Part shown: positions 1 through 64,000 of the stretch, piece by piece
How the letters are laid out: the number at the start of each line of letters is the position of its first letter
Numbering within the stretch: position 1 is the stretch's first letter
Assembly: GCF_964204645.1 (NCBI RefSeq)
Contig: NC_134036.1
Coordinates: 2,604,001 to 2,668,000 of the forward strand
DNA: 64,000 bases
From: Tubulanus polymorphus
Taxonomy: Eukaryota; Animalia; Nemertea
Direction: 5' to 3'
Notes under the pieces: generated by a model
What the model was told of the DNA's origin: nothing
Seen by the model: only the letters and a program-made list of their open reading frames with translations
Databases searched by the model: none
Made by a program: the position numbers and the translations under genes

Positions 1-1571
1 ATGTCAAGGTCACCGTACAAACGAAGGTCACGTTGAGGTCACGACGTCATGAATCGCCGCTGGAGTTCATCGTCCAGAAATACCGATGCGGACTGCGGCG
101 AGGAGTCGACTCGCTAACAATCCGAAACGCCGAGTCCGTTTCCGAGTCCGGTTCGGCGATAGAAATTAACGTGACCTTGACCTCGCACTTGTACATGAAA
201 CCGCTCGTAATGGCGGCGAAGAACTATAGCACGATCGACGAAATCGAAATTTTGATGTCGACGAAACGCGCCGCGTTGCGATGCGTGTTTAACGCGACCC
301 CTAGCGGCGACGATTCTTCACCGACGGCTACATTTCTGCACATCACGCAGCGTGTGACGTCAGAAGTCGCCGCGTCGCCGACTAGAGTCACGTGTAGAAG
401 TCGCAAGTTCATTATCGGTACTAACTCGAAATTCAGTTTGTATTGGTCACCGTCGTCAAACGATGCGTCGTTTCTGGGCACGATTTGCTCCGTCGAGGCG
501 GACACCTGTTTAATGAAGGCGGCGCCACTGTACGGAAACCACACACGAATCACTGCGGCTTACACGGAATGCGCGACTACGCGTACCCGCAACAAAGTAC
601 TGGGGACAATAAACAGAGGAGGGAGCGGGAGTCACCACCAGGGGGCGGCCGCTGTTCAAATAATGGCGGAGGCACTTAACATCGAAATGAACCTGCACGA
701 AATAACGGGCGGGGCGACCTCTATCGTCGGTCTCTTGGCCGTTGTGGTCGTCCACGCCGTCGTGCCGGCGCTGAAATCCTCCACGCCCAGTTACATGTTC
801 CTCAACGTCTGCCTGGCGGCCATCTTGAGCAACGTACTGCAACTATCGAATCAATTTGTCGCCGGTAGAGACAGTGTCGTCTGCGATCTGTACGCTGCTG
901 GTAAACACTACGCCTGGCTGGCGATATTCGTCGCTTTAAACGCGATGGCCGTATCCACCGTACGCGAGCTCCAACACGCCGCTAGTGGCGACCTCCAGCG
1001 GCCAAGCGCGCGTACTCTCACCACGTTCAAGTACCTGGCTTACACTTGGTTCACCCCGCTGCCGATAGTCGGCGCCACGGCGTTTTTACATTTTCGCCCG
1101 ATCGTACCCACGCTTTACAAGAACATCTATAACATCGACGGCTTCTGCGAGCTCTCCACCGACGCGATCGCCATCTATACGCTGGGTATAGAAACAGGCG
1201 TTGTCTTATTGGTCAATCTAGCCCTATTCATATTCACGGTCTATCTAGTATTCGCTCATGGGGTCAGCCGGCCGTGGATTCGCAACCTGATATCAGTTCA
1301 TATACCAATGTTTGTCGTCATGTCGACATCTTGTCTGGTTATCTGGTTGACAACGGTGCTGATTGCCACAGGTAGTTCCGATAGTCTAATTCTGAAGATA
1401 TTTGTTATAATCGTCATAGGGTATTCTAGTGTAGTTACGACAGTAGCGTTCCTGTTGAACCCTCGAGTCGTCCGGTTGACCTACAAGCACGCGGTCGCCG
1501 CCTGGAGGCGTCGCGAGAAACTACGACAGCCGCAACAACGCCATCCTCCCTCTGCAGGGACTCGAACCTGA
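1..1571 (+). CDS. Divergent secretin/adhesion-class (family B, 7tm_2-like) GPCR; 5'-partial, intronless over the visible part
   Basis: The frame is open from position 3, so the gene runs off the window edge. About seven hydrophobic segments lie in the C-terminal ~290 aa. CDLYAAGKHYAWLAIF matches the family-B TM3 pattern CxxxAxxxHYxWLAxF, YLAYTWFTPLPIV matches the TM4 pattern YxxxGWxxPxxIV, and ECL2 has a Cys (GFCEL). Confidence 0.75.
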   Translation, partial: VKVTVQTKVTLRSRRHESPLEFIVQKYRCGLRRGVDSLTIRNAESVSESGSAIEINVTLTSHLYMKPLVMAAKNYSTIDEIEILMSTKRAALRCVFNATPSGDDSSPTATFLHITQRVTSEVAASPTRVTCRSRKFIIGTNSKFSLYWSPSSNDASFLGTICSVEADTCLMKAAPLYGNHTRITAAYTECATTRTRNKVLGTINRGGSGSHHQGAAAVQIMAEALNIEMNLHEITGGATSIVGLLAVVVVHAVVPALKSSTPSYMFLNVCLAAILSNVLQLSNQFVAGRDSVVCDLYAAGKHYAWLAIFVALNAMAVSTVRELQHAASGDLQRPSARTLTTFKYLAYTWFTPLPIVGATAFLHFRPIVPTLYKNIYNIDGFCELSTDAIAIYTLGIETGVVLLVNLALFIFTVYLVFAHGVSRPWIRNLISVHIPMFVVMSTSCLVIWLTTVLIATGSSDSLILKIFVIIVIGYSSVVTTVAFLLNPRVVRLTYKHAVAAWRRREKLRQPQQRHPPSAGTRT

Positions 1572-1881
1572 TGGCATCGCTACACTCAGCCACGGCACGA
1601 ACCCCTGCATCAGTAGACCGGGTGCGCATGTACATGCGCAGCTTTCCGAACGAAAACTGGCGGCACCAATCAGATTGCTCGTTGTATTATCGCTGAGGTA
1701 AATTTCAAGGAATAACTATAAATGGGAAAAACCCGGGCTAAAATAAAACGGGATTTCTGATTGGCTAAAAATCACATCATCTGAACTGCGCATGTATCTG
1801 CGCACACGGTCGATTATGGCAGGGTTTCGTGCCGTGGCAATCTCGATGCCATCAGGTTCGAATCCCTGCCGGGGGAGGATG
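1542..1881. mobile_element. Non-autonomous TIR element (MITE) with 9-bp TSD, inserted in the GPCR 3' coding end
   Basis: Long imperfect TIRs CATCCTCCCTCTGCAGGGACTCGAACCTGATGGCATCG / CGATGCCATCAGGTTCGAATCCCTGCCGGGGGAGGATG. Direct repeat CAACAACGC at 1533-1541 and 1882-1890. A second copy is at 26751-27070. Confidence 0.85.
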
Positions 1882-3149
1882 CAACAACGCCAGAAACTAT
1901 CAACAACACCTGATCAGCAAAAATAAGCAACCGCTACACCGCCAGAGACCCTTGTCACGCGCTACCCGATCAGCAAAAATAAACACCCGCTACACCGCCA
2001 GAAACCCTCGACATGCACGATCAGTTTCGATTTTTGCTTTACGTCATTCTTAATGAAAAACAAGAAAAGCGCCATAAAATTCAAGAGGGCGGATTTCTAT
2101 AATATTCAAGAAATACCCTGGTCACCACGTACGATTCAGATGGATTCCGTGTAAAATGTCGTAATAAAAAGACTAATTAAAAAAAAAGAAAAAACGTTAT
2201 ATATCATTTATTTTCATTTTTTTCGGAAATGATGACATTGAGAAGAAGGATGGGGATCGACACAATTCTAAAAATCTGTTGCAACTGAAAAACGTCGGCA
2301 ATCATCGAAATAGAGGAGAGGAACGAGACAAGAGAGAGGAGAGAGGAGGAACATCATTTTCCAATTTTTTTTTTCATGTTTTCATAGAAATCACCATGTC
2401 GTTTATCTTCGCGAATACGGAATGAGGAGAAAACTTTTTTTTTTGTAAATATTGCATCGCACGCGGTGATTAGGCTAACAGATGATTGAACAATTTTTTC
2501 TCATTTCTGCTTAGCTTAAAAGTTGACCTAGCTGTCTATCTAGTCTGTACATTACTATATTTTTAAATCGAGATCAAACTAACCATAGCCAGACCCGGCA
2601 GCTATTAGAAATGAACTGATTACAAATTTTATAGCAGTTTACAAAATTACAAATCCGAAAGTTATAGAAATGAACTGATTACAAATTTCAGTGTTGCGGT
2701 TAATAAAACTGACCCATTCGATTAGGAGCAACAAGGGATCATTTTTGTTTAGCCTTAACTACTTATCTGACCAATTTCAGATTGAATTTCTTTCGTAAAT
2801 AATGAATTTACGATTAACGCACAAAACGGCTCGGCTCCCGACCGAAACGAAGCACGAATTAAATATCAAGTTGACGCGTTCTTAAAACGTTTAAACGATA
2901 TTTCAAAATCGTCACAATTGAATATCGACGTTTGGTTTTATCTCGTCTCTCCTTTCTCGAGATATGGACTCATTAAATCTATACTAATCTTCGGCTTCGA
3001 GCGTCATCAATTCTCTACCAATCTTCGCGATACTACGATTTAAACAACGATAGTTTGATGAGTAGTTTTTTTCTCAATCTGTCTCGTCTGCATGGGACAA
3101 CAGCGCGAATCCCGGTTGCATTTAAACAACAGAGTGACAGCGGAGAGCA

Positions 3150-3235
3150 GCAGGTGAGAACAGGAATCGTCAGCGCTGGTTGGAACTCGAGATACTACGG
3201 ACTAGGAAGGAGATAACAGCCAACAAACACACGAG
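3150..3235 (+). other. Probable non-coding first exon of the peptide precursor gene (5' boundary approximate)
   Basis: TATA-like TTTAAA at 3121 and a strong donor GAG|GTGAGT at 3235/3236. The ATG at 3852 sits directly after a TTTTCAG acceptor, which implies an upstream exon. Confidence 0.5.
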
Positions 3236-3639
3236 GTGAGTACGACAATTTTAAAGCCTTGAAAAAAATGTTCCGTTAAGAAAATGCGATACTACAGTAG
3301 ACTCCGTATAACAGAGTTCTATTTGGACCATAGTTTTTTTTAAAGAGTTAACCGAGTACCGACTTGGAGGTCGGGGAATTTTGTAGGATTTAGATTTCAT
3401 CTAACTTTAGAATATACGACAATTCACAGGAATAAATTAACTTCCGCAAGGAATTTCATCGCTTTGGGACAAGATTTTCAACGTTATTCATCGAGATTTC
3501 AAACATCCGCAAAGATTTTTATTACATCTTTTCTCATCGTAAAAAAACCATCCATTTCAACTCTATGCAAAACTATCGCCAACTATTTTCGTAAAAATGT
3601 CCGGATGCAAACTGGACAAAACCATTCCTCCTAACAGGA

Positions 3640-3732
3640 CAAAAACTGTCAATGTAAACAGGGCAACAACTGTCAATGTAAACAGGGCAACAACTGTCAA
3701 TGTAAACAGGGCAAAAACTCAATGTAAACAGG
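3640..3732. repeat. 24-bp tandem repeat (~4 copies)
   Basis: AACTGTCAATGTAAACAGGGCAAC units. Confidence 0.85.
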
Positions 3733-3851
3733 AAGACAATGTCCATACGAATAGGGAAAATATTGTCCATGAAACTGGTCTGAAAACTGTCCACTAATAT
3801 CGATGGTATTGTAATTCGAACCAACTTTGATAATTCATCGAATATTTTCAG

Positions 3852-4619
3852 ATGCAGATGAAGATGTTACTGGCGGCAGTAGGAATAATAGTGATAGTCG
3901 CGTTATTCAGCGTCGAGGGGGTGAACGCCAAATATGGAAAAGACACAATGCCTTTGAGAATCACAATCAAAGATCCAGAAAAAACTGTAGCCAGTGAGTA
4001 TGACGTCATAGGGGGATCAATACACCATCTTTATGAGAATTATCTAAACTATCGCATCAATTTGACAATGTCATACTGCGATTTTATGAAGGTAGTAATT
4101 TTGATGAATTACCACAACAATTCGATGACGTCATAGGAGGATTAGTAGAGGCAGCCATCTTGTCAATGATATCATAGGAGGTTTTATGAATACTGTGTCA
4201 ATTTTATGATGATGATTGGGGAATTAAAGGAGGCAGCCATCTATTCTGCAGGCTTATTTGATGATGTCAAAGGGGGATTTTTCGATGTCATAGAGGGCAG
4301 CCATTTTCTCTGAAAGTTTCCGAGCGAAACTAGTTAAAATTCCCTCAGAGACGGGTTATCACCGATATTGTTGACCGGTTTCCACGCATTCAAGAAATAA
4401 GTCTTCGTTTTGTGTATTTTTAGATGAAAATGAGAAAAGAGATTTGAACAGCGAGCAAGGTTTGTAGATAGCCAATATTGCTTATTCCAGTTAACAACAA
4501 AAAGCTTACATTTTCGTAAAATAAAAAATGAACATATTTTTCTTCTTTTGTCAGTGAAACGATCGGCGAGACCCGACTGGAATTGTTATATGTTTAACTG
4601 CGTCGACACCGGGCGATGA
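3852..4619 (+). CDS. Secreted prepro-peptide (neuropeptide or toxin-like), 80 aa; exons 3852-3993, 4424-4459, 4555-4619
   Basis: Two canonical GT-AG phase-1 introns give MQMKMLLAAVGIIVIVALFSVEGVNAKYGKDTMPLRITIKDPEKTVANENEKRDLNSEQVKRSARPDWNCYMFNCVDTGR*. This has a signal peptide, two KR sites, two Cys and a C-terminal Gly-Arg. AATAAA at 4715-4720. Confidence 0.8.
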
Positions 4620-5070
4620 AACGCGTTACACGTAGGTGGCGCTTCGGTCTTCTACTACCATGACGACGATGAATTATCAGTAGAAAAATCTTGTACATAT
4701 AATAGTGATGCTTGAATAAAGAAAACAAAAACAGCTAGCTAGCTACCGGTAGCTAAAACGAATGTTCGTTTCAATGTTGAATTATTTTCAGGGTTTTCTT
4801 TAACCCAAAATTGTAAGTTATCAACAGATGTTCTAGTTCGGACAAAGGAGCGACGGTTGAAAGGCTGATGTCTTAAATCTCTAAACAGAAGTTTTTTCAA
4901 CGATCTTTTCAATATTTCGAAACAAAAATCTTCACAAAAAAAAAACGTTTCTTAAACCAAAACTTGGCCGAAATCAAACAAAATGAACCAGAGAAATTAA
5001 AAACGAAATAAAAAAATTTTTTGTTAGAATTTTAAATTTTTTTCACACTCACATTTTAAACGATTTTTTT

Positions 5071-6582
5071 TCACAATTCGTCGCGATTGTCCTGCATCGG
5101 TTCCTGTCGATCAGATGTGGCTCCCTCTGGTGGCGGCCAGCCGCTGTCCGATGACGACATATATTTCTCTTGTACGTTGGCGATTTTCTCGTATTGGAAT
5201 TCCGCGCCGACCGCGCACGACAACAACTTGTGAACGTCGCGTTCGTCTGCATCGCTCGCGAACACGTAGCCATTCGCCGTGTCGATCTGTTGCGTTACGC
5301 GCAGAACGCTTTGTTTATCTTGAACGTCCAACGGGACGAACGTCACCAGGCTGTAGTCCTCGACGACGCCTAACAATCGTTCGTTGAGTTTTTTGAATTT
5401 TTTGAAAAATGGATGATCCTGAAAGGAAACAAATGAAAATGAGTTGGTATTTGATCAGAATACGGAGAAAGTGAGAGGGTAAATAAATATAAAATCCCAC
5501 ATTTTTGAAAGAATAAAAAGTTTATTTGGATTGTACCGACTGTACCAAAAAGTAGAAATTGAGTATTTCTCAAAATTGAAGGAGCTTCTGATATTTTGCT
5601 CAAACAAAAGGAGTTTCAAACACCTTTTTAAGAGTATTTTCCTTTTAGAAAGAGATTTAAGGAATCAAGGAGTCATATGGACCTCGTGAATCTAAAAATA
5701 TGACCGCTAAGAATTTAACAGGATAATTTGAGCTTTTTCTGTGGAACTGGATCAAGAATAGTTTCTCTGATTACAGGATTCGATCTAAGGAATAAAGGCC
5801 ACTTGCCAGTGCACATCCGAAATTTCGCTTACCCCCTCAAAAAATCAACTTGCCCTACAGAGACACCTGACATGTGTTAATGATACCCTAATCGCCCTAA
5901 CAAAAATAAACATGTCCCGGGCAATCGTCAAGTGCTTAGATCCTGTGATAATGTGAATCATACTTACGTTTAGATGATCTAGAATGTACGACAGGTCGAG
6001 AACATCGGTGAAATAATCGAGATTATACGACAAACGACCTCCGCGTTCGATTAAATCGGCTTTAGAAAGAACGTTCACTTGCGGCAACGATATCTGCAAC
6101 ATCGTCGATAGCGACGTCAACAATACTGATATAAACTTCGACGGATCGTTACAATAATGCGAGTCGACCAGGTGAACGGCGACCAGTCGATAGTCGCAGT
6201 CGTCGACCAGCGATTCGAACACGCGTTTAACTGATCGGTGATGCGTGTATAGCTCCACCTGTCCGGGGCAGTCGAACAGAACGTATCGTCCTGGAAACGC
6301 GGAAAGTTTCGATTTTAACCACGCGAGGTTCTGTTCGAGGTATTCCATGCAGTAGATTAACGCTCCATTCGGACCGAGATGCATCGCGTCCATAACGTCA
6401 GAGAGCGAGACGAGTTCGGAAAGGTCGACCGAACTGGCGTACGGTACTGAGTCGTTAGCAGGGTCGAGGTTAACGACGATCGCGTCGCGTCCTAGGTGGC
6501 GCAGGAATTCACAGACGGCCGCGCAGTACGTCGTTTTACCGGAACCAGGCGGACCGATTACAACTTGTCCGAACTGAGCCAT
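5071..6582 (-). CDS. GPN2: GPN-loop GTPase 2, 320 aa; coding exons 6582-5968 and 5418-5071
   Basis: Motifs [17 protein letters not shown] (P-loop), VNLDPAN, LGPNG (GPN loop), [28 protein letters not shown] and IDTANGYVF, characteristic of the GPN2 subfamily. One phase-0 GTAAGT...TTTCAG intron. Confidence 0.93.
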
Positions 6583-7125
6583 CGTCGCCCGGTACTGATT
6601 GATACAACTCACTGAAAATGAAGCAGAAAAAAAACAAAACATCAATATCAACAGATTATAAATTACATTTACAAGTCACAACAAATTACATTCAAATAAC
6701 GTTCTAAATCAAGCCTAAATGGACATTGTTTTCTTGTTTGCATCTAAATTGTGTTTCGAATTACATTTCACTTATAAATTACTCTATAAACCGAATAATG
6801 GTAAAAAAATGGAGTATAAACTTCCTTGGCCTCCAAGCCTAGCCCTAGAGTAGAGGTCTAGCTTAGCCTACCCACCCGCTATCTAAATGTACCAAACTCA
6901 GTAAAATACTTCAAAGAAACATACATTTCAGAAATAGTAGAATTGCTTTGACTAATGGTCTGAGAGAGTGTAATAGGGCAGCGAGGGTCAGGGAAAGCGG
7001 AACGACACGCACGCGGGTTGGGGTGAATTTTGACGGGTTTTATCAGCTGTAGCGCTCTATTCAGAAGGTGTCACGCGCTTCCATACATTAAATGTTATAA
7101 CTAACTTTCTTTTAATTACACTTAC

Positions 7126-7260
7126 CTAATTGAAAACTGGTCTCGACGCTGAAAATGAGATAAAACGTCGCTTGAATTGACGTTTTTAGGCTAGAAATTT
7201 GTTTTTTCACATTGTTGAGTCTCCACACATAAGTCGCTTTTCAACCGAGTGGTCAAATTC
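7126..7260 (-). other. Probable 5'UTR exon of GPN2 (upstream boundary approximate)
   Basis: Minus-strand donor AG|GTAAGT at 7126/7125 and acceptor TTTTCAG just upstream of the ATG (exon starts 6611). The sequence around 7250-7400 is CpG-rich and promoter-like. Confidence 0.45.
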
Positions 7261-7722
7261 AAAATCACTATATTGTTCCTGTCAGTTTTGGCAGCACTAG
7301 ACGGTTCATTCTCCTGGCGGGCGGGCTACGGTGACGACTGTTTTGTCCGTGAAAGTTAGAAATTACGAAATTAAAGTCCATTATCGCCCAGCTATTTAAT
7401 TTTGCGAACAAAACCACAAATAAATTCAAAACCGCAAATGAATTAATAATTCATTTGTCTTGACATTTTACCCTGCTTTAGAGCCGTTTTTGGTGCAATG
7501 AATAATTGAAGAACTCGTCAAAAATGGACCTAATCTTAGTACCTAACTTCGACAAGATGTTTGAATATTGAGCCTTTTACAGCTGGGTTAGGGATTTTTG
7601 TATTTGGAGTTTCTTGATGGGTCAATTTCCAAGGAAATTGCTATTACTTTGACGAGCAAAGATTGAATCATGAGAAGAAATCAAATCATGAAAATAACAA
7701 GACAGGTTTTTTTGAGCATATA

Positions 7723-7736
7723 TTTATTAATTTATT
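7723..7736 (-). terminator. Candidate distal polyadenylation signals of VPS13
   Basis: Tandem AATAAA on the minus strand at 7723-7728 and 7731-7736, ~1.8 kb past the stop codon. A proximal AATAAA is at 9487-9492. Confidence 0.4.
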
Positions 7737-9558
7737 AAGCATAATCTTCTTTTCATTTCTTTATAATAGTAATAGACTTACAACACCAACAAGAGTAGTC
7801 AATTTTTGGCTAACAACAACATTCTTCCGGTTTCAGTAAATACCGGCCTACTCATCAATGTATACAGAATATTTAATTTCTTAATTTGTTCCAACAATTT
7901 TAGCATTTTTATCAAAGCAATCACGAAGATATAATAAGAATTCTCTTCTAGAAAATTAATAAGATCATCCAGACATCAATCATCTAATGGCCATTTGACC
8001 ATTTAGTTTTTTGTTTTCCAACTGGTAATTTAAATATAATGTCATTAGGGAAACTGAGGGTAGACATTTCCTTTTTTCAAGGGTTTAAAAGGGACTAGAT
8101 GTTGAAGACACTGGTAATAAAACCTGTCATCTTGGGTATGATTATGCGTAGGGTAGGCCTAAGGGTACTAGAGGATAAGGAACACTGTTTCATGGCTGAG
8201 AGTGAGTGATTTCACGAAGAGATGACCAACTCTGAACGAAGTTTAACGTTATAAAAGTAAAGCAAGAAAACCTTTTTTTCTTCTAAGTAGCTTTTTCTTC
8301 GTGTAAAGTTATAGAAAAGCTCAAATTAAAGCAATTGAATTCACCTTCAATTCAGTTTGAAAACCAAACTCTGTGTGAAGCCTCACAATCTACTTTACTG
8401 TTAGCCACCTTCAAAATTAAGCTACCACTCTTTCAACCCATCTTTAAGTTTCTACTTTTTTTAAAGTTACAATCATGGTACAACAAAAACAACAACGGAA
8501 TAAACAAACAATAAATGTTTTCTACATTGCATACAAACACATTTCGTAACATGCGCACAAGACAATAATCATCCCAACATAAATAAATCAAATTCTAGAA
8601 AATAAAAATGGCGAATACATTTCACAATAATCAATTTCATAAAATAATATAATTCTCTACTTGTTTTCAACAACTAAAATTTTATAAAGTAATTTCTTCT
8701 CATATTCTCCTAACTATAATTTAATGAGCTATATTATACTAATTTCCCTTCCATAGATTTTCTATTATTCTGACCCTTATACAGACAGAAAATCCGCTAC
8801 TTTTCCAGGAGAAATAACCCCTAATTTTACGAGTAATTTCATATACATTCAAGTTCTTACTATATACCAAGTTATGCAGCGGAACAAGTTTTAAATCAAA
8901 GTTCTATTTGAACTGTATAAAGAAAAGCCACAAATTCAACCAGAGGTGAAAAGCTTAACTAATTTCATACGTTAGATTCTTCTACCCATCCTGAAACGGG
9001 TACCAAGCAATTGGAGCTATCTAACTAACAATATTTCACGGCAGTTCATCAAAGTTCTATTCCTGACCATATAAAGATTCATGAAGAAGTTTTAATAGAT
9101 ATATCTGATAACCTATAGTTATCACGCTACTTCATGGACATTAGTCCGGACCATAATATAGTCATACGATAAACTATCATAACATCAAGCAGCAGTTAGA
9201 TCAAGCGGACATTACCGTAGTAACCATTTGAAATTTCATTTTTAACGATCTTAAATGTCTTTAAATACGTCATCACAAAATTTTGTATTACTTTGAGTTT
9301 TGTTATAATATGTTAAATTGAGCCCAGGTTAGAAGTACGAATTCACGATTTCGTTATTTATAGAAGGCCCATCCTCCCTCCACCCCGTTGACAATTCATT
9401 CCACATCAATCTACATTCAAGAAATAAATAAAGCTTGGTATAAAAATCAAACTTCTTCAGAAGGTTTTTTCTTGGAAATACAGATGTTTATTTGATGAAA
9501 GTTCAGCAGCAGCAACAGCAGGAGGAGCCAGGGAGCAGAGGTGAAGGAGAAAACGTTT

Positions 9559-12500
9559 CTAAAGTTCTTCTCTTAGTTTCACCATCGCTTCATGAATTTT
9601 CTCAACGAGCCACTGGAAAGAAAACATATCAATTACATCGTGTATACTATGTAGATTACATTGGCTACCCACAAAGAGCCGAATCTAAATATTAGTCCAG
9701 GCTGGTTTTATAGACAGGCATTACCTTTAACCCGGGGGTTAACTCAATTGAAAATGAATTGAGTTAACCTTCGGGTTAAAGGTAATACCAGTCTATAAAA
9801 CTCGGCCCAGATCTTTAAGCGCGTTCATGGCATTGCTCCTGTATATTTACAGAACCTCATCAGCATCAAGACATGTAGCGGCACAGAACTACAAGATCTG
9901 TTAATAAAAATATGTTTGTGGTACGTAGAACACACACAAGGTGCGGTGATCGTAACTATCAATCTTATGGACCTGGTTTATGGGATGCACTGCCTGTCGA
10001 GATATTTGGGAGTTGATAACATCGAGGCATTTAAACTTAGTTAAAACGTGGCTATCTAAAAGCGCCTTCGGAGTTTTCGGAATAGCGCTTTACGAAAGAC
10101 TCTCATCATTATCAACAATTAATCCAACAGATTCTGTAAATTCGATTTGAATAAATTAGAATCAGTTCTTACCTCGGCAGTTTTCATATCAGTCACTTGC
10201 ACCACTTTTCCCACCGTGCTGCTTCCGAAAAGCTTCTTTTGTTTTTCCTGCAAAACGAAGATATTGAAATGCATAAAGAATGGTATTCATCCCGCTATGT
10301 GATTGGTGGAAGAACTTCGTCCTGCAATCTGATTGGTTGAGGAACCTTATTCTGCAACCTGATTGGTCAAGGAGCCTCATTAAAAAATCTGATTGGTTGA
10401 GAAGCCTCATTCTGCAATCTGATTGGTTGAAGAACCTCGTTCTGATATCTGATTGGTTGAGGATCTTCGTCCTGCGACATGATTGGTCAGGGACAATTTC
10501 TTCAATGACATTTTATTGGCAATTTTTGTCAAAATAGGAGAAGTCCTACGATAGCATCAAAAAAGTTATATATAGTGATATGAAAAATCCAGATTCGTCA
10601 AAGTAGAGATGAATTAAGATGAATTTCATTAAGTCTATGGTTATTTACACTATAGACAGCCATGGGGAATGATCACAAATAAAGCAAGAAAGTGAAGATT
10701 TGTTACATATGGCAAGAAACAAGTAGAGACAATTTGCCAGAATCAGAGTCCACAGCCTAGCATTTCCACTTACCCGCCGGCATAGCAAGAAGGACCGGAG
10801 GTCGCGACGAACAGATGGATGTTTTGTACCCTGAAGAGGGCAGCAAAAACACTTAAATATTGTAAGCTATAAGGGTATGGCCGCGAAAATTTGTCAAGCT
10901 CACACCACCAGCAATTGGACTCCTTTCTATAAACACACTACACATCTTACCCCAAAACCACAAAACTATATACGCCTACCAGTGGACTTATGTAATGATT
11001 AGAAATAAAATTCACCAATGATAATTTTGATACATTTCTAACCTCAACAATCACCACACATCATAGAAAATAACATATTCATGCAAAGCAGTTTTCAGTA
11101 CCGATATGCAAAAAATTTCGACCGAAACAGCAACCAAAAACCACAATTTATTCATTAGAATAAAAGGAAAATTTTTTAGTTTTTGATTTCAATATCATTA
11201 TTCGTTACCTTTGCCTCAATTTCAGGCTGGAAAAGTTCATGTATGATAAGAAATGATTGGTTAATTTTGAGCAATACCAGAAAGGACAGGATCACTTCAA
11301 TTTCGCAACGGGGCATCTCTTCTAATCAAGTCAAAAAGTACAGAGTTCAGAGTTCTCTTAGAATCATTGCAATCAGATATATCATTGCAAGCAAAAAGGA
11401 TTAAAAGCATCAACGGAAATCATTTTTGGGTTCACACGTTTTTGACACTGACAACAGAATTATCAATCCAACAGAAATTAATGATCATGCATGTAATCTC
11501 TACAGGCACATGTTTCGACAACATTACACGCACATGTACATGTCCAAAACATACAGCACTATTCTACTATCTAAATATCTTCGACGATTCAGTAAAATTA
11601 TGATGCGTTACTAATGATGACCTTTTCATTCTCAATAACTTCAACCATTCAGTAAAATTATGATTAGTTACTAATGACAACCTCAATAGCTTCACATTTT
11701 CAGTAAAATCATGATCAGGTTACCATCTCAATAACTTCAATCAGTGATAAGTTGTTAATGATAATGAATGTAGATCGCAATGAACCCATTGGTAACATAC
11801 CTTCAGCAATATTTGAACTCCTTTTGATGTTAGAGATGGCGGTTCTTTCAGATCAGACCACATATAATGCCAGTCACAATCCCACGCACCGAATATCTCT
11901 CCTTTTGACACAAAAATCAACCGTCTACAGAAATTAATGACATTCAGTTCTGATTAATAGGTTATAGTTCAACCGGCACACATTCCAGATTCTCCTTTCA
12001 GGTTATGGTTTCATTAATTACCTGTTTGTTACTAATAGAATGTGTTTATAGTCTTTGGTTAAAACGATATGAGCTACGTATTTGTCGCCCATGAATTTGC
12101 CTTTTTCCGTTTCCTGAAAAACATTTAGAGAAACATCCAACTTTAGATCATCTAAGTCTTTATGCAGTTCCGAGTCTAAACGTTACTTCAGAAAATGTTC
12201 TACGGTGGAACCTCTTTAATACGGATCTTGTGGGCTTAAGTGAAATTGTTGTATTAACCCTTTCAGTGCGTCTACACCGCAGTGCGGTGTATAAATCAGT
12301 GATGGATTTTGCTAGTACACCGCACAGCGGTGTATTGATGTAATTAGTAATTTGTAATTATCTCTATTGAAAAATGGCAGCAAGTGTCAAACATAGTGAA
12401 ATATTAGTAACTAACGATACACCGCACTGCGGTGTAGACGCACTATAGTGGTATTCCCGTTGTTCAACACACTAGGGTGGAATTTTTTAGAATTTTCAAA

Positions 12501-15500
12501 TTTTCTCCAGCACTAGAGGGTATTAATTAGTCAGCACTGAAAGGGTTAAAGGGGTTTGGTATTATTCAAAGCTTGATTAATATGAATATGTTAGTTGAGA
12601 CATGCTGGAAATCATTGTAATAAATGAGGTTTGTCTTTAACAGAATCGCATTAATGAGTTTCAAATGTAGCTTGGCTTCAACCAATCTTTCATGAATTCT
12701 CAGAAAAATTGTACGTCTACATGATCGCCATCTAGCGTCCGGGGTTGATACTAACCTGAAGCACGTTATTTCCCTCGGCTTCGCGATGTCGATACGGACG
12801 TAGAATGCCATCTGGTGGCAAAAACCGCGGCGGGCGAAGACGATGAACCTCATCGGTATTTTCAGCGACCCTTTTAACACAGGAAAATTTTCTTATTCAG
12901 AATCCGAGCTAGGTTTTCATATTTTAGATCAGGATTCTCGACATATTTTAGAAATTAAGATTTCTACTCTTTTAATTACCTTCTCATTACTTCAAATGAA
13001 CTACTAGCAAAGTCTACTACACCGCTGGCTGGTCGCGTGATAGCTCCAACTAGACCTTTACCCATTCCTTAAACGGCAAAAAACAGAAACATAACATATC
13101 ACGCGTTAAAAGACATCAGCAACATCCGGAATCTACTTCGACATTTAAGCGAATCGCTATGTGGTACTGTTATCTGAAGCGTACTGATGATATTGTGTCA
13201 ATTTAGCAGGGCTGCCAACATATGAAAAGTGCTATCAGCAACAAATTGAATTTTTTGTCAATAACCATTGATATTATACTAGTAGCACTTATTAAGACAA
13301 GTGAATCGCGTATTATCACTGCATGTAATATGTATTGATATTCACAAGTCGATGCAAACCTTTGAAGAAGCCTTCGACTCCTTCCTTTTTAGCACCTTCC
13401 ACCGGACGCATGACGATTCCGGTAACACCATCCACGACACCCTGAAATAAATTGAAAACATAGAAAGAAACAAAGACTTAAGATCGTACATTAGTTTCTA
13501 ACTATTACTGAAAAAGACCCGACACAGAAGACAGATCCAGACCACACTACCCATAAAATTGTCCCATAGTCCCTTATCCTTATAGATCCAGACCCCAGTG
13601 CCCTTAAGTCCCTTATCTTAATAGAACCTGACACTCCTGAACCCTTAAGATCATCCCCTAGTTCTGTGGTTTTATAGAACCAGACTCCTGAACCCTTCAG
13701 ATCATCCCCTAGTCCATTATCCTTATAGAATCAGACTCCTGAACCCTTAAGACTAGCTGGACCCTTACCATGACTAAACCTTTGCCACCGCGAGCGAGAC
13801 CCTCGCCGACATTCGCCGGTCGTTTATTCATTTCCTCGCGACGTTTTCGTTGATAATCTTCGTCCATCGTCAACGACGCCAAACCTTTACCCAACGTTCC
13901 AGTGATTCGCGAAACGGCTCCGGCAGCGCCACCTAATGTCAAAATATGAAACAATGACTACGTTTACAGAACTGATTAAATTTTGTCGATGATTTTAGAG
14001 ATAAACGCTGATTAATTCCAGAAATGTAACTAAACTGCGGATTGAAGCTTACCGACTGCGTGTCCGATGAGACTTCGAACGCCGAGAGCAAGACCTTCGG
14101 CGAATTCCTCGGGACCCTGAATCGCTCCCTGATATGGTTCATAAAACAGATCTTCAATACCTGAAAAATAATATCAGAATTTTTAGCAACTGTTCTTGAT
14201 TCAGGCAGCACAAGTCCATGGTGTAATCAGTCAAAGATAGCCTAACAAGTAAAACAAAGAAGAAGCGACAAATGTTTAATGCTAATGTTGTTTGCTTAAA
14301 TTTAACCAACCCATAAATACCATACTACCAGTAGATCTCAGTTCTATTTGTCACTCCTTCATCAACTAATTATGTGTTGAACTTATAAGCAACTTGTCTT
14401 CAAATAACCATTGATAAAACACTATACCCGTGTTGTGACGATGTTGAGAATCCCACAATAATCTCTAGACCCAACCTAGTCATTTAAACACTAAACCTCT
14501 AGAATCTAATCCTCTAAACTGTATAGAACCATCCCCCTAGACCCTACCCCTCTTACACCTGGGGCCAGTTGCACAGTCGTGACTTAAGTCAAAAAGTTTT
14601 CTTAAATCTTAAGACTGGTCTTAAGTTGTTAGATTGGCTATAGAACTAAGTTGGTCTTAGACTGGTCTTAAGTCTAAGCCATGACTATGCAACCGGCCCC
14701 TGATACTACAATCTAGTAAATCCTAACCCTCTAAATCCAAACCCTCTAAACTCTCTAACGTACTAACCCTCTTGAATATCTAACCTACTAAATCCTAATC
14801 TTCTAGACCCTAGATCCAATAGATAATAATATTAAGTCTGAAAATATTTCTTGAGCTAGTAGTTTACCGTCGTCTGGCCTTTGTAAATCGAATATCATAA
14901 TTTCCTTTCGATCTCTTACCTTGTGCTACTCCTCGTATGACGCCGAATGGATTGCCCAACACATCGAGCCCGAGGACGAGTACGTACATCTGTTTGATAG
15001 CCTGACCCGAATAATGAGACACCATCTCACCGGTCAGCTGCTGTTGATTGTAAAATTTGTATTTTCTCTCGAAGAACGCCAACCTACAGAGATAAACGGT
15101 TATAATTGAAACATCAATTATGTATTCATGAATTCTGTTGGTTTTTGTCTATAGTTCAATTGAAAAAAGCCACAATTATGAAGAATATCTAAGAGTATTG
15201 ACGTTTTGACTCAATTCTGAGCCATTTTAAAAACTAAGAGAGTAGTAACGTTTAGACTCAATTAATTCGATGAGCCATTTTCTAAAACCAAGAGCAAACT
15301 TTAGAATATTGGGCTCACGGCAATAAAGTCGAAAGGTTGATACTCTTTTAATATTTGTAAATCTGTGTTTGAAAATTCTGTAATTATTTTTTTTTTGTGT
15401 AACTCACTTGAACACTACGTCTTGCACGTCGGTGAGGACGACTCCAACACTTTGTAGGAACAGATTGATGAAATTCATACCGACCGGGGTGGCGCTCTTG

Positions 15501-18500
15501 TTCCCATTCTCTTCTGAAGAATCGGATCCTTGCAACGAGAAACTTATGTGAATCTGAAAAAAAAATTGTTTAAGATTTCTCTCAAATTCTGCGGAAAGAT
15601 TCTCAATGACTTCAACGATTCAATAAAATTATGATCAGCTACTTATGATGATCTTCTCATACTCAATAACTTCAACAATTCAGAAAAATTATGATTAGTT
15701 ACTCACTGTAATGTCACCTTGTGATGAATGTGAGTTTTATTTTAACTTTGTATATAGAACTTAAGCTAAATAAATTTCAAATGCTTGAAAAAATAATAAA
15801 ATTCAATGATTCAGTAAAATTATGATTAGTTACTTATGATGACCTTCTCATCCTTAATGAATTCAATGATTCAGTAAAATTATGATTAGTTACTAATGAT
15901 GACCTTCTCATTCTCAATAACTTCAACTATTCAGTAAAATTATGATTAGTTACTAATGACGACCTTCTCATTCTCAATGCCTTCAACGATTCAGTAAAAT
16001 TATGATCAGCTACTTATGATGATCTTCTCATTCTCAATAACTTCAACAATTCAGAAAAATTATGATTAGTTACTCACTGTAATGTCACCTTGTGATGAAT
16101 GTGAGTTTTATTTTAACTTTGTATATAGAACTTAAGCTAAATAAATTTCAAATGCTTGAAAAAAATAAAAAAATTCAATGATTCAGTAAAATTATGATTA
16201 GTTACTTATGATGACCTTCTCATCCTTAATGAATTCAATGATTCAGTAAAATTATGATTAGTTACTAATGATGACCTTCTCATTCTCAATAACTTCAACT
16301 ATTCAGTAAAATTATGATTAGTTACTTATGATGACCTTCTCATTCTCAATGACTTCAAAAGATTCTGTGAAATTACGAGTAGTTACTAATGACGACCTTC
16401 TCATTCTCAATAACTTCAACTATTCAGTAAAATTATGATTAGTTACTTATGATGACCTTCTCATTCTCAATGCCTTCAAAAGATTCTGTGAAATTACGAG
16501 TAGTTACCTTCAAGGGCGAGAAATGAAGATCGTCGTAGAAGTTTTTCTGTCCTTCGGCGATGAGACTTCCAACGTCGGACTCCATCAACGAACTACTAAC
16601 CATCAAAGCATCTTCCTTAAATTTCTCAGACTGTCGGAAAAAAAAAACGTAGATTGAAATAATTAATAACCGATATCTGAATTCTTATAGAATTTAGAGA
16701 AATCGAGGTATGTTTTTTGCATTTTCAACGAAAGTTTCCACCGATAATCCTGACATGCTGCTTTCTTGCTGCACTCATATGTGAAAACCAAACCTCGGAT
16801 ACAACAACCACAATAAATCATTCATTATCCATGCTTCATCAATGTTAAGAATTTCTTCTCATAAAATAATACAATGCTTCATTAATTACCCTTTACCAAA
16901 AACTCGGGCAAAACTTTAAATATTCTTGATAATCGTAATTTTGAATACATCTGCACTCAGTTCGACAGTTTGTGAGTTTGGGTATTTCTCACAGATGTGG
17001 ACTGAGGTACAGAGCCCAGTTCTACAGCGCTGTGAGTTAGTACTTTCAGAGATACCAGATCTCCAACAGCCATAGAACTAGGTGTCTCATTCACAAACCC
17101 TAAACCTTTTTGAAACCATGCTTTATTTGCGAATTAATAATAAAATAAAATATTTCATCCATAAAAATACGTTGCCGCTAAACAAATGGAACCTGTCTCC
17201 ATAGTGATAATATATTCCGTGATCCGGTTTCCTTGGCAACCCTGTATCTGCGGTGACGAGAATATTTCAGTGATCGATAATAAGTTTCCATGGCGATATA
17301 AATGAGCAAAGCGCGCGCATGGCGATCAGTGCTGTATAACAATGACTACTACGACCCACGCGATGTTACCATAGCGATATACGCACCCGGTAATTCAGGT
17401 AATAAAGAGTTATTATATTCCAGATATCGTGTTGTAAATTGCCGAGTACTCGACGCGAATGAATCAACAATCGACTCGTAACCGACGGCAACATCGAACG
17501 TAAATAGAACGCCTGAATCGAGAATTTGAATCGAGTTTTTTTCGTTCGTTCGTTTTTATTGAGGGAACATTTTGTTGATCGTCATAAGCGCCCTCTCTTG
17601 GAGAGAAATGTAAACTAACGAAAAGAAAAGCAAACAGAGCTGCCAACAGCTGAAAAGTTGCTATCAGTAACAAATTGAATTTTCTAATGAAACAAAAAAT
17701 GTTCAAACTCATCAGTAATCAAAGGGGTAGACCCTCAGAAACAAATCAAATCAGTATTTCTAAAATAGTAACAAATACTGAAAATTAGGAACAGTTGGCA
17801 GCTCTGGGCGTTTATAAATCCTAAAATTTGAAAAAAGAATTTTGCTGAAATGAAATAAACCTCACAAAGCGACCTCTTCGATAATTTGATCGGTTAAAAA
17901 TCAACGATCGACCGATTACGATTTTCCGAGATTAGAAAAAAAAGCTCGTAATAGATTTGTAGTAGATATCGTTCCTGCTGTGTTCACCTGTGACCTTCAC
18001 CTGTGATCGCCATGCCGGATGCACCGCGAACGCACGCAGACCCTGGCGAGTGAGCCGTCGGAACTTACCACACGAATCAAGTCTTTCTCGTTCGTAAACA
18101 ATAAGTCGACGTTTCCTAAATGTCCTGGTTTATGGACTTCGATTACCTGTATGTATCATAGCAACACGTGATTGCGAAATTCAACAATATAAAAACAATC
18201 TCCGGTTTACACCGGGTCTGGATTATTGTAAGCAGGCCGTCTCGTGAAAAAGATTAACTCAAAATTTACCGCTTCATTGCTAGTCGTGTAGCCAAGTAAT
18301 GAGGTACCGGACGCAGACACCAGATGGCGCCGTGAATTGATTGTCTAAGGAGAAAAGTAGATTCCCAAAACTTAAGTTAATTGTATAAGAAATTGAAGCG
18401 CTGTAACCTAGGGACCACTAGCGACACCTGGTGGATCCATTCTCGGCGCTGTAGTGGTGACGGTACCTCATTTGGTTAAAACTTTATAAGGAAAACTTTT

Positions 18501-21500
18501 TCATAGAGTCTTCTTTCACTTACATGCGGTTTAAGCTCAACCCAATCGGCGATTAGCTCACGCACAATTTAGCTTACAATTCTATGGTGATCACAAAATT
18601 AAAAGCGATCACTAAATCTTAAACAACTAACTCATCAACGTGAAGCGCAAATAAACCAATCAATCGAAATAAATTTTTTGAAAGCACATTAGTAAATACT
18701 TCATCAACAAAGTCAACAAGGACCTGCAGTTTCTCAAAAAAGTTCAACTCATTCAAATGTATATCATAGGAGTTGATTTTTTAAACTTTGTCCTGAGAAA
18801 TGGCCCTAGATTGATGACCGTAAACACGTACAGCTTAAGACAACTAAATGTGCTTGAACAAACATTATGAATTATTACCACATGGCCCTCTTGGTATCCC
18901 TATCATTTTTAGGCGAAGAACCAAAGAAGATCAGAAGAGACACATTTAAATTAACATTTTGATTACGATCGGAAAAATTATAGCTAAATTCATAATTCTA
19001 AAGAGGAAGAATATACACTGTACTTACATAGTCTGGTTCGGGTACAGATGAGGCAAACAGCCCGATGAGTTGAGTGAGGAATCCTTGATCAACTTTCACC
19101 GACATTTCCTGGACGAGCACCTTAAAATACCTGCAATTAGAAATCAAACACTCTCGGGTAATCAAGCGCAGAAAAAGACTTTTCGAAGAGTCCTTTTCAG
19201 AGACTCTTGGTTTCTAATATTCATGAATTCGATCTCATATCTAAGATTCCCCCCTTACAATATGAAACATTATTGATAAAGAACTTATAAAAGCATTGTT
19301 AAAGCTTAGGAGATGAGATTTTAAAACAGAATCAGTTGGGCTATATTCAGCTATTCAGCTATTCAGTTTAACAAATATTCTTCGGAAGGAAATTCCATAA
19401 ATGAGGTGTTAATGTAGCTAATAAAGGCTTTTTTGTCAAGTATAGAGGTCTGTGATGTCATAGTTTGTTTCTCAACGAGTGCAAGATATCACAAAATAAC
19501 TAAATTCGAGGATTTATAAACTTAGAGCATTTGTCATGTTAATCACTTATTGTGTTTATTAATCAATATGGCCAGGTCAAGTCGAAAAGCATAAAAGCAC
19601 ATGGCTGCATGACCTCTATACATCATAAGCTCCTTATACCTCCTCATCTCCCACTCTCTCCTCTCTCCCTATCTCTCACTCTCCTCCCTCCCTATCTCTC
19701 ACTCTCTCCTCCCTCCCTATCTCTCATTCTACTCCCTCCTTATCTCCTTATCTCTCACTCTCTTCTCCCTCCCTATCTCCCTATCTCTCACTCTCTCCTC
19801 CCTCCCTATCTCCCTATCGCTCACTCTCTCCTCCCTCCCTATCTCCCTATCTCTCACTCACTCCTCCCTCCCTATCTCCCTATCTCTCCTGCTCACCTGA
19901 ATTGCACGACCGATGAATGTTCATTTTTACGCAGCATGATTGTCGCCTCGGTGAACGGTTTCGGTACGGATTCGGCGGCGACTGATTTCGGAGGCGGAAT
20001 CGGTGCCAGAACGGTCGGGAAAACACAACCCGGAACCTGACTGTCCAACTGCAATATACAACAATTTATCTTTAATAATATACTTGACTCTCTTCTATTC
20101 AAGAATTTTTTATCTTTGAATCATTGTGGGATTTCTCTCGTCATACCACAATTTATCTTTAATAATATGCTAGACCTTTCTTGGAGTCCATAATCAGAAA
20201 ATTGACATGATCATAAAACAGTAGATCCTTTGAAGGAAGCTTTCATGAATCCCTCTTTGACATAATGAAATGATGGTAGTTCGTATAGATAGTTCCAAGA
20301 AAGATGCACAATAGACCTTAAACACCAACTCTGGCATTTCCAGAGTACCATTAACATGTACCACATTCCAGTTGACCCAACCTTCTTCTCTGCTGAGCAC
20401 ACTGAAACACCAGCTCTGGCAAGCATACAACCCTCACCCTACTGAGCACACTGAAACACCAGCTCTGGCAAGCGTACCTGTAAACGATGTATTTTCGCGT
20501 GGAATTGAACTTGATGCGGAGAAGTTCGATATTGCAGGAAGATTCCCGTTTGGAACGAACGACGTATTTGACGTTTATGCGGTTTATACATCATCAACTC
20601 ATTAAAATCAACCTGAAAAATATCAAGACAAATCGCTGAAAATTATGTTACATGGTGCGCATCCTTTTACAGGGTAGCGACTTTTATCTAAATTGCTTTT
20701 TTCCCCGACTATTCCCCGATTATTCCCAGACATGCACGTTGTTTTCCCTGACTCGATCAGCTAAGAATCCAATCGATCAACACAGTCAAATACGTAAGAC
20801 ATAAACAGAAACTTTTTGATCATATGTACAATCTAGCAGTCTCAAAATATTTCCTGGACTTCTCCCAAATTTTTTAGCATTTCCACAAAATTCCCTGACT
20901 TTTTCAGTGGCCACTCTGTTTTCATGAACAGAGACTCATGTTTTACATAGCAGCATAAAAGACACCTCAAAAATTCCTTCTCGCGCATTGCTTACCTCGA
21001 CTTTATCTTTGTCTCCGAGGATCATGCGCGGATTCGGAGTTTCCCCGATCGATATTTTATCCTGATAAACCTGATACGCCGCTTCGATCAAACGATTGAA
21101 TTTATTCTTCAGGGCTTTGTAACGTTTTCGTTTCTCTTCCCAAACAACACCAGAACTAGCAACGACGCAAAAAAGCACGAATCAAAGTTCAGCGTTTAGA
21201 TAAAAGACAAGTTTCGATGTTCGTAATAGAAGATGGATGCCTCCTAAATCCCCCTATGACATCATCTTACTGTCTCTCTCACCTGGTGATTGCGAGATAA
21301 GCAATTTCCATGCGACTGTAGTTGTTCACTAAAGACAAACCAAATCCTTTTAGAGACACTTTCAAATCCATATCCACTCTTTCAACATCCGTCTGTAGAA
21401 GACAAGGTAGACAAATTCAATTACTCAGGGATTTTTCATCTTTAAATTTAAAAGTTGGTTCTACAACTGACTGCCGGTAGTCCTAAAGATTTTCCTGGGA

Positions 21501-24500
21501 AATTCAAACGCTCACCTCCTCCGCAGCAGCTACGATTGATATATCTTGCGTAAATAGCAGCACCCTCTGGAGACCATCGAGGAAACTAACCCAGTACACT
21601 TTACTGTTAGTGTCAGCGAAGAAATTGCCACAACCGTCCTGTTGCATGAAGAAGAAAAGTTATATTTTTGAAAGGATCTCCGAACATGAATTGGAAAATG
21701 ATGTTGTTAGAAAGGATATCTTGATAGACATCATCAAAATAAGAAACATCTAGTTCCAAAAAATCCAAAAGTTGTCAAATTTGCTGCAAAATAGCAGAAG
21801 ACAAACCTTGATGAGGTCGGTTTTCTCTCTGCGATCTCCGCATTGCCAATACATCTCTCGTTTACCGGTCGCGTCCTGCCAGGCGTAGAGCACGGTCGTA
21901 CCAGCGGGCAACGTCTCCTGTTCCTCAACACCACTAGTAAAATAAAACAAACACAACATATTCAAAAATTCCTAACAAATGTTCATGAAGTTATTGGCAA
22001 TGAGAAAGACATCATTAGTAAGTGTCATAATCATAATTGAAGTTATGCAGAATGAGAAAGTCATATTTAGTGACTGATTATAATTTCACTGAATCAATGA
22101 AGTTATCGAGAATGAGAAGGTCGTCATTAGTAACTTATCATAATTTTCTGAATCAATGAAGTTATCGAGAATGAGAAGGTCGCCATAAGTAACTAATAAT
22201 AATTATACTGAATCAATGAAGTTATTGAGAATGAGAAGGGCGTCATAAGTAACTAATAATAATTTTACTGAATCAATGAAGTTATTGAGAATGAGAAGGG
22301 CGTCATAAGTAACTAATAATAATTTTACTGAATCGTTGAAGTTATCGAGAATGAGAAGGTCATTTGTTACAAGTAACTAATCATAATTTCATTAAATTGC
22401 AAACATCACTGAGGACATAACATATCCATATAATGCAAATAGCCAACTAGTGATGTCAAAGAACCGACCAAAGACATTCACCACAAAAAAACCAAACATC
22501 TTTAACTTACTTTTGATAATATTTGATTGGTAATGATGTATGATTGACTAGTTGAACGTTTGCCATCCCGTCGTGATATTGATCTAACATGATAATCACT
22601 GCCGATTCCGATATCTGAGTCTCGATACTTATTCCTCCGTACTACAATTATATAGAACATTGTGAATATATAAAACATTACCCAGTCAATCATCCTCGTT
22701 GACCTTGACCTATAGCGTTGACAAACTATCCCCTTGCTCATCTAGATCCTTCTTTTAGGACCAGTATTTCATTTTTGCTGATCTGTGGCCGTGTGTCTAA
22801 GACCATCAAAGTTCTATAGCTAATCTGACAGCTTAAGACCAGTCTTAAGATTTAAGACAACTCTTGAACTTAAGTCATGATTATGGAACCGGCCCCCCAC
22901 AGGGGTAGCTAGTCGTTTTTGCTTTTAACTCACCTCCTCTTCCAGTTTCATTAAAGTATTGTGAGGTTCGTTGAAAATGAACGGTTTTGTTTCCATGTTC
23001 GTATCTTTCACTTTGGCCTTCATTAACATCTTCTTTTGGCTTTGAATTGGCCAAAACGGTACACACTGTAAAAAACCGATATTCCGGTCACGGTTCTGAT
23101 GATCAAATTTGAGTTTTTCCCAATTGTCCGGGAACAAATGAATTAAACCCACATCCATTATCCATTCAGGATTATGAAGTTGTCAGTATCCAGTATCAAT
23201 TTGATTTTTAAAATTCCAATCAAGAAAACACAGGAAAGAATGAAATTAAACATATTCTAATGGTGAAATCAGAAACTTCTTGTTTGTTTCATTTCATTTA
23301 TTACTATCACAACAAAAAGCTAGTACCCTCGGAATACCGGGATACTGCCAAAATCAAGCCCTGTTTTTCTCCTCATTATTAGAATGTTTGCTGCCAGCAT
23401 ATTCCAAGCTGGCGGCAAACATCCTAATAAACGCGGTTTCGATGATATCGTATAAAATACCTCTTTAGGCGGGCAATCGACCCAGTGCGCGTTATTCGAC
23501 GCCATCTCGTTCGTTACCTCGATGCTCGAGATCGTGTACGTCGCTTTATTAACGATCATATAATACGGAGTGAACGTCACGATCTTCGTCAATCCGGAAT
23601 TCGACAGCGAGATCTTCACGCCGACCTCGTACGTGTAGTGTTTGAATTTACACGTTACCGTACCCGAACTACCGACCGTATCCAACGAGAATTTATCCGA
23701 CCAGTCGCTGTCGCATACTTTCAACGTTACCTGAATGATAATGACGATAAAAAAGATTTCAATGTTTGACTTGGAAGGATGTTTGATTTGGTAAGGCAAA
23801 GGAATTTGACTTAATAATGGTTAAGAGTTTGAATTGATGATATGAAGAAGTTTGACTTCTAATGCCAAGTAGTTCGACTTATTAATGGAAGAATTTTGAC
23901 TTGGTAATGCAGGGAAATTTATTTGAATTGGTAATGGAGAATAAGTTTTCTTGGCAATGGAAGAGGGTATGGCATGGTAATGGAAGGTTTGACTTGGTAA
24001 TGAAGAAAGCCATTTTCTAGAAACTCAGCACAATAGGTCCTTTATCTATTAACTTTGTCACCCTTGGGGACATTTTAGAAAAATTCAATTTTCTCTCATA
24101 ACGTAGTCGACAAAAAAGCAAAACACACTCAGTTAACAATTTATGATAATACATCTTTCTACCTTTGAACACAATAAAAAAAGGTTTTGAAAAGAAGATG
24201 GGTTGAGATAAAAAGCATTGATATCCGTGACTCTACTACCAACACTGCATTATAATACTTCCATACCACAGGCGCGTTTGAACCATTAAAAGGAGGACCC
24301 CATTGAAGACTACCCTTGAACACGAAAGTTTTCAAACTCCTAAAAGATGTCAAACATGCGCGTGCAAAAAGACTACATCTACAAAAGTAAATCTCTGTAT
24401 TCCATGAGTCAAGTATTGATGAATCCCATCACCAAAAATGGCATCGAGGATACAAACAAGTATGTAGTATAGAGGACACATTCAAACTTACTCTTCTATC

Positions 24501-27500
24501 AATCTAAAAATGGGTGAAGGCAATATAAAACAATACCATGCATAAATTAACATCTAATTACCATATAAAAGTGTATCTATCATTCTCATAAGGTGGTGCA
24601 TATATTAACATCTAATTACCAGATTATCGAGTTGCATAAAGTGACATCTAACATCAAAATGTGCATCGATTTACATAAATTATCATCTCATATTCAATAA
24701 GTGCATACATTTGCATACATTAACATACATTATTATACATTACTATATGGATCTTATGTTCTAACATAAATAATATCCATAACCACCTTGAATAAATACA
24801 AAACCAAAACTTGATTATAGTGCATGGTGGCACCAATAAAGGTTACTACTAACACCTTCAGAAAAGTCGATATAAAAGAAGTTGGTGTTACATGAAATGA
24901 CTATGCGTAAACCACTGATTGTGCTCCATCCCGAAAGCAATTTATGTTTCAATAATTCAGTTAGTAAACAGAAAATAACAACAAACCATGACAACGTTTG
25001 AAATTTCGTTTATTCTAAACTTGAAACCGAACATGCCACTAAAACACTGAATTCTCCACCTAGTGAGTGAAACACAAACTAAAAACAACACCAAACCTGA
25101 TGCAAAGCAACGAATTACCAAACTTACTTTGCCCGACTTTTTCCACGGTTGTTTGTTTTTCTTTTGCGACTTGTTGCGATTCAGCGTACCGGTACTGCCG
25201 GCCGTCGATGACGCATCATCTTTTGACAACTCCTCCTGATAGATGGCGCATTGGTAGGGACGAAAATGAAAAGGATATAACGCATATTGTATGAATTGGA
25301 TCGGGGAATTTAGTACGTACAAAGGTTCTTATCTCTCTGAAATTAAAGCCTCCTTTTTATTTGATCAATACAATCTGGCATTAAATTTCTAAGGCTAAGA
25401 GAATGGCAGACGGACAAGCATACCACTACCGAGAGTAAAACGAACTAAAAAACGTGTTTCAAAACCTCTAAACTGAAGAGAAAAGAAAATTTCCGGAGGG
25501 GGTCATTTTTACTACTCTCAACTACCACAGCTATACGATATTAATGGATGAATGAACGAAAAAGAAAGGGCAAAAATTGACTTCCAATGAAAATAAGAAT
25601 CCTAACTAACAACAGAAATTGACTTCCAATGAAAATAAAACACTACAAATGATTTACGTTCTGACAGTCATATGATGCTGAAGATGACATGAAAAGCATT
25701 AACCAACCCCATTAGTGTCCATGCACTTCAAGGAAAAATACCGTAAAAACTTGACATATATGTACGGACGAAACTAGGGGTCCAAGGATACAACGCCATG
25801 CCTACTCGGTGAAATGCTTCACTACCTGACATTTGCAATAATCAAGACAATTGATCAAAGCATCTTCAAGATTTTCCATGAAAACTTGTGCAAAAGGCCA
25901 CTTGCTAAAAAGTTGTTCACCAGTGGATAGTTGACATAGTGACAATGAAAAGTTCATGGTTAACTTATGGCATTTATCGGCCAGTTATCTTTTTACCAAC
26001 TTTTGAACAACTGCAGCTCCTGATTTTCTTCCGAAAAATGCTAATTCAGTGAATGCACAAATGAATGGACAGACAGCTGACAGATCAACGTACAAAAAGT
26101 GAATACAATGGCATAAATCCCCTTATAACATCAAAATCAATACCAAATTCATGAAAAAATCGTTACACATTGTTTTGATGATGTCGTAGTGGGATTTACG
26201 GAGACGCCCGTCTTATTGAAACCAACATTTCCACGGTTACCGAGACAAAACAACATGCATTTATCGACGAAATTGGATCAACTACAAACGTAGTTTTTCC
26301 GCACCTTTTCGTGATGAAAGGAGGAGGGTTAATATTGTTTTTTTTTTTTTTTTAATTTGCTACCATGACGATTACGATAATGAAAACAATACGAGAAAAC
26401 GAGCGGTTCTCCTACCTCGGTCGCGTGACTCGACGACGGCGATTTCAGGCGGAAATGTTTCTATAAATAAGCGCGCGACGCGAACGACGGGAGTGAACGA
26501 GAAAATAGAGAGAAAGGAAGAAAAATGTCGCTATTATTAACGATGAAATTAAACACAAACACAAACAGCGCACGACGACAACAACAATGATGCACATTTC
26601 AAAATTTAAATTATATTTTGGCGTTGCGTAAAAAAATGTCGGAGATCATCCTCGTTTATTCTCCATGATGAAATAACCCTTGTCCATGGTCGTTAAAAGT
26701 TCAATACAAATCGATAATAAACACATGCCTAAACTCAGTTCCATATTCATCATCCTCATCCAGCAGGGATTTGAACCTGATGGCATCGCTCGAACCTGAC
26801 TCAGCCGTAGCATGAAACCCTTCCCCACTAGACCCCAGTGTGCAGGTACATGCGCCGATTGCTTGTTGTGTAATTAGAGGCAAATTTCACCGATAAACTA
26901 GAACTGGAAAACCCAGGCTAAAATGAAATGGGATATCTGATTGGATAATGGTGGCCTCATCTAAGCTGTGCATGTAGCTGCACACTCGGTCTATAGTGTT
27001 GCTGGGTTCTGGGTTTCGTACCGTGGCGAGTCTTGGTGCCATCAGGTTCGAATCCTTGCTGGGGAAAATTATATTCATGAGCTAAAATGTGAATTCATTA
27101 CGTCTACGGACCCTTAACTCTTTACCAACAGCCATGCGAAGAGCCTGATCTTCTGAAATTTAATAGATGAAATCCGAACTCCTTTTAAAAGAAAACCATC
27201 CTCTATCCGAGCCAGTGTTAACATACGCGAACCCCTTTTGTCATAATCGTTGCTGCTCAGAATTCTAAAACCATGCCAACACCTCATGACATATTGGAAA
27301 AAAGAACCACTGTCAACATGCGTCCATGCATATAGGAAAAAATGAAAACACAGACGCAGAGTAAGATTCAATTGGAGAAAAGATGGCTACCTTCATAAAA
27401 TCCCCCTATGACATCATCCCTGTAGTAGTGCAAGATCCAGGGGCAGAGTTTTACAGGAGGAGAACAAACAAATGAAAAGGGCAAAAGGTGTTTCTGCCCC

Positions 27501-30500
27501 TCGTCTATGGGATAGTTTGCCGAAACACATTAGGGCTACATCATCTTTTGAGGTTATTAAATCATTGGTTAAACCATTTTTATTTAGAGAATATCTTTTT
27601 AACTAATTTTATATCTACTAATCACGTCAATTTTATCTATTATTGTAAAGAGCTTTGAGATTATTCTTAATGAAAAGAGCTTGATTATTACATTTACTCT
27701 GCCTGGATTTCCAGACCCCCCACAATGACAGGAGCAAGTCCGCCTTGTCCTACTGTCTGGATCCGCCCCTCAGCATATCACTGTATCAGCTTAATGATGT
27801 CATAGGGGGATTTATGAAGGAGTATCTTCAGGATATTTTCTAAAATCCATAACTCATCGTTTTAAAAATGTTACATTCCCGATCGGGCGAGCATTGTGCG
27901 TAGAATATACGTCGATAAAAACCTGCGTGATCAAAGTGACACCTTGCGATGCGAATGAGAACTAAAATACCCATGGATAGAAATATAGAGAAGTAAAAAA
28001 CCCGCGAAGTTCCGACCGCTGGCGAGTGAGTAGTCGTATACTTACCGAACTCCCTTTACCGGTTGATTTTTTAGTCGCGACCGTTTTGACGGCGGGATGA
28101 TAGAGATCCTCTTCGTCCGAGTCGACGTCAAAACTCGATGCGTCTTTCTTCTGACGGAACAAGCGGCGCGCGGAGAACGCGGTGAGAAAAAGCGGAACTA
28201 ATAAACGAACGACGGAGGCTAGGGTTACAGGGGGGGGTGGGGTAACCTCGACCCGAAAATAATCTTCTGTAAGGTCGCGCGTGTTGGATTGCATGGGTGA
28301 AAATAATGGTTACAATGAAAAACATTTTCTAGTAAATCCCTTCACCGCGTATGTAAATATGCACACAGAAAGAGGTCATTCTAACAATGTTACACAAACA
28401 AGATGCTCATTTGACTTAAAAGTGGTACTTCATCTATTCATGTATCTCAAGGGCTAAGTGAAAAAAATCCCAATTCAAGGGAAAAATTAACTCGAGTTGG
28501 AAAATGTCACAAAATCCTGAAATGCTTATATTGAATACTGAATTATATCGGCATCGATTTTAAAAGTAGAATTTCACGAAGTATACTTTTCCGCACAATA
28601 ATCATTTCAATTTCAAAAGCTTCCACTGTTTCTAAACCAGAACGAAACAAATTCAGCCCCATCTGGCAGATTATAGTATCATTTCTCTTCAAAGCCTTGA
28701 ACCCGAAATCAAATTCAAATGTGACGATTACGGAAGTGACAGTTGAATTACGCCCGCACCCGCACCCACCGGGGATCGAACCCAAGTCTATGCGTAACAC
28801 AGTTACCTAACACTATATACATTGTAGGCAGACACATTGGCTCCAGATCACACACATCAATCTATCAACAAATATCCACACATTTTTTTCGATACGCACC
28901 TTTTTCTTTTCGAATACTTTTTTCGGTTTGTAAGCGAACAATACCGCCCCCTGTTGACCTTCTGGGTGTTCGTAGACGATGTCATCGGTCGACTGAAATC
29001 GGGAGAAGATAAAGAAACTTGTTGAATGAGAATATTTCATTTCGCGATGAAACAAACATTGAAGATTGATTTTTAGAAAATTAAGACTTGAAAACGTCAT
29101 TGAATAATGAAATGACATACTAAAATGGATGTGAAATTCTTTTTCGAAGATTCTTGACGCAGGCAAAGTTTTTGTTGAATTTTGAATTTTGAAGTACATT
29201 TATTTAAGGAGCTTGGAAAAATTGGAAATGCATCTTACTTCGTCATTCAATATAGTGCATGGTTTTTAAAAAAGCTTTTCCACCATGATCTAATATATCT
29301 ATATATATATTGGACCGAGTTCAGAGGAAACAATACTATATTTATCTATGGTGACATAACAAAAGGCCTATGCCTACAGTCAATTGAAATATATCGATAA
29401 ACATTGATACCATATTGCAGTACATTGGTAAGCCCAGTCTTCAGACTTCTACTGAATTCTATATTTCTAAAGTACACATGGATCTAAATACTACTGAGCG
29501 GGTTTTCGCTCCAAAAGGTGGTGAAATATCCCACAAACTGGGTCCTCTAATTGTAAAGCATTACCACGAAAATAAAAAACAATTAGATATTTCATAAAAA
29601 ATAAAAGTATCAAAAAATATATGCTTATCATTTCATAACTATCGCGCAACGTGCGAATTACAGGTGACGCATGATTTAATGAATGATAGATATTTGACCA
29701 TCAATAATGAAAAGCGCTAAACTTATCTAATGAAGATGGAACCGTTCAGAAAGATGAATATCTCCATGAAGTACCTTATGACATCTAGAGATTTCATGCT
29801 CCATATTTTCCTGAAGCCTTAACAGGAGCAGATCCAGGATTTTCAAAGTGGAGGGGGGAGCTCAGCTGGTCTAACCACAGAAAATTTCGAAAAAATTACC
29901 CTCTCTTTCAAGTATTCTAAGTTTTTTTCAGGCATATATTGTCATATATTCTAAGTGTCCTGTACTTTTAAATGTAACATTGAAAATCGGAAGATTTATC
30001 ATACGAAGGAGGTTCCCCCCTGGATCTGCGTCTGCTTAAAACAATTAGGTTTGAATCATTATCTTAATGAAAACATGTAATAACCAATAGACAATGTGAG
30101 ACTCCGCCCTCTGGTGACAATATCTGACTCAAATCTAAATAAATCAAATGAAAAAATATCGTAGGTGTATAAATCGATGATGTCATAAGGAGATATAACA
30201 CGGACGCGGCCATCTTTCCGACGAAACGGTACTACAAAATACCCGCATGACAATAAAAGCATCACGATGAAATAATAAATGTTGCAGCGGAACTAAAAGC
30301 ATGATTCGAGGTGTTTAAAGGACATTGACATTGACGAACCTCCTCCTGGTGAGTTTGCTATAAAACGCGTGCGTGCAGCAGCCGAGGGGATAAAAAATAT
30401 ACCGCTGTCAAATTCAGTTTTTTCAATTTCATCTCCAGGAAGGGTTTATTTAGACCACTTGTTGTTTCATATCTTCTCGTAATGCGACCAAGATGACCTA

Positions 30501-33500
30501 TATGGCCAGTTGTATAGTCAGGGTGGCCACTTTGGCGATTTTTCCCCATCTTTTCCCTAACTATTTTCTGACTGATTTGTTTTCACTTGTGACAATTGCA
30601 CTTTGTTTTCCCTGACTTGATCTGCTAAGTATCTAATCAATTAAGGCAGTTGTAATACGTAAGACATAGACGGACACTGTTTGATTTTATGTGTGATCTA
30701 GCATTCTCAACAGATTTCCCTGATCTTTAGCTTTTTTTCTACAAAATTCCCTGATTTTGTTAAAAATTTCCTGACTTTTCCCTGGTTTCTGGGTAAGTGG
30801 CCACCCTGACCCTGTTCCTTCAACTTTTTACTCACTTTAATTATCAACCTCAGATTATTCCATCCAATTTTTTATTTCTATGCTTCACAAACAAAGCTTA
30901 TTTACCAGAACTAAGGGTTTTTCGAAGCTGGGACTTAGGAGGCGAATGAATCCCCTCTAAGATAATCTCATGAATTCTGGAATATTTACCTTCTTTTTAG
31001 AACAATGTCTAATTACTGAGTGCTTGAATTGATTAATCAATTATTCATTTATTCGTATAATCAATCATTTATCATGCATTTAAAACTGTCAATCATTAAC
31101 ATGCTCACGCCCACAAATCCATGAAACCCTTCACTAGCATTGTGAGATGAATAGCCTACCTTGTAAACTAACGGCAGACCGGTTTTGTTGACCATCCAAT
31201 ACGGCGAGTAAAGCGCCACCTCTAGGAAACCTTTCGACCTTTTCGTGTGTAAACCAAGATCCTGTATCATCAAAAATTCATAAATCTTCATGTAATTTTC
31301 AATTTCAGATTTATAATCACTTCAAAAATTTGAGACGAGATTAAGTTCCTAAAAGAATCTATCTACAAGATGGCACAATCTGTTGTCAGTTACCAATGAT
31401 CTACTCACCATAGTAACTGTACTGTACCCGTCTGGGGCCTCGAACGTCCATACGGCCAATTCTTGTGCGTTCGGGTCAAAGTTAATGTGAGCATCCCAGT
31501 CTCGACCCCGGTAGTTCAAAATCTATGGAAAAAAATTTTTTGAAAAAATTTTCAAATAATCTGTTCTAGAAATCTTTTTGAGAATTTGTTTCTGAAAAAT
31601 TTTTGAATGTATGAATTTCGAGCTTACTCGTATCTCCATGCTTGTTTTACCGACGCACGCGTTGTACAGAATTGTTTTCTGTCCGGCCTCAAGTGAAATC
31701 TGTGTAGCTGTCCCCTGTTCGAAAAAAAAACAACATCTAATTATCAATAATCAACAAAAGGGCTTCTAAATCTTATACACCCACTCTATGGAATTCCTTT
31801 CCCCAGTCATAAAGGGAATGCCCATCGGTTCCCTTCGCTGATTGTGTGGTTTGTTTTTTGAAATGTCTTCTCAAGTGATGTATCGTGCAAAGATTATTCT
31901 TACAATAGTCGTATGCTATATAAACTATCATAATTATTATCATCATTATCATTATTATTAACATTATAATCCTAAACGAGAAAATTAATTATAATTGAAT
32001 CATTTGACGCCTTTGAAGAAATAGATAGCTAGTAGGATAATCTTATGCGGTCGAAAGAAATCGTTTCAATGTGCAGAATCAGGGGTCATAGTTGCAAGGG
32101 CTCGATGGTTATCATTGCTTAGATTTTATTGCCGCCATTTTATAAAGCATCAAAAACTATTTGAATACGTACCTCTAGTATATAGTCGATCGTCATCGGC
32201 AGAATATTCTCAAAAACGATCGTAGGATGCAAATGAAGAGTGTAGGTTTTGGCAGTTTTATCATTGGTCAATTCGAATAAAACGTCGTCAACTTGTGGAA
32301 TCACCTTGAAAAAAATCCCTTAAAAATCTTTAAACTTGTGGCATTGTACGGGCTTTGGCTATTCCCAGTCATCAATATTCAATAGGCCAAGTCTGTAGAC
32401 TACTGGTAATTTGAACTGAAAGATGAAGGTGACTTGAGGAAACTTACGTTGAAGAAGAAAGGCTGATAGCCGGCTTGTTTACTTTCACAAGTGACAACTT
32501 CTGATTGTCCGTTCTTCAAACTACGCCACAATAAACCTGTACCCGATGCCTTGTATCGTCTGAATATATAGAAATCAGAATTTTAGCATCTTGAGCAAAG
32601 AGAACAACTAACTATTCCTAGCTATTATAGGTTTACAACCAAATACCATCAAACCTTGTATCAATTAAACCAGCAACTGTCCCTGAATCAGTAAAGAGAT
32701 CAACTAACTAATCCTAACCAACATAGGTTTATATCCAAATACCATCAAACCTTGTATAAGTTTCTCAATTTAGAACTTTTAAAAAGATTCTCATACCGCG
32801 ACACCACTTTCATTTGACATGCTTTTTTTAACTGACTTTTTCATGACATGAACCTGATTTCCTTGACTGATGTACTTAGAATCCGATCAATTAACACAGT
32901 CTAATACGTAAGACATAGAAGGAAACTTTGATTCTCCACGCGATCTACCAATCTCATTTAATTTCCTTGAATTAAGATTTTTTACAAAATTGCCCGACTA
33001 TTCCTGACTTTTTTAAAGAGAAGAGATTCCCCTGATTTTTCCAGTGGACACCCTGTCATCAATCTAAAATTCTATTCATTTTCATTTCTCTTCGATCAGC
33101 TTGTTGCAGAAGTATAACTGTTATAATACGTACACATCGTTGTGAGGTTTGAAGTAAAGTTGATTAGGCGCCGTGTAGACGACATGCAGCGGTACGTTAA
33201 ACGTCTCGTCCTGATTGAGTTCTCCACATTTATCCAGATGTCCGTCTTCGGTTTTATAGAACAAATCGATACCGACAGGAAGATGATTCTGAACCTGTGA
33301 ACGAGAAAATAATCACCAGTCAGAAACGATGAAGATACAGAAGGCGGTCTACGAGGGAAATCGATAAAAATTCAGCAGGAAGATGATATTGAACCTGTGA
33401 ATAATATATACAAAGTAATTGACAATTTCACGAAGCCTTAACAGGGGTGGAACCAGGATTTCAAAGGAGGGAGGTGCTCTGTTGGTCTAGCCACTGAAAT

Positions 33501-36500
33501 TTCGAAAAATTTGTCTCTTTTTCATGCATTCTGAGTTTTTCCAGGCACCACTTGATCATCTAATATATTCAAAATGTACCCTGTACTTTGAAATGGAAGA
33601 CGATTTTGAACGTGTGAATAATATATACAGAGTAATTGACAAAAGTATGACTGAAATCGATGAAAATGTTCACCTGGATGATTGAACGAAGAGTGACGTT
33701 TTTACAGCCGAGTTTAGCTTCCGTTTGACAGATGAGAGCCCAGATGTCGCCCGGGTAACTCTGCTGGTTTATATTGAACGATCGCGTTTCGGCTTTTTGA
33801 ATTATGAGTTCACGATTGGCCCCGAACTGTTCGACCTACAGCGAGAGAGGTAGAGAGATACATGTAACAGAGATTGAGTCACACAAACATTAAGTTAAGG
33901 AGTACACAAGGGCCACAGTGCAATGCAGAATTGGCTTAACTTCTCCATTTCTAGATGTAATTGAACGCAAGATGAAGTACATTCCTTTTAAGGATTGAAC
34001 TCGAAAAGTAAATTTCTTTTAAAGACTGAACTGGAAAAAGAAGTAAATTTCTTTTAAGGACTGAACTGGGAAAGCAAGTATATACCTTTTAAGGACTGAA
34101 CTGGAAAAGGAAGTAAATTCCTTTTAAGGACTGAATTGGAAAAGGAAGTAAATCTCTTTTCAAGGACTAAACTGGAAAAGGAACACTCCCCAAGGGCGCT
34201 ATTCTGACAATTGTACAATGCAAAGGCCTATCAGAAGCCTCTCTCCATAGGATACATTTTCACATTTATTCTTACCATCAGTAACATTTTCCGTTCCTCT
34301 GATTCTTGTTGCGAACTCGTACAAACCGACTGCATCTTACGCATTTTCTTCTTCTTCTCGTTCTCCAGATTGTGCAGCGGTAGTTTCTCGCCGGACTCCA
34401 ACGCGACGACCTGGTTACTAGCCGCGTTCTCGACCGGTTGGAAACGTACGTCGGGTTTCAGTTTGATTGACAGGCCGCTGTCATTGATGATGCAATACGG
34501 CGCGATAATCTCCGCCTCTTGCACTTTAGTGTCGACTAAATAGTAGGCATCGCTGAAGGCCTGTGGAATCGATCAAAAAAATATTCTCAGGTTTAGTAGA
34601 CAGGAGAGACATCCTCAGAAACAATTGAGTTAAATGTCATCTATATCATCATAAATATCATCAATTTACTAAGTCTGTATGTTCCATGTATTACATTTGT
34701 AATTTTGTATTCAATTTAATTTAGGATGAAATAAATATCATTATCATCTAAATCTTTTTTGTTCATTTCGGTTTTCATTTTTGTGGAATAACGAAGAATA
34801 TATATTTTATCAAATAAATCCACTTTGAAAGGGGTACAACCCTTCTTTTCTATATATACCGTGCATATATGGAAAACCTACAGCAGTTAAATGTTGTTCT
34901 GGGCCCAGTTCCACAGAAAGGATTAAGACCTAAATCGATTTAAGATAAACTGAATTGATGAAGAAATTAAATCGATTTAAGAGTTAAACCTTTTTGTGAA
35001 ACTAGGCCCTGATGATAGATTTACCTTTCCGATACTGGTCAGTAATTCTAACAGGGATTTACTGACAGTAATCTGCAACATGTCGCTCGATTTTACGTCG
35101 ATGACCATTTTAGGAGGTTGAGTGATGATCTGATCAACCTCGGGATCGTCTGGATCGATCAGAGGTACTTCATCATTCTGATGAATCTGAGCGAAGAAAA
35201 GTGACAGACAAATCACCTCTCTAGTCAAGTATCTGTGAGCTGAACACAAAGGCCTACGACCCAGTTAATCACTTCTTTAGTCAAGTCTTGATGAGCTGGA
35301 CCCAGTTCCACAGTTGTGAGTTTGAGTTAACTCCGAGTTAAAGTAAGTTCATTTTCAATGAGTTAGCTCAGAGTCAAATCTTAACAACGAACTGTGGAAT
35401 TGGACCCTGAACAATTATGAACAAGAAGGCCCACAACCCAGTTGTCACACCGAGTTAAATTTCAAAATAGTAAACATCACTATTACATCATTATCACTTA
35501 GTTATTAATTCCTTTTTCTCAGGGCAATCCCCCTATCAGGCTCAGCCCCTAGGCTTGGGGTTATCCTTCTCATATATGTACCTATTCATCTATGAAATTA
35601 TATCAAAAGAAATTATGTTTATAATCTTGTACATATTATAAGTAAATAAATCATTCATTCATTCATCATATTTCTAATCATTCTAAAAAACTGCATGAAC
35701 GAAGTATTGTTTTGAAAATACAAATCCTGTGAATGAGCAATTAATTGTATACGTACCTCGATAGACATTTCCCACGGACGATGTTGTTCTTGGCCCTCTT
35801 CGACGGGTTCCAGTAACGGTTCCCAAACTGCCAATCGTTCATTGTAGTAAGCCACTTCACATTTCATACTACACGTTACAAACAACTAAAAACGAAAACA
35901 GAGACATGTTATGATTTATGGAAATCCCTTCATGGGAAAGCATTTTGTATGTTATAATACTTCATTAGATTGGCATACGATGTTAGGTAACTTATGAACC
36001 GAGCTGAGCTGAGGTGAGCTTACCTCTGAACTCCAGTCGCGAACATCCGCGTTAAATCCTGCTTCGAGCATCAACATCGGAACTGTTCGTCGACCTTGAC
36101 CTGCTTCTAGTTTTATCACGATACTCGCTATTGTCATCATCAACTACGGTGAACAATGATGATGATAATCTTTAATAACATTATTCATCACATTCATCAG
36201 GAATGTTAAGGAATCAAACAAAAGACATAACATTTGTAGATGCCACTAACCTGTTCTCCTCTTGTAGGCGTCTTAATGGCTGGTTCCAAAGCCATTAACT
36301 CGGTTTTGATATCAGCGTCTTTATCTAGAGTAGAGGACAATTTCTGTTTTAGGGCAGAGAAAGTCTATAATCATAGGACTATGGATTGGTGTCAAAGCAC
36401 ATATTTTATTGGCTAAAATCACATATATGTTATGTCAGAACACTCATTGGCAATGTTCTAATGTATCAAGGTACTCATTGGCAATGTTCTAATGTATCAA

Positions 36501-39500
36501 GGTACTCATTGGCAATGTTCTAATGTATCAAGGTACTCATTGGCAATGTTCTAATGTATCAAGGTACTCATTGGCAATGTTCTAATGTATCAAGGTACTC
36601 ATTGGCAATGTTCTAATGTATCAAGGTACTCATTGGCAATGTTCTAATGTATCAAGGTACTCATTGGCAATGTTCTAATGTATCAAGGTACTCATTGGCA
36701 ATGTTCTAATGTATCAAGGTACTCATTGGCAATGTTCTAATGTATCAAGGTACTCATTGGCAATGTTCTAATGTATCAAGGTACTCATTGGCAATGCCCA
36801 GAGCCATTAAAGTAACCACTGGCAATGTCCAAAGACAGCAAAGCACTCATTTACAATGTTCTAAGGTGGGAAATGTATGTGGAAAAGGTTATAAGGTGTC
36901 AGAGCACCCATTGGCAATTTTCTACAGTGCCCGAGCACTTGTTGGAAACTAAAGATATAAAAGCACTCATTGGTGATGTCATAAGGCATTAAAGCCCATT
37001 TGCAACCCCAAATCTATCATAGCCTGTATTGGCAATGTCAATGGCATCAAAGTACTTACTGGATAGCCAAATCTTCCAAATAATGATAGCATACTTTGGA
37101 AGTGATTGGAACCATATTTAAACTGAAAATCTTGATATCTAATACTCACTTATGTTAATAAACCACAAGTTCAGGTCTGATATTTTTTTGACAGCCCACA
37201 ATTCAGCCGGTGCTCTGTATTCTCCATCCTTTAATTCTTCAGCCGTCTGAAAATTTACGAAAAAGCCATAAAAACATCGGACTCTGGAAATAAAAACGCC
37301 GGGTTCTGGTGTTTCATTTTCAAACTTTGAAGACTTAAACAACATAGACATAGAATGTTAATAAATTTGAATTCTTAACATTTTTTCAGAGGATTTTGGT
37401 TCAGAACATTTCAATGCTTATGAATTTGAATTCTTTATTCTTTTTTCCCGATCACCACCATAGATAATATACCATCCATGCAGTTTCAGTGCATTGTACG
37501 ATTTCATCACCAGCTGACAACATAAATATTACACCCATTTCATTTGCTCAAATACCATGAGTGCTCCCTTCATGAGCTACAATTCAAGCTCTTAACACTT
37601 CCAAAATCCTGTTGACTCCTCAAGCGAGTCTGGGACATTTTGCTATTATCTCTTCACATTTTAGCAACTGTTGCTTCCTAAAACCTTTCCTTTACCTTTC
37701 ACCAGAACATTATAATGTTTCAGTAAATCTTACAACACTTATAAACACCCTGTTTTACGATGATAAACTGCATATAAGTTAATTCATAGTGCCGAATATA
37801 TGGCAAACCCAACCACTGAAATGAATATTATGTTGCATGCTTTTTGTTGTGGATTCCATAGTTTTCACTTGTCAATCAAAAACAATACTTTTGAGAAATT
37901 TTCCTCAACTCAGCATCTTACATAAAGGCCTGCCAAAGAAATATTTACAGTAACCACCAGCAGTGGCCTGATTATTGTATCATTGGCATCATATACTCAA
38001 TTGGTTAGAAACAATTCTCGTTATTGTTCATTTTAGGGACAGATTCTAAAAAGTTTAGCATTTTTCATAGCAAATCTAGCGAAAAAACATCAAAGCTTGA
38101 AGTGAAAACCTATGAATTCTTTGTACTAGAAAATATCCTGAGATGGAAATGTAGAATAAGGCAGAAAATTTAAAAAAAAACACAAGAAAAATAGAAGAAT
38201 TTTTTATAAGATAAAATGGAAGCGATTCAAAACCTTTTCATCCTGAGGAGAATCCTGAGAGTTCTAACATAGAAAACAAGACATGGAGAAAAATGTCAAA
38301 TAAAAGAAACGAAGAAATGAACATAAAATCAAGGATATACTGGTGTTTGGATTGGATTGATACTGTCTAGGGATGGAATATACACGGAGAGATGGAGGAG
38401 GAGTTTATCGGATGGAATATACACGGAGAGATGGAGGAGGAGTTTATCGGATGGAATATACACGGAGAGATGGAGGAGGAGTTTATCGGATGGAATATAC
38501 ACGGAGAGATGGAGGAGGAGTTTATCGGATGGAATATACACGGAGAGATGGAGGAGGAGTTTATCGGATGGAATATACACGGAGAGATGGAGGAGGAGTT
38601 TATCGGATGGAATATACACGGAGAGATGGAGGAGGAGTTTATCGGATGGAATATACACGGAGAGATGGAGGAGGAGTTAATCTATATGGAATTTATCACT
38701 GATTAGACTGAAATTCAGCGTACTCCTTGTTGTTCAATCGACTGTAAAAAAATCATTTACACATTTACAACACTTTAAACATGATGAGGTTTAGTTTGTT
38801 TGAGACAAAAACTTGATTTAAACCCACTTTACACAAATCTAAAAGACTAAAGGCTACAAGGATTATCAAGATTTATCAAGGATTAAAATAGAATCAAAAT
38901 TGATACTTGATTACTGCACAAGACATTTAGATAGACATTACATCATCTTATCAATGTATACTTAATAGTTCTTATATAAGACATTATATTATTTCATCAA
39001 TTTCGTTTATTGCTTGGGCATTAGATATTTTCAAATGTCTTTAAAAATCAAACCGATCAAACAACTTAAGAAGAAAGTTATCGCAAAACATGACATCATT
39101 GATTAAAGAAACGGACAAGAAAAAAAATTTATCTGAACAATTCGTGCAAATAAAAAATGACTGAGAATTTGATTAGAGATTTTTTTCTATCCGTATACAA
39201 TGAGAATGAAGTGATGAATTTAAACGTACCGGTCCAGCGCTCAGTTGCGCGGAGATTTTCGTGATCGTCTGCAGAGTCTGCGGCGAAATCGTCAAAATCA
39301 AATCGGTCATATTGATGTCGATGTGATGATCCTTTCCCGACGGCGCGTTACTGACCAACGACATATCGCACGGGCTCATTATCTACAATATAATCAACGC
39401 CATCTAGTGATGAATCTGATAATTAAATACAAATTGAACAAATATAGATACAGTAGACTCAACCTTAAGCAGTATCAACTATTATTCAACTATTCTCCTA

Positions 39501-42500
39501 TAAACTCTACAAGTACAGGGTTAGGTGTCAACTTAGTTAGTTACCTATCAATCTAACTTTTATAATTTGATGGGCTTCTATATATGCGGTTTATGAAAAT
39601 ATCGGATTGTGAAACTAAACAATAGACTCAGCGAAGATATTTTTAAATTCTGAAATAGTCCCGAGACAAGGGCTCATGATGACTTTTTGGATTGTAACCA
39701 CAGGGTTACTTACCGACTATTGCCACCTTTGTATAATGTTCATTAAAAATTGACTAAATGTATACCTTCATGTATTCGGTAACATCATGCATTTCATTCA
39801 ATAACAAACAAGGAATGAACAGCAACAGTAGAATCCGCCTATAGTGGTGTACAGGTATAGATTTTTGGATTTTTTCATATTGAAAGTTAGTAGGGACAGA
39901 AAATCTATCGGAATACCGAATGGATTGGTACCGCTAAAGACGGATTCTACGGTATCATCCATGACCGAAGAGAAACTGGTCGTTACCTGCGTAGTTGCCC
40001 CAATACGTTTATCTTTGTCGTACGGCCCGGCGTAGATCTGCAGTTTACTCACGCTGCCCAGCATGTTCTGCGTGTCAGATGTCTGTCGCATCTTGAAACT
40101 CACTTGTGTCTAGAATATGAAAAGAGATGAGGTCACCATCACAACTCCAATTTTTCTTTTGGTGTCGATTCTATATATCGTAATTTTTCTTTTGCTATCA
40201 ATTCTATTTATCCTAATTTTTGAACAAGTAAATCTAGTTATATTTCTCGGACACTTTTCAAAAAAGAACATTTTCCTTCCATGCAAGAAACATATCAATT
40301 TTGATAATCATCAAGATCTTCTTGGCAAAATCAAGAGACAAACAGTAAAAGAAATGTCATACGTCGAGAATCAGGGCTTGTGAATCTTTACTCATCGGAT
40401 CCTCGACCAGGACGATTTCCGGATCGATGATTCTGATCTGTACCATTAAATCACCAGTAGGAGGCGCTGCAGCAGGTACAGTCTCCGTGACCGCTGAAAT
40501 GGATCAAGTAAATGATAGGTCAAGTGTGAAAAAGTTTGAATAATGAAAATGGGATGGAATTTGATATATGCAAAAAACCTGAACCCAGTTACACAGGTCT
40601 TCACCTAAACTAAGGATAAATAGTAACTTGACCGAACTTGGATTAATTGAGACCGGCAAAATTGGTCTCAGGTAATGCAGCTATCAATGTGAACCTCGAC
40701 CCCCCCCCCCCATCTCAACTGAACAACAAACTGCGACATTTCCTGAATGGGCTGCCATAAATGCATCCAATGTTGCGATTTGTTGCCAATTTTAAAAGCT
40801 TCAAAGGCGTGTTCAACCTCAATAGTTTTATTATCATTCAGTTGAATTGTGAGTGGAAATATCTATTGATAGTGTTGAATATGTGAGGTAGGGGGGGTCA
40901 GGATTCATATTGATAGCTGGATGAAAAAAGTCCTAGTGAAAGAAAATTATTTCGTTATCATTCATTATTTTACCTTTTTGCTGTTGTTGCTGTTTTTGTC
41001 TCTCCTGAAATTCAGCGACGAGTTTCTCTTTCTGTTTGAGTTTCTCCTCTTCGGAAAGCTCGGGCGGTTTCGGCATCCCCTTCGTGAAAAAGTCGCCCAA
41101 CGTCAACAAGAATTCCAAACACACGCAGATGTACAAACTCGTCAAATCGATCGTGACTGAAATGCGATGAAGAAATAACTAGCTGGTGAAGGTGATGACT
41201 CTTTCAAGTGAGAGGAAAACTCATCGTGAAGGCAACCCTGGTTAGACCGTAATATAAGGGCAGTGGCCTGGGCCGAGTTGTGCAGTCATGACTTAAGTCC
41301 AAAAATGATCTTAAATCATAAGACTGGCATTATATTGTTAGATTGGCTAAAGGACTTGGTGTTAGACTAAGCCAAGACTATGAAACTAGCCCATGGCTTC
41401 TAACAAACCAGATTCTCTATCGTAGAAACTCAAGGCAGCGCAAAGGCAACCCTGGTAAGTGAGCTAGATAAATATTCACCTTCTTTGTTCATCTCTTTGT
41501 CCTGATTGAAGTTCAGCTGTAACATACGTTTCTCCGAACCGTCACCGGCGACCGGTGTCGCGTCCTCCTGCAGCGACGGTGGCAACTCCTTCTGTAACTT
41601 GGCGCGTTCCGCCTGCAATTGTTGTTCTTTACCCGTACCGGCGCGTTCGATCATGCTGCATCAGCGTAACAATGAAAATAACGACAAGAAGAGACACGTG
41701 TCAATATGATTAATAATAATCGATGTGATGATGAAAATGTTGATGTCACTAAAGAAGATAGTCATAGAAAGACAATGTAAGTAATACATGTTAACTCGAA
41801 AATTATGATTTTGTCACGATGTATTTATATAATGTTTTCTGACAATCAGCGAAGAACAAAGATGAGCATTTTTTTTTTTCGTAAAAGTTTGTTGGCAGAA
41901 AGTCATTCAAGCGCTTTATTAGCAAAGAGCCAAACCCGCTCCAGCAATAGCTGCTTGATTATCCAGCCTTAGCCCAGCAACATTACTCAGGCAGCAGCTA
42001 TACCATGTGACCCCCCCCCAGCCCAACCCTATCAGCAGCTGAGCACACACAGCCTTAGCCTAGCCTTGGTCAACCAACATTTCTACTAAGGCAGCAGCAA
42101 CCGTGTGACTTGCCCCCCCCCCCCCCCAACCCTATCAGCAGCTGAGCAAAATGTTGCATGGAGAACAATAGATGTAATACACACAAGAACAACAAGATAC
42201 AGTTACAAACAGGAGAATGAGAGATATAGATAGATAGATACTCGAGATATCGATTGTGTAATTCACTTCAAACAACTTGTGTACGGTGTGTATTCAAAAC
42301 ACGGCAAATCAAATCTGTCTGTGCAGCAGTATATGTGATCAGGAAACATAAGCTTTGAGGGGTCAGTTACGTGAAAAGGAGTGGGAGGGTTGTTTGGTTG
42401 TGGAATGGTAAGGTAGATGCAATAAGTTTGTTTTAGTTGTTTTGGTAAAAGCATTTAGGGTTACTGATTCAGGGACAGTTGCTGGTTTAATTGAGGACAT

Positions 42501-45500
42501 GTAGTTAAGTGGATGGGTAACTGATTCAGGGATAGTTGCTGGTTTGATTGGGGACACATAGTTAAGTGGATGTTTCTTGCTGGTTGGGTTAGGGCTTTAA
42601 TATCAAATAGGTCAGGATCATGTATGTTGCTGGAGTTGAACTGATTATGAGGACAGTGTTCAGTAAGTGATTGATAGGCGGATTGGTACAGATGGTCAGA
42701 TGGACGGTTGGTCCTGTGGAACTGAGTCCAGATCATTCTATGAGAAACCCAATGTTCAAGATGGTTGGTATTAATGTAAAAGCCATATCAAAACAGGTTT
42801 AGCGCTAGGGTCTTTAAGGAGCGTGTGTTAGTGGTTGGATGTGTTACGAAAAGGGGAAATAGGAAATTAGGAATTTAGGCAAAACCGAGTAAAAATCAGC
42901 TGAAAGTAAGTACAACAATGATAAATATAGATAGATTATCCCAAAATCCAGCTACCCTAAAAACAGACTAAAATACAATATGAAAAAAAATGCCACGGAG
43001 GAAAAAACTAAAATTTTCAAATGCTACGCAGAGATTTTGTCCAGCTCCCAGATTGAAGTAAAAATAAGCAAGAAAATGAAATGGGATATGAAACAAAATC
43101 TGAAAAGATGAGGTGACAGTTCGCTCGTGTGAAGATGACGATTTCGGCAGTTTCAGAGTGAGCAGTTTTTTGATAGTCGCAAAAAACAGATGCGCGTTCA
43201 AGATACTGACGTTATGCACAAGAGCAGAGTTGTTTGAACATGTAGCAAATTTTCCGATGAAGATATTACAAACTGTACATGAACATGTCTACAAATGTCA
43301 CATTTGTCACACGGAGTTCTACAAAGCTTTTCAATGTTTGTAACTCTCTCAAACTTGACATCTGTTCAGCACATTCAAAAGGTGATTATCCACATTTGAC
43401 ATGTGTCATGACTTCACCTGAGACATTTGTAATTGAGATGAACTACAAACACCAAACACCAGACATTAGACATTGAAACCAGCACACTTTCAGAAACTGA
43501 TTTTCCACACTTCACATGTGTTCAGTGCTTCACCTTAATTTAAAATGAACAACAAACACCAGACATTAGACATTTTATCCAAAAAATACTTTACTCCCGA
43601 AAAACTGTGTTCAGGACTTCACCTAGGACATTTCTAATTGAACTAATAAAAGAATGAACACCTGACAAGACGTCACACAAAACATTTTCTGCTGCCAACT
43701 ATTTTTGCTACATGTATCAACAACTCTTGATCAACATTTCAAAAAATAATGACGAACTCAATACATGCAAACCTGTCGTGTACAGATTCATTACCTGATT
43801 GTATGGCCACTGTTGTAAAATTTGAGTAAGAAAATAAAATTGAACAGGATGCCACAAAGAACATTTTCAAAATAAATTTCTCTAAAAATTCATCCAGGAC
43901 TTAATAATAATATATAACTTGAATATTTCCGATATAAATCTCAATAACCTTTTAGCAAAATAACTGTATTTAGCAAAGAACGAGCAGAACTGAGATTCAA
44001 TAAATCGCGATCTAAATTAACTTTTTTTTTTCAAATGAAGCAACAAAACAATTTACGATCGTGTCACATTTAAAAATAAGCAAAATCATCTATCAATTTT
44101 TTTAGTGCACAAAACATTGAATTAATCATGGGGAAAATTTTAAGGGCAAGGCCTGTCAAAAAAATAAATTGTTAAATCATTAACCGTGGGTTTCGTTCAT
44201 TAATTTAAATACTGAGATTAATGTCAGTTTCTACCGGTCAAATATCAATCATCAGAACTATTGAAAATTCAAACAGTAAAATCATCAACTGTGGGTTTTG
44301 TTGAAATGTAAACATTTTCGTGAACTGATTTTAAAATGGAGACAAATTTCAAATTTGACGACGAACATTTTTATCCTCACAAAACGAATGATCCGAATAT
44401 TCTTAAGAGACGTCGACTTACCGAGTGATTTTTTCGAGAGCGCCAGGTCGAGTATCGTCCAGTTCCATCGTCACCATATAAACCTCAGCCGTCATCGACG
44501 AATCGGTTTTCATATCGAGACCGACGTTTAGTTTTTTCAACGCAAACGACGCGAGCGTTTTCTCCGGGTCGCGACACACGAGACCGGTGCCGCACGCTAG
44601 GTGACTCGTACCGAGATACAGCATGATTCCCGTACGTTCGATCGTGAACGCCAGTTCTAATCGAGAGAACACTTTATCGTCGCTCGCGACGACGAGTTCT
44701 TCGTCTTCACGAATCGTTTCGGCGACTTTTTCGTCGAGTTGTTGACCACTAGTTGGCGCCGGTGCTGCAGAGAAAATGACTTGAAATGAATGTGGATAAT
44801 TGTAAATTGAAAGTTGCAAATTGAAGATTGTTACAGGGTGGCAACAACTAGAGTCTGTTCAAATGCGCTCCAAACTTGGTATTATTATCCCCAGCCTATA
44901 ACTCTATTCATGTATCAGTCTTTCTGATATATCAGATATTTCTGATACCCTGAGTTTTCCCCGACAGTGGCGCCACCCTGTGTTAACTGGAAATCGTCAA
45001 GATAATGAGATACAGTCATACTAGATTATCATAGTTGGGATGATTATGATATTGTTGACTCATCCAAATGATGAGTTACACTCAGTAAATTGATTTTTAA
45101 ATACATATTGGGTCTGAATTCAAATTAATATTTACACTGCAAAATGGAGAAAAGTAACTTTCTAGTTGTTCACTCGTAATTTATTATGAAATCAAGATTT
45201 CACGAAGCCGTTCCACACTTACTGGTCGGTGTATCGGTAGAGGGAGACACCGGTTCAGCCGGGCTCGGCGGAGGTTGACCTTCCGTTATATTTTCGTTCA
45301 ACACCAACATCAACATCGTAAAGTCATCTTGAGACAAAGTCAACTACAAATAGAAGATCATTGTTGAGATTAATTTGACTTCAAGAGTCAGGGACATCCA
45401 CAAGGAGTCGACTTACAATGACCGAGTTCATTTTTCCTTTGATGCTCATTTCAGGGAAGTCGGTGTACCAACTGAACGTCAAGTTTCTGATGATGTTCAA

Positions 45501-48500
45501 CTCGATTGAAACCGGTTCGAGAATCAGACATTCCGTACTGGAGACGCCTTCGCTGAGAATCGATCTGTCACGAGAGAAAATACACAAATAGATCAAGAAT
45601 TTTCATATGATATGTTGTATTGCAAGGACAAGTGATGCACAGAAATGCCAATGAAACATTAGATTAACTATGACTTATGTAATGCTATTGCCATTATCGT
45701 AAGACTTTTTGATCCTATCTTAAAAATTCAGCTAAGGAGACGAAGACTTAGACTTAAGGGGAATGAAACATTTGCCTGACCGACTTAAACAAGAATCGAA
45801 TTCTAAAAATTCAGCTTAGAAGAGAAAGATTTTGGTAGGAAAATAGAACTTTACAATTCCGGACCTAGAAATTCCTTCTAAATAGGGGATGAAATATTTG
45901 CAAGAGTACCCGATTTCAGCTAATTTTGAAGAGAGATTGATATAGGAAAATGAACTGGAAAGTTCCGGCTCGAGAAATTTCTTCCAAATACGAATGAAGT
46001 CCAATTCTCTGAGTGACAGCAATTACGCGAGTTTGATGGAAAAAATTTCAATCATTACAATCTACATGATTTTAATTTACCTGATAATTTTCAAGTTGCT
46101 CAGTTCGATGGTCATACAGTCGAATATCGCTGGTGAACCGTCGCGCGATTTCCGTTCGCCCAGTTTGAATTTGTTTTTCAAACTCAACCGACCGAGATCG
46201 AGGATGAGAACGTTCGGCGACGACGAATTCTGCGGCACGATGATCTCCGGAGCTTGTAGTTCGATATCCAGGGAAACTCGCGTCGCTTTCTCGTGAAGGT
46301 TTTTCGCCTGTTCGGCCGCAGTTTCGGCTAGAGCGTCCGACGCTTCGGCCATTTTGGCTTTCGCGGCTTGGAAATTGTCTGAGAATCTCTGCAGGAAATG
46401 AATCGATAAGATCAAAATTTGTGACAAACAATAAATCCGAAGTCCCAAAATTGTTGTATAGTTAGAATGCTATAATTAGAATACTAGAGATATTTCAGCC
46501 CTAGAAATAAATTCCTTTCCAAATATGTCAGCGCTCTTGTTTCCATAACTTAACTATGTGCAATTATTTGTGTTTTATTTCATATTTATTTACTGTCTAT
46601 TTATTTGACATATCATTTTCGACTCAAGAAATATATCTAGTATTTTTGCCCTAAAAATAGCCTTTCAAAGTATGTCAGCGCTCTATTCCCCATAACTTAA
46701 CTATGTGTACAGTGATTGTTGTCTTATGTTATATTTATTTGCTGTTTATTTATTTGACATACCATCTGAGACTGAAGAAAGGTGGTAGGAGCAACCAGAG
46801 ATATTTCTAGTATTTTAGATAAACTCTTTAGTCTTTCAATAATTGTGGTACTTGACAGTTCTTTGTAGGAAATTTTCAGAAACTCAATTTTCTGGTTTGA
46901 TTGTTATCGGTCACTTCAATTGTTTCTAATGACAACAGTTCGAAATCAACCGTTTTTATCTAAATCTATTTCGCAAAACTGGAACCAGTTCATTACAATG
47001 ATAAGGGTATGATGAAAACAGTTTCTACTTTGAACCCCAAACCTTTAAAAATTGTCAAGTTAAATTAGACTTACCAATAAATTAGAGACAAACTTGTTGA
47101 GGAATATAACCTGCATACAACCAAACCGTACGACTATACTAGTGTCTACTACGTGCATGTTAGAGTAATTAGCGCCATCTGTGGCTTCATTAAACACTAC
47201 GATCTCGGCGTCCAACATTTCTCCTTGTTTCATTGACAAAATCTTTAAAGGAAAAATTCAAATTTTTCATGAAACGCAAACAATTCTTTTAGTCCGAGTA
47301 TTTTTTACAGAAATCGACTCAGGGATCAAAACTGACCTTCGGATAAAGTACATTCGGAGTCGGGTCGAAAACGATCAGATCTTTCAAACCAACATTCACT
47401 TTTATTTTATCTTTACGCATTTCAACTTCTGTCTTTAAACCTTTAGAAACAAATAAAAACCTCACAATCAAAAACTGTTTATTCAGCGCTGAAAGGGTTA
47501 ATTAGTCTCAGTTTCAAACTGACCTTCTATTTTAATGTCTGCAATGAATGAGGACAGCGACGCGATTCCGACTGAAAATTCATCCAATTTCGCCGTCACT
47601 TTTAAATCGATCAAATCAGGATCAATTTTTCTACGTCGCGCTGAAAAAAAAGAAGTGATCATTTCGAGTTAAGTGCTGGCAACTAAAGCAAGGCTCAAAT
47701 TATACAATTCAACAGTAGATTCTCTATCACTCGCTTTTTTCTCTGAATTCAAAATTCAAATTTTAACCGACGATGACGAACCTTTCGTGATGAGTTTACT
47801 CTCGCTGATCGTACGCACGAGATTTCCCGACACCGACGACAACCGCCGCGTCACTGGTATCTCAGTAGGTGGCGCCGGTGGTGGTTCGAGGGCTTTAGTG
47901 AATTCCATCAGATGAAGCAGCGCCTCCTGGTGGAGCATCACCTCGAGAGCGGTAAAGTGAACTTCGATTGATTGTTCCGTGTGTTCGTAAATCGTCGCGA
48001 AGTCCGGACCTTTTTTGTCGGCCTGAAATGAATTTTTCCGAATTTAAAAAAAATTAACTGAAAATTTTGACGCAACAATTTTGAAGAATTACACAATGAA
48101 ATGATGCATGTGAAATGGATAGGCTTTGACCTCTTCTTGACAAAAAGGGCAACTGCAATGAGATGGCAGGGGTCCTGCAACCCTGCGAGAGAGATAGTTA
48201 CCTTCACATATTGAATTGATAACAGTTTTTTACCGGAACCTTCTCGAATCGGAGTGTTCACCAGATTGATCAGCGGACCGTTCTCCAAAGCTGCAAAATA
48301 TGAAATCAAGAAATTTCAAAAAATATATGCCAACTATTTCTAAGATCCCTTATGCAGGGCTGTGAAACTAACTAAAAGCGCTATCAGTGACAAATTATTT
48401 TTTCGGGATCATTTCATTGAGATATGAAAGAAAATGTTCAAAATAATTGGTTATCAAGGGGGGTAAGACACTCAGTAATATCTTTTATATTTCTGTTCTA

Positions 48501-51500
48501 ATTGGTCAGAAATCATCAGTAACATCTTTCACCAATTTCTGTATATCTCAAATCAATCAAATCAGTATCTCTTGTTATAAAAATACAAATACTGAAAATC
48601 AGGAACAGTCTATAGCTCTGCTTCGGCAACTAAGGTTTCATAGTTCTTGACTTGAAACATCAGAAACGAACTACCGGTAATGATTTTAAATTCTTTAGAA
48701 TTTGAGAACTTCGGGGCCCGCGTCCCCTGGAGGATGACACGTACCTTTAAACTGTAGATGTTGCAGATAGAGGCCGCCGAGGTATGTGTTCACTCTCATA
48801 TCAAACGTCCTCATTTCGACCTCCGTACCGAGCGTATCGATAACGAGTTTAATTGTTGGAATATCGAGGCCGTTTTGTCTTTGAAATACGTTCAAACAAA
48901 TCTATGAAAATATGTCAAAGAATTCGTTGCAAAATACCTACAGACTAATAAGATGGTTATCATTATCATAAAATTTCTCAGACAGAGCACTTTAATTTGA
49001 CTTGCTTCTTCCCTGACTTGATCTGCTAAGAAGCTAATCAATTAACACTGTCAAATATGCGTAAAACATAGACGGAAACTGTTTGATTATAAAAGTGATC
49101 TAGCAATCTCAACAAATTTCCCCAACGTTTCCCTGATTATTAGCTTTTTCTATAAAATTCCCTGACTATCCCCTGATATGCACACATTGTTTTCCCCGAC
49201 TCTACCTGACTATTCCCCGATTTTTAGCTTTTTTTTTTTACAAAATTCCCTGACACTTTTAAAGATAATTCCCAGACTTTCACTGATTTCTAGCTATTTT
49301 ACAAAATTCCCAGATTTTTCCCTGATTTACAGGTATGTGGCGCCACCCTGTCAAAGAACTCAAGTCGAACCTCTTTAATGACGAACGTTAATTTTAAATC
49401 GGTGCATTGAACGTTATCCGGAGTTTCCTCTTCGTCCGATTTCTTTTTCTTCTCTTTTTTCCCCTCGTCCTGAAAACAAATTCGAGAAAAAGAAAAATTA
49501 TATCGTAATAATCATCGTAATAATTAAATAATCATTAATTTCAAATGTGTGAACTTACGCTGCTCTCGTCCGAAGAGCTTTCGTAGCCCGGTGCTTTCGG
49601 TACGGCCGGAACGTTTATCTTCGTCAGCGCCACCTCAGCCGGTAGATCGTCGGACTGAGAATAAAATCAAACACGAATCAAGATGGGTGACTTGAAAAAT
49701 CCCCCTATGACAACATCAAATCAATGTAATGAGGAAGATACTTTTGAATAGGCGTCTAACTCCATAAATCCCCTTATAACATCTTCAAACTGCGCTATGG
49801 TAACTGTATTCATTAATCCCCCTATGACATCTTCAAATCAATGTAATGAGGAAAGATACTTTTTGAATACCGGTAGGTGTCTTACTCCATAAATCCCCCT
49901 ATGACATCATCAGATTGATGCCGATCTCGGTACAAATCCCTGATTTAGTAGAACGTACCTCGAATACAACAGTTTCTTTAAAGTCGGGTGATGGTTCCGG
50001 AAGCGGGATACTCTGACCTAGTTTAATAATCTCTTGTAACCGATGATCGGACATGTTTAAACTGAGTAGAGGTAATTCACCGACTACCTTCATTCTGAAA
50101 TATACAAATACACCGGATATATCAGTGACCACAGACACAGGGTGGACACTTAACGTGGGGCCAGTGGGTGGGTTCAGGTCATGATACAAAGGTCCCCTTT
50201 GGCTTAGGGTGATTGGAAAACAACCCTTACATTTGAAATATATCTGAATTCCAGGTTCTAGGTTTTTAGTAAAATATTTTAAATTCCTAGAATTTTCACT
50301 GATTTTCTCAACTACATTTTTCGTAATTCCCTGGGGCCGGTTCCATAGTCAAGACTTAATACAAAAAGTGGTCTTAAATCTTAGGACTGGTCTTAAGCTG
50401 TTAGATTGGCTCTAGAACTTAGTTGGTCTTAGACGGTCTTAAGTCTAAGCCCTGACTATGGAACCGGCCCCTGAGTTTTCCAAGTTTTCCAGATTTGCCA
50501 GACCACTCTGATAGAGACCTGCGCAGATAAAATAATATTGCAATTGATAATTTTGTAACTCACTTTGGAATTCGAGCGTCGTTCATAATCATCGATTTAT
50601 GTACGTTTAACGCCAACTTCATCGGACGTAGGATGTGCATCGGACTGTTATTCTGTTGCCGTGCCGACTGCCAATCACCGCCTGCCGTTATTAGAAAGAC
50701 GGAGAAAGATTAAAGACTGAAATTTCAATACAATCGAGAACCACCGAGGGGAATTCCGGATGAAATAAACGCCACCTACCTGATTTCGCGTAAAGTAACT
50801 GGACGCTTTGTAGTTCGATGTTAAATCGATCGTAGGCTCTTTCAATCACGTCTTCAAACGCCATCTACAAATTTTCAAATTCAACAAATAATCAAATCTA
50901 GATCCTTGTTTTCTTCATTTACGGGGATGAGTACCTTAGAATATATCATCAATGTGAGCAAGGAGAGTTTTCTTTCAAAAAAAATTCTTTTATGAGATTT
51001 TAGAAAATTGTTATCTGACCCCAGAAAATTACTTTTTTGTCGCAGTTATGGCTTTTTGATTTCAGGATTTTTGTCGACTCAAATTGGGACCTTTTATCAA
51101 ATCCATTTAAATATGAAAGGGCAGGAATGGGCAAAGGGTACCCTGCAACCAGTTTTGTTTAGAACCAAACCTATGTTCATGTATTAAGAATATATGAAAC
51201 ATGCTTTGTGACGGATAATGATAAAATGTTATCTTCATCTGTATGGAAAAATATACGATATAAATGATAAGAACATTTCTGTTATCAACTGAATGCGAAA
51301 CACCTTAAAATACCACCATAAAATGATGCATTACGAATTGAGTGTTCAGAAAGATTTAGAAATGAAATAAGATGGTATAAAAAAAGTTATTTCATAAAAA
51401 TCAAAATATTTTAAAACTAAATTAAAACAAGAAGAAATGTAACTGATTGAAAAAAAAAAATGTGCTAAAAATCCATTTTTCCATTTAAAAAAATGTTGAG

Positions 51501-54500
51501 TAATCCATCTTTCTGTTTTATCCATTTTTAAATATATTATCCTAGTTTACTAACAGGGTCCAGCTGCACAAAGCTAATTAAAAATTGATTCAATTATTGA
51601 GTTCTAAAATGAAAAGGCGTCAACAGTTACTATCAAAAACCATGATTTTTTTTTCATGAAACTGGTCCCTGATAAGATAAACCTTCAATGAGTTTCAGGT
51701 ATAAGGGTTTATCAGTTGGTTTCTACAGTGTGTTCCCATGAAATTATCTTTTAGAGTTAGGTCTTGTTTTGTGCATATTTTAGCAGTGACACCATTTACC
51801 ATAGATAGAAACCCTTTTAAGACCGTGTTGCTTTTCAAAACCTTCAAAACCTCTATGATGCTTCAGCAATGCAGGATGATTTGATACCTTCATTTTATGC
51901 CGCGTGATTTGAACAACCTTTTTTTTAACAACCTCGCCCCATTTCGACGACTGGTGGCCGGGAACAGACAATATATAATACAGGTTAGATTTCTTATTCA
52001 AGAGGATATAACAGGCAAAACATGAAAAAAAATTCTGAAAAGTTATTTTTGCCGAACATCGAAAAATCGTTTTTAGACGACATATGCATAAATAGTGATA
52101 AAAACAAGAACTGATGATGAAAAAAACATTTCATACATTTACGTGAATCAACATTCAAAAACTGCTTCTGGTTAAGAGATACAAAACATTAAACATCGAT
52201 ACAAATTTACGTCTAGTAGAAAATGTTACAAAGAATGTAAATAATTCAAGGGCCCGTTTCAAAGACTCGGAATCGTAGGGATATATCGTCAGCCCAAGTG
52301 AATCACCACGTAGATGAATTATGAAAGGTCCCTCGCTGAAACCTGGTCTAAGAAACCGGGCCCAGAAATATATATACTTTTATTAAATCAAAATGACAAC
52401 CAATCAGAGTTTAATTTACCTGTTTTTTACGACCCTATATCAAGAAATTTGCAGAAAACATAAATACATAATTCTGACTAGCAAAAAATATCGGCTTCTA
52501 AACTTCTAGATGTGTAAAATCTTAATCAAACATTAGTCAACTGTAGTATACCAGCTTGACATGAGGGAACACAGTACAGTTGATACAGGTATGAACGACA
52601 ATAGTCTAACCATCGCAGAGAAGCAAATTCAACAAAATATTTAATGCAATACATTATAAAATGAGCTCAGCACTTATAAAATCTACAATCAATGATAGAG
52701 CCATATTGTACTAGAGGAGAGGAGCTCAACACTTATAAAATCTACAATCAATGATAGAGCCATATTGTACTAGTCTAACCGTTGTGGCTGGCTAACATAA
52801 ATGGCTGCCCGTCAGCCATCTTGATTCCAATCATCCTAATTTTTGGGCTGCCCATGTGGCCATACTAGTTACACGTACACACCAAATATCAAATCAATTC
52901 ATCGAAGTATTTTCAGAATTTTCCCTGAAAACCTTAAAATTATGTAAAAGTATTGACTTTTACAAGCATAAATGGCCGCCAATCAGCCATCTTGATTCTA
53001 ATCATCCCAATTTTTGGTCTGCACATGTGGTCATACTAGTTACACGTACACACCAAATATCAAACCAATTGTTCAAAGCATTTTCAGAATTTCATATAAA
53101 AACCCTATAAAATATGTGTAAGTATTGATTTTGCAAGCATAAATGGCCGCTTGTCGGCCATCTTGATTCCAATCATTCCGATTTTTGGTCTGCACATGTG
53201 GCCATACTAGTTACACGTACACACCCAATATCAAGAAAATTGATCTAAGTATTTTCAGAATTTTCCCTGAAAACCTTAAAATTATGTAAAAGTATTGCTT
53301 TTGGCAGCATAAATGGCCACCAGTCGGCCATTTTGATTCGAATCATCCCAATTTTTGAGCTGTACATGAGACCATACTAGTCACAGGTAGACACCAAATA
53401 TCAAGAAAATGGATCAAAGTACTTTCAGAATTTTCCCTGAAAACCTTAAAATTATGTAAAAGTATTGATTTTTGCAAGCATAAATGGCTGCCAGTCGGCC
53501 ATCTTGATTCGAATCTTTCCAATTTTCGGGCTGCGCTAATAAGATGAGAGGGGTCACATTGATAGCTGAATCTGCGTAGCGTATCAACTGAGATTGCTTT
53601 TGACGATTGAAAATCTTAAATTATTCGAACAAGAATGAGCAAATGAGAAAGACTAGTTCTCTTACCTGTTGTAATTCACCGACTTCCGGAACTTGATTTT
53701 TTTCGCTGACGACAGTTAAATTACCAAGATCCAAAATTAAACAATTCACATCTCTGAAAAATGAGATTGATCTTTAAAGAGGCAGATCAGCTATGAGATT
53801 GTATTGGGAATGGTCGCGCAATTGGAGATAGCAAGAACCTGTAGCCAGCAGTGAACTTATCAATGGTCAGCTATACAGAGCGGCCACTTTCTGCCTATTT
53901 GAAAATTTTCCAGAGATTCCCTGATTTTTCCAAGTGGTTACACAAAATTCCCCCCTGAATGAATCAGAGAAATTTCTACATTCAAAATGTTACAATTCAT
54001 CCATATTTCATTTAATCAGGTTCTGATAAAGAAACATGTAGTCAATAGTATTATCCGAATTCCCTCAAAATTTTTTCCTCAAGAGTTTTTCCAGGTTTTT
54101 AGTAAAATTTGCCTAAATCCTCAAATTTCCCTGATTTCTTTTCTAGATTTTTCCGATCGCCTGAGTTTTCCAGGCGAGTGGCGCCACCATGTTCGCATGC
54201 GTGTGTGATTGTAATGATACGTACTTGGTATAAACACCTTTCTCAGGTACGATCACGTAACTTGGTTTCACGTCGATGCTGATATCCGTGTATTTATGTT
54301 CCTGAATCGCGTGCTGTAAACCGGTCGCCGAGATCTCCTTGAATTCCTCGAATTTCGACATCGCCGCCGCTGACAATCTGAAATTACATCAGCTCGTCTT
54401 AAATATCTCCTAATCAAAGATATTTCAAAATTTCGCCTGAAAACCTTTTAAATATGTGAACGTGTCCATTTTGGCAAGCATAAATGGCTGCCCAATGGCG

Positions 54501-57500
54501 ATCTTGATTCTAATCAACCCAATTTTTGGGCTGCACATGTGGCTAGACTAGTTACACGTACAAAACAAATATCAAGCTAACTGAACGAAGAATTTTCAAA
54601 ATTTCGCATTAAAACCTCAAGAATTGGTAAAAGTGCTTATTTTGCAAGCATAAATGGCCATCTTGACTCCAATCAACCATATATATTTGGTTTGCACATG
54701 TGGCCAGACTAGTTACACGTACACCCTAAATGTCAAGACAATTGATCAAAACTTTTCAAAAATTTTGCATGAAAACCTACATAATATGTGATCACAGACC
54801 CCTCCAAAGAAGTCTGCTTCCATAACTCCCTATGACACGACAGGTGGAGACTGATATTGATCTCAGTATTTCAAAGTTAATGAATAAAATCCACTGTTGA
54901 TGATTTAACAGTTTTATTTTCTAAAAGTTTAAAAGGCTTGGACTAAATTTCATCATCAGAGAACTGAAAATTTGATGATGAAGTTTAGACAACAAAACTT
55001 CAAAACTATCAGAAAATAAATAGTTAAATCAACAACTGTTGGTTTCCTCATTATCTCCCTACACTATGATATGAAGATAAACTTACTGTTTCAGCCGCAC
55101 TGATTCTGGAGGCTTGAAGAAGTTTGCGATTTGATTGATTGTGTGCTGTAAGAGCAGAAAACATGAAATTAACTTTCCATTCTATGCAAATGAGATGCAA
55201 ATGCAAATTAGATATGATAGCTTACAGCGTCATAGATAATCTCCAGCGGTCGAGCGCAAACTCTAATTCGAGTGTCCGCTTCGCCATCTAGTGGATTAGT
55301 TTCGAACTGCACGTCGAGCAATGAGAAAATACGATCTTCCTCAGAATTCTGGGACGATACGATCCGCGGTGGCGATTTACCCTTACGCGCCATACCCTGT
55401 ACGTCTAGGGCGTCCATCTTGGCGTCGACTCGCAGGGCGCTCGCCGCCGGTCGTTGGCCGATATTAGCGTAGACATCCGTCAGCGACAGTTTCAGAATTT
55501 CGGGAGATTTCCTGAAAAACCAATTTTTAATCAGCCTTACTTGCATGCATATACAATCTAACACGGTGGCACCACTTTCTTCAATTTGAAAATTCCCTGC
55601 GCATTCCACTTTCCATGAAACGAAATTCCCCAAGAGGGAACCTGCAGGAGAATGGATCAGGGAATCTTACTTACACGAGTTCCTCGTCTTCGAGTGTCAA
55701 CGAAAACGCGTTCAATCGGAACAAGAATTTATGCGCAACATACTGAAAACAATAAAACAAGATGTTTTCGGTAAATATGAACTATTCAGGGCCCAGTAGC
55801 ACTAATGTGTATTTCAACTTGACTTGGGAGGATGTTAGGTGGCCTAGTTCAGTCAGTTCTTGTGGTACATACTTGATATAGGTCTCAATAGGACCAGCAT
55901 TGATGGGCAGTTAAACTAAAACATTGATTTAATCTTAAGCTGCCTGTCTGTCCTGGTCATATTAAGACCTTTATCAGGTATGTACTAGCAAAACTGACTA
56001 AGCTAGGCCACCTGACATCCTCGCGAACCAAATTGAAATGTCATAACCCGGAGCCCTTATTCTTTAGACTCAACTAATAGTGTTAATAAGCTTCACTTAC
56101 ATCGACGGGTAAATTTTCGTCCACCGCATTTTCCTGGTATCCGATGGCGCCGTAAAGTTTTGCTTTCTCCTCGGGAGTCATAGCTTTATAGAATTCCTCT
56201 TCTACATCGATAAAAACAACAATAGGATTTCAATGAATGTTTGTCTCATCGTTATCATTACTACTAGTTGACACAGGGTCCCCAATACAGATCAGTCATT
56301 CATGGATTTAAGGAGTTTTAAAGGAGAGAATTTCAAATTTTAAGGAAGCGCCTGCACTTTCATATCCCAATTACTGTAGACTCTTCTTAAATCGGTACTG
56401 TTCATCTCAGTAAATTTATTTGTGGTTTTGTAAGCAAAATCACAGACGGACGGAGGCCTGGTGGTGGCCTATTGGTGTTTTCATCCTATACACTACCTAA
56501 ACTCAGTGCCTAATTCGGTAACAGCCTTATTGGCGAAATTTACTGATTTAGGCATGGTTCGCTGTACAAGTACAAACAATTCTAATTGCCTATTTCTCTA
56601 AATTAAAGCAGTTTTAAAGAAGTTTTGTGTATTTTGCTTAAATTGAAGGAGTTTCAAGCACCTTACAAAGCATTTTCGGTTTAGAAGGAGATTTTAAGGA
56701 ATCAAGGAGTGGTAGGGACCCCGATACATCTTAAAGGTTAAGTGAAATGATATCAATACCAATATTAATGATAATCGAGTTTGAAATAATAAAATTTGTA
56801 AACTTACGTATTTCGTTTGCTTTCTTGTCTTCTGCACCTTTGTTACCGCCGAACCATCCTTTAAACCAGCCGCCTCCTCCGCCGGACTTCTTTCCCTCAC
56901 GTTTCGCTTCGAGTTTAGCTTGTTGCCGTACCAACGTGATGTTCATCACGTCCATCAGCTTCTCACATTCCTTCACGGATAAAAAACAAAAATGATGAAT
57001 TGACATATGTTTGATTTATTTTTGGCTGCGTTTACTGTTTAACATGAGCGGAGTTTCAATTTTAATTTACTATGATAATGAAGAGCGTTGGCACTTTTGT
57101 TTTTCGACTACGACTTTCGATCGTGACAATCGAAGATGCCAACACGCCATCTGGTGGTGGGATAGCTGATGCATTCCTTACCTCGAAATCCTTTGATTCA
57201 TCTTTTGATAGTTTCTTATTCAGTAGACGTTTTTTGTACATGTCCTTGTAGCGTTTCAGACGATCGCGATGCGCTTTCATGTTCTGCCACGACCACATCT
57301 TCTTACGTCGTTTTATGTTACCTTCCATCGTACACGTGTACGCGTAGTGCCACCTGGTGATCAAATGAGAGAACATTAGACGAAAGGAGAGTTGATGCAC
57401 ACTGCTATTTAACAAAGTTGATCCTTCCAGTAAGGATCAAGGGGAAGCAAAATGTTTATAACACCAAATCATCTCTTTTTCAAGGAGTCAGCAACCTTTT

Positions 57501-60500
57501 CCAGAAGTGCTTACAATGCTAAATCCTCATTTAATAAAGTTGACCCTTCAAGCGAGGATCCAGGGGCAGCAAAATACTTATGACATCAAATCATCAATCA
57601 TGATGTCATAGGTAGATTTTAATGAGATAGCCATCTCTTTTTACAAGGAGCAACCTTTTCTAGGAGTGCCTACAACACCAAATCATCATTTATTATGTCA
57701 TAGGTGGATTTTGGGAACAGCCATACTTTCTACAAGGTGTCAGCAACATTCTCTATAAGTGCTTCCAACGCCAAATCATCATTTATAATGTCATAGGTTG
57801 ATTTTGGGAACAGCCATACTTTCTACAAGGTGTCAGCAACATTCTCTATAAGTGCTTCCAACGCCAAATCATCATTTATAATGTCATAGGTTGATTTTGG
57901 GAACAGCCATATTTTCTACAAGGTGTCAGCAACATTTTCTATAAGTGCTTCCAACGCCAAATCATCATTTATAATGTCATAGACATGGATTTTGGGAAAT
58001 AGCCATCTTTTCTAGAAGAGGTGCGACGATGCTAAAATAGAATTCTCACCATTCTTTCGCGTGTCCTTTGTACGGAACGTCTGGACGTCCATATTTTCTA
58101 TAAACCGAGGTCAACTGCATGCGTTCCACTGATTCTAACATTTCCAATACATTCTGGTACTGTGTACGATAACATGAAATCAACGAAAAATTTTAGTTCA
58201 ATAAACATTTGAAACGAAAACTGAACATAGAAGAGACCAATGTGCTCTTCAAGAAGAGGAATTATCTATACTTTCTCTTTAAATCGCCATATTTGGAATT
58301 TTCTCCCAAATTTTCATCTTCTGGAAAAGCACAATCAAAAAGTCTCTTCGAAATAAGAAGAAAACTGAGCATATTCTAAGAAACTAGGACCGTTGTGCTT
58401 TTCAAGAAGAGGAACCTATACTTTCTCTTTTGATTGCCATGTTTGGAAATTTCTACAAATTCTTCCATCTCAAGAGAAGGCAGAAATCTTCATCTTCTGG
58501 AAGGGCACAATCGAAAAGGCCCCTTCGAAAAAAGGCATCTCAAGAGAAGGCAGAAATCTTCATCTTCTGGAAGAGCGCAATCGAAAAGGCCCCTTGGAAA
58601 AAAGAATATTCCGAAGGACGTACTTGTTTTTTACTGAGGTGAACGCCAATCTCTTCGAACACAACGTTAAGCAGTATTTTCGGTACGGTGAACTCTAACG
58701 CTTCAGGTTTCGTGTTCAACGTCAGCTGCACCTTTGATCTGATCGGGTTTAATACTGTAATAAAAAACGAAAAACTGTTAAGGACACCAAATAAAAAAGG
58801 AAAAGCTGTAAAGGACACTGAATGAAACGAAATCTACTAATCAACTAAATAATCGGGTCAAACCCTATTCTAAGATCAAATGAAACTAAAACCTATTTTT
58901 ACAAAGTTACGGATGAAATTGATCACTCTTTTGATGAACTGTTAGTATCTATCATATATTTGTTTGGCCCTTATGAACAGTAATAGCTGGGAATAGGAAA
59001 GTTCAATGATCTACCTCTTTCACCAAGAGAATATCTAATTTACATGATTGTTGGTTTAAAACGGAATTTAAAAGAGCTTTTTGTTTACCGTAGTTGAGGT
59101 TTGTTTTATTCGTGGCTGATGCGATTGAGTCTTTCATGTTCAACTGAAAAAGACAAATTGAACATTTATCGTTTTTCATCTTTATCATAGCCACCTTCAG
59201 AAATACTGAATACTGAATACAGATAAGGATCTGTATTCCTGAAGATGACAATTAGGTTATATAGTCGAAATGTCGAATCAATGAATTATCAGTTTAAAAA
59301 GTGTTTCAGGGCTGCCAACCTCTGAAAAGTGCTACCAGTAACAAATTTTTTCAGTAAATATCTCCAAATTAATCAGTAATCACCAGTAAAACCTACAGTG
59401 ACATCTTTCATATTTCTGTTCAAATTAATCAGTAATCAACAGTAAGACCCTTGGTTACATCTTTCATATTTCTGTTCAAATTAATCAGTAATCAACAGTA
59501 AGACCCTCATCTAACATATTTCATATTTCTCTATGCATCAACCAAATCTAATCAAGTATTTCTAGTTATAGATAGTAACTTATACTAAAAATGAGGAACT
59601 GTGTTGGCAGCTCTGGTGTTTCATCAATAGTAGCTATCCCTGAACCGCGTTGTATCAATACTGACCAGTAGTTGTTCTTTGGGTAATTCACTATAGAGGG
59701 CAGTGTCGCTGTTCCAGTAAAGCGATAGACAGTCGAGTTGGACCAGTTTGTGAATGGTCGAAACGGCTTCTTTGATTATGCATGGTTTCCAGCTATCGTT
59801 GGTCGTCTGTGAAGAGAATGGAAATTTCCAAAATGAAATTGGGAACAGGAAAAGGGAAACGGCAATGAAAAGTTATTGATCCCAGCGAACAGTAAGCTTA
59901 GAACATCCATAACACTGGACCTCTTGAAGCACTTTCCAAATGCGTGGAAAAAACCACTTGGGCAAAGATGGAAGCCATCACTTCTATTAGCGGGAATCAA
60001 ATTAATACCCATTGCCGTTTTTCACTTCATCCAGTTTCTCACTTCCCCATCTTAGAACATCGTTTTAATGTTCGCAACATAACACTGGAACTCTTCCTCA
60101 AGACTTGAAGCGCTTTCCAAATGCGTGGTCTGACCTAGTTAATAATGGCAAGTTTTTTTATGGTCAACCACTTAGGCAAAGATGGAAGCCACCACTACTG
60201 CAGGATAGGATAAGAAGGATGTTTAAGAGCTGAACACCATTTGGTAACACCCTAGGATCAATAAATACCACAGGACAGGAAAACACAGATCCCAAGAAGG
60301 ACATCATTTCCCAATGCCTCATAATCACAGATGCTTAAGAAGGAAATGATTTCTGAACTCTCAGGTGAAAATGGATGCCAAGCGTGTTTTCCCTTTATTT
60401 AGGAGAAAGAAATAAAACCAGTTTTTCCAAGTGGACAAGTCAGCCACACGGCATAGGGGACCATCTTTCTATATGGGTTAGATCCTAGCCAGATGATGCA

Positions 60501-61909
60501 AAGCTTGATCACTTCGACCTCATGCATTTGACCATTACAGTGGCGTTGGAAGTGCAGCGACTGCAGCAGTAAAAGCCATGGCAATAATTTACTGAATGAC
60601 GTTTTTTCTCTCTTTGAATACAATGTTTTTGACGAAATTGAAGTAAATTCGCCACGGCAACGTATTAGATAGAACCTGTAAAATTGGCAATTGGCCACAG
60701 CAATCAAAAATTGCTTCTAAACGCGTCTGCATTATTAGCTGCAGAGTCAGACGCTATAAGGGACCACGGTTCTATATGGGCACCACATGGTGCAAAGCTT
60801 GATTACTTTGACCTCGTGTATTTTACCATATTAGTTGCCGCGTTATCATTTTTAACTTACCTCGAATGAAAGTTTATCGAGAGTGACGCCGATCGATATC
60901 GGATGAGCCGGATTCGTAAATCGATCCTCGTAACGAACGTGTATCCGATTCACGATCACCTGGAGATTTTTTATCACCTGAGTTGCGAATTTTTCGGCGA
61001 ACGAATCTTTCTTCACTTCTTTCGGTTTGTCTGAATAGTATAGAGCGACGACGCACGGCTTTCAGAAAGTAATTCTCGTGTTTTAAAAATGACATTTAGG
61101 CAATGTCGGCTGAAGAACTTAGTTCGACATTTTTAAGGATGCCAGACGATCACATCAGCAATGGGGTAGCGGTAGATGGCGCCAGACATAACACTGGGTC
61201 ATTGGCAGTGAAAATCAGTTAATTTTCAATGAAATTAGGCCTTGATTTTTAGGCTTCCAAATTTGTCATTTGTAAATTATCAAACAAGTCATTGAATAGA
61301 TTTCAGATTTGCTTTCGCACTCAGTTTATGGCGTAGATTTCACTAAAAGTTGATTTACTAATGAGAAAAGTTGACTTGAATTTAAATGAAATGTTGAAGG
61401 AAATTGAAGTGCAGTAACCGAGTACCACTAGCAATGCCTTGTGGATGCCTCGCTTGCCACAGTAGCATTGCCCGTATGCCGTTGTAGAACTTTTTGCAGA
61501 AAAATATTAATTTTGTTGATATTGTCATTAATGATGGGTTCGAATAGTTTCATCACACACAGTTGAACTCCAGGGTAATTAATGGGAAAACCATTTAAAT
61601 AAGTTAATTATGATGATGGATGACTTCATGAATCATTTCCTTTTTTGTCTCGAGCATAAAAAACCAGCTCCAGGGCAACAAAATCATTGCATAAATTTTA
61701 AAAACTTTCTACATCAATGGATTTCAATTCTAAACCAGTAATCCATCGATTAAGATTCTTCTTAAGTTGATTACCAAATGAAATAAATTCTAAATGCTTC
61801 TTACCTTTTTCCTCAGCTGCAGCCTTCTCAGCCTCTTCTATTCGTGTCAGCTCTTTTTGTTTGGAATCCTGGGCGGATTTTTCTTCTTTTTCCGCGTCAT
61901 ATTTGACAC
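9559..61909 (-). CDS. VPS13: VPS13A/C-type bridge-like lipid transfer protein; 5'-partial, 70 core coding exons traced
   Basis: Chorein-N region ([11 protein letters not shown]; [19 protein letters not shown]; IHVRYED), VAB repeats ([15 protein letters not shown]; [14 protein letters not shown]), ATG2_C ([15 protein letters not shown]; [23 protein letters not shown]) and PH tail ending [17 protein letters not shown]. Exons: 61909-61805, 61030-60861, 59806-59666, 59143-59089, 58754-58624, 58159-58050, 57353-57182, 56970-56808, 56201-56101, 55742-55675, 55511-55226, 55145-55087, 54377-54225, 53753-53666, 50864-50780, 50681-50564, 50094-49959, 49654-49559, 49469-49371, 48901-48745, 48290-48202, 48022-47782, 47640-47524, 47440-47337, 47242-47075, 46388-46081, 45564-45417, 45343-45223, 44764-44422, 41655-41480, 41156-40974, 40493-40363, 40109-39987, 39382-39230, 37246-37150, 36324-36251, 36143-36024, 35885-35757, 35186-35025, 34560-34276, 33835-33674, 33294-33134, 32559-32448, 32304-32173, 31714-31628, 31522-31409, 31261-31160, 28992-28900, 23730-23461, 23065-22934, 22641-22511, 21933-21807, 21638-21516, 21392-21283, 21155-20996, 20612-20478, 20048-19897, 19130-19028, 16630-16508, 15553-15408, 15083-14920, 14160-14053, 13932-13769, 13441-13360, 13067-12980, 12870-12756, 12113-12022, 11924-11801, 10247-10173, 9612-9559. 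Sum is 9506 nt = 2 + 3168 codons, so the model is frame-consistent. Confidence 0.95.
9698..9810. mobile_element. Short palindromic MITE (PIF/Harbinger-like)
   Basis: Near-perfect hairpin TTTTATAGAC..ATTACCTTTAACCC..GGTTAACTCAATT / AATTGAGTTAACC..GGGTTAAAGGTAAT..GTCTATAAAA, flanked by CAG. Confidence 0.6.
10290..10492. repeat. 30-bp degenerate tandem repeat, 7 copies, each containing TGATTGG
   Basis: TGATTGG at 10300, 10330, 10360, 10390, 10420, 10450 and 10480. Confidence 0.85.
10774..10830 (-). CDS. Candidate 57-nt cassette exon of VPS13 ([19 protein letters not shown])
   Basis: CTCTTCAG acceptor, CGG|GTAAGT donor, phase 0/0, no stop codon. Confidence 0.5.
11575..11745. repeat. ~60-bp minisatellite family copy
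   Basis: TTCAGTAAAATTATGATTAGTTACTAATGATGACCTT..CATTCTCAATAACTTCAA units; same family as 15600-16506 and 21980-22390. Confidence 0.8.
12258..12545. mobile_element. piggyBac-type non-autonomous element
   Basis: TTAA|CCCTTTCAGTGC ... GCACTGAAAGGG|TTAA: TTAA target-site duplication with CCC/GGG termini. Confidence 0.85.
14562..14699. mobile_element. PIF/Harbinger-like MITE
   Basis: CTG|GGGCCAGTTGCACAGTC ... GACTATGCAACCGGCCC|CTG. Near-identical copy at 50334-50470; related copies at ~41270-41392 and ~22790-22896 (reverse). Confidence 0.8.
15600..16506. repeat. ~60-bp minisatellite array with a higher-order ~360-bp duplication, filling most of a VPS13 intron
   Basis: Repeated GATTCAGTAAAATTATGATTAGTTACT(A/T)ATGATGACCTTCTCATTCTCAAT units. 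A spacer block (GTAATGTCACCTTGTGATGAATG...) occurs twice, at ~15708 and ~16079. Confidence 0.9.
17195..17378. promoter_or_regulatory. Cluster of four RFX X-box-like motifs
   Basis: GTCTCCATAGTGAT 17195, GTTTCCTTGGCAAC 17227, GTTTCCATGGCGAT 17284, GTTACCATAGCGAT 17365. Confidence 0.6.
17636..17806. mobile_element. hAT-like MITE (CAGAGCTGCCAAC TIR family)
   Basis: CAGAGCTGCCAAC ... GTTGGCAGCTCTG termini; relatives at ~13208, 48355-48620 and 59307-59615. Confidence 0.7.
19640..19892. repeat. Pyrimidine-rich ~33-bp minisatellite adjacent to a VPS13 splice donor
   Basis: CTCCCTCCCTATCTCCCTATCTCTCACTCTCTC units. Confidence 0.85.
21980..22390. repeat. ~60-bp minisatellite family, reverse orientation
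   Basis: GAAGTTATTGAGAATGAGAAGG..GTCATAAGTAACTAATAATAATTTTACTGAATC units, ~6-7 copies. Confidence 0.85.
25128..25235 (-). CDS. Candidate 108-nt cassette exon of VPS13 ([10 protein letters not shown]...PWKKSGK)
   Basis: CTATCAG acceptor, AAA|GTAAGT donor, phase 0/0, open frame, exon-like composition. Confidence 0.65.
26416..26460 (-). CDS. Candidate 45-nt cassette exon of VPS13 ([15 protein letters not shown])
   Basis: Long polypyrimidine tract plus TTTATAG acceptor, GAG|GTAGGA donor, phase 0/0. Confidence 0.6.
26751..27070. mobile_element. Second, more diverged copy of the 1542-1881 MITE
   Basis: Same TIRs (GGGATTTGAACCTGATGGCA / TGCCATCAGGTTCGAATCC); flanking direct repeat ATATTCAT at 26743-26750 and 27071-27078. 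Confidence 0.8.
28046..28150 (-). CDS. Candidate 105-nt cassette exon of VPS13 ([17 protein letters not shown]...KKSTGKGSS)
   Basis: CTTGTTCCGTCAG acceptor, TCG|GTAAGT donor, phase 0/0. Confidence 0.65.
29823..30034. mobile_element. TIR element (CAGG.GC.GATCCAGG family)
   Basis: CAGGAGCAGATCCAGG ... CCTGGATCTGCGTCTG flanked by CTTAA on both sides; partial copy at ~33442-33595. Confidence 0.6.
30340..30357 (-). CDS. Candidate 18-nt microexon of VPS13 (QTHQEE)
   Basis: TTTTATAG acceptor with upstream TGCTGC, GAG|GTTCGT donor, phase 0/0. Confidence 0.55.
30519..30808. mobile_element. hAT-like non-autonomous element (CAGGGTGGCCACT TIRs, internal TTCCCTGA repeats)
   Basis: CAGGGTGGCCACT ... AGTGGCCACCCTG; related copies at ~20669-20917, 32790-33055, 44834-44980, 49000-49350, 50147-50510, 53876-54190 and 62125-62400. 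Confidence 0.7.
33985..34182. repeat. ~32-bp degenerate tandem repeat
   Basis: TTTTAAGGACTGAACTGGAAAAGGAAGTAAAT units, ~6 copies. Confidence 0.8.
36442..36797. repeat. 31-bp perfect minisatellite, 11+ copies, with degenerate copies continuing to ~37070
   Basis: ACTCATTGGCAATGTTCTAATGTATCAAGGT repeated head-to-tail with no spacers. Confidence 0.95.
38234..38263 (-). CDS. Candidate 30-nt microexon of VPS13 ([10 protein letters not shown])
   Basis: Strong pyrimidine tract plus TGTTAG acceptor, AAG|GTTTTG donor, phase 0/0. Confidence 0.55.
38371..38678. repeat. 39-bp perfect minisatellite, ~8 copies
   Basis: GGATGGAATATACACGGAGAGATGGAGGAGGAGTTTATC units. Confidence 0.95.
38724..38741 (-). CDS. 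Candidate 18-nt microexon of VPS13 (SIEQQG)
   Basis: TTTTTTTACAG acceptor, GGA|GTACGC donor, phase 0/0. Confidence 0.45.
43795..43809 (-). CDS. Candidate 15-nt microexon of VPS13 (adds GHTIS)
   Basis: TTTTACAACAG acceptor, CAG|GTAATG donor, phase 2/2 matching the flanking exons. Confidence 0.55.
50334..50470. mobile_element. PIF/Harbinger-like MITE nested in an hAT-like element
   Basis: CTG|GGGCCGGTTCCATAGTC ... GACTATGGAACCGGCCC|CTG. Confidence 0.8.
51888..51950 (-). CDS. Candidate 63-nt cassette exon of VPS13 ([21 protein letters not shown])
   Basis: CCACCAG acceptor, AAG|GTATCA donor, phase 0/0. Confidence 0.5.
52420..52434 (-). CDS. Candidate 15-nt microexon of VPS13 (GRKKQ)
   Basis: TTTTCTGCAAATTTCTTGATATAG acceptor, CAG|GTAAAT donor, phase 0/0. 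Confidence 0.6.
52796..53535. repeat. ~172-bp tandem repeat, ~4.3 copies; two more copies at ~54410-54790
   Basis: CATAAATGGC..CC.GTC.GCCATCTTGATTC.AATCATCCCAATTTTTGG..CATACTAGTTACACGTACACACCAAATATCAA units. Confidence 0.9.
57680..58010. repeat. 93-bp tandem repeat of the dispersed TGTCATAGG-GATTT family
   Basis: CAGCCATA at 93-bp spacing. A related motif (ATGTCATAGGGGGATTT) recurs at ~4005-4300, 21250, 27400, 27800 and 49700-49910. Confidence 0.8.
59307..59615. mobile_element. hAT-like MITE with 6-bp flanking duplication
   Basis: GTGTTT|CAGGGCTGCCAAC ... GTTGGCAGCTCTG|GTGTTT; internal ~57-bp repeats. Confidence 0.75.
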
Positions 61910-63096
61910 CTTTGAAACAAATAACAGTCAAGCAGAGAATTACAAAACTTTTCAATTAATTTTCACGTAGAGAATAGTTGGCATTATTGATGAACTTCAT
62001 GTAGGACCTAAGATACAGTGAAACGAAGACATAGATATCAGGGGCTGAGGAACTGATTGTAATCAATGATTATGCTCATGTTGAATAGGATTCCTCCAGA
62101 TGATAGGGCTGAGGAACTAATTCAGTTCGGCCACTTTCCACCCATTCATAAATCCCCTGATTTTAACGAGTGATTACACAAAATTCCCCCCGACTGATTC
62201 AGAGAAATATCTAGGTTTAAAATGTTACAATTCATTCATTTTTCGTCGAATCACGAACTGATAAAGAAACTTGTGGTCAATACCATCATTCAAATTCCCA
62301 GAATTTTTACAGGTTTTTTGTCAAATTTGTGAAATTCCATGAATTTACCCTGATGTTTTCTATATTTTTCTGATTCCCCAAGTTTTCCCAAATTTTTCCC
62401 TTTATTTGCAATCCACTGACTATCATGTTTTAGAGGAAACCTCCAGATGATGGGTGCTGAGGAACTTATTAAAGGATTCATATATTTTCGAAGAGAACAT
62501 CAAGAACTAATACTGATACGGACGATAACCTTGATAAGTGGACTGATTTGGCGACAGTGAAAGTAATAAAACATTCTGGAGGGTGGTTGTTACTGGGCCG
62601 TTTAGAATTTCTTGCCGTTTTCACGCAAATATTGGAAAAATACGAAACCGGATACTCCCGGATACTTCTGGATACTCGGATAGCTGGTAAAAAGGATCTA
62701 TATATATTAACTCAAACTCGATGATAATCACACACACACACAACAAATACAACCCACAGTCACAGCTGAATAATATAAATGGGAAAAATATCCTGAAGAA
62801 GTGTATTTGAACAGTCATCAATATTTATATAAAATACTCTCAGCGCGGGTTCCATGTTGGAAGTGATATTCATTAATCGTAGTTCAGTTCTAGTAGAGAC
62901 TGAGAGCCATCCACAACGGTGACAAAATATACAACGTAAACTTCATTTCCTCGCAAGTACAGTTCATGAGTACAATGTGTGGTTATCTATGATTCGGCTT
63001 GCAGTGTTCTCCGTATATGCCAGAAAGGGGGCTGCATTCATTGCTAAGTGTGGCAGCTGAAGTAGCAAGGCTTTCAATCCCCCCGAAAAAAAATTG

Positions 63097-63390
63097 TTCA
63101 CAGTAGCTCAATAAATTCATTTTAAAGCAATTATCAGCATTGATAGATTACTGACATCCATTCTGGTAGGGGCAGCGGGTATTTAAGCTTAATTTTGTAA
63201 TCTTCTATTTTTCACAGTAGCTCAATAAATTCATTTTAAAGCAATTATCAGCATTGATAGATTACTGACATCCATTCTGGTAGGGGCAGCGGGTATTTAA
63301 GCTTAATTTTGTAATCTTCTATTTTTCACATTGGCTCAATAAATTCATTTCAAAATACTGACATCCATTCTGGTAGGGACAGCAGATATT
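63097..63390. repeat. 114-bp tandem duplication (2 full copies plus a partial)
   Basis: TTCACAGTAGCTCAATAAATTCATTTTAAAGC at 63097 and 63211; degenerate copy at 63325. Confidence 0.9.
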
Positions 63391-64000
63391 TCATGAGGGG
63401 TGGCTGATTTTCAGAGGGGTGGATTTGAAAATAAAAAGGGGTGGCCGCCCCTCTCTAAAACCTGTTAAATATCTAAATCCTGGTTAACTTGGAAAAAAAC
63501 AGAGAATTTAAGTGAAATGAATTTTTTTTTTGCAGTTTTTGGGAAAAACCTTACAGTTTCAAAATTGAACTGTCAATTTCCCTATAATCAAAATATTTGT
63601 ACCGTTTTCATATTCTATTGGTCTTATCTTCAAATCCATATTGTTTTCAACCTTTTTCGCTATCATTTTACCAGATAACTATACATTATATTATACATAT
63701 AGTGAAGTCATATAAGTATTAATACCCCAGGAACTGAAGAGATAAGACAAGACAAAAGTTTATCCCTAATCTTATCATTCACTCTAGAGTATAATACTTA
63801 AAACACTCAAATGAAGTATGCGTACGTGTGATAAAATTAGAAAAACTTCGCATTAAAAATGAATATGAAATCTTTTCATTTTATGATTCTTCATCCATAA
63901 CATTATATATAAATTAAAAAGTCAATGGCCTTCGGAAAATGTTTCAATATGCATCGACACGTAACGAATGTGAAATGCAGATTAATTTATTTCCTACAAA

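Follow-up and report, generated by a model that had tools for sequence, protein, structure and literature searches.

At positions 3852-4619 of a 64,000-nt stretch of the Tubulanus polymorphus genome (hereafter the window), the list of open reading frames holds one 94-aa frame alone (3852..4136). A preliminary description of this DNA had taken this frame as an intron read-through and had proposed a hidden three-exon gene for a secreted, cyclic and amidated peptide. Is there such a gene, and if so, what kind of peptide would it encode? Based on the predicted exons, T. polymorphus very probably carries here a small unannotated gene for a secreted, ring-shaped and amidated peptide of 16 residues without a named family. 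This peptide is best read as an orphan of a well-known kind, i.e. the product of a precursor for a small amidated cyclic peptide, being either a neuropeptide or a gland or toxin peptide.

Exon structure and splice signals

The gene model joins three coding pieces on the plus strand (3852-3993, 4424-4459 and 4555-4619). All coordinates, the GT-AG ends and the phase 1 of both introns were re-read and agree with the preliminary description, and the claim of a gene is further backed by the splice signals, by controls against chance and by a paralogous leader exon of the same phase under purifying selection. The coding part of exon 1 (3852..3993) comprises the start codon, the predicted signal peptide and the start of the propeptide, with a phase-1 end followed by GTGAGT. 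Its ATG is the first one after in-frame stops, which are located 5-6 codons upstream. An acceptor-like aatattttcAG, with the AG (3850..3851) abutting the ATG, may mark the end of an intron behind an upstream non-coding exon; the layout is alike in the paralogue described below.

Intron 1 has a length of 430 nt (3994..4423) and leads to a small exon 2 of 36 nt (4424..4459), which runs from phase 1 to phase 1 and encodes N-ENEKRDLNSEQ including the first KR site. The acceptor side of exon 2, gtgtatttttAG, shows a strong pyrimidine tract, the donor (AAG|GTTTGT) is weaker. The prediction does not depend on exon 2: when it is skipped, the reading continues in frame (…TVA-M-KR-SARP…) and the final peptide does not change. 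Intron 2 is 95 nt long with 26% G+C (4460..4554). The coding part of exon 3 (4555..4619, 51% G+C) is preceded by the acceptor side tcttcttttgtcAG and encodes V-KR-SARPDWNCYMFNCVDT-G-R-stop. Read by hand, the two junctions split an Asn codon (A|AT) and a Val codon (G|TG). The translations of the exons are, in order, MQMKMLLAAVGIIVIVALFSVEGVNAKYGKDTMPLRITIKDPEKTVA / ENEKRDLNSEQ / KRSARPDWNCYMFNCVDTGR*.

Between 3994 and 5840 there are four phase-1 acceptors which combine an open frame of at least 8 codons with a decent pyrimidine tract, and the best two tracts among them are those of exons 2 and 3 of the model. A poly(A) signal had been proposed ~95 nt downstream of the stop codon. Indeed a candidate AATAAA is found 96 nt past the stop (4715..4720, plus strand), which is weak evidence by itself, given that 3.8 kb of this DNA contain the hexamer 11 times. 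The mature transcript would be built from two or three coding exons, probably plus one non-coding 5’ exon.

Occurrence of the gene elements by chance

Both strands of the 64-kb window were searched for the two ends of the model. Loci were regarded as signal-peptide-like if an ATG ORF showed a basic n-region, an uncharged hydrophobic core and small residues at -3/-1. Two such loci exist in the window, one of which is the peptide gene. The only piece in the window with two cysteines in a KR-peptide-G[KR]-stop arrangement is exon 3. As a null model, 31 Mb were simulated from the third-order Markov composition of the window. The simulation produced 65 signal-peptide-like loci, none of them with a GTRAGT donor, and 53 terminal pieces with two cysteines. 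A good acceptor was present in 2 of these 53 and an additional AATAAA in none. A complete gene model did not arise anywhere in the 31 Mb of composition-matched sequence. Expressed as upper bounds, the expected number of complete, phase-compatible models within 2 kb is ≤ ~0.002 per 268-Mb genome, a figure that is rough since the criteria were set with the model already in view and real DNA differs from a Markov chain; the margin is large all the same.

Genomic surroundings

The peptide gene is located on contig C12. On the DNA level each of its three exons occurs just once in the 268-Mb genome, and a search of exon 3 against the own genome returns solely the self-match. A dispersed, satellite-like repeat lies inside intron 1 (about 4000-4320), as indicated by 53 matches, mostly on contig C10, all of which fall on query positions 149-469. 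The repeat also shows raised depth in the DNA runs. It explains the 94-aa read-through ORF, which is meaningless.

The right neighbour is a minus-strand ORF (5845-6651) with the domain PF03029, 100% identical to the NCBI protein 'GPN-loop GTPase 2-like [Tubulanus polymorphus]'. On the left side a long ORF without Pfam match ends at 1571, behind a fragment of a dual-specificity phosphatase. The peptide gene is therefore alone in a gap of 4.3 kb and arranged tail to tail (convergent) with GPN2. An adjacent receptor gene was considered and rejected, as the ORF ending at 1571 exhibits neither a 7TM region nor any other Pfam match.

The predicted precursor and its processing

The joined exons encode a signal-peptide precursor of 81 residues that ends with KR-SARPDWNCYMFNCVDT-GR-stop. 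The signal peptide, the KR sites and the Gly-Arg-stop amidation signal, on which the proposed prohormone layout was founded, are all present in the sequence. With signal peptide, dibasic cleavage sites and a Gly-basic amidation signal the precursor shows the generic features of prohormones of the regulated pathway.

The predicted signal peptide MQMKMLLAAVGIIVIVALFSVEGVNA (3852..3929, plus strand) consists of 26 aa with a cut after VNA, based on a heuristic test for n-, h- and c-region with V and A at (-3,-1). The cleavage site VNA/KY is the one suggested before, and it has a counterpart in LNA/EY of the paralogue. It is followed by the conserved pro-region motif KYGKDTMPLRITIKDP (3930..3977, plus strand), which corresponds to a family motif YGKDxxPxRxTxxDP. 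The predicted mature 16-mer SARPDWNCYMFNCVDT is encoded at 4563..4610 (plus strand) and contains a putative six-residue ring from Cys8 to Cys13. Directly behind it are Gly, the predicted amide donor, and Arg, which is predicted to be trimmed by a carboxypeptidase (4611..4616, plus strand).

The processing steps are assigned from established prohormone biochemistry. The prepropeptide of ~81 aa would enter the regulated secretory pathway and lose its signal peptide after VNA. A prohormone convertase would cut after KR, at two sites if exon 2 is present. The terminal Arg would then be taken off by a carboxypeptidase, and peptidylglycine alpha-amidating monooxygenase would convert Thr-Gly to Thr-NH2. 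The two cysteines would close the ring of six residues. The final product is predicted to be SARPDWNCYMFNCVDT-NH2 with one disulfide, for which a monoisotopic mass of 1917.7596 Da was computed, with [M+2H]2+ at 959.887 and a gain of 2.016 Da on reduction. That the gene is transcribed and spliced, and each of these processing steps, is inferred, as are the cell type and the receptor.

A paralogous leader exon in a ShK-domain gene

Exon 1 has one further match in the own genome, located on contig C6 (L018:3091-3211) with a genome-wide E of 0.035. The pairwise comparison of both leaders yields 38 bits with 18 of 42 residues identical. The match reaches past the signal peptide into the pro-region (NA|KYGKDTMPLRITIKDP vs NA|EYGKDFYPMRVTLNDP), and the boundary NA|xYGKD is conserved at the same place. 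In the C6 leader the ATG stands right behind an acceptor-like sequence, catgtttAG|ATGCAAAT, and the layout of exon 1 is alike ((t)tAG). Moreover, a GTRAGT donor closes both copies in phase 1, a few codons past Asp-Pro.

In the 19 codons of the pro-region pN is 0.29 and pS 0.68. One Arg is kept through different codons (AGA vs CGT). Synonymous differences are saturated while replacements are few; therefore the duplication is old and the leader is under constraint on the protein level.

The C6 gene (L018:3091-4590) continues past the leader with four phase-1 exons, each of which encodes one ShK domain that exceeds the curated Pfam cut-off, followed by a stop. Thus the two genes have in common the signal peptide, the pro-region NA|xYGKDxxPxRxTxxDP, the phase-1 end and an ATG after an acceptor, but differ in everything past the leader, where the C6 gene has its four ShK exons and no dibasic sites. 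A Pfam search with the exons of the peptide gene gave no match, including the six-cysteine ShK domain PF01549. The four C6 domains were also turned into an HMM, which was run against all six frames of the window and did not reveal a ShK remnant at the gene either. Two supposed correspondences were tested. Exon 3 as a decayed ShK domain, suggested by a 'YMF..C' resemblance, was rejected for lack of an HMM signal, and the C6 mini-exon 'DLNN' was rejected as counterpart of exon 2 because it is not frame-compatible.

Comparison with named peptide families

Thiel et al. 2021 describe ~1,300 precursors from 13 nemerteans (including T. polymorphus), brachiopods and phoronids (PMC8557429). The peptide and the leader motifs are absent from the supplementary files of that study (PMC8557429), and the ring motif is absent from 8.4 million searchable full texts. 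Among published precursors, protein cluster representatives and searchable literature no orthologue was found. A profile of the leader searched against 1.84 billion representatives gave one match, the repeat protein P0001, which was judged spurious. The view that the peptide lies outside the named families is thus retained: it is absent from the published precursors and lacks defining features of vasopressin/oxytocin (VP/OT), allatostatin C (AstC), SSRP/urotensin II (UII) and CCAP. Comparisons of the peptide with published sequences of AstC, AstC2 and vasotocin were made by eye.

The precursor is built like those of AstC and AstC2. In nemerteans, these precursors span 87-97 aa; their one cyclic peptide follows KR at the C-terminus, and Gly plus basic residues form the end (PMC8557429). 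Examples are AstC of Tubulanus, …EKR-QSASSHHVPCFMNLAACY-GRKRR…, and AstC2 of Lineus, …KKR-DYVRDCFFHAVSCY-GRK-stop, for which the amide is confirmed by mass spectrometry (PMC8557429). Our precursor is likewise small (81 vs 87-97 aa) and consists of a signal peptide, a short propeptide and a dibasic site, and its extreme C-terminus carries, as in AstC and AstC2, a single peptide with a (here putative) disulfide ring and a Gly-basic amidation signal; these peptides have 14-18 residues. Nemertean AstC2 ends with CYGRK-stop, the same type of end as Gly-Arg-stop of the peptide gene (PMC8557429). AstC also shares an Asn in the loop (here at ring position 5). By eye, M-F-N in the ring recalls the palaeonemertean rings CMFNIVAC (Cephalothrix) and CFMNLAAC, with no other visible similarity.

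In contrast to AstC, only four residues (Y-M-F-N) separate the cysteines, a number that is invariantly six in protostomes (PMC9048919), and the gene has two phase-1 introns whereas spiralian AstC genes have one phase-0 intron (PMC9048919). Further, the tail is VDT-NH2 instead of Tyr/Phe-NH2, and the propeptides show no visible similarity. A canonical AstC is already present in T. polymorphus. The Tubulanus transcriptome yielded no AstC2 (PMC8557429).

The SSRP-like peptides of protostomes, urotensin II and the consomatins of cone snails resemble the peptide by their C-terminal position in a small three-exon precursor with a phase-1 intron before the last exon, and urotensin II and consomatins also by a short Cys-x4-Cys ring. 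However, Trp-Lys in the loop, the motif that defines the SSRP-like/urotensin II group (Koch et al. 2022, PMC9048919), is replaced by Y-M-F-N, the first intron is in phase 1 instead of phase 0 (PMC9048919), and KR together with the whole mature peptide is located in exon 3, whereas the processing site of this group is in exon 2. The SSRP-like/urotensin group is reported absent from nemerteans (Koch et al. 2022, PMC9048919). CCAP differs by a Cys-x5-Cys spacing in its PFCN...GC motif and by several copies per spiralian precursor, as opposed to a single Cys-x4-Cys copy here. Nemertean CCAPs have the sequence PFCNGYYGCGN-amide in three copies per precursor (PMC8557429).

Neuropeptide or gland peptide

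Our preferred reading, which we hold tentatively, is a real single-copy and unannotated gene whose product would be a neuro- or endocrine signalling peptide that acts on a GPCR, with an AstC-like build but not demonstrably AstC. Arguments for a neuropeptide are the AstC-like build, the spacer that separates the two KR sites, and the presence of a single copy.

The same gene with the same processing may as well serve an exocrine purpose, the peptide being a toxin, defence or mucus component of gland cells in the proboscis or epidermis; we consider this possible though doubtful. The leader would then be a targeting and pro-region common to a small family of secretory genes, the other member of which is the protein with four ShK domains. 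That the leader exon is homologous to a gene with four Pfam ShK domains indeed matters here: a leader common to a ShK-domain gene points at least as much to secretion from glands or as a toxin as to neurons. Toxin gene superfamilies usually combine a conserved leader with unrelated mature parts, which is the pattern of the two T. polymorphus genes. ShK-domain proteins appear repeatedly among the putative toxins of nemerteans (PMC10674772; PMC4986456). The ring moreover is similar to vasotocin-type rings, as that of a receptor mimic might be. However, the gene is single-copy and shows no tandem expansion. The known peptide toxins of nemerteans are larger and contain several disulfides, and a spacer peptide between two KR sites combined with a Gly-Arg end is most typical of neuropeptide precursors.

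Expression and integrity of the locus

A silent or decaying duplicate would leave the leader as a relic of the ShK family, with unused downstream 'exons' and no peptide. The sequencing runs and the annotation are in line with such a state. None of the runs recorded as RNA was found to cover the locus. The contigs of runs X1-X3 contain none of the joints 3993/4424, 4459/4555 and 3993/4555, and introns are covered like exons. Run X1 is genomic, as indicated by an even depth and one contig of 1,052 bases which crosses 3705-4754 unspliced; runs X2 and X3 may be Hi-C or RNA. A 2015 'RNA?' run shows nothing at the locus, and the source of that transcriptome is perhaps a divergent population. Vasotocin-1 reads CFVRNCPPG in the genome but CFVTNCPPG in the published 'T. 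polymorphus' transcript, a mismatch which suggests that the old transcriptome may stem from such a population. This possibility weakens the blanks obtained from the 2015 run and from the published peptide lists.

Exon 1 and the read-through ORF were also compared with 5.8 billion protein clusters, and no protein of 26-164 aa shares words with exon 1. Since the NCBI proteins of the same genome are present in the cluster collection, serving as positive control, the NCBI annotation lacks a coding call for the gene. The missing coding call, the lack of a spliced contig in the runs examined, the lack of a known orthologue and the repeat inserted in intron 1 are all compatible with a silent locus.

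Nevertheless we regard silence or decay as unlikely. The open frame, the start codon, the signal peptide and all donors and acceptors are intact, and so are both KR sites, Gly-Arg-stop and AATAAA. Pro-region residues are kept despite the old duplication (pS 0.68). As no ShK remnant exists in the window, the locus is not simply a truncated copy, and a terminal exon of this type beside the leader by chance is very improbable. Differences between individuals comprise two variants in exon 1, one of them synonymous (3911) and one changing Val to Gly in the propeptide (3988). Exons 2 and 3 have no variant among three DNA runs. All variants between individuals together do not suffice for a test of selection; of the non-coding ones, three are located in intron 2 and three in the 3’ UTR.

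Relation to vasopressin/oxytocin and to chance

Alternatively, the peptide might be derived from the vasopressin/oxytocin family with loss of the neurophysin, or mimic that family. By eye, CYMFNC is a six-residue ring from Cys1 to Cys6 with the aromatic Tyr2 and Asn5, such that ring positions 1, 2, 5 and 6 fit the family. It is close to the rings CYLWNC and CFIWNC of phoronid paralogue 2, and the nine residues from Cys1 to the C-terminal amide, which derives from Gly, equal the length in the family. The surroundings of the ring are different. The peptide constitutes the last 16 residues after a propeptide of ~37 residues, whereas vasopressin/oxytocin peptides directly follow the signal peptide. 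It carries an N-terminal extension of 7 residues and a Val-Asp-Thr-amide tail without Pro7 and Gly9. A stop directly follows Gly-Arg, and no neurophysin (PF00184) is encoded downstream; PF00184 has just two matches genome-wide, both on contig C2, in agreement with the two canonical paralogues (PMC8557429). The leader, too, is homologous to the ShK gene and not to a vasotocin gene. We consider this reading very unlikely.

That ORF fragments of non-coding DNA fell into this arrangement by chance is close to refuted. The model was selected visually from raw sequence in a whole-genome scan, and AATAAA as well as GT/AG are frequent in this A+T-rich DNA. By the rough estimate above, however, a genome should yield no more than about 0.002 complete models, and the leader exon has a paralogue whose exon boundaries match.

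Origin and implications

The gene may have arisen when the leader exon (signal and pro-region) of an ancestral secretory gene with ShK domains was joined to a new last exon encoding the peptide. The leader exon common to a ShK gene gives this origin some interest. In its specific form, namely exon shuffling in palaeonemerteans between the phase-1 leader of a ShK gene and a newly arisen phase-1 last exon, with a ring convergent on the ring chemistry of vasotocin and AstC, the scenario remains speculative and rather doubtful.

Both homology-based neuropeptidomics and the NCBI annotation missed the peptide gene. The prediction can be tested directly, since it comes down to a mass of 1917.76 Da, two or three splice junctions and a single probe. 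If expressed, the gene would add an orphan cyclic and amidated peptide to the signalling or toxin repertoire of nemerteans, and its precursor would be tied to a ShK-domain gene through a common leader exon. The shared leader bears on the birth of new peptide ligands and on the traffic between the gene sets of nervous system and venom. If the origin by exon shuffling were true, it would provide a datable case of a neuropeptide or a receptor-mimicking toxin that emerged from a toxin-like gene family.

Genomic surroundings of the peptide gene

The peptide gene is preceded by a 911-aa open frame of 53% G+C (window 33-1571, extending upstream to L005:5836 in the adjoining stretch) for which no Pfam match was found, and which itself follows a dual-specificity-phosphatase-like fragment (L005:5348-5833). 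The 911-aa frame likewise showed no 7TM signal. On the other side lies a convergent gene for GPN-loop GTPase 2 (5845-6651, minus strand), mostly contained in a single exon. Further downstream, the minus strand at about 20000-56000 carries a large gene of the VPS13 family, split into numerous small exons (fragments of PF25036 and PF12624).

Two repeats accompany the gene itself. A 24-bp unit is repeated in tandem (4.2 copies, 93% matches) at 3633-3732, 120-220 nt 5' of the ATG, and each unit carries the forkhead-type core TGTAAACA. Depth of the DNA runs is raised ~6-fold here, hence the genome contains multiple copies of this unit. The array could be regulatory or a mere repeat. Within intron 1, units like GATGACGTCATAGGGGGA extend over 4000-4320, with ~50 matching places that fall mainly in arrays on contig C10 (67-90% identity). 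This stretch is an inserted satellite or MITE-like element.

A related leader on contig C6

Leader homology together with Pfam reveals a compact five-exon gene on contig C6 (L018:3091-4590; G000:C6:11099091-11100590). Its exon 1 encodes a leader homologous to exon 1 of the peptide gene and is followed by four phase-1 exons with one Pfam ShK domain apiece, the protein ending in ...CGICASTKE-stop. This gene's product is a candidate for a secreted or toxin-like role.

Probable variation between individuals

Contigs of the sequencing runs X2 and X3 break at 3953-3956 and 4549-4560, with 11-29 unmatched letters and no canonical splice joints at these breaks. Probably they reflect small variants of that individual, one possibly at Leu35 of the precursor, a position taken by Met in the paralogue.

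Vasotocin-1 differs between sources: the genome (L002:~1043; G000:C2:27.609 Mb) reads CFVRNCPPG-GKR, whereas the published T. polymorphus transcriptome has CFVTNCPPG. This discrepancy hints that the older transcriptome and the sequenced animal represent different populations or cryptic species.
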